A DNA stretch of 64,000 nt from the NCBI GenBank assembly GCA_021787535.1, contig JAJYLR010000001.1, positions 19,648 to 83,647 on the forward strand, in the 5' to 3' direction. The number at the start of each line of letters is the position of its first letter. Positions within the stretch are counted from its first letter, which is position 1. Shown in pieces: positions 1-64,000 of this stretch. A program made the position numbers and the translations under genes. This stretch comes from a bacterium. GTDB lineage: Bacteria > Patescibacteriota > CPR2 > UBA1875 > JAJYID01. The notes beneath the pieces were generated by a model. The model was not told the origin of the DNA and made no database searches. It saw only the letters and a program-made list of their open reading frames with translations.

Positions 1-930
1 TTAGGTATTGATTACCCCATTTTTCAAGGTGGGATGACCTGGGTGAGCGACGCAACGCTTGTTTCGGCGGTTTCAAACGCCGGCGGGCTAGGTATTATCG
101 GATCGGGGGCTATGCCCCCAAAAATTCTGCGGGAAGAGATTCAGAAAACACGCGAACTGACCAACCGGCCGTTCGGTGTCAATCTGATCATGCTTAATCC
201 GGAGTTTGATGATCAGCTCCAGGTAGTGCTTGAGGAGAAACCGGTCGCGGTGACTCTTGGCGCCGTTACGCTTCCGAGACCGGTTCCTGTTCTCAAGGAA
301 AATGGCATTAAGGTTATGCCGGTGGTTGCTGCAGCTTCTATTGCCCGAAAATGGGCCGAGAAAGGTGCGGATGCCATTATCGCGGAAGGTCAGGAAGCGG
401 GCGGACACATCGGGAAAACTGGAACCATGGTTTTGACCAGGAGCGTTGCTAAAGCCGTAAATGTTCCGGTGATCTCAGCCGGAGGCATAGCCGATGGCGC
501 AGGTATGGCAGCGGCCTTTGCTCTCGGAGCGGAAGGTATTCAGATGGGTACGCGTTTTCTCTGCTCCACGGATTGCGCCATTCATCCTGATACGAAAGCG
601 GTTTATCTAAAAACAGGGGAAAGGAAAACCGGAGTTTGCGCCCAAAGCATAGGATTACCTGTCAGAGTTATCAAAAACGATCTCGCGAAAATGTATGAAG
701 ATCTCGAAGGGCAGTACGCCAATGGCGATTGCTCGAAGCAAGATGTTGAAGAAGTGGGGCTCGGCAAGCTGCGTGAGGCAATGAGAGAGGGAAATATAAA
801 AAGCGGATCACTGATGTCCGGCGAGTGTGTTTCCTTGATATATGAGGAGCAATCAGCCAGAGAAATCATCCAGGAGGTAGCCAAAGACTGTATGGAAATT
901 CTTGCAGGGGCAGCTTTTGAACGGCTCTAA
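1..930 (+). CDS. fabK: Enoyl-[acyl-carrier-protein] reductase II (FabK, FMN-dependent NPD fold). 5' partial; the ORF is open from nt 1.
   Basis: In frame from nt 1 (LGIDYPIFQGGMTWV...). FMN/TIM-barrel motifs GGLGIIG, AEGQEAGGHIG, SAGGIADG, GTRF. Close overall resemblance to streptococcal FabK. Confidence 0.8.
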   Translation, partial: LGIDYPIFQGGMTWVSDATLVSAVSNAGGLGIIGSGAMPPKILREEIQKTRELTNRPFGVNLIMLNPEFDDQLQVVLEEKPVAVTLGAVTLPRPVPVLKENGIKVMPVVAAASIARKWAEKGADAIIAEGQEAGGHIGKTGTMVLTRSVAKAVNVPVISAGGIADGAGMAAAFALGAEGIQMGTRFLCSTDCAIHPDTKAVYLKTGERKTGVCAQSIGLPVRVIKNDLAKMYEDLEGQYANGDCSKQDVEEVGLGKLREAMREGNIKSGSLMSGECVSLIYEEQSAREIIQEVAKDCMEILAGAAFERL

Positions 931-956
931 AAGCATACTTTTTCACACAAAATAAA

Positions 957-996
957 GGGCGGGGAACCAGATGATTCCCCGCCCTAAAAGTTTTTT
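957..996. terminator. GC-rich hairpin (gggcggggaa / ttccccgccc) between convergent fabK and rpsT. A T-run follows on the minus strand, so it likely acts as a bidirectional rho-independent terminator.
   Basis: 10-bp perfect stem, 8-nt loop, flanked by A/T runs. Confidence 0.6.
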
Positions 997-1004
997 AAAA
1001 CAAA

Positions 1005-1325
1005 TTATTTTTTCTTTGCAGCAGGTTTTTTCTTAGCGGTTGTTTTCTTATCCGCTTTTACTTTTTTGCCCTCTTTCACCAGTTTTACAAGCCGGGACTT
1101 TTTTCTGGCAGCCGTATTTTTATGAATGACATTTTTCTTTGCCGCTTTATCCAGTGACTTATAAACTGCAGAAATTTTTTCCTGCATTTCTTTCTCGCTT
1201 AAAACACCGATGCCTTTTTTGACTGCTTTAACTTTGGCTTTATAGGCATCTTTAATAGCCCGGTTTCGGACTGTTCTGGTTCTGGTTTGGCGCATTTGTT
1301 TCTGCGCTGATTTAATTACTGGCAT
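1005..1325 (-). CDS. rpsT: 30S ribosomal protein S20 with a lysine-rich C-terminal extension
   Basis: N-terminus MPVIKSAQKQMRQTRTRTVRNRAIKD is characteristic of S20. Long K/A-rich tail. Confidence 0.85.
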   Translation of the reverse strand: MPVIKSAQKQMRQTRTRTVRNRAIKDAYKAKVKAVKKGIGVLSEKEMQEKISAVYKSLDKAAKKNVIHKNTAARKKSRLVKLVKEGKKVKADKKTTAKKKPAAKKK

Positions 1326-1446
1326 ATTATCCTTTTAAATTATTATATTTAGATAACAAAAGCTATTTTAACAAAAAACAAGTGGGTTGTAAAGGAAAAA
1401 TGCCCCGAAAATTTCGGGGCATTTCACGTTGTAAAACGCGGTCAGT

Positions 1447-1701
1447 TTATTCTGTGCAAGTTTTGATCCACAAGTTCCTAACGTAACTGATGGCAAACAA
1501 TATGATGTAGGTTGCAAATAGACTAACACAGAAGGAACCTATGATGCTTAATGGCTCATACTCGCTCATTTTGGTATTATCTGCAAATCGATAGTAATGG
1601 GTGATTACCGCAATTGCGTTTCCCAAACTAATGGCCATGAGGTAGAAACTGATTTTCCAGCCGCTTGGCCATTTTCTCGTTGAAATCGAGAACTGGATCA
1701 A
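1447..1701 (-). CDS. Hypothetical small membrane protein (2 predicted TM helices). Non-ATG (TTG) start.
   Basis: ORF only; hydrophobic segments. No recognisable family. Confidence 0.25.
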   Translation of the reverse strand: MIQFSISTRKWPSGWKISFYLMAISLGNAIAVITHYYRFADNTKMSEYEPLSIIGSFCVSLFATYIILFAISYVRNLWIKTCTE

Positions 1702-1929
1702 CTAGTAACAAACCACTGCGCCGATTGAGTACAAAATAAGCTGCTGCCAGAGAGGCATTTTCATCACTCCTTCACAATAGGTTCATTAACATATGCTAAA
1801 GTTTATAAATTATACCAAACTTTAGCGTTTTTTTCAATTCTTTTCCGATTAAATTATTGACATCTTCTTTTATTTGAGATACACTTTTCTATTACCGTTT
1901 AAAACGGAGGGTAGAGAGATTTGAGTTAG

Positions 1930-3522
1930 ATGGAGCTTTCACCAAAGCAGCAAATAGTTGAGCTAATCAAAAAGTCGCAGGATATATTGCTTCTCGGGCA
2001 CGCGGGTCCGAGTGGAGACAGCATAGGATCTCTTTTGGCATTACATCGAGTTTTGAAAGATATCGGCAAAAATCCAAGCGTGGTTGTAAGTGATAAAATC
2101 CCAAGTGCTCTTGCATTTTTACCCGATATCTCGGAAATCAAGCAGGAACCGGAAGGGGCGAAAGATATTGTCCTCAAAGTCAAAATTAAAGATACTGGTA
2201 TAGAAAAGATCTCAACTCGAAGCGATGAGGAAACTCTGGATATCATTATTACGCCGCAAGACGGCAAGTTTGAGGCGAGCGATGTTGTGGTCGAAGCCGG
2301 CAAACCGAAATATGACTGCATCATGGTGCTTGACACGCCGGATGTAGATAAAATCGATCATGTTTACGATAGACACACCGAGCTTTTCTTTGAAACGCCG
2401 GTTGTAAACATTGATCATCATGCCGGCAATGAATATTTTGGCACGGTCAATCTGGTAGACCTGACTGCCACTTCTACGGCGGAGATCTTGGTGGCTATTT
2501 TTGAAGCGCTTGGAAAGCCGAAACCGGATGAGGATACGGCCACACTTCTTCTGGCCGGCATTACCGCTGACACGGCCAGCTTTAAAAATAATAATACCAC
2601 TCCGAAAACTATGACTGTGGCAGCACAGCTTCTGGCTGCCGGCGCGCATCAGCAGGAAATTATCCAGAATTTCTACAAAATGAAAAGCTTAAAAGCTTTG
2701 AAACTTTGGGGGAAAATACTTTCAAATGTTGAAAAAGATACGGACTTTCGCATTGTTTGGTCAAAACTTAGTTATCGAGATTTTTCCGGCGCGGATTCGA
2801 CACTGGATGAGGCAAAAGAAGTGATGGATAAAATGCTTGCCAATACCCCAAACGCAGATGTGGTCGCTCTTCTCACCGAGATAGACGAAAATATAACCAC
2901 TGTTTTCCTAAAGGGTGTCAAAGGGACGGATGTCTTGGAGATTGCCGAAGTTTTTCACGGACGGGGTACGGCTCGTGATGCGTCTTTTGAAATCAAAAAT
3001 ATGAGTTTAAGTTCGGCTGAAGAGAAAGTGCTGGGTGAGATTCGAAAGGTCAGATCAAAAAAACTAGGAAGGCCTATTAGAGAGACAGAGGAACTGCATA
3101 ATCGAATAACAAAAGAACAAGATACTGAAAAGATTGCAGGTGAAAATGATGGTACTGGAGAAAAAGAATCGGAAAGTGTTGCAAAAATACAAATATCAGG
3201 GCCAGAAACTCCCGAAGATAAACCGGAGGTTAAAGAAAGGGCAGCCGATGAACATCAGGCAGAGCAAGGAGATGCAATCTCGAAAGCAATAGAATCGCTT
3301 GAGGCAGCTGGCGAAAAAATTAGCGATGGAGAAGATAAGAAAAATACAGATGATCCGGCGCCGACCCAAAAGAAGCAGATTCAAAAAGACCCGGGTTCCT
3401 TAACTCACGTGTCTGAGGTTCTCAAAAAATTTAATCCTAACGATAAAAAGAAGCTTGAGGAATTTAAAGCTAAAAACGAACGCGCTAGAGAGAATCTGAA
3501 GAAAGAGAATGGAGAAAGATAA
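1930..3522 (+). CDS. nrnA: DHH/DHHA1 family phosphoesterase (NrnA-like oligoribonuclease/pAp phosphatase) with a ~170-aa low-complexity acidic/basic C-terminal tail
   Basis: DHH motif region NIDHHAGNEYFG, DHHA1-like GGGH-equivalent HGRGTARDASF. The tail is rich in E/K/D. Confidence 0.75.
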   Translation: MELSPKQQIVELIKKSQDILLLGHAGPSGDSIGSLLALHRVLKDIGKNPSVVVSDKIPSALAFLPDISEIKQEPEGAKDIVLKVKIKDTGIEKISTRSDEETLDIIITPQDGKFEASDVVVEAGKPKYDCIMVLDTPDVDKIDHVYDRHTELFFETPVVNIDHHAGNEYFGTVNLVDLTATSTAEILVAIFEALGKPKPDEDTATLLLAGITADTASFKNNNTTPKTMTVAAQLLAAGAHQQEIIQNFYKMKSLKALKLWGKILSNVEKDTDFRIVWSKLSYRDFSGADSTLDEAKEVMDKMLANTPNADVVALLTEIDENITTVFLKGVKGTDVLEIAEVFHGRGTARDASFEIKNMSLSSAEEKVLGEIRKVRSKKLGRPIRETEELHNRITKEQDTEKIAGENDGTGEKESESVAKIQISGPETPEDKPEVKERAADEHQAEQGDAISKAIESLEAAGEKISDGEDKKNTDDPAPTQKKQIQKDPGSLTHVSEVLKKFNPNDKKKLEEFKAKNERARENLKKENGER

Positions 3523-3593
3523 TAGGTGGTCAATCCAAGTTTGCCTACGATGTTACTGATTCTGTTTGTAATTTACATAAATCGTAATTTCTT

Positions 3594-3625
3594 TTTCCAC
3601 TTTTTTGGAAAAAGTGGAGTAAAAA
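3594..3625. repeat. Hairpin repeat tttccacttttttggaaaaagtgga followed by aaaaatcgc. A second copy of the same design lies at 20937-20968.
   Basis: 10-11-bp stem with a TTTTTT loop. Both copies lie just downstream of genes (nrnA, efp). Confidence 0.5.
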
Positions 3626-3847
3626 TCGCGGCTTTTGCGGCTTCTCAAAATGTCGTTTAAAGATTCGCTCAAATTTAGCAAATAACAACAAGCCGATTCC
3701 GGAAGTTATTTTCTAAAAGTTCTCTAATCTTATCACTCTTTTTTCGAACCGATAGCCGCAGGAATAAATTCAGCTCTCTTTGAAAAAATCATGCCGGGGG
3801 AAAGAATTTCGACTCGATAGTCGGATCTAAAGAGGTATAATTAAATC

Positions 3848-4498
3848 ATGCAAAAAGAAGGGATATATTTAATCGACAAACCAGCCGGGTGGACGAGTTT
3901 CGATGTGGTGGCAAAAATACGCTCTATTTCCGGCGTGAAATCTGTCGGCCATGCCGGGACACTCGATCCCTTTGCGACAGGGCTTCTCATTGTATTGATC
4001 GGAAAAGAATTGACCAAAAGGCAAAGCGAATTTATGCAGCTTGATAAAGAGTATGAGGCGGTGCTAAAGTTAGGTTTTGAAAGCACGACTGGTGATCCGG
4101 AAGGCGAAATTGTTGAAAGTAAAAAGGTAAAAATAAAAAGTAAAAAGGAAGTCGAAAATACTTTAGAGCAATTTGTTGGCGAGATCGAGCAGACTCCACC
4201 GGCGCACTCGGCCATTAAAATTGACGGCCAGCGGGCTTACAAAAAGGCGCGGAGGGGTGAGAAATTTGAAATACCTAAGCGCAAAATCACGATTTATTCT
4301 TTGTATTTGATCAGCTACGATTACCCTTATTTGAAGTTTCGCGTCAAATGTTCAAGCGGGACTTATATTCGTACTTTAGGACAAGATATTGCCGAGAGTT
4401 TAGGAACGAGAGGTTATCTTATAGAGCTCAGACGGACAAGGATTGGCAGATATGACATTGTAAATTCCCGTAAAATTGATGAAATAAATAAAGCTTAA
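3848..4498 (+). CDS. truB: tRNA pseudouridine(55) synthase TruB
   Basis: GIYLIDKPAGWTSFDVV...GHAGTLDPFATGLL catalytic Asp motif. Conserved truB-rpsO-pnp order. Confidence 0.9.
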   Translation: MQKEGIYLIDKPAGWTSFDVVAKIRSISGVKSVGHAGTLDPFATGLLIVLIGKELTKRQSEFMQLDKEYEAVLKLGFESTTGDPEGEIVESKKVKIKSKKEVENTLEQFVGEIEQTPPAHSAIKIDGQRAYKKARRGEKFEIPKRKITIYSLYLISYDYPYLKFRVKCSSGTYIRTLGQDIAESLGTRGYLIELRRTRIGRYDIVNSRKIDEINKA

Positions 4499-4570
4499 AC
4501 TAACTTTGCCTTGAAATGAAAACCGCTTTCGTGGTAAAATAAGATAAACTAAGCAGCGAAAGGAACGATT

Positions 4571-4837
4571 GTGTTAAAGAAAGAAGAAAAAGAAGAGATT
4601 ATTAAAGGCAGCGAAACTCATGAAGGCGACACCGGTTCGCCGGAAGTTCAAATTGCTATTTTTACTGAAAAGATTAAAAAATTAACCGAGCACTTAAAAA
4701 CCCACAAGAAAGACAATCATTCAAGGCGCGGGCTCTTAAAAATGGTTTCCAAAAGGCGAAAGCTGCTTGATTATTTAATGAATACGAACAAGAAGCGATA
4801 TACCGAAGTGGTTAAAAAACTGGGATTGAGAAAGTAA
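4571..4837 (+). CDS. rpsO: 30S ribosomal protein S15 (GTG start)
   Basis: [48 protein letters not shown] is a canonical S15 sequence. Confidence 0.9.
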
Positions 4838-4951
4838 TTTAGAACATTAATAAATTAAATATTGAGAAACCGGAAATTTTAGCCGGGTAAGAAGAGTGGA
4901 TTAACATCGGCTCCTTGAACTCGTTTGAAATCTCCATTTCTCAGGAAAGGG

Positions 4952-4971
4952 CCCCGACGTTTCAGTCGGGG
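4952..4971 (+). promoter_or_regulatory. Stem-loop (ccccgac / gtcgggg) in the rpsO-pnp intergenic leader. Candidate pnp autoregulation / RNase III processing hairpin.
   Basis: 7-bp GC stem immediately upstream of the pnp RBS. Its position matches known pnp leader regulation, but the site itself is not conserved enough to recognise. Confidence 0.3.
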
Positions 4972-4985
4972 TAAAAAGGAAAAAA

Positions 4986-7085
4986 ATGGAGAAAAAATCT
5001 CTAGGAAAAGTCTCTCTGGAAGCAAAATCAGGAGACAAGAATTTTAAATTTGAAACAGGCAAATTAAACAAATTTGCTAGCGGATCGTGCGTCGTATCAA
5101 GCGGCGACTCTATTGTAATGGCAACGGTCGTGGTCTCGGAAGGAGTGAAGGAAGGTATCGATTACTTCCCTCTTTCAGTTGACTTCCAGGACAAATGGTA
5201 CGCAACCGGCAAGATCTCCGGTTCCAGGTTTGTCAAACGTGAAGGGCGCGGTTCGGAGCTCGGCATTTTGCGTTCCAGAATGATTGACAGGCCGATACGG
5301 CCAATGTTTCCGAAGGGATACATGAACGAAGTGCAGGTTATAGTTACTCCCCTTTCTATGGATTTGGAAATAGACCCTGTTGTTTTGGGCATGAACGCAG
5401 CTTCAGCTTCTCTGATGCTCAGTGGCGCGCCTTTTGAGGGGCCGATAAGTGCTGCCAGAGTTGGCCGGGTTGACGGTAAGCTCATCTTAAACCCAAGCTA
5501 CGAGGAAATGGAAAAATCAGATCTTGATATTTTGGTTGCCGGTACGAAAGAAGCCATTACGATGATTGAGGGTGGCGGAGATCAAGTCTCTGAAGACATT
5601 GTCGCCGAAGCACTCGAGTTTGCCCACAAAGGCATGCAGCCCTTGATTGAGGCGCAGGAAAAACTCATTAAAGAAATGAAGGTTAAAGCGCGTGAGTATG
5701 AACTGAATAAACCCCATGAAGGCGCATATCTTGCCATTACCAAATACCTGGAGGATAAGCTTGGCGAGGCAGTCAGACATCAGGACAAAATGGCTCGAAA
5801 CTTAATTATCAACGAGCTGGAAGACGTGGTTCATGAGCAATTCAAAGAAGAATTTGAAGAAGAGGAAATCTCCCTTGTGTTTGACAAGGTTATCAAAGAA
5901 GAAGTGAGAAAGGTAATACTTGAGGAAGGCATCCGTCCCGATCACAGGAAAATGGACGAAGTCAGGGCGCTGTCTGCTGAAGTCGGGTTACTACCGAGGA
6001 CTCACGGTTCAGGCCTCTTTACCCGTGGCGAAACACAGATTCTTTCCATCACCACACTCGCCTCTCCTTCGAAAGCCCAAATGATAGACTCAATGGATCA
6101 GGATTTCAACAAGCGCTACATCCACCATTACGTTGATACGGGCGCTTCATACGGTGATATCAAGCGGCTTGGCCCGGGCAGACGCGCCATCGGACACGGA
6201 TTTTTGGCTGAAAAGGCGCTTGAGCCGGTATTGCCTAAAGAAACAGACTTCCCTTACACCATTCGCGTTGTCAGTGAAATCTTATCCGAAAATGGCTCAT
6301 CCTCAATGGGTTCGGTTTGCGGTTCATCGCTGGCTCTTATGGATGCGGGCGTGCCTATCAAAGCGGCTGTTGCTGGTGTAGCCATGGGGCTGATGACCGA
6401 AGGCGGCGATCTTTCGAAGAAATACGTCATTTTGACCGACATTCAAGGAGCGGAGGACTTTGCCGGCGACATGGACTTCAAACTTGCCGGCACTAGAGGC
6501 GGCATGACCGCCATCCAGATGGACATCAAGGTCAAAGGTCTCACCCATGCGTTTTTGGTCGAGGTTATTAAGCGCGCCAAGGACGCCAGACTTCAGATCC
6601 TGGACGCTATGGACAAAGCCATTTCTGAGCCAAGAGGCGACCTTTCCGGTTACGCGCCTCGGCTGACTACTCTACACATTAATCCTGAAAAAATTCGCGA
6701 TGTTATCGGAAAAGGCGGGGAAATGATTAATAAAATTATTGCCGAGTGCAATGTCGAGATTGATATTGACGATGATGGAAATGTGGTTATCGCTGCGGTA
6801 AACGGTGAAAATGCCCAGAAAGCCATCGATTGGATTAAGTCAATCACGGCTGAGCCGGAAATTGGCAAAGTTTATAAAGGCAGAGTGGTCAAAATCATGG
6901 ACTTCGGCGCTTTTGTCGAGTTCATGCCAGGTAAGGAAGGCCTGGTTCACATCTCGCAGATTTCCCAGGAAAGGGTAAACAAAGTGACGGATGTGCTGAA
7001 AGAAGGGCAAGCTGTGGATGTGAAGCTGGTTGAGATCGACTCCCAAGGCCGAAATAATCTCTCCATGAAAGCAGTGAAGAAATAA
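4986..7085 (+). CDS. pnp: Polyribonucleotide nucleotidyltransferase (PNPase)
   Basis: Two RNase PH domains (RPIRPMFPKGY motif), a C-terminal KH domain and an S1 domain (GKVYKGRVVKIMDFGAFVEF). Confidence 0.95.
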   Translation: MEKKSLGKVSLEAKSGDKNFKFETGKLNKFASGSCVVSSGDSIVMATVVVSEGVKEGIDYFPLSVDFQDKWYATGKISGSRFVKREGRGSELGILRSRMIDRPIRPMFPKGYMNEVQVIVTPLSMDLEIDPVVLGMNAASASLMLSGAPFEGPISAARVGRVDGKLILNPSYEEMEKSDLDILVAGTKEAITMIEGGGDQVSEDIVAEALEFAHKGMQPLIEAQEKLIKEMKVKAREYELNKPHEGAYLAITKYLEDKLGEAVRHQDKMARNLIINELEDVVHEQFKEEFEEEEISLVFDKVIKEEVRKVILEEGIRPDHRKMDEVRALSAEVGLLPRTHGSGLFTRGETQILSITTLASPSKAQMIDSMDQDFNKRYIHHYVDTGASYGDIKRLGPGRRAIGHGFLAEKALEPVLPKETDFPYTIRVVSEILSENGSSSMGSVCGSSLALMDAGVPIKAAVAGVAMGLMTEGGDLSKKYVILTDIQGAEDFAGDMDFKLAGTRGGMTAIQMDIKVKGLTHAFLVEVIKRAKDARLQILDAMDKAISEPRGDLSGYAPRLTTLHINPEKIRDVIGKGGEMINKIIAECNVEIDIDDDGNVVIAAVNGENAQKAIDWIKSITAEPEIGKVYKGRVVKIMDFGAFVEFMPGKEGLVHISQISQERVNKVTDVLKEGQAVDVKLVEIDSQGRNNLSMKAVKK

Positions 7086-7100
7086 TTCTCGAGTAAAAAA

Positions 7101-7124
7101 AGACCTCGAAAGGGGTCTTTTTTG
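7101..7124 (+). terminator. Rho-independent terminator after pnp
   Basis: agacctc-gaaa-ggggtct hairpin followed by TTTTTT. Confidence 0.7.
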
Positions 7125-7137
7125 ATATAATCTGTTT

Positions 7138-7764
7138 ATGACACAAAAAGAAATTGTTCCGCATGATAGCAGATACATTGTTCTAACTCAGCAAAGTTTT
7201 TGTTGTCTTCCAACCTGTATCCAAATGGTTATGATTAGGCATAATATTCCGTTGGTTCAATCAGAAGAATTAGCTTATCACTTTGGTCTTTCTGTCACAA
7301 AAGAATTCAAACATTTATTTTGGAATCCAAGGTTGGTAGATAAACTACCGAAACAATACAGTGAACCAACAACCAGAATAAGTAAGCCGGAGTATGAACC
7401 AAACAAAGTTTTTAAGCAAATGGGTATTCCTCTAAGGTTTAGTCAAACTCTTATTAATCAGTTTAAAAAATTTAACGATTTTGAGGAATACCTAAAAGAA
7501 GCCATCAAAGAGGGACGAGATACTTTAATCTGCTTTGATTGGGAAATTGCAAATCCTGACTACTTTGATAATTACATTGGTGGTTATGGTCATGTTGCTC
7601 TTCTTGATAAACTGATTAATGATAAAGAAATCCGTTACATTGATCCTGAACATGGTTATTCGAAATGGCCAATTATAAAGATAGAAACCCTTTATGAAGC
7701 AATGAAAAGTCATGGTTCAGATAGGGGTGCCGGTTTTTGGGAATTAGAATACATTAAGGAGTAA
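7138..7764 (+). CDS. Papain-fold cysteine peptidase/acyltransferase-like protein (peptidase C39_2 / BtrH-like)
   Basis: Putative catalytic triad: Gln/Cys in QQSFCCLPTCIQMVM, His in GGYGHVALLD, Asp in IDPEHG. The order and spacing fit the C39-like fold. Confidence 0.45.
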   Translation: MTQKEIVPHDSRYIVLTQQSFCCLPTCIQMVMIRHNIPLVQSEELAYHFGLSVTKEFKHLFWNPRLVDKLPKQYSEPTTRISKPEYEPNKVFKQMGIPLRFSQTLINQFKKFNDFEEYLKEAIKEGRDTLICFDWEIANPDYFDNYIGGYGHVALLDKLINDKEIRYIDPEHGYSKWPIIKIETLYEAMKSHGSDRGAGFWELEYIKE

Positions 7765-7766
7765 TT

Positions 7767-8225
7767 ATGGAAATACGAAAAGCAAAAATTGAAGATCTGA
7801 AAGAACTGCGGGAACTATACCATCAGTTCCTGATAGAGGACAATGATGGTACGTTTGATGCAGAGTGGGCATTTACAGAAAGAAGTACAGCGCTTTTGCG
7901 AGAACCTATAGAAAAAGAGAATGGGTTTGTTTATCTTTTTGAAGACAAGGGGAACTTAGCTGGATTTATAATTGGCTGGATGCTTGAGGCAAAAGAAAGC
8001 AGAAAAGAGGTGCTGCCGGCTAGGATTGATGAAATTTATATTGCGAAAGACTACCGAGGTCAGGGTGTTGGGAAAAAGTTGGCTAAGGAATTTGAAAAAT
8101 GGGCGAAAATCAAAGGTGCAAATAAGGTTAAGGTCGGTTCCTACTATGACAATAAGGCGGCCAGAAGATTGTATGAGAGTCTTGGATATAAAGAATGGGT
8201 TGTTGAATACGAAAAAGACTTATGA
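7767..8225 (+). CDS. GNAT family N-acetyltransferase
   Basis: Motif A IYIAKDYRGQGVGKKLAKEFEKWAK. Motif B region NKAARRLYESLGY. Confidence 0.85.
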   Translation: MEIRKAKIEDLKELRELYHQFLIEDNDGTFDAEWAFTERSTALLREPIEKENGFVYLFEDKGNLAGFIIGWMLEAKESRKEVLPARIDEIYIAKDYRGQGVGKKLAKEFEKWAKIKGANKVKVGSYYDNKAARRLYESLGYKEWVVEYEKDL

Positions 8226-8707
8226 AAGTTGCGGTTTTTAGCGATGTGCATGACAACCTTGTTCGCTGGCGGGAAGCAGCGGAAATTGTTAAGCGTGAGA
8301 AAATCAAGATCGGCTTTTGCTGCGGGGATATTGGCGATTTAGATACAGTTAGCGAGGTGGCGAAATCTTTTGAAACTCTTTATTTGGCTTTGGGGAACTT
8401 AGATTTCAAGATTAAAAACGCAAGCGGATTATTTCCGGATAATGTGGTCTTCGCGCCGGATTTCGGCGAAGTCGTGCTTGATAAGCGCAAAATTGCCTAT
8501 GTTCACAACAATCGTACGGCCAAACAATTAGCCGAGTCTGGGAGATATGACATTGTGTTCTACGGCCACACCCATACGCCGTGGGAGGAAAAGATTGGTG
8601 CAACTCAATTAATCAATCCCGGTGAAGTCGCCGGCCAGTTCGGAAAAGCCAGCTTTGCCATTTTTGACTTGAAAACCCTAAAAGCCGAGCTCAAAATTTT
8701 GAAATAA
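8222..8707 (+). CDS. Metallophosphoesterase, YfcE/MJ0936-like
   Basis: MKVAVFSDVHDN, GDIGD, GHTHTPWEE calcineurin-like motifs. Confidence 0.8.
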   Translation: MKVAVFSDVHDNLVRWREAAEIVKREKIKIGFCCGDIGDLDTVSEVAKSFETLYLALGNLDFKIKNASGLFPDNVVFAPDFGEVVLDKRKIAYVHNNRTAKQLAESGRYDIVFYGHTHTPWEEKIGATQLINPGEVAGQFGKASFAIFDLKTLKAELKILK

Positions 8708-8710
8708 TTC

Positions 8711-8739
8711 TTGACATATACCTCTGGATTTGCTATACT
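8711..8739 (+). promoter_or_regulatory. Consensus sigma70-type promoter: TTGACA, 17-nt spacer, TATACT
   Basis: Exact -35 TTGACA and -10 TATACT with a 17-nt spacer, upstream of the udg gene leader. Confidence 0.6.
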
Positions 8740-8846
8740 TGACCCAACGTTTTGAAGTTCTCGAGCATATAAATGATGAAATTTTGTTCTGCAAATTATA
8801 TTATTTAGGGTTTGATTTATGATTTTTATATAGATTTTGAATCAGT

Positions 8847-8920
8847 TCAGAATGACAGAAAGGGGAGGATTCTGGACCCGCCTGCGTTTCACTACGGAAC
8901 GGACAGGCAAGCCAGAATGC
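8847..8920. repeat. Degenerate copy of the GATTC...GAATGAC palindromic element family in the udg 5' leader
   Basis: cagaatgaca...gattctgg...gcaagccagaatgc has family signature ends but an expanded loop. Confidence 0.45.
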
Positions 8921-8961
8921 CCCAAACACTTAATACTTAAGTAAGGGGCAGGCATAGGACT

Positions 8962-9606
8962 ATGGAAATAACTGATAAGGATATTTTAGGCGCTGATAGT
9001 ATTTCAGCTTTGAATGAGTTTGTTTCAAAGTGTGAGCGGTGTTCGCTGTTTAAAACAAAAACCAAAGATGTGCCGGGAGTCGGCAGCGAGACGGCCGATG
9101 TCATGTTTATCGGCGAAGCGCCGGGTAAGGATGAAGATCTGCAAGGCGAACCCTTTGTCGGACGGGCCGGGCAGCTCCTAACGGAATTAATTGAGAGCTT
9201 GGGTTGGCAGCGCAGTGATGTTTACATCGCAAATGTCCTAAAACACAGGCCGCCGAACAACCGCGATCCGTTGCCTGCCGAAGCCGAAGCCTGTTGGCCA
9301 TATCTGAAGCGCCAAATTGAAATTATTGATCCGAAGCTAATCGTATTTCTAGGCCGGCATGCTATGAATCGCTTCTTTCCGACGTTACAGATTTCAAAAC
9401 ATCACGGCAAGGCATTTAGAAAAGAATTTAACGGCCGGAAGCAAGTATTTTATGCGCTTTATCACCCGGCGGTAGCGCTTTATAACGGCTCAATGAAAGA
9501 GACATTGCAAACTGATTTTAATAGGATTCCTAAGATTCTAAAAAAGATAGATGAAGAAAATTTAAATAATAATGACAATCAACCTAAACAACAAAAACTA
9601 ATTTAG
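8962..9606 (+). CDS. udg: Uracil-DNA glycosylase, family 4 (UdgA-type)
   Basis: Family-4 motifs [23 protein letters not shown] and [10 protein letters not shown]-terminal Cys cluster CERCSL. Confidence 0.85.
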
Positions 9607-9652
9607 GTTGTTATCCTGAAACATGGCTTTAGACCCCAATCTTATTGATATA

Positions 9653-9677
9653 GATTCCGGATCAAGTCCGGAATGAC
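9653..9677. repeat. Solo core hairpin of the palindromic element family: gattccgga-tcaag-tccggaatgac
   Basis: Stem 8 bp, CAAG-type loop, GAATGAC terminus. Located in the rnj upstream region. Confidence 0.6.
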
Positions 9678-9803
9678 AAATATATGAATTAATAATAAAA
9701 TTAAGAACTCTAAAGGCCATTAAATTGGCAGACCAATCTACGCTAAAGCGGAGTTTATCCGACCCCTGGCGGAGGCAGGCAGAAAGGAAAAATTAATAAC
9801 AAA

Positions 9804-11603
9804 ATGAACAAACAAACTAAAACAAAACCGAGAAGGAAAATGCCGACGGCGCATGATATTGCTATTAAACAAAAAAATATCAAGACAAAAAACGAGAGTG
9901 TCATGCAAAGCTCTCACCAGACAACAACAGGAAAGGGAGTTTTGAAGATCATCCCTCTCGGCGGTGTCGGCGAGATCGGTAAAAACTTGACTGTCTATGA
10001 ATACGACAATGACATTATCATCGTCGATATGGGTTTTATCTTCCCTGACAGCGATATGCTGGGAGTGGATTATCTGATTCCTGACGTTTCCTATTTGCAA
10101 GACAAAAAGGATAAAATCAGAGGTGTTTTAATCACTCACGGACACGAAGATCATATCGGAGGCATTCCCTATATTATGCCTCAGATCAATGCTCCGATTT
10201 ATGCTCCGAAGCTGACCTGCGGGCTGATTGAAGCAAAGCTGGAAGAGCATCCTCAGGCACGAGGGGTAAAGCTTAACGTCATCGATCCGGATAAGGACAA
10301 GATCAAGCTTGGTGCCTTTGAAATAGAATGGTTCAGAGTAGCTCACTCGATTCCGGATGCCGTTGGAATTGTACTAAAAACTCCGACTACCGGCCGAGTT
10401 ATCTATACCGGAGACTTTCGTTTTGACCATTCTCCGGTGGACGGGCGCAAGACTGATATTGCCAAGCTTTCCAAGTTTGGCGACGAAGGTGTGCTTGCCC
10501 TTCTTTCAGACAGTACAAATGCCGAGGTACCCGGCTTTTCTATCAGTGAGAAAACTATAGCCGGCACATTTGACAGTATCTTTGAAAAAGCTGAAGGACG
10601 TATCATTATCGCCTCGTTTGCTTCTCAGATTAATAGAATTCAAATGGTGATAAACGCCACTCAGAAACATAACCGAAAAATTGCCTTTTCCGGCAGGAGT
10701 CTGCTTCGAAACATCGAAGTGGCGGTTCGGCTGGGATATTTAAAAATTCCGCAAGGGCTGGCTGTAAAAATTCAGGATATCGGCAGTATTCCGGCAAATC
10801 GTATCGTAGTCATGAGTACTGGATCGCAAGGAGAAGCAATGTCGGCGCTATCTCGAATGGCTAGGGGCGAGCACAAACAGGTAAAGATCGGGAAAGGCGA
10901 TACTGTTGTCTATTCATCCTCGCCTATTCCCGGGAATGAATCTGCTATCACCGCTGTTGTCGACGACCTTTTCAGGCGGGGCGCCGAGGTGGTTTTTGAT
11001 GAGAAAAACGGATCGCGCACTCATGTATCGGGACATCCGGGACAGGAGGAGCTGAAACTAATGATGGAACTAGTCAGACCAAAATATTTGGTGCCTTGGC
11101 ACGGCGAGGTTCATCATCTAGTTCATCATGCTCAGTTGGCGCAAGAGGTCGGTATTCCTAAAGAAAATACTCCAATTCTTGATATCGGCGATGTTCTGGA
11201 AGTGACGAAAGACAGAGTAGTGAAAACTGACAGAAGGGTTCAGAATGGCGTTGTCTTGGTTGACGGTCTCGGTATTGGCGACGTCGGGGAAATAGTTCTT
11301 CGCGACCGTAAAGTAATGGCGACGGAAGGCATGTTTGTGGTTATCTGTACGGTTGATAAAAAAACCGGCCGGCTTTTGACTTCTCCGGACATTATTTCCC
11401 GTGGCTTCATCTATATGCGGGAAAACGAGCAGCTGGTCAATAACGCTCGCAATGAAGTCAAGAAAATGATGGTAAGAAGAGATGGCGAACCTTTGCCTGA
11501 CTGGCCGAAAATGAAGCTGAAAATCCGCGACCATGTCAGCAGCTATCTCTACAGCCATACCAAAAGAAGCCCGATGGTGATATCGGTGATTATTGAAGTG
11601 TAG
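9804..11603 (+). CDS. rnj: Ribonuclease J (metallo-beta-lactamase/beta-CASP RNase). Start uncertain; alternative Met codons at 9840 and 9903.
   Basis: LITHGHEDHIGGIPYI (HxHxDH). beta-CASP and RNase J C-terminal regions present. Confidence 0.9.
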   Translation: MNKQTKTKPRRKMPTAHDIAIKQKNIKTKNESVMQSSHQTTTGKGVLKIIPLGGVGEIGKNLTVYEYDNDIIIVDMGFIFPDSDMLGVDYLIPDVSYLQDKKDKIRGVLITHGHEDHIGGIPYIMPQINAPIYAPKLTCGLIEAKLEEHPQARGVKLNVIDPDKDKIKLGAFEIEWFRVAHSIPDAVGIVLKTPTTGRVIYTGDFRFDHSPVDGRKTDIAKLSKFGDEGVLALLSDSTNAEVPGFSISEKTIAGTFDSIFEKAEGRIIIASFASQINRIQMVINATQKHNRKIAFSGRSLLRNIEVAVRLGYLKIPQGLAVKIQDIGSIPANRIVVMSTGSQGEAMSALSRMARGEHKQVKIGKGDTVVYSSSPIPGNESAITAVVDDLFRRGAEVVFDEKNGSRTHVSGHPGQEELKLMMELVRPKYLVPWHGEVHHLVHHAQLAQEVGIPKENTPILDIGDVLEVTKDRVVKTDRRVQNGVVLVDGLGIGDVGEIVLRDRKVMATEGMFVVICTVDKKTGRLLTSPDIISRGFIYMRENEQLVNNARNEVKKMMVRRDGEPLPDWPKMKLKIRDHVSSYLYSHTKRSPMVISVIIEV

Positions 11604-11772
11604 GTTGTAATAGCGGCTAAGCGGTGACTCATTGTGGTTTATGGCTGCTTATTGTTTTACGATTAGCACCTATAAGTCACTTAGTCACGACCAGTCACTT
11701 TTCGTTCTGATATATTTACATTCTCAAACACTCTACTTTGGTTTATAATTAAACTGAGTTAATGAGGAAACT

Positions 11773-13863
11773 ATGGCTAGGAAAAGAAAACCGGGCAGGC
11801 CTAAGGGCTCAACTAATAAGAAAAAACAAGCGGAAATATCGGCACTTGATCCCAAACTAGTCGGGGAAATAGTTGCTGTCGGACTTTTTATTTTAGCCGT
11901 GATTCTTCTGGCTGGCGCTTTCAACTTTGGCGGAAGTTGGGCGATTAAAATCTTCTCTGATTTTAAAACCGTTATCGGTTTTGTGACGTATCTTGCGCCA
12001 TTTATTTTAGTCGGGATCGGCTATTGCCTTTTCTTTCCGGAAAGGTTTCCGGTTACAAAAATTTCTCTCTCAGGATTAACAGTGGTCATTTTATCTCTCT
12101 CAGGAATGTCGCAAATTATCTTCAGCTCTTGGAGGCAGCCGGAAGGCGGGGGTATGCTCGGGTCGCTGCTTGCCACTCAGATTTCAAAGTTTTTTAACGC
12201 TCCTATTTCATTTCTTATCTTTACCGCTGCTTTAATTATAGGTTTCATGCTGGCAACAGGCATTACTATCATGGATATTTTTTCCTTATTTAAGCCGAAG
12301 GAAGACGAGGAAGGCGGCAAGAAACCGAAAGAAGATATTAAAATTCATGAAGGTGTGGCTGTAGGCAAAGATACGTTGAGCAAGATCAGAAAACCGGAAC
12401 CGCAGAAGGAGCCAGAAACCGTCATGATGGTCGGTGAAGATTCGAACTGGAAACTTCCCTCAGTTGATTTGCTGGAGGATACTGTTACAAAAGCAGATAG
12501 CGGAAACGTAAAGCAAAATGCAGCGGTTATTCAGGAAACTTTAGGCAAGTTCAACATCGATGTTGCGATGCGCGACGTCAATGTCGGCCCGACAGTAACC
12601 CAATATACCTTAAAGCCGTCCGACGGCGTGAAGCTTTCAAAAATCACAAACCTTGACCGAGATTTGGCTCTGGCTTTGGCTGCCCACCCGATCCGAATCG
12701 AGGCGCCGATTCCCGGAAAATCTCTTGTGGGAGTGGAAATTCCGAACAAAAAAACAGCCACGGTTCGGCTAAAAAATATTTTAACAAGCGAAACATTTAA
12801 AAATCGCAGATCGCAGCTCTCGTCCGTACTCGGGCTCGATGTTTCCGGTCATCCTCAGATTGCCGATATTACCAGGATGCCTCATCTACTCATCGCCGGT
12901 TCCACCGGTTCCGGCAAATCGGTTTGCATTAACTCTCTTCTTTTGAGTCTTCTGTATCAGAATTCGCCGAACCAACTGAAACTTATCTTAGTTGATCCGA
13001 AGAGAGTGGAACTCTCTTTATATAATGATCTGCCCCACCTGCTGGCGCCGGTCATTGTGGAACCGGAAAAGACAGTTTCGGCGCTCAAGTGGGCTATCAT
13101 CGAAATGGAAAGGCGTTATCAGCTTCTCCAAGGCGCAGGTAAAAGGAATATTGCCGATTACAATGCCATTAAAGGCAAAGAAGGTATGCCTTACATCGTG
13201 ATTATGATCGACGAACTCGCAGATATTATGGCAGTGGCTTCGAAAGAAGTGGAGGGTTTGATTTGCCGTTTGGCTCAAATGGCCAGAGCGGTCGGCATCC
13301 ATTTAGTTTTGGCGACGCAGCGGCCGAGCGTAGATGTTATTACCGGTCTTATCAAAGCAAATATTACAACTCGTATTGCCTTTTCTGTGGCATCGCTAGT
13401 CGACTCCAGAACGATCCTTGATCAAGCGGGAGCCGAGAAATTGCTCGGAAACGGCGATATGCTTTTCGTTTCAGCAGAATTTTCAAAGCCAAAAAGAATT
13501 CAAGGAACATTTATTTCAGAAAAAGAGGTGAAAGCGGTTACTGATTTTGTGAAAAGCGAGGCATCGCCTGAATATAATAAAGAAGTGCTTGAGCAAAAGG
13601 TCGGAGGTACAAAAGGCGGCGACTTTGATGTGCCTGATGATGACCTTTTTCTTGATGCCGTTGACTGTGTAATTCGCTCAAACAAAGCGTCATCATCACT
13701 TTTGCAAAGGCGGCTCAGGATCGGTTATGCTCGCGCAGCCAGATTGCTTGATCTTTTAGAAGAAAAAGGCGTGGTTGGCCCTCCGGACGGATCAAGGCCC
13801 AGGGATGTCTTGATCTCCGATATTTCTGAAATTATTGATGAGAAAGAGGAAGTTGAGAGCTAA
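11773..13863 (+). CDS. ftsK: DNA translocase FtsK/SpoIIIE
   Basis: N-terminal TM segments, Walker A GSTGSGKSVCINSLL, LVLATQRPSVDVITG, C-terminal gamma winged-helix region. Confidence 0.9.
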   Translation: MARKRKPGRPKGSTNKKKQAEISALDPKLVGEIVAVGLFILAVILLAGAFNFGGSWAIKIFSDFKTVIGFVTYLAPFILVGIGYCLFFPERFPVTKISLSGLTVVILSLSGMSQIIFSSWRQPEGGGMLGSLLATQISKFFNAPISFLIFTAALIIGFMLATGITIMDIFSLFKPKEDEEGGKKPKEDIKIHEGVAVGKDTLSKIRKPEPQKEPETVMMVGEDSNWKLPSVDLLEDTVTKADSGNVKQNAAVIQETLGKFNIDVAMRDVNVGPTVTQYTLKPSDGVKLSKITNLDRDLALALAAHPIRIEAPIPGKSLVGVEIPNKKTATVRLKNILTSETFKNRRSQLSSVLGLDVSGHPQIADITRMPHLLIAGSTGSGKSVCINSLLLSLLYQNSPNQLKLILVDPKRVELSLYNDLPHLLAPVIVEPEKTVSALKWAIIEMERRYQLLQGAGKRNIADYNAIKGKEGMPYIVIMIDELADIMAVASKEVEGLICRLAQMARAVGIHLVLATQRPSVDVITGLIKANITTRIAFSVASLVDSRTILDQAGAEKLLGNGDMLFVSAEFSKPKRIQGTFISEKEVKAVTDFVKSEASPEYNKEVLEQKVGGTKGGDFDVPDDDLFLDAVDCVIRSNKASSSLLQRRLRIGYARAARLLDLLEEKGVVGPPDGSRPRDVLISDISEIIDEKEEVES

Positions 13864-14825
13864 TGACACCGGCAAAATTTATCAGAACGACAATCTCAGA
13901 GCGGGAAGCTTTGGGGGAAAAACTGGCCAAAAAGAGAAATTCTCTTCATTTGGATATTAAAGACGTGGAAAAGCAAACGAAGATTCCGGCCCGGCATGTT
14001 AAAAATATCGAAGAAGGCAACTTCTCCAAACTGCCGCCCGATGTGTATACCCGTGGTTTTGTAAGAACTTATGCTTCATTTTTAGGGTTAAATACCAAGA
14101 AAATTTTAACTTCTTACGATAAAGAAAGAGGGTTAGAGAAAAAACTCAAAATGAAGGATAAGCCCTCGCCTCAGCCCAAATCAACACTGAAAACCCCAAA
14201 GATGGTCATTACCCCTAAAAAATTAATTGTTTTGGGATCGTCTCTAGCTGTACTTTTAGTTCTTTTCTTTATCGGCTGGCAAATCAAAATTTTGACAGCG
14301 CCGCCGGTTTTGAATGTTACCAGTCCGGCTGACAATTCAAATGTAACAGAAGATTATATTTATGTTGCCGGACAAACCGATCGCGATGCTGATCTCTATA
14401 TTAATGATGTCAAAGTCGGTACCGATGACGCTGGAACATTTAAAGAGAGGGTGAGCTTACAGGATGGTGTCAATATTATTGACATTAAAGCAAAAAATAA
14501 GCTAGATAAAGAAACAGTTGTGGAACGCAAAATCTCAGCAGCTTTGCCTCTCACAACTGCAACAGTTGATAGAACTATTTATCCTTTAGAGGTGAAAGTT
14601 GTGATAGGTCCTCATCCGGCTAATGTTGATATTGTGCGCGACGGTGAAAAACTGAATGTTTCCGGAGTAATGCTGGCCGGCTCAACTCAAGTTTTTTATG
14701 CCAAAAACAATATTGTTTTAAGCACAAACAACGCCGGCAGTACTAAAGTTATTTTAAACGGCAAAGATCTGGGGCCTTTAGGCCAGGAGGGGCAAACAAT
14801 AAAAGATAAAAAGTTTTCACAGTGA
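13863..14825 (+). CDS. rodZ: RodZ-like cytoskeleton protein (N-terminal XRE-type HTH, TM anchor, extracytoplasmic domain)
   Basis: HTH region IKDVEKQTKIPARHVKNIEEGNFSKLPPDVYTRGFVRTYASFLGL is typical of RodZ. Single TM. Confidence 0.7.
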   Translation: MTPAKFIRTTISEREALGEKLAKKRNSLHLDIKDVEKQTKIPARHVKNIEEGNFSKLPPDVYTRGFVRTYASFLGLNTKKILTSYDKERGLEKKLKMKDKPSPQPKSTLKTPKMVITPKKLIVLGSSLAVLLVLFFIGWQIKILTAPPVLNVTSPADNSNVTEDYIYVAGQTDRDADLYINDVKVGTDDAGTFKERVSLQDGVNIIDIKAKNKLDKETVVERKISAALPLTTATVDRTIYPLEVKVVIGPHPANVDIVRDGEKLNVSGVMLAGSTQVFYAKNNIVLSTNNAGSTKVILNGKDLGPLGQEGQTIKDKKFSQ

Positions 14826-14909
14826 ACTTTTGTCCTAAATGACTAATTCCAAAATTCATATTCCCATTCAATGATTCAAAATACTAAATTCTAAATTCAA
14901 GGAGTTTTT

Positions 14910-15413
14910 ATGGCAAAAGATTTTTCATTCGATATTGAAAGCGATTTCGACATGATGGAAATGACGAATGCGCTTGACCAGACTAAGCGGGAGATTGCCC
15001 AGCGTTATGATTTCAAAGGGACAAACTCTTCTATTGAATTCGATGATGATAAAAAGGGATTAGTTTTGCTTGGCGACAGTGATTACAAAGTTGATGCCAT
15101 GATAGACATTATCGAGTCCAAGATGGTGAAGCGAAATCTTTCATTAAAGATATTAGATAAATCCAGCCCGAAAGAATATGCTTCAGGTGACAGGGTTCGC
15201 CAGAAAATCGCGTTTAAAAAGGGTATGGACTCAGAATATGCCAAGAAGATTTCAAAAGCTATACGTGATCAATATCCTAAAGTTAAGACGCAAATTCAGG
15301 GCGATACGATTCGGGTTTCTTCCGGTTCAAAAGATGATCTGCAGGGTGTAATGCAGCTTCTCCGTTCTCAAGAATCTATAGATATCCCGCTTCAATTTAC
15401 AAATTACAGATAA
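14910..15413 (+). CDS. yajQ: YajQ family (UPF0234) nucleotide / cyclic-di-GMP binding protein
   Basis: N-terminus FSFDIESDFDMMEMTNALDQTKREIAQRYDFKG and C-terminus LQFTNYR match the YajQ family. Confidence 0.85.
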   Translation: MAKDFSFDIESDFDMMEMTNALDQTKREIAQRYDFKGTNSSIEFDDDKKGLVLLGDSDYKVDAMIDIIESKMVKRNLSLKILDKSSPKEYASGDRVRQKIAFKKGMDSEYAKKISKAIRDQYPKVKTQIQGDTIRVSSGSKDDLQGVMQLLRSQESIDIPLQFTNYR

Positions 15414-15460
15414 GAAAACCCCCGTACGCGAGGGCTTTCTGCTGTTGGAGAAGCATCTTT

Positions 15461-15871
15461 CTATTCAATTGATAGGTGGAGTTTTATGGGCAGGCCTTTT
15501 AGGTGAGATTCATTTAAGGCATGTTCTGCCTCTTCTTTTGAAATGGCAACATCGATGATGAAAGCTTCTTCCTCGGCCTCTTTTTGCCCTTCGTAACATT
15601 CATCAAGCGGTTTGTTGAGCTTTGGAGTGTAGGACTTATTCGTACGCCTGACACTCATACTGCTTTTCTTCAGATGACCGCTGTTGACCAGTGATGAGAT
15701 GCGAGTACTCACCTTATTTTCTGCTATCAGGTAAGGCTTGCCGGTAAGAATATCATGCAAGTTATCGAGGCCTATTGCACCGCCATTTATCTCTACAGCA
15801 TGGATGACTTTGCCGGCATCTGAAGCCAGACATTCGGGACTTATCTCTGTAATGTTTATTATGTCGGCCAT
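15461..15871 (-). CDS. Hypothetical protein
   Basis: ORF with a plausible RBS. No family recognised. Confidence 0.35.
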   Translation of the reverse strand: MADIINITEISPECLASDAGKVIHAVEINGGAIGLDNLHDILTGKPYLIAENKVSTRISSLVNSGHLKKSSMSVRRTNKSYTPKLNKPLDECYEGQKEAEEEAFIIDVAISKEEAEHALNESHLKGLPIKLHLSIE

Positions 15872-15988
15872 TTTGCCTCCGTTTCTTGGCTACTCCAACA
15901 TATAGGTTCGCCCTTCTTGAGAATAGAATTCTAGCACAACAAGATTAGAGAGTCTTTGGGCAAGCGCACAAATAGTCATCGTTTAATA

Positions 15989-16017
15989 TTGCAAAATATT
16001 CATATTTAGTATATAAT
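15989..16017 (+). promoter_or_regulatory. Sigma70-type promoter TTGCAA-N17-TATAAT upstream of plsX
   Basis: Near-consensus hexamers with a 17-nt spacer. Confidence 0.5.
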
Positions 16018-16067
16018 CAAATATTCCGTTTGGAATATTTTCTAAAAATCCATTCTCGAAGAAAGGG

Positions 16068-17045
16068 ATGAAGATGCACCAGATACAAATAGGGGTCGAT
16101 GCAGACGGGGGCGACAAAGGTTCAGCGATTGTTGCTGAAGGGATTAGTTTAGCCCTAAGTGAACTGCCTAGCGTTAAGATTATAGCTTTCTCAAAGGATG
16201 ATTTATCTGACTTAGTGGATAAACATTCAGGACAGGTCAGCCAAGTATTAGCACGTGATATTGTGGCAATGACAGATCCTCCTGCCGCTGTCAGAAAAAA
16301 GCCCTACTCTTCGATTACCTTGGCTTGTAAGAGCCAGGAAGTCGACGCAGTGTTCTCTATTGGAAACACCGGTGCGGCGATGTTTGCCGCCAGTACCATT
16401 ATCAAGCGGATTAAAGGAGTTGACAGAGCTGCTCTGGCTACGGTGATTCCGGGACTTAGGGCTTCAGTACTTCTTGACGTAGGAGCAAATGTGGAGTGCA
16501 AGCCGTCATATTTCCCGCAGTTTGCCGCGATGGGCGCTGCCTACGCCGAGATAGTGCTCGGGCGAGAAAATCCGACGATTGGCCTTCTAAACATCGGTGA
16601 AGAAGAAGCCAAAGGCAATGAGTTTATCAAGGAAGTGTATAAACTCATGCAGGATGTGCCTTGTTTTACCGGCAATGTTCAAGGCGGAGATGTTCCGAAA
16701 GGGACTACCGATGTTACTATCGCTGACGGTTTTATCGGCAATGTTGAGCTGAAGGCAATGGAAGGGTCCTCTGAGGCAGTTATAGAAATGATCCGCCGTG
16801 ATGCAGCTTCTTCATTTTTTGCCAAACTCTGTTATTTGCCTGTTGCTTGGCGTCTCAAGAGGATTGGAAAAGGCATTAGCCGCCAGCTTTATGGCGGAGC
16901 GCCGCTCCTCGGAGTTAGAAAGCCGTTCTTGATCGGCCATGGTAGCTCTACTGCGCTTGCTGTGGCCAATGGCATCAGGATCGCCGCCGAATGCGTTCGG
17001 CATGATCTGTCCCTGCAAATTGAAAAAAGGCTGCCTTCTTCCTGA
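16068..17045 (+). CDS. plsX: Phosphate acyltransferase PlsX
   Basis: IGVDADGGDKG (PlsX IAVDAMGGD motif), overall PlsX architecture, ~325 aa. Confidence 0.85.
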   Translation: MKMHQIQIGVDADGGDKGSAIVAEGISLALSELPSVKIIAFSKDDLSDLVDKHSGQVSQVLARDIVAMTDPPAAVRKKPYSSITLACKSQEVDAVFSIGNTGAAMFAASTIIKRIKGVDRAALATVIPGLRASVLLDVGANVECKPSYFPQFAAMGAAYAEIVLGRENPTIGLLNIGEEEAKGNEFIKEVYKLMQDVPCFTGNVQGGDVPKGTTDVTIADGFIGNVELKAMEGSSEAVIEMIRRDAASSFFAKLCYLPVAWRLKRIGKGISRQLYGGAPLLGVRKPFLIGHGSSTALAVANGIRIAAECVRHDLSLQIEKRLPSS

Positions 17046-17084
17046 AGGCAGCCCTCTCTTTATAACTATAAATTTCTATCAAAT

Positions 17085-17113
17085 AAAAAATCCCCTTGTC
17101 GGGGAATTTTTTA
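17085..17113. terminator. Bidirectional rho-independent terminator (aaaaatcccc-ttgtc-ggggaatttttt) between convergent plsX and the cation-efflux gene region
   Basis: GC stem flanked by an A-run and a T-run, so either strand gives hairpin plus U-tract. Confidence 0.65.
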
Positions 17114-17119
17114 TTTCAA

Positions 17120-17212
17120 TTATCTTGCGATAACCGCATAGGTAAAGCCGAAGGCAAGTACCCACAAAACTATTGTCAACATCAACATCCTCTCTTTTAT
17201 GACGACAAACAT
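17120..17212 (-). CDS. Candidate 30-aa hydrophobic micro-protein (MFVVIKERMLMLTIVLWVLAFGFTYAVIAR) downstream of the CDF transporter
   Basis: ATG preceded by a GAGGAG RBS with 8-nt spacing. Single TM helix. Not in the ORF track because it is short. Confidence 0.25.
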   Translation of the reverse strand: MFVVIKERMLMLTIVLWVLAFGFTYAVIAR

Positions 17213-17287
17213 AAGGATACTCCTCAAGCTGTCCACTGTCAAGGACTTTTTGTCAGGTTTCACTTCAAGTAAATTCAGCTGGAGTTT

Positions 17288-18286
17288 TTAGTCCCTAGCA
17301 TTAGTGATGAGAGCCGGCGATTGAGCGATTTTTTCCTGTTCAACCTCGAGATAGATTTCCTTTACCTCAGGACAAATATTTCTAATTTCAGATTCAAGCT
17401 GGTCGGTAAGCGCACCTATCTTATGCACCACCTGCTCGGTATACTCTTTTCGATCGCTTGAAGGATCTCTGCCGATGTTTTCATAAATAAACTCTTCCTT
17501 GAATTCAACATCAGACACTACCACGATATGTTTCGGTCCGAAAATGATGGTTCTTAGATCATGATATTTTTCTATGGCAGGATGGTTTTGAAAAATCTCT
17601 TCAATTTTCCGGTTAGTTGCCAAATGGGATTGGTCAGTCAGCAAGTCTTTATTCTTATTTGCCAGGAATATTGCCACAAAACCGAGCAAGATACCGATGG
17701 CGATTGATGCCAAGCCGTCAAAAACAGAGGTGTGAAAAAAGGATGAGAGTAAAATTCCTAAGGCGGCTATAGCAAGTCCGGTAACGGCGGCGGAATCCTC
17801 GAAAAAGACAGTAATCACGGCGGTTTCAGAGGAACTGTCGAGAAATTTTATCAGCTTGGCTTTACCCTTTGTTTTATGCAAGAACCGGTAAGTTACAAGC
17901 AAGGTATATCCCTCGATCAGAATTGACAGTAGAATCACCAAAAGCGGCCATTCAATGTGCGTAACCTTTTCCGGGTGAAGTATCACGCTTAAGCCTTTTT
18001 GTATCGACAACACGCAGCCAACGATTAATATTCCAAAAGCCGCTATCAAACTCCAGAAAAATCTTTCCTTCCCGAATCCAAACTGATGCTCTTTATCAGC
18101 GGGGCGACTGGCTCTTTTGATGCCGAAAAGCAAGAAAAGCTGATTTGCAGTGTCAGCAATAGAATGCAATCCCTCGGAAAACATGACTGCTGAGCCCGAT
18201 ATGGCGGCAACGGCAAACTTTGATATGGCAACAAGTAGGTTGCCGAAGAAAGCAAAGATAATTTGTTTGGCGCTATGGTCTTCCAT
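17288..18286 (-). CDS. Cation diffusion facilitator (CDF) family metal efflux transporter
   Basis: TM1-2 motif MFSEGLHSIADTANQ, six TM helices, C-terminal cytoplasmic domain. Confidence 0.85.
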   Translation of the reverse strand: MEDHSAKQIIFAFFGNLLVAISKFAVAAISGSAVMFSEGLHSIADTANQLFLLFGIKRASRPADKEHQFGFGKERFFWSLIAAFGILIVGCVLSIQKGLSVILHPEKVTHIEWPLLVILLSILIEGYTLLVTYRFLHKTKGKAKLIKFLDSSSETAVITVFFEDSAAVTGLAIAALGILLSSFFHTSVFDGLASIAIGILLGFVAIFLANKNKDLLTDQSHLATNRKIEEIFQNHPAIEKYHDLRTIIFGPKHIVVVSDVEFKEEFIYENIGRDPSSDRKEYTEQVVHKIGALTDQLESEIRNICPEVKEIYLEVEQEKIAQSPALITNARD

Positions 18287-18328
18287 AATTTTTTTTAAAA
18301 TGTGTAATCTTTTCTTACATAGAGAGCA

Positions 18329-18847
18329 TTAATGAATTTGTGCTGATACTTTTTTACCTGATTTTACCCGCCCACTTCTTACTGTAATCTTATCTTTTTC
18401 GATCTTTACAATATCGCTCTCGGGAATCATAAGGTCGCGGGTTAAAATTTTTAAGAATCCGGACGAGGTGAGATATATCCTTTCCAGGCGCATAACTTTC
18501 AGATTGACGCTGTAATCTCTGACAGTTCCTAAGTTTCTGCCATCTTCATCTATAACTTTCGACCCTAAGATAAAGATTTCCTTATCCAGAATTTCCTTGA
18601 TTCTTACAATCTCATCCTGTTCTCCCAGACTGCCGGCGCTATCAATCATAATGAAGCCGGCGCCAATTCCTTGAATAGCAGAAACACTAGCTGCCATTTT
18701 ACCCTTTCTACCCGGCACTCGGGCAAGAATTCCTGCAACTTTACCGGTGTCCGGATTCAAAATAATATCGTCTAAACTGCCTACGATAGCTTTTTCCTGT
18801 TTAGCAGTGATTAAAACCTTATGAAATTCTGAAGCTAATTTTTGCAT
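18329..18847 (-). CDS. PRC-barrel domain protein (tandem PRC barrels)
   Basis: Two repeats of a PRC-barrel-like segment (GxxV...D....G.VxD). Confidence 0.5.
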   Translation of the reverse strand: MQKLASEFHKVLITAKQEKAIVGSLDDIILNPDTGKVAGILARVPGRKGKMAASVSAIQGIGAGFIMIDSAGSLGEQDEIVRIKEILDKEIFILGSKVIDEDGRNLGTVRDYSVNLKVMRLERIYLTSSGFLKILTRDLMIPESDIVKIEKDKITVRSGRVKSGKKVSAQIH

Positions 18848-18855
18848 AATTCAAT

Positions 18856-18884
18856 TTGACTTTTTAAACGCCTTTTGCTATAAT
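18856..18884 (+). promoter_or_regulatory. Sigma70-type promoter TTGACT-N17-TATAAT upstream of rpsF
   Basis: Near-perfect consensus with a 17-nt spacer. Confidence 0.6.
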
Positions 18885-18980
18885 TTGACGTACATTTAAT
18901 ATTGCTAAAAAGATATTCTCTTTTTGCTTCGTTCATATGATGCGAAGCCCCTTAGGGGTCCGAGGAAAGGAATTTTTTTA

Positions 18981-19433
18981 ATGAAAAAATACGAGATTAC
19001 CTACATTATACACCCGGATTTGGAAGGAAGTACAGAAAAGATCACAGAAAAGATCAAAGCGGCTATTGAAAAATCCGGCGGAAAGGTATTAAATGAAGAG
19101 AGCTGGGGCAAAAAGCGGCTTGCTTACCCGATAAGTAAAAATATTTTTGGCATTTACACTTTTTTGGTTGCCGAGATAGATCCTGGCAAAACAAAAGAAC
19201 TCGAACGTACTCTGAGATTGTCTGAAGAAATTATTCGATCTTTGGTTGTTAAAGCGGGAGAAAAAGAAAGCGTTACGCGAAAGGTTCAAGAGAAAAAGAC
19301 TAAAATTGTGAAGGAATCCAAAGAAGCTGAAACAAAACTGGCAGCTAAGAAAGACAAAAAACCAAAGGAAAAGGAAGAAAAAGAAAGACAAAAAGAACTT
19401 GACGAGAAATTAAAGGAAATTATTGGAGAATAA
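18981..19433 (+). CDS. rpsF: 30S ribosomal protein S6 with a K/E-rich C-terminal tail. Start at the internal ATG with an AGGAAAGG RBS.
   Basis: MKKYEITYIIHPDLEG...GKKRLAYPISK is typical S6. Confidence 0.85.
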   Translation: MKKYEITYIIHPDLEGSTEKITEKIKAAIEKSGGKVLNEESWGKKRLAYPISKNIFGIYTFLVAEIDPGKTKELERTLRLSEEIIRSLVVKAGEKESVTRKVQEKKTKIVKESKEAETKLAAKKDKKPKEKEEKERQKELDEKLKEIIGE

Positions 19434-19540
19434 ATTGCAGGAGGTGTAGGAAACGCGGGAAATGTTGGAAATGAGAAAACCGACAATTCCAACAAGCGAG
19501 GCGATTCAACAACTCCAACGCATTAAGAAGGAGATAAGCC

Positions 19541-20020
19541 ATGCAAAATGTAAATTTGGCAATCATAATGGGCAACTTAACGAGAGATCCTGAGCTTAGG
19601 TATACTCCTAACGGCCAGCCCGTAGCGTCCTTTGGCGTAGCTACAAACCGTTCTTGGAAAGATGCGAGCGGCGAGAAGAAAGATGAGGTTGAATTTCACG
19701 AGGTTGTTGTTTGGGGCAAACTAGCTGAGCTTTGCAGCCAGTATCTCACCAAGGGCCGCAAAGTCCACGTTATGGGAAGGTTGCAAACCCGAAGTTGGGA
19801 AGGGCAAGATGGAGCAAAAAGGCAGAAAACTGAAATTGTCGCCCAAGATATTGCCTTTGTAGATTCGAGGCGCGATGCCGATTTCTCCACAGGGGAGCCA
19901 CAAGAAGCAGCCGCGAAAGATGCGCCAAAGAAATCAAAGAAAGATAAAAATGCCGAATCCGTCTCCGCAAAAGCTTCGACGGACGAGGAGGAGATAAATA
20001 TTGATGACATACCATTCTAA
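19541..20020 (+). CDS. ssb: Single-stranded DNA-binding protein
   Basis: OB-fold N-terminus NLAIIMGNLTRDPELRYTPNGQPVASFGVATNR, acidic tail ending DDIPF. Confidence 0.95.
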   Translation: MQNVNLAIIMGNLTRDPELRYTPNGQPVASFGVATNRSWKDASGEKKDEVEFHEVVVWGKLAELCSQYLTKGRKVHVMGRLQTRSWEGQDGAKRQKTEIVAQDIAFVDSRRDADFSTGEPQEAAAKDAPKKSKKDKNAESVSAKASTDEEEINIDDIPF

Positions 20021-20246
20021 AGATAAACCGATGCTAAACATTCCCAGAAAAGGATGCAGATTTTGTATTGATAAGGATTTAAAAATTGATTATAAAGACC
20101 CAAAAGGACTGCAGAAATTCATCTCAAGTTATGGGAGAATAGAGTCTAGGAAAAGAACTGGCAACTGCGTAAAGCATCAGAGAAAAGTGGCTTTGGCGGT
20201 TAAACGCGCTAGAATTTTGGCACTTTTACCTTATGTGAATAAATAA
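20001..20246 (+). CDS. rpsR: 30S ribosomal protein S18. The start overlaps the end of ssb; an alternative ATG lies at 20031.
   Basis: CRFC...DYKDPKGLQKFISSYGRIESRKRTGNCVKHQRKVALAVKRAR is the S18 signature. Confidence 0.9.
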   Translation: MMTYHSKDKPMLNIPRKGCRFCIDKDLKIDYKDPKGLQKFISSYGRIESRKRTGNCVKHQRKVALAVKRARILALLPYVNK

Positions 20247-20263
20247 CCTTTTCCTGTCATTCC

Positions 20264-20331
20264 CGCGGAGGCGGGAATCTATATAATAAAAATTCTGGAT
20301 TCCCGCCTCCGCGGGAATGACAATAATGATA
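20264..20331. repeat. Full-length palindromic element, family 2. Its arms are gtcATTCCCGCggagGCGGGAATc and gATTCCCGCctccGCGGGAATgac, and they are exact reverse complements of each other.
   Basis: 68 bp. Each arm is itself a hairpin, so the element can form a cruciform. It abuts the efp start codon. Confidence 0.8.
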
Positions 20332-20891
20332 TGTACGGAATAACTGATCTCAAAGTAGGCACGGTTTTTGAATTTGACAGCGATCCATATGTAGTGCTCG
20401 AATCTCAGCACTCGAAAATGGGCCGCGGCGGTGCAGTCTTGAAATCAAAAATCAAGAACTTGGCGAACGGCGTTATTGTCTCCAAGACCTTTCGCGGCGG
20501 CGAGAAATTTAATCCTGTTAATATCAGCCGCAAGAAAGCTCAGTTTTTGTACTATGAAGGTAAAAAATATTTCTTTATGGATCAGGAAAACTATGAGCAG
20601 CTTTCTCTCGATAAAGATTTTATAGGCAATACTTCGGCATATTTGTTAGAAGGTGAGGTCTATCAGTTACAGCTTTTTGAAGGTCAAGCCATTGCCATTG
20701 ACCTGCCTATCAAAATGGATTTTCTAGTAACAGAGGCCGAGAAAGGATTAAAAGGCGATACAGCTTCCAAAACCACTAAACCGGTTATTATTGAGACAGG
20801 GCTCAAAGTTAATGTGCCTCTTTTTATCAATCAAGGCGACAGAATTATCGTAGATACCAGAGACGGGTCTTATGTAGAAAGGGCAAAATAA
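20331..20891 (+). CDS. efp: Elongation factor P
   Basis: KVGTVFEFDSDPYVVLESQHSKMGRGGAVLKSKIKNL matches EF-P KOW domain I, including a conserved Lys-containing loop. Confidence 0.95.
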   Translation: MYGITDLKVGTVFEFDSDPYVVLESQHSKMGRGGAVLKSKIKNLANGVIVSKTFRGGEKFNPVNISRKKAQFLYYEGKKYFFMDQENYEQLSLDKDFIGNTSAYLLEGEVYQLQLFEGQAIAIDLPIKMDFLVTEAEKGLKGDTASKTTKPVIIETGLKVNVPLFINQGDRIIVDTRDGSYVERAK

Positions 20892-20936
20892 TCTTTGTTA
20901 TTCTATATCGAAGACAGTCATCCCTTTTTAAGAAAT

Positions 20937-20968
20937 ATTTTCTACTTTTTTAGAAAAAGTAGAACAAA
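20937..20968. repeat. Hairpin repeat ttctacttttttagaaaaagtagaa followed by aaaaatccc. A paralogous copy of the hairpin at 3594-3625.
   Basis: Same stem/loop design and the same aaaaatc tail as the copy after nrnA. Confidence 0.5.
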
Positions 20969-21136
20969 AATCCCCGACTAGCACTACAAAATAGATAAAA
21001 CTAATAAAAATTTATCACTCAAAACAGTAATCGCTTTCGCTAAATCCTGCTTTTGTCCTTCGGAACGTTCTAAATTTTTAAGTTTTATTGGCTATTTCTC
21101 CGTGATGTCGGGCAAAATTTCAAATATAATAAAATC

Positions 21137-21952
21137 ATGAAAAAGCGAATTGATATTTTATTGGTTGACAAAGGATTTGCTGGAACCAGAACTAAAGCCC
21201 AAGCTATGCTCATGTCGGGCTCTGTATTTATCGGTGGGCAAAGAGTTGACAAAGTCGGGACTTTGGTTGAAGAAACTGCCGAGGTTGAAATTAGAGAAAA
21301 GTTTCCTTACGTCTCTCGCGGGGCGCTAAAAATAGAAAAAGCTTACGAAGAATTTGATTTGAATTTTCAAGATAAGGTTATTTGTGATATAGGTTCGTCA
21401 ACCGGGGGATTTACCGACTTTGCCTTGCAGCACGGGGCTAAGAAGGTTTTTGCCGTCGATGTCGGATACGGCCAGCTGGACCGGAAACTTCGTGAAGATT
21501 CCCGGGTGGTTGTAATGGAGAAGACCAATTTCCGTGACATCGAATCCCGGGACGATTTTTCTAAACGCGTCATTCTGACTTGTCCAGGATCAAAAAATCA
21601 TGTGAAAAATGCAGATTCCGGTCAAGCCAGAATGACGATTGAAAAAATCGATTATTTCGTCTGCGATGTCTCATTTATTTCCTTAAAGAAGATTATTCCG
21701 CAGATTAAAAAAATCGCCGATTATTCCACTGAGTGCATTTTACTCATAAAGCCACAGTTCGAAGTTGGCAAGGAAATCGCCGACAAAACAAAAGGAGTTA
21801 TTAGAGACGAAGAAATCCAAAGAGCGGTTGTTGAGGATATCGCGAAATTTGCGGAGAGTTCAGGATTTAGAGTGCAAGGAATTACAGATTCACCGATAAC
21901 CGGCGCGAAGGGCAATAAGGAATTTTTATTGTGGTTGGCATTTAATCGATAA
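21137..21952 (+). CDS. tlyA: TlyA family rRNA 2'-O-methyltransferase (S4 domain plus FtsJ-like MTase), carrying an in-frame palindromic-element insertion
   Basis: S4 domain N-terminus, SAM motif VICDIGSSTGGFTDFA, and CDVSFISL. A 26-aa inserted segment sits between the SAM fold and DVSFISL. Confidence 0.85.
   Translation: MKKRIDILLVDKGFAGTRTKAQAMLMSGSVFIGGQRVDKVGTLVEETAEVEIREKFPYVSRGALKIEKAYEEFDLNFQDKVICDIGSSTGGFTDFALQHGAKKVFAVDVGYGQLDRKLREDSRVVVMEKTNFRDIESRDDFSKRVILTCPGSKNHVKNADSGQARMTIEKIDYFVCDVSFISLKKIIPQIKKIADYSTECILLIKPQFEVGKEIADKTKGVIRDEEIQRAVVEDIAKFAESSGFRVQGITDSPITGAKGNKEFLLWLAFNR
21568..21637. repeat. Intragenic composite palindromic element (family 1) inserted in-frame in tlyA. It encodes ...[23 protein letters not shown]...
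   Basis: cgtcattctgac...gattccgg-tcaag-ccagaatgacg. Outer 10-nt inverted termini. The 23-nt core matches copies at 26612, 38515 and 23600. Confidence 0.8.
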
Positions 21953-22388
21953 AATCAGGTATTGATTCGATGATATTATTATTCCTAATTTCTATGATTA
22001 GTTTCTTTTTGGGAGCTATTTTTATGCCATGGGTGTTTTTAACATCAAATTTAGAAATTATTTCACCGCTCAGCTTAGCCGAGATTTCTTTAAGATCAGA
22101 TGTGCTATATGCGATATGTTCAACAAATGTCTTTTTAATCAACTCATTTGGGTTTGGCTCTGAAATTTCGAGTAAAAAATCTTCTAGCGCGCCGGTCAAG
22201 ATATGCTTATCGTGAAAAAAGACTTCATTATAAATCTTTCCTCTTGTCTCAACCTCTTCTTTTAGCTTTCGGTAATCTGATTTTGTTGCTTTAATTCCAT
22301 AATGGTCAAATTGTATGCTGAAACCAACTTTTTCCATATATTCGTCAGCCAACTTCTTTTTCTCTAGCAGTAAGCTTTCTCTAATCAT
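21942..22388 (-). CDS. Hypothetical protein
   Basis: ORF with an ATG start. No confident family. Confidence 0.4.
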   Translation of the reverse strand: MIRESLLLEKKKLADEYMEKVGFSIQFDHYGIKATKSDYRKLKEEVETRGKIYNEVFFHDKHILTGALEDFLLEISEPNPNELIKKTFVEHIAYSTSDLKEISAKLSGEIISKFDVKNTHGIKIAPKKKLIIEIRNNNIIESIPDFID

Positions 22389-22403
22389 AGGTGTTCCTTA
22401 AAC

Positions 22404-22490
22404 ATTAAACTTCAAGACCATGGCGCCGCCGTCTTTCACAACATAATCTTTTCCTTCGAGGCGGACTTTGCCGGCCGCTTTAATGTCTTT
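22404..22490 (-). pseudogene. Duplicated, slightly degenerate copy of the ychF 3' end (last ~29 codons, [30 protein letters not shown])
   Basis: About 75/85 nt identical to 23205-23289 (the true ychF C-terminus). In frame, with its own stop. Confidence 0.75.
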
Positions 22491-22498
22491 CTTTACAA

Positions 22499-23089
22499 TT
22501 AATCCTGAGACACTCCAGAGATTTCTTGCGCTTTCTTAATAATAAACCGGAGGAAGGCGATAAAGAGTGCAAAAAGACCGCCTTTTTCTTTGCTTTCTAT
22601 TTGTTTTTTGACTGCCTCGGGGCTGCCGTTTGCCATGAACTGAATAAGTTCGGCCATAGCTTCATTTTGAGCTATTTGGGATTCGATTAATGCGAGAATC
22701 TCTTCACGCTGGTTTGCGGCGATGTTATCAAAATTTTCCTGAAGTTGCGCGTCGATTTTCCCTAGCATTTCGCTAAATCCTTCAGATGTTAATTCTGTAC
22801 TTTCAATTGCTTCCGTGGGCTCATCAGTGTCATCAGTTTCTATTCCCAGCTGCTGACGCAGTTTATTTATTTCGGCTAATTCTTCCGGTGGGGATTCTGC
22901 CTCGGCTCGCTGTTCTTGGTCTGTCTGCCCCTCTTTTGTTGTCTCAGTTAATTCTTCCGGCGAAAGTTCTTGTAAATTATCAGGTTTATCTACTGTACCT
23001 TCGGGGCCTTCCGATACTGTTTCACTTAGTTCTGGTTGAGGTTGTGCCATTTCCCCGGAGTCAGGAAACTGTGGTATTTCTTCATTCAT
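22499..23089 (-). CDS. Hypothetical highly acidic protein (D/E/Q/T-rich N-terminal ~150 aa) with a C-terminal hydrophobic helix
   Basis: Compositional features only. Lies between ychF and the duplicated ychF 3' fragment. Confidence 0.5.
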   Translation of the reverse strand: MNEEIPQFPDSGEMAQPQPELSETVSEGPEGTVDKPDNLQELSPEELTETTKEGQTDQEQRAEAESPPEELAEINKLRQQLGIETDDTDEPTEAIESTELTSEGFSEMLGKIDAQLQENFDNIAANQREEILALIESQIAQNEAMAELIQFMANGSPEAVKKQIESKEKGGLFALFIAFLRFIIKKAQEISGVSQD

Positions 23090-23193
23090 GCTGCCATTCC
23101 TTTTTTATTTGAACTTATAATACACCCTATAAATATCTTAACACAAGTCCCAGATTCTCTAGAATTCATTGCCAATAGCGGATTTTTTCTCTA

Positions 23194-24348
23194 TCATACA
23201 TTAAACTTAAAAATCATCACATCGCCGTCTTTCACAACATAATCTTTCCCTTCGAGGCGGACTTTGCCGGCCGCTTTGGCGCCTGACCATCCTTTATTTT
23301 CTACCAAATCTTTCCAATCCACAGTCTCGGCTTTGATGAAGCCCTTTTCAAAATCGGTATGAATGATGCCGGCGGCTTGAGGCGCCTTATCCCCTTTGTG
23401 AATTGTCCATGCTTTAATCTCTTTCTCTCCTGCTGTAAAGTAAGTTTTGAGTCCGAGCAGATCATATCCTTTCTTGATTAACCGATTTAATCCCGTCTCG
23501 GATTGTCCGAGCTCTGCCAAATATTCTTTCTTTTCTTCTTCGGAAAGCTCATTGAGCTCAGACTCGATTTTTGCCGAAATAATAACATAATCTTTCTCCG
23601 TCATTCTGGCTTGACCAGAATCTGTCATTTTTGAATTTTTTTCATTAGGATTTGATTGGAAATTGCCTGCTTGCCTGCGAGGCAGGGAAATTGGAAATTG
23701 AAAATTCTTTGTGAGGTGTTCTTCATCGACATTAAATATGTAAATATGAGGTTTCAAGGTAAGCAAGTTTAGATCCTTAATATGCCCGATTTCTTTTTCT
23801 GTGAGACCCAGTTCGCGAGCAGTTTTTCCTTTCTCGAGTTCGGTCTGAATTTTTTGGACTAAAGCTAAGGTTTCCTTAAGTTTTGGATCACCTTTTATAT
23901 CTTTCGTTAATTTTGCAGTCCTTTTCCCTGCCGTTTCGAGATCGGCCAGGATAAGCTCCATCTTGATGGTCTCCATGTCGGATGTCGGGTTTATTTCTCC
24001 GGTGACGTGGGTAATATTGGCGTCGGTAAATACGCGCACCACCTCGGCGATGGCGTCGCACTGCCGGATATTGGCCAGGAATTTATTGCCGAGCCCTTCC
24101 CCTTCCGCCGCTCCTTTGACTATCCCGGCAATATCTACGAACTCCACGATGGCCGGAACGATTTTTTGGGTCGGAATGACCCCAGCCATTTTCGTGAGCC
24201 GCTCATCCGGCACCTCGACGATTCCAACATTGGGATCAATGGTGCAAAACGGGTAATTCGAAGCTTCAGCTTTATTCTGCGTCAAAGCGTTAAAAAGCGT
24301 GCTTTTGCCAACGTTTGGCAGTCCGACTATTCCGATAGATAAACCCAT
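23194..24348 (-). CDS. ychF: Ribosome-binding ATPase YchF (Obg-family GTPase), carrying an in-frame palindromic-element insertion. The annotated start is the internal [20 protein letters not shown]; the longer ORF to 24534 is probably not translated.
   Basis: G1 [22 protein letters not shown]-terminal TGS domain ...[19 protein letters not shown] ~38-aa insert ([38 protein letters not shown]) precedes the helical domain. Confidence 0.85.
23594..23712. repeat. Intragenic palindromic element (family 1 core plus a second imperfect palindrome) inserted in-frame in ychF
   Basis: gtcattctggcttgaccagaatc is the family-1 core in reverse orientation. It is followed by cctgcttgcctgcgaggcagg, an imperfect palindrome. 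Confidence 0.75.
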
Positions 24349-24409
24349 GAATTCCTTAATTAGTTTACCAATTTTATCATAAATTCTCGTCTTTTTTAAG
24401 CAAAAACCT

Positions 24410-24438
24410 TTGCCAAAGTCATTATGTTGGTATATAAT
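24410..24438 (+). promoter_or_regulatory. Sigma70-type promoter TTGCCA-N17-TATAAT upstream of the 24547 gene. A divergent ychF promoter probably lies in the same intergenic region.
   Basis: Good hexamers with a 17-nt spacer. Confidence 0.5.
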
Positions 24439-24546
24439 GGTTTCGCAAGGATACCTTTTGTAGGCGTTCTTTTTTAACTCAATCTTTCTTTCCATCCTTA
24501 ATTTACGGATGTCAGTTTTGGCAAATGAAACCACTAGGAGTCGAAG

Positions 24547-25281
24547 ATGAAGAAACGGATTTTGACAGGAGTACTGTGTGTGATGTTGGCGACGATTATG
24601 ATTGCTGTTTTAGCAAACAATGCAAGCGCCGGCGGCGGTCCGATGCAGGGATGCTATATCTCTACGTGGCCGCCCGTGCTTCAGGGGAATCCGGGCGACA
24701 CCATAGCATTCGAAGCTTATGTGGGGGCGTGTCCGGCAACACTCACGATCAACTGGAGCGATACTGATCCTGCTAACGACGAAACAATCCAGCTTAACCA
24801 AACAAACGGTGTTTACTGGGAGACACTGGACGTTCCATCCGGGATTACAAATGATACAGTTTACCAGTTAAGCGCCACAGCTTCTCAGTATGGTCTGCCG
24901 TCATATCAGACTACGATTCCAGTAGCGGTTGGCAATCCGCCAGTTTATTCCCTTGAGCTGTCTTTGTCACTTGATAGAGCATACTGGGGCAGTTACGCGG
25001 CATATCAGAATAGAACGCTATCGATAGATTACTCGATTGCTAACGTCGGATCGAACGACGCATATGAAGTCAGTCTAACGACTGATGCGACAAACGGCGT
25101 TGTTCCGTTGACGCCTTCCTGGATGCTTACGGATAAAATAGAAGCCGGCAAAAGCTATGCTTTCACCATGGATTTCACCGTTCCCGAAGGCGTAACTTTC
25201 TTCCGCAGCATGCATGCTGCTACAGCGGAAGATGCGGGAGCTAACTGGCACAGTTTCGGCAGCTTGCCGCCGGGATCATAA
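24547..25281 (+). CDS. Hypothetical secreted/membrane-anchored protein (N-terminal signal/TM, beta-rich)
   Basis: N-terminus MKKRILTGVLCVMLATIMIAVLANNASA. No family recognised. Confidence 0.5.
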   Translation: MKKRILTGVLCVMLATIMIAVLANNASAGGGPMQGCYISTWPPVLQGNPGDTIAFEAYVGACPATLTINWSDTDPANDETIQLNQTNGVYWETLDVPSGITNDTVYQLSATASQYGLPSYQTTIPVAVGNPPVYSLELSLSLDRAYWGSYAAYQNRTLSIDYSIANVGSNDAYEVSLTTDATNGVVPLTPSWMLTDKIEAGKSYAFTMDFTVPEGVTFFRSMHAATAEDAGANWHSFGSLPPGS

Positions 25282-25395
25282 ATAGATTGTGAAAGAAGAG
25301 TAGAATCAGGGCTCCTTACAAGGAGCCCTTAATCTTAATAACAATAATAAAGAACTTCTATACTTTTAATTTAATTTAAAAGTAACCCCTTATAC

Positions 25396-25502
25396 CTCTT
25401 GTCATTCCGAGCGACTCTCCGCACTTAAATTCTTAAGTGCGGGGTAAGCCGAGGAATCTTTTGCCGTGACTGGATTCCCGCCTTCGCGGGAATGACAGCG
25501 TG
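25396..25502. repeat. Composite cluster of palindromic elements: a gtcattccgagcg... arm, an internal ccgcacttaa/ttaagtgcgg hairpin, and a family-2 hairpin gattcccgccttcgcgggaatgac
   Basis: GTCATTC and GAATGAC termini plus an ATTCCCGC-N4-GCGGGAAT hairpin identical in design to 20306-20331. Confidence 0.7.
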
Positions 25503-25669
25503 AGAGATTGAAAACCTTGTAATAAATATGTTTATGTTATATAATATCTGCTATGGAGGGATCCCTAAGCATTAGGGTGTTCCTTTTAAATTTCTTTATT
25601 CTGAGAAGCCGGCTTAATGCTTCTTTGGGGTTATAAATCTTCTTCATTTAAATCAGAGAAAGGAGAATC

Positions 25670-26404
25670 ATGAGGAAGATAAGAAAACATCAGATGTGGG
25701 GAATCGGAATGCTGATCGCGGCGATCATTCTCGCAATCAGCATTGGCAGCGGTTTAGCGGTCGCCGCCAAAGGGGGACCGACAGCCGCAACCGTGGCTTA
25801 CGGTAGTTCGGGAACGACCACGACTGCCACAGGAGGTTCGGGGATATCTACAAGCGGCAGCGGTTCGGGTACCTCAACCGGTGGCAGTAGTACAGGGTCG
25901 TGCGGAGTGGTCACATTTACTACTCCGACGACGATGACGGTTGCGCCGGGAGCAAAAGTAACCATTTCCGGAAGCTATAACGGAAATCCTCCATTGCTCA
26001 ATATGGAATCCTCAAACTGGCCTCCGTACACTTCAGGTTCTTCGGTGAATCCGGTCGATCCATTCAGCGTTACGCTGACGGCGCCAACAACCCCAGGAAG
26101 TTACGAGATACACTTCTGGGGAGGGTCATCGTATGGCAGTACCTGTACTCACTATCAGGTCAATGTGACTGTGCAGAATCAGACGCCTACTACGCTGGTG
26201 ACAAATCCTGGAAACTCTGGCAATAACAGCGGTTCTAACCAGCAACCGGCACCCGTTACTCCATCAAGCCAGCCAGTGCAATCCGCACCTACAGCGGCAA
26301 AAATGCCGGTAACTGGTGTGGACCCCGCGATTCCTCTTGCAGGATTGGGGCTTTCCGGTTTGGGGATGGGAACTTTCGTGTCGCGGTTGCGCAAGCGTAA
26401 ATAA
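25670..26404 (+). CDS. Gly/Ser/Thr-rich surface protein with a sortase-type C-terminal sorting signal (MPVTG, then a hydrophobic stretch, then RLRKRK)
   Basis: Signal peptide. Low-complexity G/S/T region. C-terminus KMPVTGVDPAIPLAGLGLSGLGMGTFVSRLRKRK resembles an LPXTG-class anchor. Confidence 0.6.
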   Translation: MRKIRKHQMWGIGMLIAAIILAISIGSGLAVAAKGGPTAATVAYGSSGTTTTATGGSGISTSGSGSGTSTGGSSTGSCGVVTFTTPTTMTVAPGAKVTISGSYNGNPPLLNMESSNWPPYTSGSSVNPVDPFSVTLTAPTTPGSYEIHFWGGSSYGSTCTHYQVNVTVQNQTPTTLVTNPGNSGNNSGSNQQPAPVTPSSQPVQSAPTAAKMPVTGVDPAIPLAGLGLSGLGMGTFVSRLRKRK

Positions 26405-26560
26405 CATAGTTGCGTTTAGCGTTAAAGCGCCAAAGGGCGTAGAGACTAGTCTCTACGCCCTTTAAACTTTTGAGTTCAGCAACTTTGGTCTAATGAGTGA
26501 TTTGTTGCTAATCATTTTAATAAACAAAGAGACCGTCAAAACTAGTTTAATTTGTCATTC

Positions 26561-26634
26561 TGGCGACGACAGGAGGCCAGAATCTCATGGTTTTAAACAC
26601 AATAATTGATTCTGGGCAAGCCAGAATGACATCC
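26561..26634. repeat. Full-length family-1 palindromic element: reverse-orientation core (gtcattctggcgacgacaggaggccagaatc), a 20-nt spacer, then forward core (gattctgggcaagccagaatgac)
   Basis: The forward core is identical 23/23 to the intragenic pilD copy at 38515-38537. Confidence 0.8.
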
Positions 26635-26668
26635 CAAAAATGATTTTCAACAGTCTCAAAGAAAAAAC

Positions 26669-26699
26669 TTGACATGAGTTATGCTGGTAGTGTTATACT
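26669..26699 (+). promoter_or_regulatory. Sigma70-type promoter (TTGACA, then TATACT with an 18-19-nt spacer)
   Basis: Consensus hexamers. They overlap the first ATG of the ORF-track call, which argues for the downstream start at 26728. Confidence 0.5.
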
Positions 26700-26727
26700 T
26701 ATGTTATCTATTATTTTTCGGGGGGTT

Positions 26728-27840
26728 ATGGCCGAAGTTTACAACGAAAATCAAGAAAAAAAAGCACTGAATAAAAAGACTGTTATTCTAATTGCAGCGG
26801 CTGTTTTAGCAGTCTTGGTTTTGGCAGTTGGAGGATTCTTCGGCTATCGCGCGTATAAAAAGACCAAAGTTGCTTCTGTTACGGATCCGAATGTAGTAGC
26901 TACAATTAACGGTGAAAACATATATCTTAAAGATTTCAAGGCGCGCCTTTTTGCAGCAGAGGGGGGGATAGGCACGCCTGTTCAACCTTTTATCGGCAAA
27001 TCCACAAAAGGTATCGAAGAATCGGTATTAAATGATTTAGTAGATTTGAAAATCATTGATAAACAGCTTGCCAAGGATAATATTGTTATTTCTGACTCTG
27101 AACTGGCAGCAGAAGCCAAAAAGATTTTTAAAGATTATGATCAGCGAGATGCCATTGCCCAGAAAGCTTACAGAGATTACGTAAGCTTGCAGGCAGGCAA
27201 AAATAAGTTAATCACAAATGACACAAGCTGGAAAGAAGGATATGTTCTATTCTGTCTTTTCAATCGTTCTCAAATGAGCGATAAAATTAGCCAGCCGAAT
27301 AATGCGCAAATGTTTGCCCAAGATAAAGATTATGCCAAGGATTATTGTACGAAAGCAGAGGATCGTTTAAAAGCCGGCCAATCGAGTTTTCAGGATGAGC
27401 TTGCTAAAGTGACGGCCGATCCTCGGCTTGGTGAATCTGCTTGGAAGCCGGAGGTTATGTCTTACGGGCTGGAAATCAATCAGGACACTCTTTTACACGA
27501 TCCTGCTCCTGAATATGACTTAAGGAATGTTCTTTTTTCACTGAGTAATGACAGTAATAAATTTTATCTTTTGACTCTCAAAGAACACGTATCAAAGACC
27601 AGCACTTTTAATGACGGCGGCGTTAAGCTGAGTGAGCCGACAGGTAATCAAAATACCACAGGCCGCGTGTCTCAAAAACCAAATTCTTCACAGCAAAGCC
27701 AAGGTGGTCAAGACATTTCTTATGCTGTAGCTTATGTTAAAGATGGACATACTGGCGAGATAAAGGACTTTAACGAATGGCTCAAAAATAAATACCAGGA
27801 ATATCATGTCAAGCTTTACATTGAAAGGGTGAGATTATGA
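26728..27840 (+). CDS. Membrane-anchored SurA/PrsA N-terminal-domain-like chaperone protein. Start moved to the ATG after a GGGGGG RBS.
   Basis: TM anchor, then VATINGENIYLKDFKARL (SurA_N-like). No clear PPIase domain. Confidence 0.45.
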   Translation: MAEVYNENQEKKALNKKTVILIAAAVLAVLVLAVGGFFGYRAYKKTKVASVTDPNVVATINGENIYLKDFKARLFAAEGGIGTPVQPFIGKSTKGIEESVLNDLVDLKIIDKQLAKDNIVISDSELAAEAKKIFKDYDQRDAIAQKAYRDYVSLQAGKNKLITNDTSWKEGYVLFCLFNRSQMSDKISQPNNAQMFAQDKDYAKDYCTKAEDRLKAGQSSFQDELAKVTADPRLGESAWKPEVMSYGLEINQDTLLHDPAPEYDLRNVLFSLSNDSNKFYLLTLKEHVSKTSTFNDGGVKLSEPTGNQNTTGRVSQKPNSSQQSQGGQDISYAVAYVKDGHTGEIKDFNEWLKNKYQEYHVKLYIERVRL

Positions 27841-29309
27841 AGAAGTTGCATATACTATTTCTGTTGCCGACTTTGTTTGTATTTTTCTTTTTGGCCCCTA
27901 AGGCCAAAGCAGATAGTCTAGGCGGTATTGTCGTTCATGCTCAAACCCCATCAGGCCAGCCAATATATGGCGCAAGTGTTGATGTTACTGTTGATGATAG
28001 AGCCAGGGGAACTACCTTTACGTATGGTGATCCCTTTGGAGGGTTTTACACATACAATGGAAGTATATATTTGCCTTGTGGTAATTTTGCTATGACACAA
28101 GAAAACACAGATGGATACAACTGGTGGTTAAATGGTGTTGATGGCAGTCATGGGGGAACAACTGATTTAAATGGGAATTTTCGGGCTACAGCTCCTTATA
28201 CTCCCCACCAAACAGGTATCTGGGGTGAGGTATGTTTTTGTAACTGGACCGGGTGGAATGCTTCAGGTGCGAATGTGGGATATAAAGTAACCGTTTCTTC
28301 CTGGGGTTATACGACAAGCGTTTTTAACTACTCTTTTCCAAATAATGCGGACACTTGGGTGACTGCTACTCTTTACCCTGTTCCGGAAGGTAATCATGAT
28401 GCTGCTAGCTGCACGCAAACAAGCGGATGGGCCCTTGGCGATATAACAAACCAGAACTATCATTCAGCGGTTCATCTCTATCAAACTCCTTCAGCGACTG
28501 AATGGGACCCGAATGGCGGGTATATTGGTGTTGTCACTGCCGATCAGTATCGCCAGGATTTAAAAAATATCGGTTTAACAGGGTATCAGGGCTTCACGGC
28601 CAGTGTCCCTGACTATGATTCTAATGGTCATCTTGTCAAAGACGGCGGTATCCATCAGATATGGGCTTATGCTTTTACTCCTGATGGACGGCCTTACAAA
28701 CTAGGCAGCACGCCAAAGACAATTAGCGGATGTACGCTACCGCCTACTCTAAACTTAAGCGCCAATCCCACAACTATTAATAATTCTTCAACTCCGCCTA
28801 ATTCAACTGCTCTGACTTGGAATGCTACAAATGCCAGTTCATGTTGGGCGTGGTCTTCTCCAAATCGTTCAAAATGGGGCGGTTCAGGCGGCTGGATGAG
28901 TACCAGTGGAACAGTTAATGATAATCCTACCTCTAATACAACCTACAATATGGAATGTTATGGTTCAGGCGGCAATGTTACGAAGTCGGTAACAATAAAT
29001 GTTGTCCAGCCGCCTACCTGCAGCATAAATGTTAACCCAAATCCTGTAACCCAGCTTTTCAATGCTGTTCTCGGATGGGGTACTAACGGCACATCTGCAA
29101 CCATCACGGGTACTGATGGGACTAATATATCTTGGACTCAAGGTCAGCCAACATCCCAAACGATTGATACAAGAGATGCAGGCGATAGAACTTACTCAAT
29201 GACGGCAAAGGGGCCGGGTGCCGGAGGTTCTACCATATCTTCGTCATGCTCTACTGACTTTACCGTCAATCCCAACACAAGCTCTACAGTTGGGCCCTCA
29301 GCACCTTAA
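27837..29309 (+). CDS. Large secreted protein with tandem Ig-like C-terminal domains
   Basis: Signal peptide MKKLHILFLLPTLFVFFFLAPKAKA. Two repeats with conserved W/C/G positions. Confidence 0.5.
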   Translation: MKKLHILFLLPTLFVFFFLAPKAKADSLGGIVVHAQTPSGQPIYGASVDVTVDDRARGTTFTYGDPFGGFYTYNGSIYLPCGNFAMTQENTDGYNWWLNGVDGSHGGTTDLNGNFRATAPYTPHQTGIWGEVCFCNWTGWNASGANVGYKVTVSSWGYTTSVFNYSFPNNADTWVTATLYPVPEGNHDAASCTQTSGWALGDITNQNYHSAVHLYQTPSATEWDPNGGYIGVVTADQYRQDLKNIGLTGYQGFTASVPDYDSNGHLVKDGGIHQIWAYAFTPDGRPYKLGSTPKTISGCTLPPTLNLSANPTTINNSSTPPNSTALTWNATNASSCWAWSSPNRSKWGGSGGWMSTSGTVNDNPTSNTTYNMECYGSGGNVTKSVTINVVQPPTCSINVNPNPVTQLFNAVLGWGTNGTSATITGTDGTNISWTQGQPTSQTIDTRDAGDRTYSMTAKGPGAGGSTISSSCSTDFTVNPNTSSTVGPSAP

Positions 29310-29374
29310 GATTATTACTCTATTGACAGCAACTACCTGTCTGATATCATAGTAGTTAAGGTATTTTTCTTAGA

Positions 29375-29884
29375 TTGAAGGAGGGTATTATAACTGTAAA
29401 AAAGAAGGAAAACAGCACATTACACCAAGAAGCTAAAATTATAGCGTTATTTATGGTACTGGTTTTCATTCTCAGTATGTTATGTTTGTATTTATATTGG
29501 CAAAATTATGAAAATCGAAATGCTGCCAAGGTTAAAGATGATGCAATGACACAAGCTTTGCATACCCTTAGGGAGGTATCAGCTACGGCTAGCTCCAACT
29601 CCCAACTTAATATTAAAGATCCGACTAATGTTACCCTAGACAATGCAGACATTGTTTCGGTTGATCCTCAGGGTAACAAAATAGTTTTCTTAGATAAAAC
29701 GGGCGCTAAGCTGCCTCTGATAGTTGTCAGTGGCTCAAAACTGCAAAAGGTGACTATTTTACCTACAGGAAAGGCGAGTTGGACTAATGTAGGCATTCAG
29801 GGAGTACCTTCTGGTGCAAAAGGAACGGTGTTTTATAACAAGAGTCATGAGGTCATAGATTTAGTTTTTATGGTGGCTCGATGA
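29375..29884 (+). CDS. Hypothetical membrane-anchored protein immediately upstream of pilM
   Basis: Single N-terminal TM. Co-directional with the pilus operon. Confidence 0.4.
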   Translation: MKEGIITVKKKENSTLHQEAKIIALFMVLVFILSMLCLYLYWQNYENRNAAKVKDDAMTQALHTLREVSATASSNSQLNIKDPTNVTLDNADIVSVDPQGNKIVFLDKTGAKLPLIVVSGSKLQKVTILPTGKASWTNVGIQGVPSGAKGTVFYNKSHEVIDLVFMVAR

Positions 29885-29901
29885 AAGGTGTACGAGTATA
29901 A

Positions 29902-30942
29902 ATGGCTTTGGGACTTAATATTCTAAAAGAAAATACTGATTACTTCGGACTTGATATTGGAACAAATTCTATAAAGGCGGTCCAGCTCAAAAAAGCTTTT
30001 GGAAAATATGAGCTTATCTCTTTTGGAAGCGCTCCAGTGCCTGAGGGTGTTTCACAAAGCGATAGTGAGATTGATCAAAGGAAGATTGCCGAAGTTATAA
30101 AAAAGCTTATTCATTCTATGCATCTTGTTACTAAAAACGTTATAGTTTCTTTGCCTGGAAGCACTGTTTTTACTACAGTCATTAATATACCTAAAATGCC
30201 AATGGCCGAGCTGAAGAAAGCTGTTAAATACCAGGCTGAACAGAGCATACCCTTAAAGATTTCCGAGGTAAAAATTGACTGGCAGATCATAGGAGAGGTG
30301 CCTTCCAAAAATGAACTGATGGTTATGATCATAGCCGCACCGATATCTAAAACGAAAAAAATTGTTGATACAGTAGAAGCAGCCGGACTGGAACTTTGCG
30401 CTGTTGAAATTAATGCCATTGCTTCGGCAAGGTCCTTGCAAACCGGTGAAGCTCTTTATTTAATAGTGGATATCGGTACCTTTGTTACTGAAATTACAAT
30501 AGTCAAAGGCGGTGTAACGGCTCTGACTCGCACTATCTCGGTTGGAGGACAGGTGATTACAAGGGCTATAGCTCAAGGTTTAGGGCTTGAAGAAAGCCAA
30601 GCCGAACAGTTTAAAAGGAAGTTTGGCATTGAGAAAGATAAAATGGAAGGCCAGATCTTTAAAGCTGCTAAATCAGTTTTAAATAACCTACATGAAGAAA
30701 TTGACAGGTCTATCAAGTATTATTCTAATCAGGCAGGAGAAAATCTGAATCTCATTAAGCTTACTGGAGGAGGTTCTAGAATGCTCGGTATTCAAAATTT
30801 TCTTGCTGAAAACCTAGGTATGAATGTGATTTACGGCAATCCCTGGGCCCAGGTTGTACATAAGCCAGATATTAATAACCAGCTAGCGAGTAATGCCTTA
30901 GACTTTGCTGTGTCTGTTGGGCTAGCAATGAGGGGCATGTGA
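29902..30942 (+). CDS. pilM: Type IV pilus assembly protein PilM (actin-like ATPase fold)
   Basis: FGLDIGTNSIKAVQLKK N-terminus, overall PilM length, gene order pilM-N-O. Confidence 0.85.
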   Translation: MALGLNILKENTDYFGLDIGTNSIKAVQLKKAFGKYELISFGSAPVPEGVSQSDSEIDQRKIAEVIKKLIHSMHLVTKNVIVSLPGSTVFTTVINIPKMPMAELKKAVKYQAEQSIPLKISEVKIDWQIIGEVPSKNELMVMIIAAPISKTKKIVDTVEAAGLELCAVEINAIASARSLQTGEALYLIVDIGTFVTEITIVKGGVTALTRTISVGGQVITRAIAQGLGLEESQAEQFKRKFGIEKDKMEGQIFKAAKSVLNNLHEEIDRSIKYYSNQAGENLNLIKLTGGGSRMLGIQNFLAENLGMNVIYGNPWAQVVHKPDINNQLASNALDFAVSVGLAMRGM

Positions 30943-30943
30943 A

Positions 30944-31519
30944 ATGGCAAAGATAAATTTAGCGCCGGATATCAGGCTTGAAAAATTAAGGATTAAAAAA
31001 CTTAACTTTTATATTACTCTCGGCGCACTGATTATTTTTGGTGTTTTGGTGTTATTTATTTTAATTTTACAAGGTTATAGGTGGTCCCAAAGTTATAGTT
31101 TGGATCAGACCAAGAAAAAAATTGCAAGTACTGAAGATGAATTAAAAAACTATAAGGATATCGAAGACATGGTAGTTAATATTGAGCAAGGTACGAGTGC
31201 AATCAATAACATAGATAAAACAACGCCTAAATGGTCTCGCTTTATGCCGGTTTTAGAGCAAGTTACGCCTAATGACATTAGTTTTACGGAGCTCAGCCAG
31301 AGCGGCAACCAATTTAAAGCTAAAGCAGAGGGCCGTTATGTCTATTCTATCGCTCGGCTTATGAAATCACTTGCAAATTATGAGTATAAGGACAATCAGG
31401 ATGATCAGACAGGTACAAAGTTATTTCAGAATGTCAGTGTTGACGGTTATTCTATTACTGATAATGGCTTAGTGGATTTTGATATAACATTTGAAATGAA
31501 AGATGGTGTGTTATGGTAG
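30944..31519 (+). CDS. pilN: Type IV pilus assembly protein PilN
   Basis: Short cytoplasmic N-terminus, single TM, coiled-coil periplasmic region. Position after pilM. Confidence 0.75.
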   Translation: MAKINLAPDIRLEKLRIKKLNFYITLGALIIFGVLVLFILILQGYRWSQSYSLDQTKKKIASTEDELKNYKDIEDMVVNIEQGTSAINNIDKTTPKWSRFMPVLEQVTPNDISFTELSQSGNQFKAKAEGRYVYSIARLMKSLANYEYKDNQDDQTGTKLFQNVSVDGYSITDNGLVDFDITFEMKDGVLW

Positions 31520-32172
31520 AGGGAAAGGTAAGCAAAAAATTTGAAAAATATTATTGGATGTCAGGAGTGATTGTTGTAACAATAATAGTGGTGGTTTTGG
31601 CTGTCACCTTTGTGATAATCCCTTCCTTTAACAGTCTTGGTCAAGTGGGCGATGATCTGAAGGATCAAAAATCAAATTTAAGCGTTGACGGACAGAAGCT
31701 TGAAAAATTAAAAAGTTTTAAAGTCAAAGAAGATGACCTGAGAAAACAATCAGAGATAGTTTATCGCGCTATTCCGTCAAAAAAAGAGGTGGGAGATAGT
31801 TTTATTGAGCTTGACGGTTTGATTCATGAGGCAGGAGGAAGCAACAAAAAGGTTGCTAGTTCGGATAGCACAGATAGTGCTCAAAATACCGGTTCTTCAG
31901 GTCCCGCTAATGCCCCGAATACATCTTCAAGCAATAGTCAAGGCCAAACCATGACATTGCCAGCAGGAGTCAGTGCGCTAGACTACACTACGGATGTGGA
32001 CTTCCCAAGTTATCAGAACTTTAAAACTATGCTTGAAAACTCTGAGAAAGCATTAAGATTTGTCCATTTGGATGATTTCAAAATTACTACAAAAGATGGG
32101 GCATTTAAAGTCAAATTATCATATACTGCTTTTTACAGAAGTGAAGGTTCTAGCAGTACAGGAGGACAGTAA
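31513..32172 (+). CDS. pilO: Type IV pilus assembly protein PilO
   Basis: Single TM plus coiled-coil. Position after pilN. Confidence 0.65.
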   Translation: MVEGKVSKKFEKYYWMSGVIVVTIIVVVLAVTFVIIPSFNSLGQVGDDLKDQKSNLSVDGQKLEKLKSFKVKEDDLRKQSEIVYRAIPSKKEVGDSFIELDGLIHEAGGSNKKVASSDSTDSAQNTGSSGPANAPNTSSSNSQGQTMTLPAGVSALDYTTDVDFPSYQNFKTMLENSEKALRFVHLDDFKITTKDGAFKVKLSYTAFYRSEGSSSTGGQ

Positions 32173-32175
32173 ATA

Positions 32176-32415
32176 ATGAAAAAATCAGATATTATAGTAA
32201 TATCATTTTGCGGACTCATAATAGCTGTTTCTATATTCTTTATTACGAAAGGATTAATGCCGAGTAAATCCAATAAACCGTTTAAGGTACAGTCAACTAT
32301 TAATTTTACCGGCAACATTGACCAAGGCACAATCGATAAGATACAAAAGAGAAAGGATTATGGTTCGCCTCCTATGGATAATATAGGCAGAGACAATCCT
32401 TTTGGGGGACTTTAA
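32176..32415 (+). CDS. Small membrane protein in the pilus operon (possibly PilP-like)
   Basis: N-terminal TM, 79 aa. Context only. Confidence 0.35.
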   Translation: MKKSDIIVISFCGLIIAVSIFFITKGLMPSKSNKPFKVQSTINFTGNIDQGTIDKIQKRKDYGSPPMDNIGRDNPFGGL

Positions 32416-32538
32416 AAAACATAATTTTGAATAATAGAATGAAAATAAAGAATGAAGGATCTAAAACTTGAATCTTTATTCCGAATTCTAGATTCCTATT
32501 CTATTATTCAATGATGCGGCTATTCAAAATTTAAAATC

Positions 32539-34323
32539 ATGGCAGTTGGTAATGAGAAAAAGTTAGAAGATTTATTAGTCAAGCTGGGGTTAGTCACACA
32601 AAAACAGCTTGACCTTGTTAGGGTTGAGAGCGCTGAAACAGGGAAACCGGTTCTTGAGATTTTAAAAGAGATGCCGGAGATTTCTAAAGAAAGTTTAACA
32701 AAGGCCATGGCAGTTGCTATGGAACTGCCTTATGTCGATTTGTCTCAGAAAAAATTAGACAAAGGTATTTTAAATGTTATCAGCAGGGACATCGCTCTTA
32801 AGTATAAGATTGTTCCATTTGGCAAAGTAGGGGATTTTTTAAATGTTGCTATGGCAGACCCAAACAATATCGTAGCCATAGAATACATTGAGAAAAAAAC
32901 AGGAATGAAACTCAAGCCATACTTTGCTTCGGACGAAAGTATAAGTAAAGCCATTGGGCAATATGATGATTATTCAGTCGAGGTACAGAATGTTTTAGGT
33001 ACCTTGGAAAAAACTCCTTCTCTAGACTTGAAGGAGGATAAAGAGCATGAGAAGGATAAAGAGGGAAATGCGGCTGTTATTACGCAAGATGCTCCAATTA
33101 CTAGAGCTTTAAACACTATCTTAGAGTATGCCGCTAAATCCAGGGCATCAGATATTCATATTGAGCCAAGAGAAAAGGCAATCAAAGTTAGATATAGGAT
33201 CGATGGCATTCTATACAACACTATGACACTGCCTAAACATATCCATCCCGCCCTAGTTTCTCGAATAAAAATTTTGTCAAATCTGAAAATTGATGAGCAT
33301 CGCGTACCTCAGGACGGCCGTTTTCAGCTCAATCACGACAACCGTGAGATAGATTTGCGTATTTCCGTTACCCCCATCGTTTATGGTGAGAAAGTAGTGA
33401 TTCGTCTGCTTGACAAATCAACTGGTATCATAACGCTCGAGAACCTTGGTATTAAAGGCAGGGCCTATAATATTATTGAAGAAGGGACGAAAAAACCTCA
33501 CGGTATGGTACTTGCTACAGGGCCTACGGGCTCGGGAAAATCGACATCGCTTTATGCAATACTATCAAAAATCAATAAACCGAGTGTCAATATTATTACC
33601 GTTGAAGATCCGGTTGAGTATAATATCGAAGGAATTAATCAGATTCAAGTCAATAATGCTGTGGGACTTACCTTTTCTTCGGGGCTTCGTTCTATTTTAC
33701 GCCAGGATCCGGATGTCATTATGGTTGGAGAAATTCGCGACAAGGAAACAGCTGAACTTGCGGTACAGTCTGCATTAACCGGACATACTGTGTTATCAAC
33801 TCTTCACACAAACTCGGCGGCAGGGGCGCTGCCACGCCTGATAGAAATGGATATCGAGCCATTTTTGATTGCTTCCACCGTTAATACTGTTATTGCCCAA
33901 CGTTTAGTTCGCACGATTTGTGAAAACTGTAAAGAAGAGTATAAAGCTAGTGTGGCTCTAACAAAGGCGATTAAAAAATCACTCGTTAACATCTTGCCCT
34001 CAAAGAAAGATCCGATTTCAAAAACCAAGGATCTTGGATTTGATAAATTGCCGAATATGGAAGATGAAATTTTTACTTTATATAAAGGCAAAGGATGCGA
34101 TCAATGCAAAAATACCGGTTATTGGGGGCGCGTAGGTGTTTACGAGATTTTCAATGTCAATGAAAAAATCGAGGATCTCATTACAAAGGAAGCTACTTCA
34201 AGTGATATTCAAGACCAGGCCATAGAGGATGGGATGATTACCATGCGCCAAGACGGCTTTTTAAAAGCTTTGGCGGGAATTACGACTTTGGAAGAGGTAG
34301 TAAGAACAACAACAGAAGACTAA
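32539..34323 (+). CDS. pilB: Type IV pilus assembly (extension) ATPase PilB/GspE
   Basis: N-terminal GSPII_E_N domain. Walker A LATGPTGSGKSTSLYAIL. Tetracysteine CDQC...C. Asp/His boxes. Confidence 0.9.
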   Translation: MAVGNEKKLEDLLVKLGLVTQKQLDLVRVESAETGKPVLEILKEMPEISKESLTKAMAVAMELPYVDLSQKKLDKGILNVISRDIALKYKIVPFGKVGDFLNVAMADPNNIVAIEYIEKKTGMKLKPYFASDESISKAIGQYDDYSVEVQNVLGTLEKTPSLDLKEDKEHEKDKEGNAAVITQDAPITRALNTILEYAAKSRASDIHIEPREKAIKVRYRIDGILYNTMTLPKHIHPALVSRIKILSNLKIDEHRVPQDGRFQLNHDNREIDLRISVTPIVYGEKVVIRLLDKSTGIITLENLGIKGRAYNIIEEGTKKPHGMVLATGPTGSGKSTSLYAILSKINKPSVNIITVEDPVEYNIEGINQIQVNNAVGLTFSSGLRSILRQDPDVIMVGEIRDKETAELAVQSALTGHTVLSTLHTNSAAGALPRLIEMDIEPFLIASTVNTVIAQRLVRTICENCKEEYKASVALTKAIKKSLVNILPSKKDPISKTKDLGFDKLPNMEDEIFTLYKGKGCDQCKNTGYWGRVGVYEIFNVNEKIEDLITKEATSSDIQDQAIEDGMITMRQDGFLKALAGITTLEEVVRTTTED

Positions 34324-34352
34324 AAATATTAATTTTTAATTATCAAATTCCA

Positions 34353-34742
34353 ATGATCAATCAAATCTCAAGTACCAATAAGGAAGAAACAAAATATGAT
34401 TTAGTTGAGAGGACTGCAGTATTTGGTGAATCTATTCTTGACTTTGTTGGGGGTGTCGAAAGAAATTCTATCAATAACCCATTAATAAGCCAGGTTGTTA
34501 GGTCTGGAACAAGTGTGGGGGCAAATTATTGTGAGGCAAATGAGGCGAATTCCAAAAAGGATTTTGTTCATAAGGTTAGCATCGCAAAAAAAGAAGCAAA
34601 AGAAACTATACACTGGCTCCGCATGATTATAAAAGTAAACTCTGCTCTCAGAGAAAGAGCTGAAATTTTGCAAAAGGAATCTCACGAGCTGGTTTTGATA
34701 TTTTCTGCTATAATGAGAAAAAGTACGGGTAGGGAAGTTTAA
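34353..34742 (+). CDS. Four-helix-bundle protein (23S rRNA intervening-sequence protein family, TIGR02436-like)
   Basis: SGTSVGANYCEANEANSKKDFVHKVSIAKKEAKETIHWL matches the family core motif. Confidence 0.7.
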   Translation: MINQISSTNKEETKYDLVERTAVFGESILDFVGGVERNSINNPLISQVVRSGTSVGANYCEANEANSKKDFVHKVSIAKKEAKETIHWLRMIIKVNSALRERAEILQKESHELVLIFSAIMRKSTGREV

Positions 34743-34860
34743 AATTTATTATTTAGCATTTGATTGAACATTGAGTTTTGAACATTGGAATTTTAATTAT
34801 AAGTCTTTGAATTTTCAACTGATGGTATTAAAATAAGAGTTATAAAGGAGGGCTTTACTA

Positions 34861-35934
34861 ATGCCTGAAGCAGCAAAACTAAAAATTGAAAACTTTCTGG
34901 AAGAGGTCATTAAAACTGATGCAAGCGATCTTCATCTAACGGTTGGGGTGCCGCCTATGCTTAGGATAGATGGCGCTTTGAAACCAATTGACGGCACCAA
35001 AGGGTTAACCGATAAAGATGTAAAAGATTTGACTTACTCTATTTTGGATGATGTTCAGAAAGATATTCTTGAACGTGACAAAGAAGTAGATTTTTCTTTT
35101 ACTTATGGGGATTTGGCAAGATTTAGAGCAAATGCTTACCATCAAAAAGGTAATATTGGTCTGGCACTTCGTTTAATTCCCGTAGCGATTCGCAGTTTGA
35201 CGCAACTTGGCATACCTAAGATAGTAGAAAGGTTCACTGAGTTTCCGCGCGGTTTAGTGCTTGTGACTGGTCCGACTGGTTCAGGTAAATCTACTACCCT
35301 AGCAGCTATGATCGATAAAATAAACACAGAACGGGCTTGCCATATTATTACGGTTGAAGATCCGATAGAGTATACTCACTCCCACAAGAAATCTTTAGTG
35401 GAACAAAGAGAAGTTCACTATGACACCCGTTCCTTTGCCGCTGCTCTCCGCAGCGTCCTACGAGAAGATCCTGATGTAGTTTTGATTGGAGAAATGAGAG
35501 ATCTGGAAACCATTGCTGCGGCAATCACCATTGCTGAAACCGGCCACCTGGTTTTAGCAACATTGCACACAAATAGTGCCGCACAATCTGTAGACAGAAT
35601 TATCGATGTTTTTCCTCCGCATCAGCAGCAACAGATTAGAGTGCAGCTTTCCAATATTTTACAAGGAATTGTTTCCCAACGGCTCATTCCGGCTATTGGA
35701 GGAGGCCGCTTAGCTGCAGCGGAGATTTTGGTTGCTACTCCGGCGGTCCGTAATATTATAAGAGAGCAAAAAACTCATCAGTTAGAAGCAGTGATCCAAA
35801 CAGGAGCATCAGAGGGTATGCAGTCTATGGATAGGACTTTAGCTAACCTTATTAAAGTCGGCCGTATTACCATGGATGAGGCGAAAGGTTATGCTATTGA
35901 TATTAAGGAACTTGAAAGACTTCTGCGTAAATAA
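34861..35934 (+). CDS. pilT: Twitching motility (retraction) ATPase PilT
   Basis: Walker A LVLVTGPTGSGKSTTLAAMI. PilT-specific AIRNLIRE-like motif AVRNIIRE. Confidence 0.9.
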   Translation: MPEAAKLKIENFLEEVIKTDASDLHLTVGVPPMLRIDGALKPIDGTKGLTDKDVKDLTYSILDDVQKDILERDKEVDFSFTYGDLARFRANAYHQKGNIGLALRLIPVAIRSLTQLGIPKIVERFTEFPRGLVLVTGPTGSGKSTTLAAMIDKINTERACHIITVEDPIEYTHSHKKSLVEQREVHYDTRSFAAALRSVLREDPDVVLIGEMRDLETIAAAITIAETGHLVLATLHTNSAAQSVDRIIDVFPPHQQQQIRVQLSNILQGIVSQRLIPAIGGGRLAAAEILVATPAVRNIIREQKTHQLEAVIQTGASEGMQSMDRTLANLIKVGRITMDEAKGYAIDIKELERLLRK

Positions 35935-36014
35935 AAACACGAAATAATAAAATAACAAAAATCGAGTCACGTGTTATTTAATTCATCAAGTTTATCGGTT
36001 ACTAAGTTGAAATC

Positions 36015-37226
36015 ATGAAAGAATTCAGTTACAAAGCAAGGAACAAAGACGGAACGGCCACGCAAGGTATTGTGGAAGCAGAGACAGAGCAAGCCGCATC
36101 GAATCTTTTGATTTCCAAAAACATTTTTCCTGTTGCCATTAAAGAAAGTTCTTCGTCTGCTTTCGGAAGTTTCTCTTTTCTGAAAAAGATCTCAAGAAAG
36201 GACAAGGTTTTCTTTGTGCGGCAACTTGCTACTATGACCGGTGCCGGATTGCCTATAGCGCAAGCACTGGCCACGCTTTTGGAACAGACTTCCAAACAAA
36301 ACGTAAAGAAAATGATAGAACAAATGATGCGCGATATAGAGGCGGGAGGCACTCTGTCCGCTGCTTTCGGGGCTTTTCCGGAAACATTCAATAAAACAGA
36401 TGTGAACATGATTGCTTCCGGAGAAGCGAGCGGAAAAATTGACGAAGTTTTGCTGCATATGGCTGATCAAACAGAAAAAAGCTATAGAACAATCAAAAGA
36501 ATCAGGACTGTTTTTATTTACCCTGCTTTTCTATCAGTTGTTGTGATAGGTATAGTGGCAGGTCTTCTTACCTTTGTTTTGCCTCAAATGGAAGATTTAT
36601 ATAAGGGTTTTGGTGCAAAACTCCCTCTACCTACGCGAATACTCATAGGATTTAGCCACTTTATCACCAAATATTTTATTTTAGTCATCTTAGTGCTCAT
36701 TGCTGTTTTTATCCTTCTCAGAATATACACGCGCACTAATGAAACAGGAAAATATATCTGGCATCGCCTAAAGCTCAATATTCCGCTTATAGGCAGCTTT
36801 ATTAAGCTGTCTTATCTCTCCATCTTTACTCGTACGCTTGCCAGTCTGGTATCTTCTGGTGTTCCGATTCTTGACTCTTTGCAGATAGTGGCGGAAGCTA
36901 TGCCGAACATTATTTATCGAGACAGTTTAGAGACGGTGAAAGATAAGGTGAAGCAGGGTAAAGCATTATCCACGGCCCTTAAGGATGATGAACTTTTTCC
37001 TATCCTTGTTTCGCAGATGATAGCGGTTGGTGAACAAACGGGTGAACTTGATAATATGCTGGCCAATATGGCCGAATATTATGATGATGAGCTTGATACC
37101 ATGACTAAGAACATGCAATCCTTGTTAGAACCGATCATGATTGTGGTGATGGGCGGTATTGTCGGCACTATTATCATCTGTATCCTGCTCCCAGTTTACA
37201 GCATCCAGAATTTTGTAAAACATTAA
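36015..37226 (+). CDS. pilC: Type IV pilus platform protein PilC/GspF
   Basis: Two GspF repeats, three TM segments, ~400 aa. Confidence 0.85.
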   Translation: MKEFSYKARNKDGTATQGIVEAETEQAASNLLISKNIFPVAIKESSSSAFGSFSFLKKISRKDKVFFVRQLATMTGAGLPIAQALATLLEQTSKQNVKKMIEQMMRDIEAGGTLSAAFGAFPETFNKTDVNMIASGEASGKIDEVLLHMADQTEKSYRTIKRIRTVFIYPAFLSVVVIGIVAGLLTFVLPQMEDLYKGFGAKLPLPTRILIGFSHFITKYFILVILVLIAVFILLRIYTRTNETGKYIWHRLKLNIPLIGSFIKLSYLSIFTRTLASLVSSGVPILDSLQIVAEAMPNIIYRDSLETVKDKVKQGKALSTALKDDELFPILVSQMIAVGEQTGELDNMLANMAEYYDDELDTMTKNMQSLLEPIMIVVMGGIVGTIIICILLPVYSIQNFVKH

Positions 37227-37281
37227 GGGATAAATCCGAAACTCTAAGCACGAAATTCAAAACAAAAAAATATAATCATCT

Positions 37282-37358
37282 CGTCATTCTGGCTTGGCCA
37301 GAATCAATGCGGCTTCAATGTAACGGCCCTGACAGATTCTGGATGAACCAGAATGACG
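37282..37358. repeat. Full-length family-1 palindromic element: cgtcattctgg...reverse core...36-nt spacer...forward core gattctgg-atgaa-ccagaatgacg
   Basis: Perfect 11-nt outer inverted termini. Between pilC and the pilin gene. Confidence 0.8.
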
Positions 37359-37477
37359 ACGAAGCTATACAACTTATAAAAATTGGTTCGATACTTGATA
37401 AATTCGTTAAAGTTTAGAATATTGAAATTTATGATTTGTAATTTATTTCGGATTTCGGATTTAATATTTAGGATTTG

Positions 37478-37531
37478 ATGATATTTTGCTCGCAAAATAT
37501 CATTGACACATCATAAGGACAATAGTTAAAT
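37478..37531 (+). promoter_or_regulatory. Major pilin promoter region: a perfect 12-bp inverted repeat ATGATATTTTGC-tc-GCAAAATATCAT (candidate operator) overlapping the -35 of a TTGACA-N17-TTAAAT promoter
   Basis: Exact palindrome at 37478-37503. The -35 is at 37503-37508 and the -10 at 37526-37531. Confidence 0.5.
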
Positions 37532-37584
37532 AGAGTTGTATTTATAAAATACAAATTGCCTTTTAAGGCGGGGAGGAGGTGAAA

Positions 37585-37989
37585 ATGAGAAAGCTAAAAA
37601 GTAAACAAGGTTTTACGCTTATCGAAGTAGTTGTCGTGATGGCTATTATTGCAGTTTTGGCTGTTTTGGTGATTGGAGCCATTACAGTAGCCAGAAATAC
37701 CCAGAAGGAAACAGTTCACAGGTCAAATGCCAGAACAGTACAAACTCAGCTTGAGGCATGGTATGCAAAGAATAGAAGTTACCCAGCAACATCAGGGACA
37801 GTTGACTTGAATGCCGCTATGACTTCTATGGGACAGTCAACATTTTCAAATGCCAGTGAATGTACAGGTACAGGAGGAAAACCTGGCGGAGGCACTGTTG
37901 CCTATTCAACTACGGGTTATACAATCACGCCTTATGATTCAGGATGTACTAATCCGCTCGGTTCATCAGACGTGTTGAGCAACCAATAA
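37585..37989 (+). CDS. pilA: Type IV major pilin (prepilin with class III signal: KQG, then FTLIEVVVVMAIIAVLA)
   Basis: Canonical N-terminal G-F-T-L-I-E methylation/cleavage motif. ATG at 37585 with a GGAGGAGG RBS. C-terminal Cys pair. Confidence 0.85.
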   Translation: MRKLKSKQGFTLIEVVVVMAIIAVLAVLVIGAITVARNTQKETVHRSNARTVQTQLEAWYAKNRSYPATSGTVDLNAAMTSMGQSTFSNASECTGTGGKPGGGTVAYSTTGYTITPYDSGCTNPLGSSDVLSNQ

Positions 37990-38175
37990 GATATATTTAT
38001 CTCACATAACTAGCCATGGCGAGAAAATTCCTCATCATGGCTGTTATGGTAGCTAATTTAGAAATAAATGACCATGATAAGGGATATGTTTCAGCACCGC
38101 CCAGCCCCTCAAAATTAATCAGACGCAGCTCTACATAGTAGAAAATAGCCAAAAAATACTTATACCTTAAAGTTT

Positions 38176-39033
38176 TTGTTATATAATATTTTTATGTATT
38201 TATATGTCATTACTCTCGTTATCTTTATCTTATTAGGCCTTATTACCGGCAGTTTTTTGAATGTTCTCATATACAGATTAGAAAACAAGAAAAGAAAAAC
38301 TCTTTTCGGACGGTCTTTTTGTCCTTCGTGCGGGCAACAAATTGCCTGGTATGACAATATCCCTATTATTTCCTGGCTGGTTTTGGGTGGAAAGTGCAGG
38401 AAATGCGGAAAGCAAATCTCATCTCAGTATCCGCTAGTAGAACTAGCGACAGGTTTTTTGTTTGCAGCGATCGGCCTGAAATTTTTGTTTCTGGGCGCTT
38501 TACACATAGGTATTGATTCTGGGCAAGCCAGAATGACGGCACCGGACATTTTAAATTTATTATTTTGGCTGTTTTTTACGGCGGGGTTGATCGTAATCTT
38601 TGTATATGATTTCAAGCACCAAATCATTCCTAATGAGATAATTTATACTCTTTTGGCAGCCGGGCTAGTATTTGTTGGGGTTGACACGCTATTTTTTGGC
38701 GGCTATCAGTATTTAATTGATCATTTGCTCTCTGGTCTTCTCGCCGGAGGATTTTTCTATGCTCTGGCCGCTGTTTCAAAGGGTAAATGGATGGGAGGAG
38801 GCGACATTAAGCTAGTTGCCTTTATGGGGTTGGTATTAGGTTGGCAGGGTCTGCTTGCAGCTCTTTACTTTTCCTTTGTTTTGGGGGCGGTTTTTGGACT
38901 GAGCGCGCTGGTTGCACACAAAAAAGCTCTCAGTTCGCGCATACCTTTCGGGCCTTTTCTGGTAGCCGGTACGTTCGTCGGCCTTTTTTTCGGCGAGCAA
39001 ATGGTTAGCTTTTATGTTAGAATGTTTTTGTAA
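38176..39033 (+). CDS. pilD: Prepilin peptidase PilD (A24 family) carrying an in-frame 23-nt repeat-core insertion
   Basis: GSFLNVLIYRL, tetracysteine CPSCGQQ...CRKCGK, catalytic Asp regions. The insert encodes [10 protein letters not shown]. Confidence 0.85.
   Translation: MLYNIFMYLYVITLVIFILLGLITGSFLNVLIYRLENKKRKTLFGRSFCPSCGQQIAWYDNIPIISWLVLGGKCRKCGKQISSQYPLVELATGFLFAAIGLKFLFLGALHIGIDSGQARMTAPDILNLLFWLFFTAGLIVIFVYDFKHQIIPNEIIYTLLAAGLVFVGVDTLFFGGYQYLIDHLLSGLLAGGFFYALAAVSKGKWMGGGDIKLVAFMGLVLGWQGLLAALYFSFVLGAVFGLSALVAHKKALSSRIPFGPFLVAGTFVGLFFGEQMVSFYVRMFL
38515..38537. repeat. Solo 23-nt family-1 core hairpin gattctgg-gcaag-ccagaatgac inserted in-frame in pilD
   Basis: Identical 23/23 to intergenic 26612-26634. 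Encodes D-S-G-Q-A-R-M-T. Confidence 0.8.
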
Positions 39034-39060
39034 GAATAAAGATTCAATTTTAGGATTTCT

Positions 39061-39774
39061 ATGATACGGAGGGTTAGAAACAAAAAAGGATTTACACTGG
39101 TTGAACTTTTAGTTGTGATGGGTATCATAGCAGTCCTCCTTACGCTTAGCTTTAGCGGTTACTTTGCGTACAGGAGACAAATGTTTGTTGAAAATCTGGC
39201 AAGCCAGCTTCAGACGGATATTAGAGATACCTTTGTTAAATCAATCTCAGTAAACGATAATGCTCCCTGTCCCGGCAGTCAGGCCGCAAAAGTCAGGAGC
39301 TTGAAAATACCGGTACAGAATCCCTTTACAGATTATTACATCACTGACTATTGCGATTCTAGCGGTAACATTCAGGTAGGACAAGCGGGGCTAACTCCAG
39401 TATCACCTTCTTCTACTATCACACCATCGAACAATCTTAGTTTTAACGAGCCGGCTAAGCTAAGCTTAACCGTGAACGGCATAACTCGATCTAACGGCTT
39501 TTTATGTCTGGTTTATTCCTCGCCATACGGTGAGTTTAGCGGTTATTATTATCCTACTCCAACAAATGGTTCCGGGGATCAATGTGATAGCGACGTACAA
39601 ACTTATTGGAAAAAACAATCTGACGGGGTCTTCATTGCAAGCCCATCACCGCCGCCGCCGGCATTTTCTGTAAGACAGACAGAGGAAGCGGAATTTATGT
39701 CATTGAATGATGCAAATATTAATAGTTTGGTTGATATATATCCTTCAGGGCAAGCCGCAGAGAAAAACCAATAA
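39061..39774 (+). CDS. Minor (pseudo)pilin with prepilin-type N-terminal cleavage/methylation domain
   Basis: KKGFTLVELLVVMGIIAVLL N-terminus. Confidence 0.75.
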   Translation: MIRRVRNKKGFTLVELLVVMGIIAVLLTLSFSGYFAYRRQMFVENLASQLQTDIRDTFVKSISVNDNAPCPGSQAAKVRSLKIPVQNPFTDYYITDYCDSSGNIQVGQAGLTPVSPSSTITPSNNLSFNEPAKLSLTVNGITRSNGFLCLVYSSPYGEFSGYYYPTPTNGSGDQCDSDVQTYWKKQSDGVFIASPSPPPPAFSVRQTEEAEFMSLNDANINSLVDIYPSGQAAEKNQ

Positions 39775-39782
39775 AGAAAGTA

Positions 39783-40337
39783 GTGATGAAAAAATTACTA
39801 TATCAAAAAAAAGGACAAAGTTTGGTAGAAGTAGTGATTGCCATGGCTGTTATAGCTGTTGTGGTAGTTGCTGTAATGATGCCCGTTCTTGCTTCCAGAG
39901 GACTTTTATATAACTCAGAGGATGTAACGAAGGCAACCTCTCTGGCGGAACAAGGTTTGGAGATAATAAAAAACAATAGAGATATCGGCTGCCAGTTTGA
40001 TGCCATAAATCCCGGCAACAGCGGCGGTACCTATGATATTTACGGCGATTTGCATAATCAGCGTTTAGATAATTCTTCTGCCGAACAATTAGTTCAAGAT
40101 ACCGGTCTCTCACAGCAGATTTATAGCTCTAATAGCGAGTACACTGGTTTTACTAGAAAAATTACTTTAACCAGTCTAGACAATGTTTCCTTTAATCCCG
40201 GTACTTTTGGCGGCATACCTTCCGATACATTCGATACAAAGGATCAATATTATTATGTGGAAGTGCAAGTGTCGAAAAATGGTTCTTCTTTATCTACAGT
40301 TTCGACTATTATGCTCAAAAAATGGAAAGACTACTAA
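39783..40337 (+). CDS. Minor pilin with prepilin-type N-terminal domain
   Basis: KKGQSLVEVVIAMAVIAVVV N-terminus. Confidence 0.7.
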   Translation: MMKKLLYQKKGQSLVEVVIAMAVIAVVVVAVMMPVLASRGLLYNSEDVTKATSLAEQGLEIIKNNRDIGCQFDAINPGNSGGTYDIYGDLHNQRLDNSSAEQLVQDTGLSQQIYSSNSEYTGFTRKITLTSLDNVSFNPGTFGGIPSDTFDTKDQYYYVEVQVSKNGSSLSTVSTIMLKKWKDY

Positions 40338-40897
40338 TGAAAAGAAGTTTGGAAAACAAAAAAGGATTTACATTAATTGAACTGATTGTGGCAATGGGGC
40401 TTTTTGCTATTATTTTAACCGCTTTCACTAGCTTTTTCCTGAATGCGTATAAGTTAGAAAGCACATATGTAGGAAAGGCAGATTTAAACCAAGAGGCACG
40501 GCTAGTCAGCGAGGTTTTTGCCAGATATGCCCGTGAGGCCAAAACAGTTACTCTGAGCGGTGATTGCACGAGCGGACTTTCTTGCCAGCCAAGCTTTGTA
40601 CTGCCTAGAGGCGATAGTGATACTGCTGTCATTAATGTTCAATTTGACGGCAGCGCAACAGCCGGCACTCCTTCTCACCGCACCTTAAACTTAGGGGTTA
40701 ATAGTTCACAAGCATACAACTTTCTTTCAAATAACATTGCCTTAGGCAGTTTGCGTATCCATCAACAAACAGATGTTTATCCTAAAATTCTAGAATATAA
40801 CTTTACTTTACAAAAAATAGTGAATGGGGTGCCATCGACTGCAAGCGGAGACCAAATCTACTTTAGCGGCGTTATTAATATGAGGAATGAACAATGA
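40322..40897 (+). CDS. Minor pilin (PilW-like) with prepilin-type N-terminal domain
   Basis: KKGFTLIELIVAMGLFAIIL N-terminus. Confidence 0.7.
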   Translation: MERLLMKRSLENKKGFTLIELIVAMGLFAIILTAFTSFFLNAYKLESTYVGKADLNQEARLVSEVFARYAREAKTVTLSGDCTSGLSCQPSFVLPRGDSDTAVINVQFDGSATAGTPSHRTLNLGVNSSQAYNFLSNNIALGSLRIHQQTDVYPKILEYNFTLQKIVNGVPSTASGDQIYFSGVINMRNEQ

Positions 40898-42348
40898 AGT
40901 ATTTGCGTATGCAAAACAATAGAGGCAATGTTTTAATTTTTACAATCTTAGTTGTAGTTATACTTTTTGTGATTATGAGTTCGCTATCGGTGCTGATGAT
41001 CTCGGAAATTCGCCAATCCGGCCAGATCGAAGACTCTGCGAACGCCTATTTGGCAGCTGAGGCCGGATCCGAGCGGGCCCTAAACTATGCGAATCATAGA
41101 ACTCCAATCTATGAAACTAATCAGCGTTTAGGGGCAGCTGCTAACTCACCGACTTATTCATTTGAAGTAAAAGAAGCTACCGCAGGGGGTTCTTTAAGCG
41201 ATGGTACTCGATGTGACACAAATACTGATCCTAATCTATATTATTGTTTTTATAGTGAAGGATATAGCGGTTCAGGTAAAATAGTTCGCAAACTCAGCGG
41301 TTACACAAGAATTAATAGTATCAACCAAACAACCGCTGTAGACTTTAGTACCTATCCTACACAGCCGCCATGGTCGCTCTTTCCTTCGTCTCCTTCTCAA
41401 ACAGTGAGCTTAATGGATATTACACCACCCGATCCCAGGCATGACACTTTAGTTTTATCCGGCCAAATAGAAGGGCTTAATGTTCCGTCTGCAGATCATT
41501 ATTTCGGGCTTCTAGATAGCGGATCAGGATTGGGAAACAGAAAGGGTATCGGCATGCATGTTTATAATTCAGGCGGCCAAAATATGATAAAGCTGATAGG
41601 TACAACCATTGATACTGATGTCGCGCCACCTGCATATACCCCCTACGATAATGGAGAAATTGCTTCAGGTCCTGGTACGGGCAATCCGATATCGATCCCA
41701 ATCAATCCCGGAGAAAAAATAAGCTTTGTTTTAACGTACAGAAGAGCAGCTTCAGATCCATGGGCGAATACTGCCACGCTGCAGGTGAATGATATTACAG
41801 ATCCTAATCATACTCATAACTATCCTTGTTTGGGTATTACGACATCTGTCTTTTCCGATAGAATTTTTAGCTATGCTCCGTTTTATGCTTACTTTTTAAG
41901 TCCCGGCAGCTATAAGCCGCGAGGGGGAACTGCAGGCGGTGCTCCGTATCTTCAACTGCAAGACAGTGGTCAGACTATTACCTTAGATAACTTTATTTTA
42001 AGTACCAGCGGATCAACGAGCGATACCTTAGCAACCGGTACATGGCTAAAACCCGGACAGTTTATAAAATCGCAAAGTGGCAACTACCTCCTTACTTATA
42101 GAACAAATGGCAACTTAGTGCTTACTAATGCGGGCGGTTCCGTGATTTGGCAAACAGGTACACTCAGTACGGCTGGGTATGCCAGCATGCAGATTTCAGA
42201 TGGCAACTTTGTGCTCTATACTCCCAGCTGGTGGCCCTACTGGGCATCAAATACAACCGGTCATCCAAACGCCTATTTAAAGGTAACTGATGACGGTCAT
42301 CTTAGAATCTATGATGCTAACAATAATCAAATCTGGTCCAGGCCGTAA
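40894..42348 (+). CDS. PilX-like minor pilin fused to a C-terminal bulb-type (B-lectin, mannose-binding) lectin domain. Candidate pilus tip adhesin.
   Basis: PilX_N-like N-terminus (GNVLIFTILVVVILFVIMSSLSV...AYLAAEAG). The C-terminus carries three B-lectin-like subdomain motifs: QSGNYLLTYRTNGNLVL, QISDGNFVLY, VTDDGHLRIYD. Confidence 0.7.
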   Translation: MKYLRMQNNRGNVLIFTILVVVILFVIMSSLSVLMISEIRQSGQIEDSANAYLAAEAGSERALNYANHRTPIYETNQRLGAAANSPTYSFEVKEATAGGSLSDGTRCDTNTDPNLYYCFYSEGYSGSGKIVRKLSGYTRINSINQTTAVDFSTYPTQPPWSLFPSSPSQTVSLMDITPPDPRHDTLVLSGQIEGLNVPSADHYFGLLDSGSGLGNRKGIGMHVYNSGGQNMIKLIGTTIDTDVAPPAYTPYDNGEIASGPGTGNPISIPINPGEKISFVLTYRRAASDPWANTATLQVNDITDPNHTHNYPCLGITTSVFSDRIFSYAPFYAYFLSPGSYKPRGGTAGGAPYLQLQDSGQTITLDNFILSTSGSTSDTLATGTWLKPGQFIKSQSGNYLLTYRTNGNLVLTNAGGSVIWQTGTLSTAGYASMQISDGNFVLYTPSWWPYWASNTTGHPNAYLKVTDDGHLRIYDANNNQIWSRP

Positions 42349-42360
42349 AACTTTTGAAAT

Positions 42361-43323
42361 TTATACTTGACCTTGACTATGAAATTTTTGATGGATTTCT
42401 TTAAGCCGCGTGTTTGTTATGTGAGTATAAATCTGTGTAGTAGTGATGGAAGAGTGGCCGAGCATGGCTTGGACGGAACGGATATCGGCGCCGTTGATTA
42501 AAAGATCGGTGGCGAAAGAGTGGCGTAGCATATGGGGTGTCACTTTTTTGGTTATTCCGGCTAAACGGGTATATTTTGAGACAATGCGCTGAATGCTTCT
42601 AGGTGTAAGCCGCATATATTCACCTTCATCCAAGCCGTCTTGCATACCTGAGAAATGAATAAAAAGCGGCGCGGCATTATCGGTTCTTTTGGTTAGATAT
42701 CTTTTGAGTTTTTTAATAGCGCTATCTGAAAGAAAAACTACCCTATCCTTACCGCCTTTGCCGCGAACATTGAACTCTCCTCTTTCCAGATTGACTTGCT
42801 CGCGATTTAAGCCGGCAAGTTCGCTCACTCTGAGTCCCGTGGAAAAAAGTGTCTCCAGAATTGCTGAATCCCTGAGAATAATCACTTCTTTTTTTGAAGG
42901 AAATTTCTCAGGAGTAGCGAGTAAATCTTCAACTTCCTCGATTTCCAAGAATTCTACCTGTTTTCTTTTCATTTCCCCGAGCTCAATCTTTTCAGCAGCC
43001 AGAGATTTAATATCTCTTTTGGCCAAGTATTTTAAAAATGCACGCAGAGCAATGATGTGATATGTTTGAGTGATTTTAGCCAGATTACCGCCAAGATCTG
43101 TACTTAACCGATTTAAATAGAGCCGGTATTTTCTGATAAGATCGCTTGTAATTTGTTCGGGCTTAAGTTCACGGCTGCGCCCCTCTTCGGCAAAGTCAAG
43201 AAAACGCCCCAGATAATGTTCGTAGTTTCTGATGGTGAGTTCAGAGTGGTTTTTCTCTATCTCGCAGTATTCTAAAAAGTCGCGAACCAGGTCATTTACA
43301 GTCATACTTACATTGTACGACAC
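42361..43323 (-). CDS. xerD: Tyrosine site-specific recombinase XerC/XerD family
   Basis: C-terminal catalytic region HMLRHSFATDLLINGADIRSVQAMLGHSSITTTQIYTH with the catalytic Tyr. N-terminal SAM-like domain. Confidence 0.85.
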   Translation of the reverse strand: MSYNVSMTVNDLVRDFLEYCEIEKNHSELTIRNYEHYLGRFLDFAEEGRSRELKPEQITSDLIRKYRLYLNRLSTDLGGNLAKITQTYHIIALRAFLKYLAKRDIKSLAAEKIELGEMKRKQVEFLEIEEVEDLLATPEKFPSKKEVIILRDSAILETLFSTGLRVSELAGLNREQVNLERGEFNVRGKGGKDRVVFLSDSAIKKLKRYLTKRTDNAAPLFIHFSGMQDGLDEGEYMRLTPRSIQRIVSKYTRLAGITKKVTPHMLRHSFATDLLINGADIRSVQAMLGHSSITTTQIYTHITNTRLKEIHQKFHSQGQV

Positions 43324-43335
43324 TTTTTTCGACTT

Positions 43336-43749
43336 GTCATTCCGACCGCCACTATGCTAATGAAAAGTGGAGGAATCCCTTACTCGTAGTATAATCTACT
43401 TATGGCCAAAAATTATATTTTCCATGTTCATATATTAGCTAGTGAGAGTGGTACTCTATACATTGGTGTCACCAATGACCTAGTTAGAAGAATATATCAA
43501 CACAGGAGCGATTTAATAGAAGGATTTAGCAAAAAGTATCAATGCCATAAATTAGTTTATTATGAAGAAACATCAGATGTTGAAAGCGCAATTAAAAGAG
43601 AAAAACAAATTAAAAATTGGAGCAGAAAGAAAAAAGAAGGTTTGATCAAAACCAAAAACCCAACCTGGAGAGATTTATCAGGTGATTTATAAAATATTAA
43701 TACAAAGGGATTCCTCCGCTCTACTTTTACGGAAGTTGGTCGGAATGAC
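43336..43749. mobile_element. Family-3 palindromic element carrying a GIY-YIG nuclease gene in its central loop. Outer arms are gtcattccgacc / ggtcggaatgac; inner arms are ggaggaatccc / gggattcctcc.
   Basis: Both arm pairs are exact reverse complements. An empty counterpart lies at 50893-50980. Confidence 0.75.
43402..43692 (+). CDS. Small stand-alone GIY-YIG nuclease family protein (UPF0213/YhbQ-like)
   Basis: YIFHVHILASESGTLYIGVTNDLVRRIYQHR (GIY...YIG) with conserved Arg and Glu downstream. Confidence 0.8.
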   Translation: MAKNYIFHVHILASESGTLYIGVTNDLVRRIYQHRSDLIEGFSKKYQCHKLVYYEETSDVESAIKREKQIKNWSRKKKEGLIKTKNPTWRDLSGDL

Positions 43750-43761
43750 AAAGAGAGCTGT

Positions 43762-45195
43762 ATGAAAGCGGTTTTTACAAGCGTTATTTTATTAGCCGTT
43801 ATGGCCGGCATATTTCTCGCTCCTTATTTTGACGTTTCTATACTGAGCGTGGTTGCTCTTTTTGGCATTTTCTTTCTCCTTAGCTTGTCAGTCGTTCCTA
43901 AAAAATGGCTCTGGCTTTTCATGATAGTCATTAGTTTTCTCTTTCTCGGTATTTTTCGTTTTATCCAAGTACAAAACGCCATTTACAACCTCTCTTATCC
44001 AACTGATCAGGAGGTAAAGCTCCAAGGCCAGGTTGTTGAACCGCCGGAAGAAACGGATAAATCGGTGAAAGCCGTTTTGAAAGATGAGGCAAGGGGCGGT
44101 AAAATTATTTTGATTTTAAAACCCTTCACTAAGGTGAAATATGGCGACCGGCTGTCAGTGAGCGGCAAAGTTAGCATTCCGGCTCAAGAGTATCAAAATT
44201 CTCTTTTAGTAAAAGGTATTGTTTATGAGATGGCCTTTCCGCAAATAGAGCGGGCCGGACCGGGCAAAATGGATATTTCAATGAAAATTCAAAATGGCCT
44301 TTACTCTCTTAGAAACCGTTTTGAGGAGAGTATAAACAGCATATTTCCCGAACCGGAGGCATCATTTCTGGCCGGATTGCTTTTAGGGGTAAAAAGAAAT
44401 CTTCCTGCCTGGCTTACTCAAGATCTCAAAGCCAGCGGCACTACCCATTTGATTGCCCTTTCAGGGTTTAATATTACTGTCATCATTGAGGCATTAAGGA
44501 TAATCTTTAGGCGGCGCAGCGCCAAACTAAGTTTTTATATCCCATTGCTTGTTATTTTTGCTTTTGTGGTTATGACCGGTTCTTCGTCTTCGGTCGTCAG
44601 AGCCGGCATTATGGGAGCAATGATGCTTCTTACTTATCGGGTAGGACGGCAATCTTCAGCTGTCATGGCAATAGTTATTACGGCAGCTATCATGGTTTTC
44701 GCCAATCCTTTTATTTTGCGTTTTGATGCCGGCTTTCAGCTCTCTTTCGCCGCCTTTATCGGGATCATTTATTTTGCGCCTATGATTAGTATGTTTTTGC
44801 CTCTTAAACATGAGTTTGCAAAAGAAATGCTGGCAATGACCTTAGGCGCGCAGATCATGGCTTATCCTTTAATTCTCTATTATTTTGGCACCTTTTCTAT
44901 AGTCTCATCCGCTGCCAACTTAGTCGTTCTGCCTTTTATTCCATTTGTGATGCTGCTTGGTTTTGTGACGGCAGCTGTAGGAATGGTCTGGCAAGGACTG
45001 GGTTATGCTATGTCATTCACCGCCCTTTTTGCCTTAAAGGCAGTGATCGAAACAATCCATTTCTTTGCCCTTCTCCCTTTATCTTCCATAAGCGGTATCA
45101 GCTTTTCCGCATTCAACGCCACTCTCTATTATATAATAATTTTGGAATTGGTTTTTATCTGCAAGAGGCGTCTTGTAAGGAGGCGTCTTGCCTAA
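43762..45195 (+). CDS. comEC: ComEC/Rec2 DNA internalisation channel, membrane (competence) domain only
   Basis: Multiple TM helices, N-terminal OB-like region, competence motif region ASGTTHLIALSGFNITVI. Confidence 0.8.
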   Translation: MKAVFTSVILLAVMAGIFLAPYFDVSILSVVALFGIFFLLSLSVVPKKWLWLFMIVISFLFLGIFRFIQVQNAIYNLSYPTDQEVKLQGQVVEPPEETDKSVKAVLKDEARGGKIILILKPFTKVKYGDRLSVSGKVSIPAQEYQNSLLVKGIVYEMAFPQIERAGPGKMDISMKIQNGLYSLRNRFEESINSIFPEPEASFLAGLLLGVKRNLPAWLTQDLKASGTTHLIALSGFNITVIIEALRIIFRRRSAKLSFYIPLLVIFAFVVMTGSSSSVVRAGIMGAMMLLTYRVGRQSSAVMAIVITAAIMVFANPFILRFDAGFQLSFAAFIGIIYFAPMISMFLPLKHEFAKEMLAMTLGAQIMAYPLILYYFGTFSIVSSAANLVVLPFIPFVMLLGFVTAAVGMVWQGLGYAMSFTALFALKAVIETIHFFALLPLSSISGISFSAFNATLYYIIILELVFICKRRLVRRRLA

Positions 45196-46063
45196 AGAAA
45201 AAGGGGTAAAAAAGATTTTTCCCTTGTTCGCCCTTCCGATACTTTTGATTGCCTTTTTAGGGATTTGGTATTTTGTCTTTCTTCCGCCCAGCCGAGATTT
45301 AAAGATTATTTTCTGCGATGTCGGGCAAGGCGATGGAGCAATCCTCGAATTTCCGGGTGGCAGAACCGCCCTTGTTGATAGCGGACCAGATAAGAAAATT
45401 CTAGGATGTTTAGGCAAGAATCTGCCTTTTTACAGCAAGAAAATTGATCTTGTCTTTTTATCTCATGCGGACGCCGATCATGTAGGCGGTTTAAATTATG
45501 TTTTAAAACGTTATCAGGTGGGGCAAATCGTAGGAAGTGGCATTGGCAAAGATACTAAGGCGTATCAGTCTTTTTCCGACATTGTTAAGGAGCAGAAAAT
45601 ACCGGAAATCATAGCTCTCCAAGGAACGGAGTTTGACATTGCGCCTATGGCAAAAGTAAGGGTGTTATTACCCGGTAGCACATTAAATAACACAAGTTTA
45701 AATAACGCGTCTGAAATTCTGCAGGTGAGTTTCGGCAGAGAAAATATTCTCTTGACCGGCGATATGGAAAAGGAAGAAGCTGGCCTTTTTGCCAAGCTCT
45801 ATCCGGATCTTCATGCGGATATTATCAAAGTACCGCATCATGGCTCAAAATATTCTCTTGACGCAAATTTTTACAGCCGTCTTCATCCAAAATATGCGGT
45901 GATTTCAGTCGGCGCAAAAAACAGATACGGCCAGCCGCACAAACAAGTGCTGGATTTTTTAAAATCTAAAGCCATAAAGGTTTTCAGGACTGATAAGCAA
46001 GGGGATGTGCAGTTTGAAACAAACGGCACAGAGCTTGGCCAAGCGAACCCGGCTAGTTTGTAA
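45188..46063 (+). CDS. Metallo-beta-lactamase fold hydrolase corresponding to the ComEC C-terminal domain, encoded as a separate ORF with an 8-nt overlap and its own TM anchor
   Basis: HADADHVGG (HxHxDH), VPHHGS. Confidence 0.75.
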   Translation: MPKEKGVKKIFPLFALPILLIAFLGIWYFVFLPPSRDLKIIFCDVGQGDGAILEFPGGRTALVDSGPDKKILGCLGKNLPFYSKKIDLVFLSHADADHVGGLNYVLKRYQVGQIVGSGIGKDTKAYQSFSDIVKEQKIPEIIALQGTEFDIAPMAKVRVLLPGSTLNNTSLNNASEILQVSFGRENILLTGDMEKEEAGLFAKLYPDLHADIIKVPHHGSKYSLDANFYSRLHPKYAVISVGAKNRYGQPHKQVLDFLKSKAIKVFRTDKQGDVQFETNGTELGQANPASL

Positions 46064-46123
46064 AAAAAATTTTACTTTACTCAACCGCTTCATTATAATT
46101 ATAATGTTTAAAGGAGATAAAAA

Positions 46124-46492
46124 ATGGCAAAGATACTTATAGTTGACGATGACCCGGCAATTCGCGAGCTTTATGAGGCCGGTTTTAAGCAGATTGGATA
46201 TGACGTCTTAACCGCGATTAACGGTGAGGATGCGCTTTCCAAGACTTTATCTTTCAAACCGGATCTTCTGCTGCTTGACATTATGATGCCGGAAATTCAT
46301 GGGCTCCATGTTCTGGATATTATTAAAGCAACTCCGGAAGCCAAGGATTTGAAAGTGGTAGTATTTACTGCCCTTAGCGATGATGAGGCCCAGAAAAAAG
46401 CCCAGGAATTTGGAGCAGACGGCTATATCGTCAAATCTCAGAAAACAATGGCTGAGGTAATTAACTACGTTCAGGAAATTTTGCAGAAGTAG
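46124..46492 (+). CDS. Single-domain response regulator (CheY-like receiver)
   Basis: ILIVDDD, phospho-acceptor LLLLDIMMP, and a T/K at the conserved positions. Confidence 0.85.
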   Translation: MAKILIVDDDPAIRELYEAGFKQIGYDVLTAINGEDALSKTLSFKPDLLLLDIMMPEIHGLHVLDIIKATPEAKDLKVVVFTALSDDEAQKKAQEFGADGYIVKSQKTMAEVINYVQEILQK

Positions 46493-46640
46493 AATTTGCT
46501 TTTTTAAGAAAATTAAGGTAATATAAATTTGTTATGGCAAAAGAAAGAGTTGTTTTATTTGGAGGGCTAGGGTTCCTGCCGGGATCGGTTAGGGAAGGTT
46601 GGCATTTGTCATAAAAGTAAATTCAAGTTTAGCAAGTCAA

Positions 46641-46672
46641 CCTTTCTGAAGTCTCAGAAAGGTTTTTGTTTT
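46641..46672 (+). terminator. Rho-independent terminator (cctttctga-agtc-tcagaaagg, then TTTTT) just upstream of tRNA-Gly
   Basis: 9-bp stem with a T-run. Confidence 0.7.
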
Positions 46673-46674
46673 AA

Positions 46675-46751
46675 CGGCCTATAGCGGAGTCTGGCATCGC
46701 ACTCAGTTTCCGACTGAGAGATCGGAGGTTCAAATCCTCCTAGGCCGACCA
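46675..46751 (+). tRNA. tRNA-Gly (anticodon UCC)
   Basis: Folded by hand. Acceptor cggccta/taggccg, D-arm gcgg/tcgc, anticodon stem ctcag/ctgag with loop tttccga, T-arm ggagg-ttcaaat-cctcc, discriminator A, encoded CCA. Confidence 0.85.
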
Positions 46752-47064
46752 TGGGTATCATGGCGGATCAAATCTGCCTGGTATTATAAAGTCCCAGATT
46801 CTTCTTCTGGCAGGCGTTAAAGCGCTAACTCATCGAGATACTTCTGGCGATCCCAAAGTGTTTCACGCAGTGTTGAGTTCAGAGGGAGAACCTGGGCACG
46901 AACCTTGAAAGCCGGATAACGAAAAGAAACAGAAAGGAGCAATATCGCATGTCCGATTCAAATAAGCAGGTGCAGAAAATGGAGGCATCCGAGGAAGAAA
47001 CGGAAATATTAAGGGATCAACCCTCAAAAAAGAAGCGGTATCCGATCAAAAGGAACCGCAAGAA

Positions 47065-47292
47065 ATGTCCTTCCAGAATCTGTGTCTGTTACTAGGGACG
47101 GAGGTTGGCATGGTAGAATGTCACGTGTATGACATTGACCCGGAAGACGCGCAACCCATTCTTTATGAATTAGCCGACAAGATGGGCATGTCGCCTGATG
47201 AGGTATTGATTAATCGGGCCAAAAATACTCTGTGTCTTCCTGATGCACTTTTGAATCACGCACGGGAACATATGAATATCGTTCCTACATAA
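47065..47292 (+). CDS. Hypothetical small protein in a GC-rich patch downstream of tRNA-Gly
   Basis: ORF only. It overlaps another small ORF (46949-47095) in a different frame. Confidence 0.3.
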   Translation: MSFQNLCLLLGTEVGMVECHVYDIDPEDAQPILYELADKMGMSPDEVLINRAKNTLCLPDALLNHAREHMNIVPT

Positions 47293-47371
47293 CTTCTTTT
47301 CTGTAAACTTGTCGGGGTACGGCCATAATTTTTGGCTGTACCCCATCCAACCTTTTTAGAGGAAGTGATCA

Positions 47372-47605
47372 GTGAAATCAATTAAAAAGGTTAAAAGGAC
47401 TAATGTTGTACTTTTAGGCGTTAGTTTAGCTCTTTTAACGGTGATGGCTCTTGATCAAGATTATTTTAACAAAAGAGGCGTTCCTTCACCGGAAGTTACT
47501 ATTACCGATAAAGGTGAGGATTGCTTTGATTTTGAGTGTATCAATGAGAAATCTCTCAATATTCTTATCGAAAGGGCCAAGAGACATGCGAAGAGGCGCG
47601 CTTAA
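47372..47605 (+). CDS. Hypothetical small membrane-anchored protein (GTG start)
   Basis: N-terminal TM, basic C-terminus. Followed by a GC hairpin and T-run. Confidence 0.35.
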   Translation: MKSIKKVKRTNVVLLGVSLALLTVMALDQDYFNKRGVPSPEVTITDKGEDCFDFECINEKSLNILIERAKRHAKRRA

Positions 47606-47721
47606 CATACTTTGACCGGATAAATTTTGGTGTATGATAAGCGCGCTTTTTTCATTGCTTTAAAAAAGACGATTTTTGTGCTAAAATTGCTATAAATTAA
47701 GGATATTTTAGGAGATTTTAA

Positions 47722-48462
47722 ATGTCAGGACATTCAAAGTGGGCTTCCATAAAACACAAGAAAGCAGCTACGGACGCCAAGCGCGGCAAAGCTTTTACTG
47801 TGGCCGCCAACATGATCACTATTGCAGCCAAAGAGGGCGGAGGCGATCCCTCGATGAATTTCAAACTTCGTCTGGCTATCGATAAAGCAAAAGCCGTAAA
47901 TATGCCGTCTGCTAATATTGATCGAGCTGTAAAAAGAGGCACGGGCGAGGGTGGAGCCGGACAGGTCGAGGAGTTAAAATATGAAGGTTACGGACCTGAA
48001 GGCGTTGCTATTTTAGTTAGCGCTGTAACTGACAATAAAAACAGAACTTCATCGGAGGTTCGCAGTACCTTAACCAAAAACAGCGGGAGAATGGCCGACG
48101 CAGGCAGTGTTTCTTGGGTTTTTGACCAGCAGGGGCAAATCGTTGCTGATACAGATTCCGAGGAAGCCCAACTGGTGGCGATAGACGCCGGGGCGGAAGA
48201 CGTGGAGGCGGAGGATGGCAAACTTTTTATCTATTGCGACACGGGTGCGATTAGCAATATTAAATCTGTTTTGGAAAGCGAAGGGATAAAGGTTGAATCG
48301 GCCGCAATTACCTTTAAGCCGAAAAATTATGTCAAAGTTGAAGATGAAGAAAAAGCTGCAAAAATTTTGAAACTGATTGACGCGCTTGAGAACTTGGATG
48401 ATGTGACGGAAGTGAACGCCAACTTTGATATACCGGAAGAGGTGCTTGAGAATATAGGATAA
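47722..48462 (+). CDS. yebC: YebC/PmpR family DNA-binding transcriptional regulator
   Basis: MSGHSKWASIKHKKAATDAKRGKAFT N-terminus is diagnostic. Confidence 0.95.
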   Translation: MSGHSKWASIKHKKAATDAKRGKAFTVAANMITIAAKEGGGDPSMNFKLRLAIDKAKAVNMPSANIDRAVKRGTGEGGAGQVEELKYEGYGPEGVAILVSAVTDNKNRTSSEVRSTLTKNSGRMADAGSVSWVFDQQGQIVADTDSEEAQLVAIDAGAEDVEAEDGKLFIYCDTGAISNIKSVLESEGIKVESAAITFKPKNYVKVEDEEKAAKILKLIDALENLDDVTEVNANFDIPEEVLENIG

Positions 48463-48679
48463 TCCTGCCATTCGAGCAATTCGCACTAGTGGGCCGAGAC
48501 ATCTTTTTGCTAAAATGCCTAATAACCAATTTCTAATTTCTAATCAAATTTCAATTAAAGAATTAAAAAATTAGAGCATTCAATAGGAATTAGATATTGT
48601 GAATTAGAAATTAAAACCCCAAGAAACCCCTATGATTTCCACTTTGCGGGGCGATCGGGATAACAAACGGAGAGATTGA

Positions 48680-49159
48680 GTGATAATACTAGGTATAGAT
48701 CCGGGGACAGCCACAACTGGCTACGGAGTTATTGAAAATCAAAATGGCAAAATTATGGCTATTGCTCATGGCTGTATTTTAACTAAAGCAGGCCAGGATT
48801 TGGACGAAAGGCTGGATATCATATTCAACGATCTGACGAAGATTATCAAAAAGTTTAAGCCGGAAATGGTGGCCGTTGAAGAGCTTTTTTTTGCTTCTAA
48901 TGCCAAGACCGCTATTTCTGTCGGACATGCCCGCGGTGTTATTTTGCTTGCCTGTAAAAAAACAAAGGTACCGGTTTATGAGTACACCCCCTTGCAAGTA
49001 AAGCAGGCGATATGCGGTTATGGCAGGGGCGACAAGCAGCAGATTCAGAAAATGGTTAAAGCTCTCTTAAATTTAAAAGAAATCCCCAAACCCGACGACG
49101 CGGCCGACGGGCTGGCAATTGCAATTTGCCACGCAAACTCTCACAGAAATTTTGCTTAA
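48680..49159 (+). CDS. ruvC: Holliday junction resolvase RuvC (GTG start)
   Basis: IILGIDPGTATTGYGVIE, and catalytic acidic residues in EELFFASNAKTAISVGHARG. Confidence 0.9.
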   Translation: MIILGIDPGTATTGYGVIENQNGKIMAIAHGCILTKAGQDLDERLDIIFNDLTKIIKKFKPEMVAVEELFFASNAKTAISVGHARGVILLACKKTKVPVYEYTPLQVKQAICGYGRGDKQQIQKMVKALLNLKEIPKPDDAADGLAIAICHANSHRNFA

Positions 49160-49218
49160 AAAGAATTTCATTCATTTTAAAAAAGTTCTAAAATTATATT
49201 AAATAATAAGGAGGGTCT

Positions 49219-50199
49219 TTGAGCGGATATTCTCTAAAATCTGATATTAAGCTCAGTTCTGTCTGTAAAAAGGCAGAGGAGATGCTTTCATCTGCTTATC
49301 GTGGCGGTAAGATTTTTACTTTGCTGCCGAAGCCAGACGGCTCTCTTTCAGAGTTTGAAATCTTGAGCGTACTCGCTCTTTCTGAATTTCACAGAAAAAA
49401 GGTGATAAACAAATATATTGAGGGCGGTAAAAGCTTTAATATTACGACATCCGGTATTTTGGCGTGGGTAATGATTAATATTTTTGACGAGTTAAATGAT
49501 GATGAGAAGGGGGAAATTGAGAAATATTTTACTAATGTGGAAGAATATTTTGATAAACGAACCGGTACTGATGGACTTTTGCCGGCGGGACCGGCTGACA
49601 ATTGGATTAAAAGTACAGAAAGAAAAGGTTTTTTGATAGAAATACAAGCGTATTACGCAAAAATCATTGATCTTTTGACTTTGCTTACCGAGGATGATAT
49701 GTACGAATTTAAGAAAAAGAGGCTGCTTAGAGCAGTTCGAGAAAAACTCAATGGGGCGTTTGTGCTTGATAGAGAAGATTCGCTTGAAATTCGCCCCAAT
49801 ACATTTATCGCCGCCTTTTTCGCCCCGGAACTTTTTAAACGCGGCGTCTGGCAAACAACTTTTGATACGTCATTAAAAAAAGATGAACTATGGCTTGACT
49901 GGGGAGGACTTCGTCTGCTTAGCCAATCGGATATTAACTACAATGAAGCACAAGACAGTAAAAGCTGGTTTTTTATAAACAATATGTCCGCGCTGGTTCT
50001 GGCCAGATCAGACAGAGTGAAATATCAACAATATATTGATATGGTTTTAAAGTCGTCCTCTCGAAATGTTTTGTGGCAGGAACATACGGGACGTCCATGC
50101 GAGATTACGCTTACCCCAAGCGGTCAAATCAAAGTTCAAGGTTTGTATGGTCTATCGCTTGCGACATTTATCTATCTTTATAGGTTGTTAACCACCTGA
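49219..50199 (+). CDS. Hypothetical protein inserted between ruvC and ruvA. A weak resemblance to alpha/alpha-barrel glycosidase (GDE_C-like) segments is unconfirmed.
   Basis: ORF of 326 aa. No confident motif. Confidence 0.4.
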   Translation: MSGYSLKSDIKLSSVCKKAEEMLSSAYRGGKIFTLLPKPDGSLSEFEILSVLALSEFHRKKVINKYIEGGKSFNITTSGILAWVMINIFDELNDDEKGEIEKYFTNVEEYFDKRTGTDGLLPAGPADNWIKSTERKGFLIEIQAYYAKIIDLLTLLTEDDMYEFKKKRLLRAVREKLNGAFVLDREDSLEIRPNTFIAAFFAPELFKRGVWQTTFDTSLKKDELWLDWGGLRLLSQSDINYNEAQDSKSWFFINNMSALVLARSDRVKYQQYIDMVLKSSSRNVLWQEHTGRPCEITLTPSGQIKVQGLYGLSLATFIYLYRLLTT

Positions 50200-50243
50200 C
50201 TTGTATACTGGAATTTATCGTAAATTTCCGCTAGGATTTAGTT

Positions 50244-50813
50244 ATGATAGCATCACTGCGCGGAAAAGTAATACAAAAAAGATTAGATAGCTTAGTTGTT
50301 GAGATGAATGGAGTCGGCTACAAAGCCATTTGTCCGGTTTCGGTCTTGGAATCGGCTAAAGTCGGCGAGGAAATATTTCTAAATACCTACACTCATGTCC
50401 GGGAAGATATTTTGGCTTTATACGGATTCTTGACCGCTGACGACCTGGCCCTTTTTGAACTTTTGATCAGTGTTTCCGGGGTGGGGCCGAAAGCGGCTGT
50501 AAATATATTATCAGCGGCGGACAGCGAAAAAATCCGCAGTTCCATCCGCAAACAGGATCCGGGAATTTTGTATTCAGTATCGGGAATCGGCAAAAAGACA
50601 GCCGAGAAAATCGTGGTGGAACTAAAGAATAAGCTTGGAGCGACAAATGAACTGTTTAGCCCGTCATCGGAAACGGAGGATTTGTATCAAGCGCTCAGCG
50701 ACCTTGGCTTTAAACCGAGTGAAATAAACGCTGCTATTTCCAATATGCCTGACAACCTAGACACGACAGAAGAAAAGCTAAAGTTTGCTTTGAAGGAAAT
50801 GAAAAAAAGTTAA
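50244..50813 (+). CDS. ruvA: Holliday junction branch migration protein RuvA
   Basis: MIASLRGKV...VEMNGVGYKA, HhH motifs ISVSGVGPKAA and GIGKKTAEKIV. Confidence 0.9.
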   Translation: MIASLRGKVIQKRLDSLVVEMNGVGYKAICPVSVLESAKVGEEIFLNTYTHVREDILALYGFLTADDLALFELLISVSGVGPKAAVNILSAADSEKIRSSIRKQDPGILYSVSGIGKKTAEKIVVELKNKLGATNELFSPSSETEDLYQALSDLGFKPSEINAAISNMPDNLDTTEEKLKFALKEMKKS

Positions 50814-50892
50814 TAAGTTATTAGTTGGTAAGTTGCTAAGGATTATAAATTATTATGAAAAGCGACGAAAATCACATTTTAGACTCTTTCCT

Positions 50893-50980
50893 GTCATCCC
50901 GAGCGTTAGTCGAGGGATCTCTTATTTATCTCAGAAAGGGATTTCTCCGCTCGTCGATTCTCGAAGTCGGTCGAAATGAC
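50893..50980. repeat. Empty family-3 palindromic element: gtcatcccgagcg...cgagggatctc, a 16-nt central loop, gggatttctcc...ggtcgaaatgac. Same architecture as the GIY-YIG-bearing element at 43336-43749.
   Basis: Outer and inner arms correspond to those flanking the GIY-YIG gene. Between ruvA and ruvB. Confidence 0.7.
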
Positions 50981-50994
50981 AAGGCGGAGGCATT

Positions 50995-52029
50995 ATGAAA
51001 GTCAATCGCGACCACATTTTAGATTCGGAAGGATTTGAAGGCGAGGAAACTTTTGAGGAGACCTTGCGGCCGAAAAAATTCTCTGAGTATGTCGGCCAAA
51101 ATCAAGTCAAAAACAACCTGAAAATTACCATTGAGGCGGCAAAGAAACGAAAAGAACCAATTGACCATGCCCTTCTCTATGGTCCGCCAGGGCTTGGCAA
51201 GACTACTCTCTCGTCCGTCATTGCAAATGAAATGGGAGTTCAAGTGAAAGCGACGAGCGGACCGGCCATCGAGCGAGCCGGCGACCTGGCCTCAATCCTT
51301 ACCAATCTTCAGGAAAACGACATCTTGTTCATAGACGAGATTCACCGTCTAAATACTGTGGTTGAGGAGATCCTTTACCCGGCGATGGAGGACTTTATGC
51401 TTGATATAATCATTGGCAAAGGGCCGTCTGCGCGATCCGTTCGCCTTGACTTGCCAAAGTTCACTATCATCGGGGCGACGACCAAGATGGGCATGCTCTC
51501 CTCGCCTCTTCGCGACAGATTTGGTTTAGTCCATCGCCTGGAATTTTACGAGCCGGAAGATATCGAAAAAATTTTAAATCGTTCGGCCAAGATCTTGAAA
51601 ATCAAAATCGATAAAAAAGGCGCTCGAGAAATTGCCAAAAGGTCGCGCAAGACTCCCAGAATTGCCAATCGATTACTTAAACGGGTACGGGATTTTGCTG
51701 AAGTAAAGGGCAGCGGCGAGATTACAGAGGATATTGCGCGTCAGGCGCTGGAAATGCTTGAAGTCGATGAGCTGGGGCTCGACAACACCGACCGCAATTT
51801 GCTTGAGACAATCGTCCATAAGTTCGGCGGCGGTCCGGTCGGGCTAAATACTTTGGCGGCGGCGACTAATGAAGAGGTTGATACGATCGAAGAGGTTTAT
51901 GAGCCGTATCTTATCCAACTTGGATTTCTGGAGCGCACCCCGCGCGGCCGAAAAGCCACTGCTCATGCCTATAATCACCTTGGCGTGGCGAAGAAAAATA
52001 AGAAAAAAGAACAGCAGAAACTGCTATGA
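50995..52029 (+). CDS. ruvB: Holliday junction branch migration helicase RuvB
   Basis: Walker [13 protein letters not shown], sensor regions, C-terminal winged helix. Confidence 0.95.
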
Positions 52030-52730
52030 CTAAAAAGTTTTTCATGGAAAATTCAGAACCTCTTATATCGGGCGCTATACTTTTAGCTGTTTTACCGCTA
52101 ATTTCAGCTGCGATAGTTACTGCATACGAGTTGAATTATTTGAATTATTATAATATCCCACTCGATTTTATTACACTCGATTTAAGTTATGTGATCTTTG
52201 TAACACTATGTTTACTTGTGATTACACAGGTTACTTTTGTAACTTATATTTTTCTTAGTTCCTTAGCAAAAAAATTTTTTCGGGTACGGTTAGGATCTCT
52301 TCCATTTATACTCATCGCGATAATAGATATTGTCTTGGTTCATTTAAATCAGTGGTTTCTATATGCTTTACCAGGAATAGTCTTAGGATTTGTAGTGGCA
52401 ATTAGATTACATAAAGAGGGAAAGGAAATTATGCAAAAAACAAAGAATTCTAATTTGCATAAAAGAGATATTGTCTTGGCATATATTTTTTTGTTGAGTA
52501 TAGTTGTATCCTTTTTATTAGGAGAGTTAATACCCAGATTCACATATACATATACAGTCGTTGATACTAATCCCCAAATGATTTTAGTCCAAAAATATGG
52601 GGATAAAATAATATGTATTCCATTTAATAGAAGAAATAAAACCTTTAAGAAAGAATTTATTGTCTTAAATTTAGGCGATAAGAAAATCGACTTTAAATCA
52701 GAGACTCTAGGTAAATTAAAACCAGAATAA
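52026..52730 (+). CDS. Hypothetical polytopic membrane protein
   Basis: About 6 hydrophobic segments. No family. Confidence 0.45.
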
Positions 52731-52773
52731 CCCTTTACAAGAGGTAAAAGATTGCTTAGAATCTAAAGTACTT

Positions 52774-54045
52774 ATGTTTAGGAGGGTTGGGGCAGTTCTA
52801 TTTTTATTTTGGGTGTTTTTGATACCCGTGTTTGTGAATGCTCAAAGCGATCCGGCTATCAAAACGGCGGCTGTGACGGATTGCAGCGGTGTGGTGATTT
52901 CCGAATTCATTCCAAATCCGATAGGGACAGATTCTGATGGTGAATGGATCGAGCTTTATAATCAAACCGGCAGCGAGATAAATCTCAACGGTTATTCCGT
53001 TGCCGACACCGAAGGTACCACGCATAAATATTCGATTTCAAATGCGACAATTACCGCCGGTGGTTTTGCTATCTTTGACCGAGAAACTACTGGTATCACA
53101 TTGAATAATGACAAAGAAAGCCTGATTTTAACTAAACCGGACGGCACCAGCTGCCAGACTGATTTTGCCTCTGATACCGTTAATCCGAAAGAAGGCAATA
53201 GTTTCGCTTATGATTTTAGCGCGAAGGGCTGGAAATGGACCACCACGCCGACGCCGGGAAGTGACAACATATTTACAGTCGACAATACGGCCTCAAATCC
53301 GACGAATAGTGGTGATGGTTCTGCTGCTCCGCCACCGCAAAACAGTTGTGCCGGGATAATGATCACCGAGCTGATGCCGGCGCCTGCGGGATCTGACAGC
53401 GAAAACGAATGGATTGAAATTTACAACTCAAACGGCGACGCGACGGACATTGGGGGATGCGTTCTGACTGACAAGCTGAAGGCCGGCAGTACGACAAAAT
53501 ACACTTTTCCGGCCGGCACAAGCATCAATTCAGGAGAATACAAGGTGCTGACGCGGCCGGTCACCAAGATTTCCTTAAATAATGATAGCGACGGGGTGAT
53601 GCTGCTTGCCTCTGACGGCACAGTCGTGTTTGACACAGGGCTCTACAAGGATGCCAAGGAGAACATTGCTTATGCGTATAGCGACGACCAATGGTTTTGG
53701 ACTTCGACCCCGACCCCGGGCGCGCCAAATGTTATCACGACACCTCCACCAAAAGCCGCAAAGAAGCCCAAAAGCACAAAGGCAGCATCTTCGAAAACCG
53801 CCAAATCCGCTAGAAAATCAGGAAGCGGAGGCGGACAGGTTTTGGGCGATAGTACTAACGCCGGCAACAACAAGAAGAAAATAAGCGACAAAGCTTTGGG
53901 CTATATCTTGGTCATTCTCGCTTGCCTGGCGCCATTTGGCTACCTGGCTTATTTAAAGAAGGATTGGATACTAGAGCAACCGATTTCGCAAAGAATCTTG
54001 AAAAAATTAGAGAAAATGCGAAAAACATTGACTTCATTCATATAA
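52774..54045 (+). CDS. Secreted protein with two lamin-tail domains (LTD) and a C-terminal TM anchor
   Basis: Two copies of VVISEFIPNPIGTDSDGEWIELYN...GYSV and IMITELMPAPAGSDSENEWIEIYN...GGCVL, which are LTD signatures. Signal peptide. Confidence 0.75.
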   Translation: MFRRVGAVLFLFWVFLIPVFVNAQSDPAIKTAAVTDCSGVVISEFIPNPIGTDSDGEWIELYNQTGSEINLNGYSVADTEGTTHKYSISNATITAGGFAIFDRETTGITLNNDKESLILTKPDGTSCQTDFASDTVNPKEGNSFAYDFSAKGWKWTTTPTPGSDNIFTVDNTASNPTNSGDGSAAPPPQNSCAGIMITELMPAPAGSDSENEWIEIYNSNGDATDIGGCVLTDKLKAGSTTKYTFPAGTSINSGEYKVLTRPVTKISLNNDSDGVMLLASDGTVVFDTGLYKDAKENIAYAYSDDQWFWTSTPTPGAPNVITTPPPKAAKKPKSTKAASSKTAKSARKSGSGGGQVLGDSTNAGNNKKKISDKALGYILVILACLAPFGYLAYLKKDWILEQPISQRILKKLEKMRKTLTSFI

Positions 54046-54098
54046 TATGTTATAATCATTTCTAAGCAAAAGCAATATTCTCCAAGGGAGGATGTAAA

Positions 54099-54458
54099 TT
54101 GAAAAATAAAGTGATAATAGTTTTATTGCTCCTCGTTGTTTTAGCCCTTTTTTGGGCAATTACGGGAGGAATGGGAGTGTTTGCCCATACCTATAAAAGC
54201 AGGTATTTGGGCGGGGATATCATTATCGAGAAACAAGACAGGCCTCTTTTCTTTGATCAAACTCGCGTTTTCTTGGCAGGTAATGCTTGCATCAAAAGCG
54301 GAGAGGTTTACGAGATATCTATTGGAGATCAGGAGCCAGATTTTCTTGCTTGTAGTGCTGACAAGCAGTACTTGACTCTCAGCGGAGGTCCTGAAGACGG
54401 TCAGGCAGTTTCAGTGAAGAAACTGGAATCTGCTATCTCCGATAACCACTCTTTATAA
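54099..54458 (+). CDS. Hypothetical small membrane-anchored protein (TTG start, AAGGGAGG RBS)
   Basis: N-terminal TM. Confidence 0.35.
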   Translation: MKNKVIIVLLLLVVLALFWAITGGMGVFAHTYKSRYLGGDIIIEKQDRPLFFDQTRVFLAGNACIKSGEVYEISIGDQEPDFLACSADKQYLTLSGGPEDGQAVSVKKLESAISDNHSL

Positions 54459-54486
54459 ATTCTCTGCTTTTGCTTGTTCTATCACC

Positions 54487-54523
54487 GGGAGCGATCTTTG
54501 ATCGCTCCCTTTGTCTTTGTGTT
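54487..54523 (+). terminator. Rho-independent terminator (gggagcgatc-ttt-gatcgctccc followed by a T-rich run)
   Basis: Perfect 10-bp stem. Confidence 0.75.
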
Positions 54524-54534
54524 AAAATAGATGA

Positions 54535-54990
54535 ATGAAAATAATAACAAGAAGCTCAGAAGAAACAGTTGACCTAGGAGAAAAATTAGGTAAATCCCTG
54601 AAAGGCGGAGAAGTTCTTGCCCTTTACGGTGACCTTGGCGGCGGTAAAACCCAGTTTACAAAAGGTATAGCCAAAGGACTTGGCATTAAAGATAATATTC
54701 TCTCGCCCACTTTCACCATTCGCCGTGAGTATAAAGGCAAGAAGTTAAATCTTCTGCATTATGATTTCTACCGATTTGAATTGCCGGACCGGGAGCTTAT
54801 TGAAAGCATGGAAGAAGGCATTAATCCTGACAATGTGACGGTGATAGAATGGGCGGAAAGGGTTGAGAAACATTTGCCCAATGATGCAGTTAAAATCAAT
54901 TTCAAATACATTTCGGAAAACGAGAGGGAAATAGAAGTTATGCCCGGCAGCCGGAATTTAGAAAATAAGTTTAGTAAGCTGTCATTCTGA
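54535..54990 (+). CDS. tsaE: tRNA threonylcarbamoyladenosine biosynthesis protein TsaE (YjeE)
   Basis: P-loop LALYGDLGGGKTQFTKGIAKGLG, SPTFTI, HYDFYRFE motifs. Confidence 0.85.
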   Translation: MKIITRSSEETVDLGEKLGKSLKGGEVLALYGDLGGGKTQFTKGIAKGLGIKDNILSPTFTIRREYKGKKLNLLHYDFYRFELPDRELIESMEEGINPDNVTVIEWAERVEKHLPNDAVKINFKYISENEREIEVMPGSRNLENKFSKLSF

Positions 54991-55010
54991 GGAACGAAGA
55001 ATCTCATGAG
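54981..55010 (+). repeat. 30-nt repeat gtcattctgaggaacgaagaatctcatgag, left copy. It supplies the ATG of the GIY-YIG gene.
   Basis: Identical to 55347-55376. Hairpin ATTCT-gaggaacga-AGAAT with GTCATTC-family ends. Confidence 0.8.
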
Positions 55011-55329
55011 TTATTATGTCTATATCTTAACAAATAGAATAAACAAAGTTCTTTATACCGGTATGACCAATAATTTAGAAAGAAGGATTTTCGAGCACAA
55101 AAATAAATTGGTTAAAGGGTTTACTGAGAAGTATAATTTGAATAAATTGGTATATTTTGAAGAATTTCCGGCGGCAAAAGAAGCGATCGAAAATGAGAAG
55201 AGAATTAAGGGCTGGGTAAGAAGAAAAAAGATTGCATTGATTGAGGCGAAAAATAAGAATTGGATTGATTTATCGAAAGAAAATAGATCCTTTGTCGTTC
55301 CTCCTCAGGATGACAATAACCAAGGATGA
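55006..55329 (+). CDS. Small stand-alone GIY-YIG nuclease family protein (UPF0213/YhbQ-like) inserted between tsaE and tsaB
   Basis: YYVYILTNRINKVLYTGMTNNLERRIFEHK. Confidence 0.8.
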   Translation: MSYYVYILTNRINKVLYTGMTNNLERRIFEHKNKLVKGFTEKYNLNKLVYFEEFPAAKEAIENEKRIKGWVRRKKIALIEAKNKNWIDLSKENRSFVVPPQDDNNQG

Positions 55330-55346
55330 AATATAACTCGACAACA

Positions 55347-55376
55347 GTCATTCTGAGGAACGAAGAATCTCATGAG
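55347..55376 (+). repeat. 30-nt repeat gtcattctgaggaacgaagaatctcatgag, right copy (direct). It supplies the ATG of tsaB.
   Basis: Exact direct repeat of 54981-55010. Confidence 0.8.
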
Positions 55377-55830
55377 AATAATTATGAAAAACACATTAGT
55401 AATAGACACTTCAGATAAGGTTGCCAGGTTTGGTTTGTTTCAGGACGACAAACTGGTTGATACTTTAGAATGGGAGGCGCATCGGGAGCTTTCCAAAACC
55501 TTTTATGCCAAATTGGATGAGTTACTTGAGCGAAATAAACTGAGCTACCAGGATTTGGATTCAATTATTGTGGTTTGCGGCCCCGGATCATTTACCGGTC
55601 TTCGTATCGGAACTGTAATCGTAAATGCATTTGCCTATGCTTTGGAAATCGAAACGGCTGGTGTGATTCAGCCTCCTTGTCATTCCGGACTAGATCCGGA
55701 ATCTAAACCCCTCAAAAAACTAACATTAGAAGAAATTTATAACGCCGGAAAAAAAGACCTGAAAAAGGGCCGGACTCTCGAGCCATTTTATGGCCGCGAA
55801 CCAAATATAACAGCCAAGAAGAAAAAATGA
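55372..55830 (+). CDS. tsaB: tRNA threonylcarbamoyladenosine biosynthesis protein TsaB (YeaZ), short form (152 aa)
   Basis: LVIDTS...VARFGLF, VVCGPGSFTGLRIGTVIVNAFAYA are typical of the TsaB N-terminal domain. Confidence 0.75.
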   Translation: MRIIMKNTLVIDTSDKVARFGLFQDDKLVDTLEWEAHRELSKTFYAKLDELLERNKLSYQDLDSIIVVCGPGSFTGLRIGTVIVNAFAYALEIETAGVIQPPCHSGLDPESKPLKKLTLEEIYNAGKKDLKKGRTLEPFYGREPNITAKKKK

Positions 55831-55954
55831 TTTTTCTTCTTGGAATTTTCAATTTCTAATTCACAATTTTTAATCAAAAGAATTTACAAATTTCAAAAAT
55901 TTATTTATAATCAAAGGTCTTGGAGAGTTCCTAAAAATATTTAGCCAAAGGAGA

Positions 55955-56320
55955 GTGGTAAAGATGACCGAAATGCAGGATTTGTGCAGCTCCTTAAGAC
56001 AATGCATCCTGCTCTTACCTATACTTAACATAACAGTAATTCTAGTTCTTATATTTGCTTGTCGCCACGCCAGGTCATCGCTTACAGAAGAAGAAAAGGA
56101 AGTTTTTCTAACACTAGCTAAATATGCACCAGTCATATTCATATCTTTGCAGCTTTATTTTCTCGCACTCTCTGTTTTACTTATTTCACTTCCCAATTTA
56201 CCGGGTGACTTACTAGTCAGATGGATTGGAGTGAACACAACCATTGTTTTACTGTGGTTGTTAGTAAAATTTTATTACCTTAGACCTGCAAGCTTAAAGC
56301 TGAAAGTTGCAAGTTATTGA
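55955..56320 (+). CDS. Hypothetical small membrane protein
   Basis: ORF with hydrophobic segments only. Confidence 0.3.
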   Translation: MVKMTEMQDLCSSLRQCILLLPILNITVILVLIFACRHARSSLTEEEKEVFLTLAKYAPVIFISLQLYFLALSVLLISLPNLPGDLLVRWIGVNTTIVLLWLLVKFYYLRPASLKLKVASY

Positions 56321-56654
56321 CTAGTACATAACCGGCTAAATAACGGGGACCTTCGGGTCCCCGTTTAAATATTGGACAATTTCTGTCTTGAAAAATGGGT
56401 AAAATGGGAGTATAGTAAAGTCAGTAAATTAAAAAATTAAATTTACCATTAATAACTAAAATTAATAAGGCATATGGGCGGAAGAGGATTTTAAACTGAA
56501 AACGAACTAGGGTTTTTTAGTTGTTTATTGGTACTCAAAAAAATTGTCATTTCACTTGTCATGCAGGTAGGATAATCCTTAAGTTTTGAATTTAGAACAT
56601 TCGGATTTAGACATTGTTTAGAATTTCGAATTTAGTGCTTCGAACTTAAGCTAA

Positions 56655-56697
56655 GGGATTCCTCCGCTCGCTTTTCATAGAGTTGGTCGGAATGACA
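56655..56697. repeat. Solo right half of a family-3 palindromic element (gggattcctcc...ggtcggaatgac) upstream of rny
   Basis: Matches the right arm of the GIY-YIG element at 43707-43749. Confidence 0.65.
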
Positions 56698-56719
56698 AAA
56701 CGTGAGAGAGGAGAAAAGT

Positions 56720-58246
56720 ATGGAACCTATCACACTGGTTCTGATCTTAGCTGGGCTGGCAGTCGGCGGAGCCGGCGGTTATTATGGCCGGAAAATGAAG
56801 TCTCAAGATGCGCTTGAGAAATCCCAGAAAGAAGCAGACAAAATAAAAAGCGAGGCGGCAAAAGAAGCCAAAGAAGAAGTTTTAAAGGCTAAAGAAGAGG
56901 CTCTGAAAATCAAAGAAGAGGCAAAAAAGGAAGAAAAGGAAAGGCGCGACCAGATCGCCGCAAGCGAAAAGAGAAACATTGATAAAGAAAAGGTTCTCGA
57001 TGAACGGACAAAGAAGCTGGACGAGACCCGCGACAAAGTAGAAAAAGATAAAGAAGAAGTTGAAGATATAAAAAATGGTCTTAGGGATATTCGAAAAAAA
57101 CAGATGGCGGCTCTTGAGAAAATCTCAAAACTTTCAACGGATAAGGCCAGAGAGAAACTCCTCGAGATAGTTGAGAAAGATTACAAAAAAGACGTTTTGA
57201 ACCTGATCAAAAAGGTTGAGATTGAGACAAAAGAAGAAGCAGATAAAAAAGCCCGTGAAATTCTCTCAACAGCTATTCAGCGCTTAGCGGGCGATATGAC
57301 ATCCGAGACGACTGTGACGGCGGTTACTCTCCCAAATGATGAAATGAAAGGCCGTATTATCGGTCGAGAGGGCCGAAACATTCAGGCCATTGAACGAGCG
57401 ACGGGTTGTGACATCATTGTCGATGATACGCCGGAAACGATTGTCATTTCCGGGTTTGACCCCGTGAGGCGTCATGTGGCTAAGAGGGCGCTCGAATCAA
57501 TGATGAAGGATGGTAGAATTCATCCGACAAAGATTGAAGAAGCGGTAGCAAAGGCCCAAAAGGAGATTGACAAGGAAATCAAAGAAGCCGGCGAGCAGGC
57601 GGTTTACAAAACCGGTGTTGCCGGCCTCCCATCCGACTTAGTCAAAGTTCTTGGCCGGCTGAAATTCAGGACTTCATACGGCCAGAATGTTCTCCAGCAT
57701 TCCATGGAGTGTTCGTACCTTGCCGGAGCCTTGGCGAGCGAACTTGGCGCAGACGTGAACTTGGCGAAAAAAGCGGCGTTGCTTCATGATATTGGTAAAG
57801 CTGTGGATCAGGAAATAGAAGGTTCTCACGCTGCCATCGGCCGGGATATTGCCAAAAAATTCGGTCTTGATGAAAAAATAGTCAATGCTATCGAAGCCCA
57901 TCACGAAGAGGCGGAGTTTAAATCAATTGAAGCTATTATAGTTCAGGTTGCTGATACCATATCCGGCGGAAGACCCGGAGCGAGACGCGATACTTTGGAA
58001 GCTTATATTAAGCGTTTAACTGAGCTTGAAAATATCGCTAACTCCTTTAACGGTGTTGAGAAATCCTTTGCAATCCAAGCTGGGCGCGAAGTGCGAGTGC
58101 TAGTTTCACCGGAAGAACTTGATGACCTAAAAAGCGAAAAGCTGGCCAAAGAAATCGCTGCAAAAATAGAGAAAGACCTAAAGTATCCGGGACAGATAAA
58201 GGTTAATGTTATCAGGGAAAAGAGAATAACGGAATACGCGAAATAA
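56720..58246 (+). CDS. rny: Ribonuclease Y (start at [19 protein letters not shown])
   Basis: N-terminal TM, coiled-coil, KH domain ([15 protein letters not shown]), HD domain (LLHDIGKA). Confidence 0.9.
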
Positions 58247-58427
58247 AAACTGGAATCTAGTATTTTGAATTTTGAAGATAGAATGGGAATTATGAATGAT
58301 GAATATTTGGCCAACGAAGAACTTTGTAAATATCTGAATTCTTAATTCTATATTTTCATTCTAAATTCTAAATACCAAATTCAAAATTCTTCCATCTAGA
58401 AAGTAATTGTTTTTTTAAGGAACATTT

Positions 58428-59234
58428 ATGGCATCTAAATCGAAAAAACCAATCAAAATACTCTTCATTGCCGATATTGTCGGGCGTGCCGGGCGAAAAA
58501 CGATTAAAGAAGTGCTGCCTCAGCTTAAGAAGGAGGAAGGTATAGACTTTGTTGTGGCAAACGGTGAGAATATGACGACTGGCAATGGGATGACGAAAAG
58601 CACGATGGATGAGATGTTGGAGGCGGGGGTTGACTTCTTCACTGCTGGCAATCATATCTGGAAAAAGCCCGAGTTTTTAAACGAACTCGAAAAAAAAGAA
58701 ACACCTGTTGTGCGTCCGGCAAACTATCCGCCAACATCACCGGGTGATGGATATAGGATAGTTAAAACCGGTTTTGGCAGACTCTTGATCATAAGTCTCC
58801 TTGGCCGTGAGGGAATCAATGTACAAGTAGAGTCGCCTTTCAAGTCTATTGATGATATTTTAGAGGCCACAGAAGGCAAATATGATATTTCATTAGTCGA
58901 TTTTCATGCCGAAGTTACCAGTGAAAAGGTGGCCATGGGATATTACCTTGATGGCAGAGTGGATATTGTGGTTGGTACTCACACTCATGTTCCAACTGCA
59001 GACGCTCGCGTTCTGCCGAAGGACACAGCTTATATTTCAGATGCCGGAATGACCGGTGTAGAGGAGTCAGTTCTAGGTGTAAAAACCGACATAATTATCC
59101 GGCTTTTTACAACTGGGATACCTCAGAAGTTCGAGCAGGCAACAGAAGGGCAGAGGGTTTTCAATTCAGTTATGGTTGACTTTAGTCCCAAAGGAAAAGT
59201 AAAATCCATTATTAGACTTGATAGGCACATTTGA
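58428..59234 (+). CDS. ymdB: YmdB-family metallophosphoesterase (2',3'-cyclic nucleotide phosphodiesterase), in the conserved position downstream of rny
   Basis: IKILFIADIVGRAGR, GENMTTGNG, GNHIWKK, DFHAEVTSEK, GTHTHVPTAD motifs. Confidence 0.85.
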   Translation: MASKSKKPIKILFIADIVGRAGRKTIKEVLPQLKKEEGIDFVVANGENMTTGNGMTKSTMDEMLEAGVDFFTAGNHIWKKPEFLNELEKKETPVVRPANYPPTSPGDGYRIVKTGFGRLLIISLLGREGINVQVESPFKSIDDILEATEGKYDISLVDFHAEVTSEKVAMGYYLDGRVDIVVGTHTHVPTADARVLPKDTAYISDAGMTGVEESVLGVKTDIIIRLFTTGIPQKFEQATEGQRVFNSVMVDFSPKGKVKSIIRLDRHI

Positions 59235-59344
59235 AAGCTGTTGCAAGTGCGAAGAATCTGTGCTATAAATCGTATTACTTTTTAATTTATTAAAATAATT
59301 TAATTTTCCGCATGCAAAACCCGCGGATAACAAGAGGAGAAAAA

Positions 59345-59617
59345 ATGACAAAACATGATCTAGTGGAATCACTCTCAAAAGAAACAGGATATTCTAAAAA
59401 GGAAGTCGAAGCTTTTCTAAAAGTTTTAACTGCAACCATTACGGGCAAAGTGAGAAACGGCGAAAAAGTGGCAATTACAGGTTTTGGCACCTTTGACTTG
59501 GGTAAGCGCGCTTCAAGAAGAGGGCGAAATCCTCAGACCGGCGATTACATTACTATTCCTGAAATGAAAATGCCGAGATTTAGAGCTGGGAAGAACCTCA
59601 AAGAATCGGTTAGATAA
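59345..59617 (+). CDS. hup: HU family DNA-binding protein (start at MTKHDL after an AGGAG RBS)
   Basis: GFGTFDLGKRASRRGRNPQTGDYITIPEMKMPRFRAGK is the HU arm signature. Confidence 0.9.
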   Translation: MTKHDLVESLSKETGYSKKEVEAFLKVLTATITGKVRNGEKVAITGFGTFDLGKRASRRGRNPQTGDYITIPEMKMPRFRAGKNLKESVR

Positions 59618-59811
59618 ATATTTTCATATATAAAAGATGCTTCTTGCGAGTGTCTTTTATATTGGGGAAAAGGCAGTTTTGGGGTATAATATCTAGGCAA
59701 ATGATCAATAACTAATTTCCAATGCCTAATAAATGATTAAAACATTTAATTTTTAAATTTAGAAATTGGGATTTGACTGGTTATTAGTTATTGTAAATTG
59801 GAAATTTTCCG

Positions 59812-59888
59812 CGGGGTGTGGCGCAGTTGGCTAGCGCGCCTGCTTTGGGAGCAGGAGGCCGGAGGTTCGAGTCCTCTCACCCCGACCA
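59812..59888 (+). tRNA. tRNA-Pro (anticodon UGG)
   Basis: Folded by hand. C1:G72 acceptor cggggtg/caccccg, D-arm gcgc/gcgc, anticodon stem cctgc/gcagg with loop tttggga, T-arm ggagg-ttcgagt-cctct, discriminator A73, encoded CCA. Confidence 0.8.
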
Positions 59889-61409
59889 GATGAGACATTT
59901 TGAAAATTCAGGGGCGTTTTGTTGTACGCTCGCCCAACCTTCAGTAGTATTCGTTTCGCAAAAAGCCCTATATTTCGGAATTAAATCAAAGGGGCGGACA
60001 AATTCAAATTCAGCTTTTTGGGCAAGCAAACGGCGGTTCGTTCCAATTTTTTCCACCAATGACTTTATTTCATAAAAATCATCGGACAAAGCAAGTTTTT
60101 CGGCGCGGTGAGCGGTTTTTATCCATTCCCGCAAAGGTTCGATCCAACTGTTTCCCTTTCGCCCAAAATCAGACTCTCTTTTGCTAAGGTCTGTTTTTAT
60201 TTTTATAAGTTCATCTTTTTTTAAAAGATAAGTTTCTTTTTCAATACTTCCGTCTAAAAAAGCATTGACCAGTTTATCAAGTTTCGTTTCCGTCTCCTTG
60301 ATTTTCTTCTTGAAGCTTTGGGCGAAAGATTGCGCCGACCGGGCGTTGTCTTTTTCCCACACGTCAACTTGAGCGTTCATTTTTTCGGCCCAGCCGCCGC
60401 AAATAGCGATATTTTGAAGCCGTGATTTCAATTGATCAGCGAGTAAGTCCTCGCGTACATATCCTTGGCTGCATTTGCCGCGCTTTTTGGTACAGCGGTA
60501 ATAACGGTAAGTGCCGCCGTGTCCATGGGCAAACTGGGCGGTAATAGCGCCGCCGCACTCGCTGCAAGTTAAAAGCCCGACAAACGGGAAGTTATGCTTC
60601 CTTTTGCTTTTTCGAGGTCTTGCTCGCTGTTTTAGAACTTTTTGGACGGCTTCAAAAACGCTTAAGGAAACAATTGCCGGAAAACCGCCTTCATAGGTTT
60701 CACCATTGTGTACAATCAAACCGAGATAAACTTTGTTGGTGAGCATTCTCTGTAGCTTTGCCTTGCAAAATGGTTTTCCGGTTCTTCCAACCACGCCCCA
60801 AAAACTCAGGCGCCGGCCCAAACTTTCCAAAGTGTGTTGGCCATGGGCAAATTCCTCAAACGTTTTAACTACAAGTCTTGATTTTACAGGATCGGGTTCA
60901 ATATTTCTCGTTTTCGGATTATTCACATAGCCGAAAGGCGCAAGTGTCGGCCATTCGCCGCGCCTGATTTTTTGTCTGATCCCGCGCTTTACGTTCTCCG
61001 ACAAATTGTCGGAATAATACTTTGATTGGCCAAAGGCGACTTGAAGCATAAAGAGCCCTTGCGGAGTCGGCTCAAACCAAAAAGTGGGAAAGTTTAAAGA
61101 AACGATCTTGCCGATGTCAATACAATAAATTATTTGTCCGCCATCAACGGAATTTCTGGCCAAACGATCAGGGTGCCAAGCAATCAAGCCGATCGGTTCT
61201 TTGCTCTCGTGGACTTTGCCCATCATTTCATTAAAAACCTTCCGGCCCGGTTTCTTGGCGCTTTTAGATTCAATAAAGGTTTCCGCAATCTCTATATTTT
61301 CCCGTTTGGCAAATTCCGCCAACTCCGTAAGCTGCGCTTCAATAGACATCACTTGTCTTTCTTCATCTTCGGTGGATTTACGGGCGTAGAGAAAAAATCT
61401 TGTTTTCAT
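59877..61409 (-). CDS. Large serine recombinase (resolvase/invertase catalytic domain, recombinase domain, zinc-ribbon/coiled-coil), integrase-type
   Basis: N-terminus YARKSTEDEERQVMSIEAQ (catalytic Ser region). DRLARN. Recombinase domain. C-terminal Cys cluster CSECGG...C..C. Confidence 0.85.
   Translation of the reverse strand: MKTRFFLYARKSTEDEERQVMSIEAQLTELAEFAKRENIEIAETFIESKSAKKPGRKVFNEMMGKVHESKEPIGLIAWHPDRLARNSVDGGQIIYCIDIGKIVSLNFPTFWFEPTPQGLFMLQVAFGQSKYYSDNLSENVKRGIRQKIRRGEWPTLAPFGYVNNPKTRNIEPDPVKSRLVVKTFEEFAHGQHTLESLGRRLSFWGVVGRTGKPFCKAKLQRMLTNKVYLGLIVHNGETYEGGFPAIVSLSVFEAVQKVLKQRARPRKSKRKHNFPFVGLLTCSECGGAITAQFAHGHGGTYRYYRCTKKRGKCSQGYVREDLLADQLKSRLQNIAICGGWAEKMNAQVDVWEKDNARSAQSFAQSFKKKIKETETKLDKLVNAFLDGSIEKETYLLKKDELIKIKTDLSKRESDFGRKGNSWIEPLREWIKTAHRAEKLALSDDFYEIKSLVEKIGTNRRLLAQKAEFEFVRPFDLIPKYRAFCETNTTEGWASVQQNAPEFSKCLIWSG
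59884..60040. repeat. Left 157-bp inverted repeat (IR-L). It starts at the last 5 nt of tRNA-Pro and covers the 3' end (C-terminal ~50 codons) of the serine recombinase gene.
   Basis: Reverse complement matches 61544-61700 (first ~90 nt identical, ~92% overall). Confidence 0.85.
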
Positions 61410-61543
61410 AATGTTTCCTCCTTAATTTATATGTCTCCTTTGGCCTAAAAGCGTGGGATTAAAACTTGCTTTGTATTTTTGCTTTTGGCAAAAACGGAAA
61501 AAATCGGATACAAATTTCATTTGTGAATTTGCTTCGCAACTTT

Positions 61544-61700
61544 CGAACCGCCGTTTGCTTTCCCGAAAAGCCGAGTTTGAATTTGTCCGCCCCTTTGATT
61601 TAATTCCTAAATACAGGGTTTTTTGCGAAACGAATACTACTGAAGGTTGGGCGAGCGTACAACAAAACGCCCCTGAATTTTCAAAATGTCTCATCTGGTC
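61544..61700. repeat. Right 157-bp inverted repeat (IR-R), an inverted copy of the recombinase 3' end. It ends with gtctcatctggtc, which mirrors the tRNA-Pro junction.
   Basis: Seen directly. ORFs 59818-60075 and 61422-61694 translate to the same peptide on opposite strands. Confidence 0.85.
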
Positions 61701-61756
61701 GCAATTGCTGAACGTTGCTCGAACCCATTTCGAACAGGGAGAGGAATACTAGGGGC

Positions 61757-61782
61757 GATTTTTACAAGGATTTGTAAAAATC
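61757..61782. promoter_or_regulatory. Perfect palindrome gatttttacaa-ggat-ttgtaaaaatc, 57 nt beyond IR-R. Candidate recombinase binding or crossover site.
   Basis: 11-bp perfect arms around a 4-nt centre. Confidence 0.35.
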
Positions 61783-62055
61783 TGTGGCGGAAATTCGGGT
61801 CGGGGCGAATTTCCGCGGGGCTTTCGGACTTTCTTAAATCTCGGACCGCCTCAAGCATGAACTTTCGCCTGTTTCCCCAGCTTAACTGGTTCGGGTTTTT
61901 GCGGCGAAGATCGGGCGGCAAGGAAAGAAAGGGAACTTTTTCGCTTGCCCCGCCCAGCCCGGCGCGCTCCAGGGTTAAAGGGGCTCCCTTGTTTTTCTTC
62001 TAAGATAACTATAGTATGTAGAACTAAAGTTAGCAAGTAGTTTATTATATCCAGT

Positions 62056-62265
62056 ATGAAATCAAATGTTTTAATCAAATTCGGTAACAGGGTTCGGGAG
62101 GAAAGGGCCAAACAAGGATTATCTCAAGAAGCTTTGGCTGATAAGGCAGAAGTGCATAGAACTTACATTGGGATGATTGAAAGAGCTGAAAAGAATGTGA
62201 CTTTGATAACTATTGAGAGGTTAGCTAAAGCGCTTGGTGTTAAACCTGAAGATTTGGTTAGGTGA
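62056..62265 (+). CDS. XRE-family helix-turn-helix transcriptional regulator (Cro/CI-like)
   Basis: LSQEALADKAEVHRTYIGMIERAEKNVTLITIERLAKALGV is a canonical HTH_XRE sequence. Confidence 0.85.
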   Translation: MKSNVLIKFGNRVREERAKQGLSQEALADKAEVHRTYIGMIERAEKNVTLITIERLAKALGVKPEDLVR

Positions 62266-62278
62266 GGTTGAAAAAGAT

Positions 62279-62779
62279 ATGATATTTTCTGATATTAAAA
62301 TTGAAATCTCTGCTAATACTGTAGCTTGGTATGGAGCAATAGTCTCCTCTCTAGCATTTTTTATAGCTTTTCTAACATATAAGAGAGACCGAGCAAAAAT
62401 TGTGGTGGAATGGCAAAAAGATATGTTTTTTTATGATGATAGCATAAATCCTGGTGAACCATATCTTTTAATCAAAGTTATTAATAAAGGACGCCGTTCG
62501 GTTAGAATACAACAAGTGGGATTTTCTAATTTGTACAAAAGGGGAGGAGGAATTCTTAACCCTTATTATATTTCCCTGCCTAGTACAGTTAGTGAAGGTG
62601 AGAGTTTATCTCTTACGTGGAAACAGAAAAATATTTTTAATAAACCAATCTCATCATTTAATGTTTACGACGCAACAGGGAAAGTTTATAAGGCGAGAGT
62701 TGTCTCTCTTCCGGAATATTTGTTCGACAAAATTGTAAAATTTTTCCTAAAGTTAAAAAATCATAAAAAGAAGTCCTGA
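62279..62779 (+). CDS. Hypothetical membrane-anchored protein (start at MIFSDIKIEI after the HTH gene stop)
   Basis: One TM then a beta-rich domain. No family. Confidence 0.4.
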   Translation: MIFSDIKIEISANTVAWYGAIVSSLAFFIAFLTYKRDRAKIVVEWQKDMFFYDDSINPGEPYLLIKVINKGRRSVRIQQVGFSNLYKRGGGILNPYYISLPSTVSEGESLSLTWKQKNIFNKPISSFNVYDATGKVYKARVVSLPEYLFDKIVKFFLKLKNHKKKS

Positions 62780-62794
62780 AAATCACAACTACCA

Positions 62795-63454
62795 TTAATC
62801 CTCATTCTTTATTAAGACCTCTCTGCCAAATCGTTGGTTGTCCGTTGAAAACATATAAATTCGCAAAGGTTTCATATCCTCAAACACCACAGCTTTTTTG
62901 TATCCACAAGTATCTCGAAGACTGGAGGGTGTTATATACCACCAAGCAATTGCAGCACTATTTATTGCGGTAAATTCAACTCTACCTTTCCAGATATTCC
63001 CATCTTTCTCGACAAGTTTAATCGTAAATTCATTGCCGCCACAGTATTTCAAAGTTGCCTCACCGTTACAATCATCGCTAAGGAGGTTGTAGTCCTTATC
63101 ATGTTGATTTGCTAAATTTTCAAATTCATTCTTATCTTCTTCTGAAAATTTCTTGAAATTATAATTCTCCCAAGCATCCATCTCACCGGGTTCAGTTTTT
63201 TCAGACGGTTTGTCCCAATGATATGAATATGCTTTGTAAGTCCCTTCAATTTTTTTAAATCTTGAGAAATTTTTGTATATCTCAATAATTCTCTCCAGGA
63301 TTATAAGCGCAATTGCTACAAATGCGCTTATTTTTATAGTTTTTAGATCATTACTATCTTTTTTGGCAAAAAACCACCATGCGAGATCAGAAACGAAAAA
63401 GATAGTAAATACTTTGATTATCCAACTACCCCATATCAGTTTTATTAGTTTCAT
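62795..63454 (-). CDS. Hypothetical membrane protein (two N-terminal TM helices plus a soluble domain)
   Basis: ORF only. Confidence 0.4.
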   Translation of the reverse strand: MKLIKLIWGSWIIKVFTIFFVSDLAWWFFAKKDSNDLKTIKISAFVAIALIILERIIEIYKNFSRFKKIEGTYKAYSYHWDKPSEKTEPGEMDAWENYNFKKFSEEDKNEFENLANQHDKDYNLLSDDCNGEATLKYCGGNEFTIKLVEKDGNIWKGRVEFTAINSAAIAWWYITPSSLRDTCGYKKAVVFEDMKPLRIYMFSTDNQRFGREVLIKNED

Positions 63455-63548
63455 TCAATTTCCTTTATAATTCTGTCTGTTTCGACAAGCACTTTAGTGA
63501 CTTTTTGATAATGCTCGAAAACTTCAGAAATTTAAATCTATCTTTTCT

Positions 63549-64000
63549 TTAACTTTTCCCAAGGTTTTTGTAGGTTGAGATAAGTTCTTTAAAATTCTGG
63601 ACCTTATATTTTCCCCAGCCTTCTTGTTTTACATAAAGCATTTCATAATTATATTTCTTTTGTCTCTCTGTAGCGTCCTTGCACCATTGTCCAAGTCTCT
63701 CAATTTTTTTCAAATCGTCTAAATCTTCTCGTCCCTTAGTCTCAATGATATAAATTGTTTTATCATCTTTCTTGACTAAGAAATCCGGGTAATAGTAAGA
63801 AATTCCGCCTTCAGCGTTTTTATAATCAATTTTAAACTGAAAATTTCCGCTAACATTCCCATAGTTTTTTGCAAATGAAATGATATCATCACATTTCTCT
63901 AGAAAACTAGCAAATTTTAGTTCAAAATCGCTGTCGCCGACAATTTTATTAAATATGCTCTTGGTAGGCACAAGGAAGCTCTTGTTGTTTACTACGAATG
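63549..64000 (-). CDS. PD-(D/E)XK nuclease-fold domain protein. The ORF is open to the window edge (N-terminus beyond 64000) and may be the C-terminal domain of a larger restriction/helicase-type protein.
   Basis: YYYPDFLVKKDDKTIYIIETKGRE contains the D...E-T-K nuclease motif. No stop upstream in frame before the window end. Confidence 0.45.
   Translation of the reverse strand, partial: FVVNNKSFLVPTKSIFNKIVGDSDFELKFASFLEKCDDIISFAKNYGNVSGNFQFKIDYKNAEGGISYYYPDFLVKKDDKTIYIIETKGREDLDDLKKIERLGQWCKDATERQKKYNYEMLYVKQEGWGKYKVQNFKELISTYKNLGKS

Follow-up and report, generated by a model that had tools for sequence, protein, structure and literature searches.

The recombinase gene and its inverted repeats

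Within a 64,000-nt stretch of DNA, here referred to as the window, a gene encoding a large serine recombinase (LSR) converges on a tRNA-Pro gene (Table 1). As the initial annotation had stated, the recombinase gene overlaps the 3′ end of the tRNA; the overlap is 12 nt long, and an Rfam scan of the 59-64 kb region returned the tRNA as its sole match. The overlap contains a core hexamer that takes in the final bases of the acceptor stem together with the discriminator A and the CCA end of the tRNA. The recombinase carries the domains PF00239 (residues 6-153), PF07508 (175-262) and PF13408 (275-330), which together define a large serine recombinase (serine integrase), and its Y-A-R-K-S-T motif, including S12, is invariant in the recombinase alignment. 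The closest solved structure was that of the SPbeta integrase (E = 5e-11). An AlphaFold model built from 23 sequences had a mean pLDDT of 59, with long helices at residues 320-456 of this low-confidence model and low confidence also for residues 455-510. In the leader of the gene, we found no match to a sigma-70 consensus and no excess of promoters or terminators over shuffled sequence; RNAalifold gave a weak signal there, with covariation in one hairpin.

Table 1. Features at the recombinase end of the locus; att site and arm names are putative assignments
Feature	Position	Strand	Basis or remark
tRNA-Pro(TGG)	59812..59888	+	ARAGORN; Rfam RF00005, 68 bits; candidate B-type arm of attL
LSR gene, 510 aa	59877..61409	-	Pfam Resolvase / Recombinase / Zn_ribbon_recom
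Core CGACCA (TGGTCG on the recombinase strand, encoding W508-S509)	59883..59888		Invariant in every aligned junction
IR-L, last 52 codons of the recombinase gene	59883..60040	-	Candidate P′-type arm of attL
Recombinase leader/promoter region	61410..61543	-	Hairpin run, conserved TCCAATTTTTTCC, AAGGAG ribosome-binding site (15-20 aligned loci)
IR-R, inverted copy of the last 52 codons	61544..61701	+	Candidate P′-type arm of a second, inverted attP
Q1-side copy of a longer inverted repeat	61649..61929		281 nt, 90.7% identity
Core TGGTCG of the putative inverted attP	61696..61701	+	Junction alignment
Q, putative P-type arm	61702..61752	+	First 34 nt conserved (CAATTGCTGAACGnnGCTCGAACC..TTT.GAAC)
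Two hairpins right after the stop of the Q frame	61757..61782 and ~61786-61816	+	RNAfold
HTH_XRE (cI/Cro-like) gene, 69 aa	62056..62265	+	Pfam; reads away from the recombinase module
Start of the cargo	62234..64000		Runs beyond the window to ~76666 (window-equivalent)

The end of the recombinase gene (IR-L) recurs upstream of the gene as an inverted copy (IR-R). The initial annotation had reported inverted repeats of 157 bp; the repeat is real, and a repeat search and direct comparison put the length of each arm at 158 nt. The arms differ by 7 mismatches (95.6% identity), all of them in the inner half (positions 59965, 59970, 59976, 60009, 60012, 60019 and 60023), so that direct comparison left 82 identical outer nucleotides in place of the approximately 90 estimated earlier. 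Each arm loses identity abruptly past both of its ends, and a repeat of this length (158 nt) and identity (96%) lies far outside what chance would produce. Other copies had been suggested as worth seeking: direct comparison revealed no further full copy of the arm in the window, and a third arm fragment of 48-53 nt was found beyond it, at the far end of the island described below.

On the plus strand, the open reading frame at 61453-61752 reads through IR-R (...NRRLL..KCLIWS) and thus does reproduce the C-terminus of the recombinase, as originally noted. It then passes into Q, which encodes the native tail of the recombinase, QLLNVARTHFEQGEEY, followed by a stop codon. In nine loci, mismatches between the arms fell at codon positions one, two and three in the ratio 16/10/16; this lack of bias means that nothing shows that the noncoding arm was ever translated. 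The window alone, with 4 of 7 mismatches synonymous, does not give a meaningful pattern.

Just past the stop codon lie two hairpins. The first is the palindrome (11-bp arms, 4-nt loop) that the initial annotation had described correctly and then put forward as a recombination site; that role is not borne out, as the hairpin begins 4 nt past the stop codon of the Q tail and the hairpins at the matching position in all relatives differ in sequence. Both hairpins look like terminators for a recombinase frame reading into Q, and both are duplicated at a far-end copy of Q, here referred to as Q2. A tRNA-like stretch at 61797-61820 corresponded to the second hairpin and was discarded.

Relatives and the flanks of the arms

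A search with a threshold of E<=1e-20 returned more than 6000 homologues of the recombinase, whose tails were either translations of antisense tRNA or QLLNxARTxFE. The family occurs in metagenome-assembled genomes (MAGs) assigned to Patescibacteria, Omnitrophota, Bdellovibrionales, Gammaproteobacteria and others, and in annotated plasmid and phage collections no relative exceeded 30% identity. About 20 relatives at 75-88% amino acid identity carry an inverted copy of the recombinase 3′ end, which was found wherever at least approximately 300 nt of upstream sequence was available. Five contigs of distant sub-families (39-45% amino acid identity) likewise contain an inverted copy of the gene end; their targets are tRNA-Ala and other tRNAs, and their arms are 76-134 nt long and 91-100% identical. 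The closer relatives adjoin tRNA-Pro genes with the anticodons tgg, cgg or ggg, and the gene end overlaps a convergent tRNA-Pro wherever this flank is present.

In the relatives, the arms are 158-213 nt long. Within an element they are 86-100% identical (mostly 98-100%), whereas between elements they are only ~81-89% alike, which shows that the two arms of an element evolve in concert. Throughout the family, the arm has its inner boundary at one and the same codon (N458-R459). Derivatives also occur, with the arm deleted in locus L017 and diverged in L036.

Inspection of 55 arm ends showed that 54 of them abut either a tRNA 3′ end or Q (one flank, in L034, was scored as tRNA by eye) and that the remaining one coincides with a contig end; none adjoins arbitrary target DNA. 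Q flanks 22 arm ends. At ~28 loci the gene reads into the tRNA, and at two, L034 and L024, it reads away from it in the order tRNA, arm, promoter, gene. Locus L018 has Q on both sides of the module and heterotypic arms, which makes its assembly unambiguous, and in L028 a tRNA-Pro gene stands on both sides. The gene reads into Q beside cargo in L018 and in L013, in the latter toward an HTH gene and a restriction-modification system. The arms of L013 and L024 are near-identical, and the orientations of these two loci could in principle be assembly choices. Both orientations of the module were seen between relatives, not within one sample. Collectively, the Q/Q and tRNA/tRNA flanks and the genes reading away from the tRNA suggest that both ends are active sites; the orientation ratio of ~28:2 differs from that of two equally used attP sites. 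In addition, modules sharing 1.2 kb at 100% identity adjoin different tRNA-Pro genes, which points to recent mobility.

Proposed attachment sites and the probable island

The core TGGTCG ends every arm, and beyond it lies either a tRNA or the conserved 34-nt segment of Q. On the recombinase strand, the T-loop motif TCGAACC of the tRNA begins 12 nt past the core; in Q, the same motif begins 17 nt past it, that is, 5 bp further out. The offsets of 12 and 17 nt hold at every locus and in three sub-families (L010, L041 and L048); those in a fourth (L045) are 10 and 14 nt. In the LI integrase, the zinc-ribbon motif is shifted by 5 bp between attB and attP (Rutherford et al. 2013, PMC3783163). Judged from these alignments, the displacement between Q and tRNA matches the attP/attB signature of serine integrases. 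By-eye inspection for dyad symmetry between the P′ and P arms was unconvincing.

When attL, attP-like and attR junctions are compared, the crossover can be confined to GTCG, in which the exchanged dinucleotide would be GT, TC or CG; in the window we infer a crossover within 59883-59886. In support of this, the far-end junctions of L004, L027 and L031 read host-GTCG-Q2, with only GTCG kept before Q. The LSR gene would then run across its own attachment site, the crossover lying inside the gene-terminal Trp-Ser codons, which are the reverse complement of the ...CGAC-CA end of the tRNA. On this basis, the junction between tRNA and IR-L is probably an attL. Integration would swap the native 16-codon tail (QLLNxARTxFE...) for residues encoded antisense to the tRNA; in the window, this tail is replaced by one tRNA-encoded codon (Gly) and a stop. 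By the same logic, the junction between IR-R and Q is probably a second, intact attP in inverted orientation, in which IR-R would supply the P′ arm and Q the P arm that follows it, just upstream of the gene. The recombinase module would thus sit between two recombination-competent ends.

We regard the feature in the window as probably the integrase end of a ~16.8-kb integrative and mobilizable island inserted at the extreme 3′ end of tRNA-Pro. An inverted Q2, predicted beforehand for the far end of this island, was found at position 3736 of L053. It belongs to the 281-nt inverted repeat of Table 1, whose partner (arm fragment, core, Q2 and spacer) lies outside the window at ~76387-76666 in window-equivalent coordinates; the two copies are located in L053 at 3683-3962 and 18700-18420, a window coordinate being 80349 minus the L053 coordinate. 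An HTH gene homologous to that in the window occurs at the equivalent position in eight relatives. The cargo comprises two genes of unknown function, a type III restriction-modification system, DUF3768, Replic_Relax, a type IV secretion system (T4SS) coupling protein and an SDH_protease/NfeD-like gene. The tRNA-Pro junction and the inverted Q2 enclose the LSR, the Replic_Relax protein and the T4SS-DNA_transf coupling protein, with host-like genes further out. An integrase together with a relaxase-like protein and a coupling protein, bounded by putative att sites, would place the island among the integrative and mobilizable elements.

A clean attR is lacking at the far end of the island. No direct repeat of the tRNA 3′ end was found within 10 kb, and Q2 is preceded by the 48-53-nt arm fragment, which is of another type; an extra event, for example, tandem insertion followed by deletion, is needed to account for this fragment. 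We did not identify a recombination directionality factor for the island. When the neighboring HU protein was used to look for strain variants or an unoccupied tRNA-Pro site, only a 1.3-kb Logan contig that ends inside the tRNA was recovered.

Our confidence in this interpretation covers the assignment of the sites and the identity of the element but does not extend to what the second site is for. On that point, we tentatively propose a dual-ended integrase cassette, in which the gene spans one attP and a second attP mirrors it, and in which the recombinase might read the T arm of a tRNA as attB and its 5-bp-shifted mimic in Q as attP. With a tRNA-type site paired to a Q-type site by the recombinase, the twin sites could permit insertion in either orientation, double insertion, an exchange of cassettes between two tRNA genes, or a flip of the module, which would restore a full-length recombinase reading into Q. 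Two reactions not known from natural serine-integrase elements would become possible if this tentative proposal holds: self-inversion that toggles between a tRNA-truncated and a full-length enzyme without a directionality factor, and a natural exchange of cassettes between paired tRNA genes, which might explain the spread across phyla.

Alternative explanations and known systems

Self-inversion also needs to be weighed as a hypothesis within this proposal, not as one exclusive of it, and we consider it a possibility of modest weight. In such a switch, the 1.8-kb module would be flipped either by the recombinase or by RecA through recombination of the 158-nt arms. In one of the two possible states, the gene would converge on the tRNA, carry a tRNA-encoded tail and be regulated from the HTH side; in the other, likewise speculative, state it would read away from the tRNA with its native Q tail, perhaps driven by read-through from the tRNA, so that the switch might set on/off expression or directionality. 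Relatives do show both orientations with respect to the tRNA (L034 and L024 versus the ~28 others) and to Q, the HTH gene and cargo (L013 versus the window, L003, L004, L019 and others). Moreover, a swap of P′ arms between attL and the inverted attP would regenerate both site types and hence be reversible, and the homogenization of the arms implies frequent exchange between them. However, the tRNA-divergent state can be explained by integration through the second attP without inversion, isomerization is required only at L013, where the arms are nearly identical, and the source contig was assembled through both arms in one orientation at k = 141. The canonical model of serine integrases forbids recombination of attP with attP as well as of attL with attP, which makes recombinase-driven flipping unexpected from known relatives. 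Known serine integrases indeed do not recombine attL with attP (PMC3783163). The label of a candidate invertible or mobile unit given in the initial annotation thus holds broadly as regards a family of mobile islands; its inversion switch gains from the alternate orientations in relatives and loses in that integration through the second site explains most of them without inversion.

The suggestion that the unit is a novel insertion sequence-like element fared worse, and we consider it improbable. It would be an autonomous element of 1.8 kb (59883-61701) with 158-bp terminal inverted repeats, using the LSR as its transposase and targeting tRNA-Pro 3′ ends. Large serine transposases such as TnpX and TndX exist, in L028 nothing but the unit separates two tRNA-Pro genes, different tRNA-Pro genes carry identical units, and many homologues lie on contigs of 1.7-2.3 kb. 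However, contigs of ~2 kb are what de Bruijn assemblers are expected to yield at a repeat longer than k. The arm ends, moreover, do not abut the varied target DNA expected of an insertion sequence or transposon with terminal inverted repeats: no locus has a tRNA at one end and arbitrary host DNA at the other, the other flank being Q. Conservation extends beyond the unit to Q, the spacer and, in most cases, the HTH gene, the inverted Q2 at the far end defines larger islands, and a circle junction joining arm to arm was not seen.

Still less probable is an inverted remnant of a second recombinase gene or tandem element, decaying and functionless, which the initial annotation had also listed. That the arm covers the last 52 codons only, that it is deleted or diverged in the derivatives, and that the third fragment shows remnants accumulating at the far island end would fit this explanation. 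The comparative data effectively refute it, with an arm that is family-wide, fixed at its inner boundary, kept in sub-families at 39-45% protein identity, always followed by an intact core and conserved Q, and concerted within elements while differing between them. An assembly artefact, namely, a chimeric fold-back, is hardly credible: the contig does come from a MEGAHIT k141 metagenome assembly, and inverted repeats are a known source of misassembly, but the longest identical stretch of the arms (82 nt) is shorter than k = 141, so that the path is unambiguous, the island is present in both an NCBI record and a Logan assembly, and the layout recurs in dozens of independent JGI, ENA and NCBI assemblies.

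Serine integrases are major tools of genome engineering, and their natural sites are thought to be simple, with one attP and one attB. Here, an abundant family appears to hold its integrase gene between two inverted attP sites and to have that gene itself cut by integration, and the comparison of tRNA with Q illustrates, in nature and across a whole family, the 5-bp attP/attB rule. The alignments also suggest that the enzyme recognizes the near-universal T arm of tRNAs, which may explain a broad host range. If the twin sites do permit self-inversion or cassette exchange, this would represent a new natural mode of reaction and offer a ready template for insertions that are exchangeable or independent of orientation; if they permit neither, one would still have to explain why the second site is so deeply conserved.

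The phage and integrative and conjugative element (ICE) serine integrases (phiC31, Bxb1, A118/LI and SPbeta SprA/YokA) share with the recombinase the architecture of Resolvase N-terminal, Recombinase and zinc-ribbon domains, as well as short sites around a small core and hybrid sites flanking the integrated element. With the LI integrase it also shares B- and P-type arms whose motif is displaced by 5 bp (PMC3783163). In sequence the recombinase is very distant from these enzymes, as the E value for the SPbeta integrase and the identities below 30% in phage and plasmid collections indicate. Unlike in these systems, the putative attP lies inside the integrase reading frame, so that integration would alter the C-terminus of the protein, insertion targets the final bases of a tRNA, and a second, inverted attP appears to have a 158-nt copy of the gene end as its P′ arm. 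We found no description of such an inverted twin-attP layout around an integrase gene in the open-access literature searched.

The invertases Hin, Gin, Cin and Pin are proteins of ~190 aa with a C-terminal HTH that act on 26-bp sites with a Fis-bound enhancer and control an outward promoter or alternative tail-fiber ends. Like hin, the recombinase gene lies between inverted recombination sites and could flip its own segment; in contrast, it encodes a 510-aa LSR, its arms are 158 nt long and include coding sequence, one site is a hybrid with a tRNA, and no regulated target gene was identified. Its domains and the length of the arms compared with ~26-bp sites led us to reject an invertase of this type. 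In recombinase-mediated cassette exchange (RMCE) with phiC31 integrase, a cassette between two inverted attP sites exchanges with DNA bracketed by attB sites, in either orientation. The L028 module, with a convergent tRNA-Pro gene on each side, is built as an RMCE product would be, although RMCE is engineered, while the exchange suggested here would be natural, with the integrase gene itself as the cassette. TnpX of Tn4451 and TndX of Tn5397 are large serine transposases that use a circular intermediate; they similarly move a discrete element by a large serine recombinase but have neither long terminal inverted repeats nor the site logic of tRNA and Q.

Two further systems resemble parts of the layout. 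In the mycobacteriophages BPs and Brujita, attP lies inside the repressor gene and immunity depends on integration; as proposed here, an attP in coding sequence lets integration change a C-terminus, but the integrase is a tyrosine recombinase, the interrupted gene encodes the repressor, and the attachment site has no inverted duplicate. The FLP protein of the yeast 2-micron plasmid is a tyrosine recombinase that serves copy-number amplification of a nonintegrative plasmid. The predicted circular form of the island shares its plan, with two unique segments, here the recombinase module and the cargo, split by two long inverted repeats that contain sites for the recombinase.

A recombinase gene between inverted copies of its own 3′ end

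Since the 510-aa product of the ORF next to tRNA-Pro combines Resolvase, Recombinase and Zn_ribbon_recom domains, it is a large serine recombinase (LSR). The initial annotation had placed this gene between 157-bp inverted repeats and over the 3′ end of the tRNA, and both features were confirmed: the final 4 codons lie within the tRNA, and a repeat search returned two arms, IR-L (left) and IR-R (right), of 158 nt with 96% complementarity. A base-by-base comparison revealed 7 mismatches, every one in the inner half, and a sharp loss of identity at all four arm ends; an identical outer part exists, although it extends over 82 nt and not the proposed ~90. As had also been noticed, the plus-strand frame of IR-R repeats the last 52 residues of the LSR, and it then continues into QLLNVARTHFEQGEEY and a stop. 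No second full copy of the 158-nt repeat was found within the 64-kb window.

A protein search yielded more than 6000 LSR homologues (E ≤ 1e-20); among the matches listed, identity ranged up to 65-88%, and the sequences came from MAGs assigned to several phyla, often on contigs of only ~2 kb. All C-termini share ...W-S, followed by one of two tails, either the translation of an antisense tRNA gene, e.g., WSGRQDLNLRHPAPKAGALPGCATPR, or a conserved WSQLLNE[AVM]RT[HF]FE.., the same tail as beyond IR-R. Because TGGTCG, which encodes W-S, is the tRNA end ...CGACCA read on the opposite strand, the gene appears to cross a recombination junction exactly at the tRNA tip. The repeat-encoded residues 458-509 lie beyond the last invariant block, are poorly conserved except for W508-S509, and have pLDDT values below 50 in a predicted structure that is weak as a whole. 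The closest solved structure to the LSR was the SPbeta integrase (E = 5e-11), and nothing exceeded 30% identity in annotated phage and plasmid collections.

Scans of representative genomes and JGI metagenomes provided 49 related loci (L numbers). In every locus with the 3′ flank present, the gene overlapped a convergent tRNA-Pro (tgg, cgg or ggg), and an inverted copy of its own 3′ end was found wherever at least ~300 nt upstream were present. This second arm mostly measures 158 nt, but 182-213 nt in loci with insertions in the C-terminus. Arm identity was 86-100% (mostly 98-100%) within one element and only ~81-89% between different elements; the two arms of one element evolve in concert. The inner boundary falls at the same codon, N458-R459, where protein conservation stops, and is probably a mark of common origin of the arms. 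The same layout recurred in sub-families at only 39-45% protein identity (see the table). Such concerted evolution and deep retention rule out an assembly artefact as well as a decaying remnant of a second recombinase copy, one of the readings offered initially. Two exceptions were observed: the second arm is diverged in L036, and a clean 206-nt deletion in L017 removed part of the spacer, the flanking sequence Q described below and the whole second arm, so that this locus looks like a natural "single-site" derivative. Finally, a relative at 32% identity (L012/L051) ends at a convergent tRNA-His, which its ORF overlaps by 28 nt, but the 3′ end of the gene has no inverted counterpart over a distance of 1.5 kb, so the twin-site architecture may have originated within the tRNA-targeting clade.

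Coordinates of features in the window and in related loci (L053, extension of the window's contig)
Feature	Locus	Position	Strand	Remarks
tRNA-Pro(TGG)	Window	59812-59888		ARAGORN and Rfam in agreement
LSR ORF	Window	59877-61409	minus	
IR-L	Window	59883-60040		
IR-R	Window	61544-61701		
Leader	Window	61410-61543		IR-R inner end to LSR start codon
Palindrome	Window	61757-61782		
Promoter-like match	Window	62008-62036	minus	TTGCTA, 17-nt spacing, TATAGT; divergent from HTH gene
Island	Window and L053	59883 to ~76666		~16.8 kb, window coordinates
Third arm fragment	L053	3677-3735		window-equivalent ~76614-76672
Q2	L053	3736		
Far-end core	L004	6642-6647		TTGTCG
Far-end core	L027	1408-1413		GAGTCG
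Scar-like features	L031	563-931		outside far-end attR
tRNA-Pro duplicate	L031	571-708		copy of 6098-6234
Spacer-copy brackets	L003	3672-4424 + 8994-9601		
Spacer-copy brackets	L013	2052-2143 + 8018-8109		
Spacer-copy brackets	L019	1-99 + 6403-6501		
Deletion	L017	61-127		vs L015 1-273
32%-identity relative	L012/L051	10001-11633		
Sub-family arms	L009/L041			124 nt, 97.6%; adjoin tRNA-Ala
Sub-family arms	L048			134 nt
Sub-family arms	L042/L043/L045			76 nt
Sub-family arms	L010			79 nt

Probable attachment sites and the integrated island

Alignment of all junctions showed that the core at the outer end of each arm, TGGTCG, is invariant. When the flanks of 55 arm ends were classified by script, the sequence beyond the core was a tRNA in 31 and Q, a conserved 34-nt sequence (CAATTGCTGAACGAAGCTCGAACCTTTTTTGAAC), in 22, and 1 was cut by a contig end (the tRNA of L034 was assigned by eye, and the tRNA-or-Q total is given as 54). 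In three loci (L004, L027 and L031), an island terminates at its far end in a second, inverted Q, which host-like DNA immediately precedes. Since these junctions keep only GTCG of the core (TTGTCG, GAGTCG and TGGTCG, respectively), the crossover probably occurs inside those 4 bases. The departure of L004 and L027 from the usual TGGTCG implies that CCA was not originally encoded by their host tRNA-Pro genes and that the element would provide the encoded CCA at attL.

In tRNA flanks, the T-loop motif TCGAACC always starts 12 nt past the core, and in Q it always starts 17 nt past the core, a spacing also found in L010, L041 and L048 (10/14 in L045). In the LI/A118 integrase system, the zinc-ribbon-domain motif of attP is set 5 bp further from the center than that of attB (Rutherford et al. 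2013, PMC3783163). By this rule, the B arm can be assigned with high confidence to the tRNA, the P arm to Q and the P′ arms to the repeat arms. Equally confidently, tRNA|IR-L would then be attL, IR-R|Q an intact inverted attP, and host|Q2 attR, where Q2 is the inverted far-end copy of Q and Q1 the copy beside IR-R.

If these assignments hold, the window's island should end in an inverted Q2. The source contig was extended via a cargo protein (window coordinate = 80349 minus L053 coordinate), and an exact Q2 was found in the predicted orientation, within a 281-nt inverted repeat (90.7% with the Q1 side). Besides the LSR, the island carries a cI-like HTH_XRE gene, two genes without known function, a type III restriction-modification system (Res, 900 aa; Mod, 721 aa), DUF3768, a Replic_Relax protein, a VirD4/TraG-like T4SS coupling protein (945 aa), an SDH_protease/NfeD-like gene and a few more genes; beyond it lie PNPOx, RNase H and other host-like genes. 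This cargo (window 62056-64000 plus L053 1-18300) is a defense and mobilization set, and the gene content matches the profile of an integrative mobilizable element. Relatives carry different cargo, such as a P-type ATPase, radical-SAM enzymes and an M64-like peptidase.

Q2 is not preceded by plain host DNA. Ahead of it lies a third arm fragment (48-53 nt) whose sequence type is different (...PEFEKSLVWS, 77% identical to the gene arm), with a further TGGTCG immediately to its left, beside host DNA. Most simply, this would be a scar left by an element that resided there before; alternatively, crossover could have occurred at a pseudo-core. Similar scars were seen in L031, where a truncated duplicate of the target tRNA-Pro and its upstream flank (93-95% identical to the original, depending on BLAST settings) is accompanied by an arm-like fragment followed by TGGTCG and by a degenerate tRNA-like stretch, which suggests repeated integrations or rearrangements at one tRNA. 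In L003, L013 and L019, a stretch of the spacer after Q recurs as perfect inverted copies (92-151 nt) on both sides of the cargo cassettes, and L003 contains a second spacer and HTH module in tandem (72% identical); it looks as if successive elements had accreted here and undergone internal deletions.

Predicted transcript structure and possible roles of the second site

The initial annotation had proposed the palindrome outside IR-R as a recombination site. However, it starts 4 nt past the stop that closes the Q-tail frame, a second hairpin comes after it, and all relatives have a hairpin at this position with unrelated sequences. The palindrome is therefore better explained as a terminator or RNA-end structure of the recombinase in the orientation reading into Q than as a recombination site. 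Both hairpins are duplicated together with Q2 at the far end. The leader, likewise in L003-L036, consists of small hairpins in series; their loops are CGAAG, CAAAGG or GTAGG, and their stems vary between elements yet remain paired (e.g., GAATTGCGAAGCAATTC, GCGTGCGAAGCACGC and GGCTGCCGAAGGCAGCC), with the invariant blocks TCCAATTTTTTCC and ACAAAGCAAGTTTTT between the hairpins. This region may act as a structured leader or as several insulating terminators. Transcription from the promoter-like match would cross the spacer, Q and IR-R before entering the recombinase gene, and the RNA, holding both arms, could form a 158-bp panhandle.

Various flank combinations were found among relatives. L018 has Q on both sides, as would be expected of an element that has not integrated, and 9 differences between its arms make the assembly unambiguous. 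L028 lies between convergent ggg and tgg tRNA-Pro genes. L034, which with its single arm is free of assembly ambiguity, reads tRNA|arm|promoter|gene with the gene pointing away from the tRNA, as does L024, and in L013 the gene reads through Q toward an HTH gene and a restriction-modification system, opposite to the window's arrangement relative to similar cargo. These combinations argue that both ends of the module are active. Modules identical over 1.2 kb (L015 vs L016 and L002; L017 at 99.75% to L015) lie beside different tRNA-Pro genes, so the family appears to be currently mobile. Together with the relatives binned in MAGs of several phyla, these near-identical modules point to either very recent broad-host spread or mis-binned short contigs. 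The 1.2-kb-identical modules of L015, L016, L002, L019 and L017 come from different metagenomes and adjoin tRNA-Pro ggg, tgg and a second tgg sequence.

With two inverted attP sites, the element could insert in both orientations, take part in double integration or cassette exchange between two tRNA genes, and invert its module. Such inversion could be carried out by the recombinase acting on the cores, or the arms could undergo homologous recombination. After an integration that replaces the tail, inversion would again yield a full-length integrase, reading into Q. That the module actually inverts as a flip-flop switch, as initially suggested, nevertheless seems doubtful. The alternative orientations expected of it do occur among relatives (L034, L024 and L013); however, the gene points into the tRNA in ~28 loci and away from it in only 2, canonical serine integrases do not pair attL with attP, and the source contig assembled in one orientation.

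Relation to known serine integrases

In searches of open-access full text, we found no account of a serine integrase gene that has its own 3′ end repeated in inverted copies on both sides, of natural twin inverted attP sites or of such elements in Patescibacteria. The enzyme and the integrate-at-tRNA lifestyle are of already known kinds. What appears to be new is the location of attP inside the integrase ORF, at the tRNA tip, its mirroring on the other side of the gene, and a P arm that mimics the tRNA T-arm.

Follow-up and report, generated by a model that had tools for sequence, protein, structure and literature searches.

At its right-hand end, the window (the whole 64,000-nt stretch of DNA analysed here) carries four protein-coding genes at positions 62056–64000, next to a tRNA-Pro gene and a gene for a large serine recombinase (LSR). 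All four open reading frames (ORFs) are present on the strands and at the coordinates reported in a preliminary description of this DNA, and they can be regarded as genes rather than chance ORFs because each one has homologues elsewhere. The G+C content of this segment is 0.336, as compared with 0.417 in the part of the window upstream of the tRNA. We also traced the locus through a further 20 kb beyond the window, using a public contig of identical sequence. Within the window, we recognised the following features:

59812–59888, plus strand: tRNA-Pro(UGG) gene (ARAGORN; Rfam, 68 bits), its 3' part being the putative attB-type left half-site of attL
59877–61409, minus strand: large serine recombinase, 510 aa, with Resolvase, Recombinase and Zn_ribbon_recom domains and a stop codon inside the tRNA gene
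59883–59888, plus strand: shared core CGACCA, the likely crossover and left boundary, where the tRNA-Pro-flanked and X-flanked copies become identical
59883–60040, plus strand: arm 1 of a 158-nt inverted repeat ('R': core plus recombinase 3' end), 96% complementary to 61544–61701
61544–61701, minus strand: second arm of this 158-nt repeat, located upstream of the recombinase gene and duplicating its 3' end together with the core
61702–61929, minus strand: X, a non-coding unit rich in G+C (0.50) that forms the nearer copy of a 281-nt inverted repeat
61702–61735, minus strand: conserved 'P arm' of X (GTTCRAAA..GGTTCGAGCNNCGTTCAGYAATTG), a putative attP-type half-site seen in the alignment of X copies
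61757–61816, no strand assigned: two stable hairpins inside X (61757–61782 and 61787–61816), from folding
62007–62031, plus strand: C-box-like candidate operator AACTATAGTA-TGTAG-AACTAAAGTT, resembling the PvuII-type C-box and unique in 84 kb
62056–62265, plus strand: controller (C) protein-type XRE helix-turn-helix (HTH) protein, 69 aa, with an HRTY recognition helix (PADLOC and PDB matches)
62279–62779, plus strand: mem166, a membrane-anchored Ig-like beta-sandwich protein of 166 aa, co-transcribed with the C gene (homologues, AF2 model)
62795–63454, minus strand: mem219b, a 219-aa protein with two transmembrane helices (2-TM), last gene of the mod-orf219a-res operon (hydrophobic helices, homologues)
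63490–63499, no strand assigned: a single C-box-like palindrome, CACTTTAGTG, 37 nt upstream of the mem219b start and a lead only
63549–64000, minus strand: C-terminal 149 residues (752–900 of 900 aa) of Res, with a PD-(D/E)XK endonuclease domain (RE_endonuc match)

RE_endonuc and TnsA-like endonuclease domains are recognised in the ORF between 63549 and the window end, with the catalytic motif at D823 (63783–63785) and E837-x-K839 (E837-T-K839; 63735–63743). The nuclease motif had been correctly noted before, as had the position of the N-terminus outside the window, which holds Res residues 752–900 only; the ORF is, however, the endonuclease domain of a Type III Res and not a stand-alone nuclease. 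The full-length Res (900 aa) combines a ResIII domain, GSGKT143 and NDEAH292 with PD823...E837-T-K839, and it matches PADLOC REase_III (E 9e-20) and the NCBIfam BPTD_3080 family (E 9e-82, below the equivalog cut-off). Likewise, the 721-aa Mod matches PF01555 (E 2e-45) and PADLOC MTase_III (E 3e-113). The operon lies on the minus strand in the order mod(721 aa)-orf219a-res-mem219b; the first three genes have overlapping or abutting stops and starts, and orf219a, the 219-aa ORF between mod and res, has no PADLOC, Pfam, NCBIfam or PHROG match. Judged by these sequence matches, the cargo at 62056–64000 is a Type III restriction-modification (R-M) system—and the defence role proposed for it earlier is borne out by the mod and res genes in the continuation. 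The system resembles EcoP15I-like Type III R-M systems (BPTD_3080 Res) in the order mod then res, in a Mod of the beta-class N6/N4 methyltransferases and in a Res that is an SF2 ATPase with a C-terminal PD-(D/E)XK domain. It differs from them in the 219-aa ORF between mod and res, the 2-TM gene after res and the C protein nearby, none of which is found with the closest R-M homologues (loci L085 and L133). In Type III systems, Mod hemi-methylates an asymmetric site, the Mod-Res complex draws on the Res ATPase for communication between two unmodified sites in inverse orientation, and cutting by the PD-ExK domain destroys incoming unmethylated DNA. By analogy, the Mod-Res pair described here would act like these known enzymes against unmethylated DNA.

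The first of the four genes had been labelled a Cro/CI-type HTH. The HTH itself is clear (HTH_3, E 1e-16), whereas an R-M controller fits better than a Cro/CI regulator: the 69-aa protein matches PADLOC Control_protein over its full length (E 1e-24), its best PDB matches are C.AhdI (4e-14), C.BclI (3e-12) and C.Esp1396I, and an HRTY motif lies within the sequence KAEVHRTYIGMIER—HRTY and DR(T/S)Y being the recognition-helix motif classes of C proteins (PMC2175313). The protein thus appears better described as a PvuII/BclI-type R-M controller. The candidate operator just upstream, which reads AACT-AT-AGTA TGTAG AACT-AA-AGTT, overlaps the promoter predicted for the HTH gene, with its end 24 nt short of the ATG. 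The PvuII-type C-box is GACT-N3-AGTC-TGTA-GACT-N3-AGTC (PMC2175313), and 21/27 columns are identical in a by-eye alignment of the candidate with the symmetrised PvuII operator, the half-box spacing being N2 and not N3. In common with the PvuII group of C proteins (C.PvuII, C.BclI, C.AhdI, C.Esp1396I), the locus presents an XRE HTH of ~70 aa with an HRTY helix, two C-box-like palindromes with a TGTA-containing spacer just upstream of its own start codon, and an adjoining R-M system. Unlike in that group, the associated system is of Type III, not Type II, the half-boxes of the predicted operator are more closely spaced, and the co-transcribed gene 3' of the C gene encodes the small membrane protein mem166 instead of an endonuclease, with res located on the opposite strand in a convergent operon. 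The 69-aa HTH protein would bind the double C-box at 62007–31 and first activate, then repress its own operon, which also encodes mem166; such control would delay and cap expression after the element's entry into a new cell.

Alternatively, the HTH protein could be a master regulator of the element, comparable to ImmR/CI, that steers the recombinase and the cargo operon via a divergent leftward promoter. An XRE gene is found 300–480 nt from the P arm, in divergent orientation, in at least 15 related loci with different cargo, and a leftward promoter-like site (62036–62008), directed toward X and the recombinase, overlaps the candidate operator. XRE regulators of other subfamilies occupy this same position in related elements whatever the cargo, and in L007 a C-like HTH is paired with a peptidase; therefore, the HTH may be a backbone regulator and not an R-M controller. 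These other XRE proteins, however, belong to different subfamilies with different operators, the distance from the operator to the recombinase start is 646 nt and includes two strong hairpins, and the present HTH has both the C-protein signature and a C-box. We consider the master-regulator reading rather unlikely. The two roles, as master regulator and as R-M controller, could also be combined in one protein.

Both membrane proteins had been correctly recognised from the sequence. In mem166, the beta-rich one, a single hydrophobic helix spans residues 14–33, and the AF2 model (pLDDT 88) consists of a TM helix, a beta-sandwich and a C-terminal helix; a Foldseek search with this model returned generic beta-sandwich matches only, at TM 0.51 or below. 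The rare homologues of mem166 are located between Type III mod and res genes, or inside or adjoining Type I-like R-M operons, and mem166 is, by this genomic association, a member of an R-M-operon-associated family. The convergently transcribed mem219b has two hydrophobic helices (~3–30 and 39–60) followed by a beta-rich C-terminal part. Its small family comprises 73 representative clusters worldwide; mem219b itself had no Pfam, PADLOC, PHROG or PDB match, and a family profile built from 39 members had no Pfam or PDB match. More generally, searches of PADLOC, Pfam, NCBIfam and PHROGs returned nothing for mem166, mem219b, orf177, orf172 and orf75. The AF2 model of mem219b (pLDDT 52) was too poor for a structure search. 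One mem219b homologue sits among ordinary ribosomal-protein genes. A kinship between mem166 and mem219b was ruled out (hhalign probability 0.2%). Approximately six ACT-N2-AGT sites occur in 18 kb, so the chance of finding one in the 95-nt spacer upstream of mem219b, where the C-box-like palindrome is located, is roughly 0.03.

We propose that mem166 and mem219b would serve as membrane-anchored accessory proteins, most likely with an R-M-linked membrane effector or exclusion function. A precedent is PrrC within the EcoprrI Type I locus: as in that case, a small non-R-M gene, here of the mem166 type, recurs inside R-M operons of different types. However, there is no sequence or fold similarity between the two, mem166 being a membrane-anchored Ig-like protein. 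In a further alternative, C-mem166, perhaps with mem219b as a third component, would form an independent abortive-infection or toxin-like module that only happens to lie beside the R-M genes; the C protein would then restrain a toxic membrane effector, as the Type I enzyme guards PrrC. The gene after C is the toxic one in C-controlled systems, R-M operons of more than one type harbour relatives of mem166 in the manner of embedded effectors, and the C-box-like site upstream of mem219b would suit such a module. Arguing in the other direction, no PADLOC defence protein is similar, the Ig-like sandwich predicted for mem166 is generic and shows neither pore nor enzyme features, and a homologue of mem219b has the ribosomal-protein neighbourhood mentioned above. 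A free-standing toxin-like module is rather improbable, and an accessory role linked to R-M is the reading retained here.

The recombinase contains the domains PF00239, PF07508 and PF13408, matches the phrog_95 integrase (E 2e-77) and has relatives with 82–87% amino acid identity in many CPR lineages. In these related loci its C-terminus is directed toward tRNA-Pro (10/10), and it overlaps the tRNA 3' end by 5–8 nt in all nine loci that have both genes. The element was probably integrated by this LSR, with the tRNA-Pro 3' end as the target. A direct repeat of the tRNA-Pro 3' end had been suggested as a mark of the far boundary; no long tRNA repeat is present, only the 6-nt core CGACCA—as expected for a serine, not a tyrosine, recombinase. 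From the end of the octamer GGTTCGAG to CGACCA, the distance is 11 nt in tRNA-Pro and 16 nt in the X arm (left half-sites only), i.e., 5 nt more in X than in the tRNA. In LSR sites, the ZD motif lies 5 bp nearer the centre in attB than in attP (PMC3783163), and the geometry of the left half-sites fits an LSR attP/attB pair. The element shares with other LSR elements (phiC31/A118-type, SCCmec Ccr, Tn5397 TndX and small mobilizable elements) the LSR domain set, sites that have only a short core in common, the ZD offset of 5 bp, a variable cargo and a conserved gene as integration target. In contrast to them, this element targets a tRNA-Pro 3' end, its recombinase gene terminates within that tRNA, it retains upstream of the recombinase an intact inverted attP-like copy that includes 158 nt of the recombinase 3' end, and inverted X repeats enclose its cargo. 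No recombination directionality factor (RDF) was identified in the element. Cargo differs among the related elements, two of which carry close homologues of the present R-M system. The cargo orientation is opposite in L085 and L133; this was not taken to prove inversion, since a segment between identical repeats may be mis-oriented during assembly. A flip-flop of the recombinase segment between its inverted repeats was also downgraded, as its orientation is the same in all 10 loci.

The repeats of this region are nested. The 158-nt arms are 99–100% identical within each of L006, L007 and L011 and only ~84% identical between genomes. A longer inverted repeat of 281 nt (61649–61929) has its partner 14.5 kb away at the far end of the element, with 90.7% identity and a 120-nt perfect core. 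The P-arm motif was found on at least 120 metagenome contigs, and a search of 2.9 million viral contigs gave 0 matches. A hairpin at the position corresponding to 61757–61816 occurs in 74% of 39 dereplicated X copies vs 1.8% of shuffles, with more than 10 different stem sequences among the copies, and the presence of hairpin loops in both orientations argues against a sequence-specific RNA loop. X as a globally folded RNA was unconvincing, since the folding z-scores (-2.1 sense, -1.3 antisense) show local hairpins only. X corresponds to no known RNA family, given that Rfam returned only tRNAs both in an E-value search of 59000–64000 and at the gathering threshold over the whole window. In the proposed element family, an intact inverted unit made up of the hairpin-rich X arm, the core and the final 158 nt of the recombinase gene lies upstream of the recombinase and a second inverted X bounds the cargo, the repeat arms being 96–100% identical within a genome. 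We found no description of this tRNA-Pro element family in the literature. It is possible, though we hold this only tentatively, that the locus represents an undescribed, very widespread CPR family of tRNA-Pro LSR elements with nested inverted att-like repeats, in which mem166-type proteins are a new R-M component.

The element measures ~16.7 kb, from 59883 to about 76619 (extended coordinates), with its left junction at 59883–59888 and its right junction ~12.6 kb past the window end. Beyond the window, Res, orf219a and Mod are followed by DUF3768, Replic_Relax, a 945-aa coupling ATPase and three more genes, then by the inverted copy of 61649–61929, and finally by PNPOx, RNase H, GAPDH and PGK. 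The coupling ATPase has TrwB, T4SS-DNA_transf and TraG-D_C matches, and Replic_Relax is a candidate relaxase by a weak assignment (E 9e-10). The right end is atypical: X-CGACCA is followed by a 47-nt remnant resembling the recombinase 3' end and then by a second CGACCA. Among related loci, L007 has a plain attR-like end, and L125 and L132 look like attP-type junctions. For this genome, neither an empty site nor a circular form was observed. The Logan contig ends at 61786 and 76529 were rejected as att sites; lying exactly 30 nt inside the 120-nt perfect repeat, they are an artefact of the k=31 graph. No T4SS channel or mating-channel genes occur within the element boundaries, and Pfam and PHROG searches found no virion structural, packaging or lysis genes among the element proteins. 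The element is probably an integrative, mobilizable one, because it has a transfer module and lacks both phage genes and a mating channel. In L146, the same trio of coupling ATPase, Replic_Relax and DUF3768 lies inside a full conjugative element of the Gram-positive type found in CPR bacteria, which also shares an LSR, R-M cargo and an SDH-type protease; the present element, by contrast, has no pilin, PrgI, VirB4 or M23 peptidase genes and could be mobilised at most in trans.

This gene content bears directly on the phage-like, lysogeny-related reading advanced in the preliminary description. As a rival explanation, the locus would be a prophage remnant, the HTH a CI/Cro lysogeny repressor and the membrane proteins agents of superinfection exclusion or lysis. 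The HTH does hit PHROGs of phage repressors (phrog_3, E 4e-13), the recombinase hits one of phage integrases, and a tRNA is the insertion site. Nevertheless, no gene for a capsid, tail, terminase, portal, holin or lysin lies in the 16.7 kb, the backbone is formed by the conjugative-type coupling ATPase with Replic_Relax and DUF3768, the P-arm motif is absent from the viral contigs searched, and the match of the HTH to R-M control proteins is far better (1e-24)—making a prophage origin very improbable. That these genes are ordinary core genome of the lineage, by chance beside a recombinase, finds some encouragement in the modest G+C gap (0.39 in the element, 0.42 in the host) and has a negligible probability, as the segment is bounded by inverted att-like repeats with core genes restarting only 12.6 kb past the window, the homologues are rare and scattered, and the recombinase module is 82–87% identical across distant CPR lineages.

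The placement of the four genes as cargo of an integrated element beside tRNA-Pro and the recombinase therefore holds, with inverted att-like repeats at its borders and core genes beyond. We consider it probable that they are R-M cargo, with a C-type HTH and membrane accessories, at the recombinase-proximal end of a ~16.7-kb LSR-inserted tRNA-Pro element. As such, the locus is a recognisable and fairly ordinary defence-island cargo with a few unusual details and nothing fundamentally new.

To our knowledge, little is charted of the mobile elements and defence systems in CPR/Patescibacteria, and this locus provides a fully delimited example in which an LSR element inserted at tRNA-Pro combines a transfer module with a Type III R-M system and a C protein. 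Two uncharacterised families of small membrane proteins are thereby linked to R-M, one of which recurs inside Type I and Type III operons, and the conserved att-site motif offers a means of finding such elements and of delimiting them. Provided that the LSR and its sites are active, they would constitute a defined attP/attB pair with a tRNA target. The repeat architecture, if functional, could silence read-through recombinase transcripts via a 5'/3' RNA duplex, supply a spare attP, or permit cassette inversion or exchange. Finally, membrane proteins of the mem166 family under C control would, if the proposed association is true, represent a new accessory or effector component of R-M systems.

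The four open reading frames that the preliminary description placed at the end of the window (62056-64000) are present as described; homologues exist elsewhere for all four, and the region they occupy has a G+C content of 0.336, compared with 0.417 upstream of the tRNA. A separate, locally GC-rich stretch (52774-54045, up to 0.53) codes for a 423-aa secreted protein, with lamin-tail (LTD) domains called on the public contig, that appears to be ordinary and unconnected with the element.

Features of the locus (window numbering, carried past the window's end where marked as extended; core, CGACCA; R, recombinase 3' end; X, a GC-rich non-coding unit)
59812-60040: tRNA-core-R
59877-61409, minus strand: large serine recombinase (LSR), stop codon inside tRNA-Pro (59812-59888)
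61929-61544: inverted X-core-R, R part 158 nt, 96% identical to the first copy
62056-62265, plus strand: HTH gene, 69 aa, HTH_3 E 1e-16
62279-62779, plus strand: mem166, 166 aa, single N-terminal hydrophobic helix (residues 14-33)
62795-63454, minus strand: mem219b, 219 aa, two N-terminal hydrophobic helices, C-terminal half beta-rich
63549 (end) to window end (open), minus strand: nuclease ORF, PD...ExK, matches to RE_endonuc and TnsA-like nuclease domains
Extended 76387-76619: far X-core, inverted repeat partner of 61649-61929

An exact match to the protein of the 219-aa ORF led to a 107-kb public contig identical to the window across 11,206 nt, and a second step via the coupling ATPase took the sequence further; the pieces were joined into an 84.4-kb sequence in window coordinates. 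The nuclease ORF truncated by the window end proved to be the C-terminus of a 900-aa protein, Res—its PD-(D/E)XK motif stands, and its identity is refined to a domain of a Type III Res. The full protein contains a ResIII helicase domain (GSGKT at residue 143, NDEAH at 292) and the nuclease motif PD823...E837-x-K839, and matches PADLOC REase_III (E 9e-20) and the NCBIfam BPTD_3080 restriction endonuclease family (E 9e-82). Upstream of res on the same strand lie orf219a (219 aa) and a 721-aa methyltransferase, Mod (N6_N4_Mtase match; PADLOC MTase_III, E 3e-113), while 95 nt separate res from the two-TM gene mem219b after it. Gene order and the Mod and Res domain matches lead us to read mod-orf219a-res-mem219b as a predicted Type III restriction-modification (R-M) operon.

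The suggestion of an integrated element with defence cargo is borne out: the Type III R-M genes lie between att-like boundaries with core genes after them, the flanks are core genome, and the element's genes are not in conserved core synteny. A direct repeat of the tRNA-Pro 3' end, anticipated as the far boundary, is absent; no long direct repeat of the tRNA was found, and a set of repeats around the 6-nt core CGACCA stands in its place. A 281-nt inverted repeat of X and core with a 120-nt perfect core (61649-61929 versus extended 76387-76666, or ~7757-8036 of locus L003) encloses 14.5 kb of cargo. A Logan contig of this locus ends exactly 30 nt within each copy of the 120-nt perfect core, a k=31 assembly break. 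X has a G+C content of 0.50, is non-coding and gave no match in Rfam. The octamer GGTTCGAG lies 16 nt from the core in the 3' arm of X and 11 nt from it in the tRNA-Pro T-arm. The attB sites of serine integrases have the zinc-ribbon-domain motif 5 bp nearer the centre than their attP sites do (PMC3783163); by this rule the half-site in tRNA-Pro resembles the attB type and that in the X arm the attP type. The repeat set and this half-site assignment place the predicted element at 59883 to ~76619 (~16.7 kb), with tRNA-core-R as attL and X-core as putative right junction. In this genome a 47-nt R-like remnant and a second CGACCA come after X-core at the right end and are probably the scar of an earlier occupant; the far end of the related locus L007 is a plain X-core-terminator junction adjoining SAM synthetase. 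The recombinase frame joined to tRNA-Pro (59877-59888) ends in ...CLIWSG, whereas joined to X (attP-type copy, 61696-61752) it would end in ...CLIWSQLLNVARTHFEQGEEY, so that integration would alter the enzyme's C-terminal tail. In two other loci the recombinase has X arms on either side (L132) or X adjoins its true 3' end (L125), the junctions expected of an excised or plasmid-like form.

Beyond mod, DUF3768 and a 177-aa ORF come first, then Replic_Relax and a 945-aa coupling ATPase of TrwB/TraG type; a 75-aa ORF, an SDH/ClpP-like protease and a 172-aa membrane protein complete the series in that order, and the genome then continues with PNPOx, RNase H, polysaccharide deacetylase, GAPDH and PGK. 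The phage-like, lysogeny layout proposed earlier is rejected, since no structural, packaging or lysis family matches were found among the element proteins; the coupling-ATPase trio (with Replic_Relax and DUF3768) is present instead. The same trio occurs in another contig (L145). In L146 (JGI Ga0451520_0000100) it is part of a complete CPR conjugative element that encodes a T4SS pilin, PrgI, a VirB4-like ATPase, an M23 peptidase and an LSR; this element also has a Type I R-M system, whose hsdS and hsdR genes are separated by a gene for an SDH-type protease. With its trio of conjugative type and no channel genes, the window's element is best described as integrative and possibly mobilizable.

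The best matches of the HTH protein anywhere are R-M control (C) proteins (PADLOC 1e-24, C.AhdI 4e-14, C.BclI 3e-12, and C.Esp1396I), and its recognition helix is of the HRTY kind, the mark of one PvuII-like subgroup (PMC2175313). A putative C-box, AACTATAGTA-TGTAG-AACTAAAGTT, at 62007-62031 is unique in 84 kb and resembles the PvuII C-box (GACT-N3-AGTC-TGTA-GACT-N3-AGTC; PMC2175313), conserved TGTA spacer included. A TATTAT hexamer, read directly from the sequence 7 nt ahead of the ATG, suggests that the transcript has little or no leader. However, one defining feature of C proteins is missing, in that the gene after C is mem166 rather than the endonuclease. The HTH protein could also be a backbone regulator of the element: XRE genes of several subfamilies occupy this position in related elements, each with its own repeats, and a promoter-like site directed at the recombinase overlaps the predicted operator.

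The AF2 model of mem166 (pLDDT 88, confident) has an eight-strand beta-sandwich preceded by a TM helix and followed by a C-terminal helix, the sandwich being of a generic Ig-like fold. Only 16 homologues are detectable (30-41% identity); VAWYGAI, within the TM helix, is invariant among them and DATGK is a second shared motif. The family has no model in Pfam, PADLOC or NCBIfam. In at least 24 contigs a homologue separates mod from res of a Type III system; others lie directly downstream of a split HsdR-like gene, or between the methyltransferase and specificity gene of Type I-like systems, one of these, at tRNA-Asn, having an LSR and XRE gene beside it. Members within Type III and Type I-like operons of unrelated contigs were seen in L136-L138, L142, L143 and L144, two of these being LSR elements at tRNA-Asn. 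These contexts, together with the generic fold, point to mem166 as an R-M-associated accessory protein. The unrelated mem219b belongs to a small family, with 73 representative clusters among 1.84 billion; no Pfam or PDB relatives were found, and one homologue has an ordinary neighbourhood of ribosomal-protein genes. In the res-mem219b spacer, 37 nt upstream of the mem219b start, a single C-box-like palindrome, CACTTTAGTG (63490-63499), has the same ACT-N2-AGT half-sites as C-boxes; as a candidate C-box for mem219b it is only a lead.

Recombinases 82-87% identical to this one occur in Magasanikbacteria, Pacebacteria, Liptonbacteria and other MAGs, and the recombinase C-terminus overlaps tRNA-Pro in all nine loci holding both genes (anticodons UGG, CGG or GGG). 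The cargo varies: L006 carries HTH-mod-res (Type III) with NUDIX and radical-SAM genes, and L007 carries HTH, a PG-binding/M64 peptidase and one further gene. Two other loci (L085 and L133) encode close homologues of Mod (63-65% aa) and Res (72-73% aa), and their R-M cargo is missing the small membrane genes. Metagenome contigs with the conserved X-arm motif number at least 120; viral contigs gave none. Many of these X copies are decayed: X and tRNA-Pro are convergent, and all that separates them is a short hairpin or what is left of a truncated R/R' palindrome, so that they look like MITE-like products of decay of the recombinase cassette. Convergence without an intervening recombinase was seen in many contigs (L022, L026, L065, L067, L069, L084, L087, L091, L096 and L111), with junctions in such remnants at core-like sequences within R (positions ~39-53).

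A 158-nt inverted repeat (59883-60040/61544-61701) lies on either side of the recombinase gene, its upstream arm duplicating the last ~50 codons and the tRNA-derived core. This inverted copy is conserved, at 158 nt in the window and the related loci L006 and L011 and at 193 nt in L007. Arm identity is 96-100% within genomes (96% in the window, 99-100% in L006, L007 and L011) compared with ~84% between them, a pattern of concerted evolution that indicates either gene conversion or selection to keep the arms complementary. Outside the conserved, putatively attP-type arm, X copies diverge strongly in sequence, yet 74% of them, versus 1.8% of shuffles, form a strong hairpin at the same place, and its stems are of more than 10 different sequences. 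The inverted copy might yield a 5'/3' RNA duplex silencing read-through transcripts; alternatively, it might be a spare attP, or the inverted repeats might serve cassette exchange. A 2-micron-like flip-flop of the recombinase segment is less likely, the orientation of the recombinase relative to tRNA-Pro being the same in 10 of 10 loci. Opposite cargo orientation was seen in one case only (L085 versus L133), which could be an assembly ambiguity.

Taken as a whole, the locus joins a Type III R-M system and a C protein to an integrative element of the LSR type, all of them kinds already known. The variants that may be worth follow-up are the co-transcription of C with an R-M-associated membrane protein, the additional genes for small membrane proteins within the operon and the nesting of the inverted att-like repeats.
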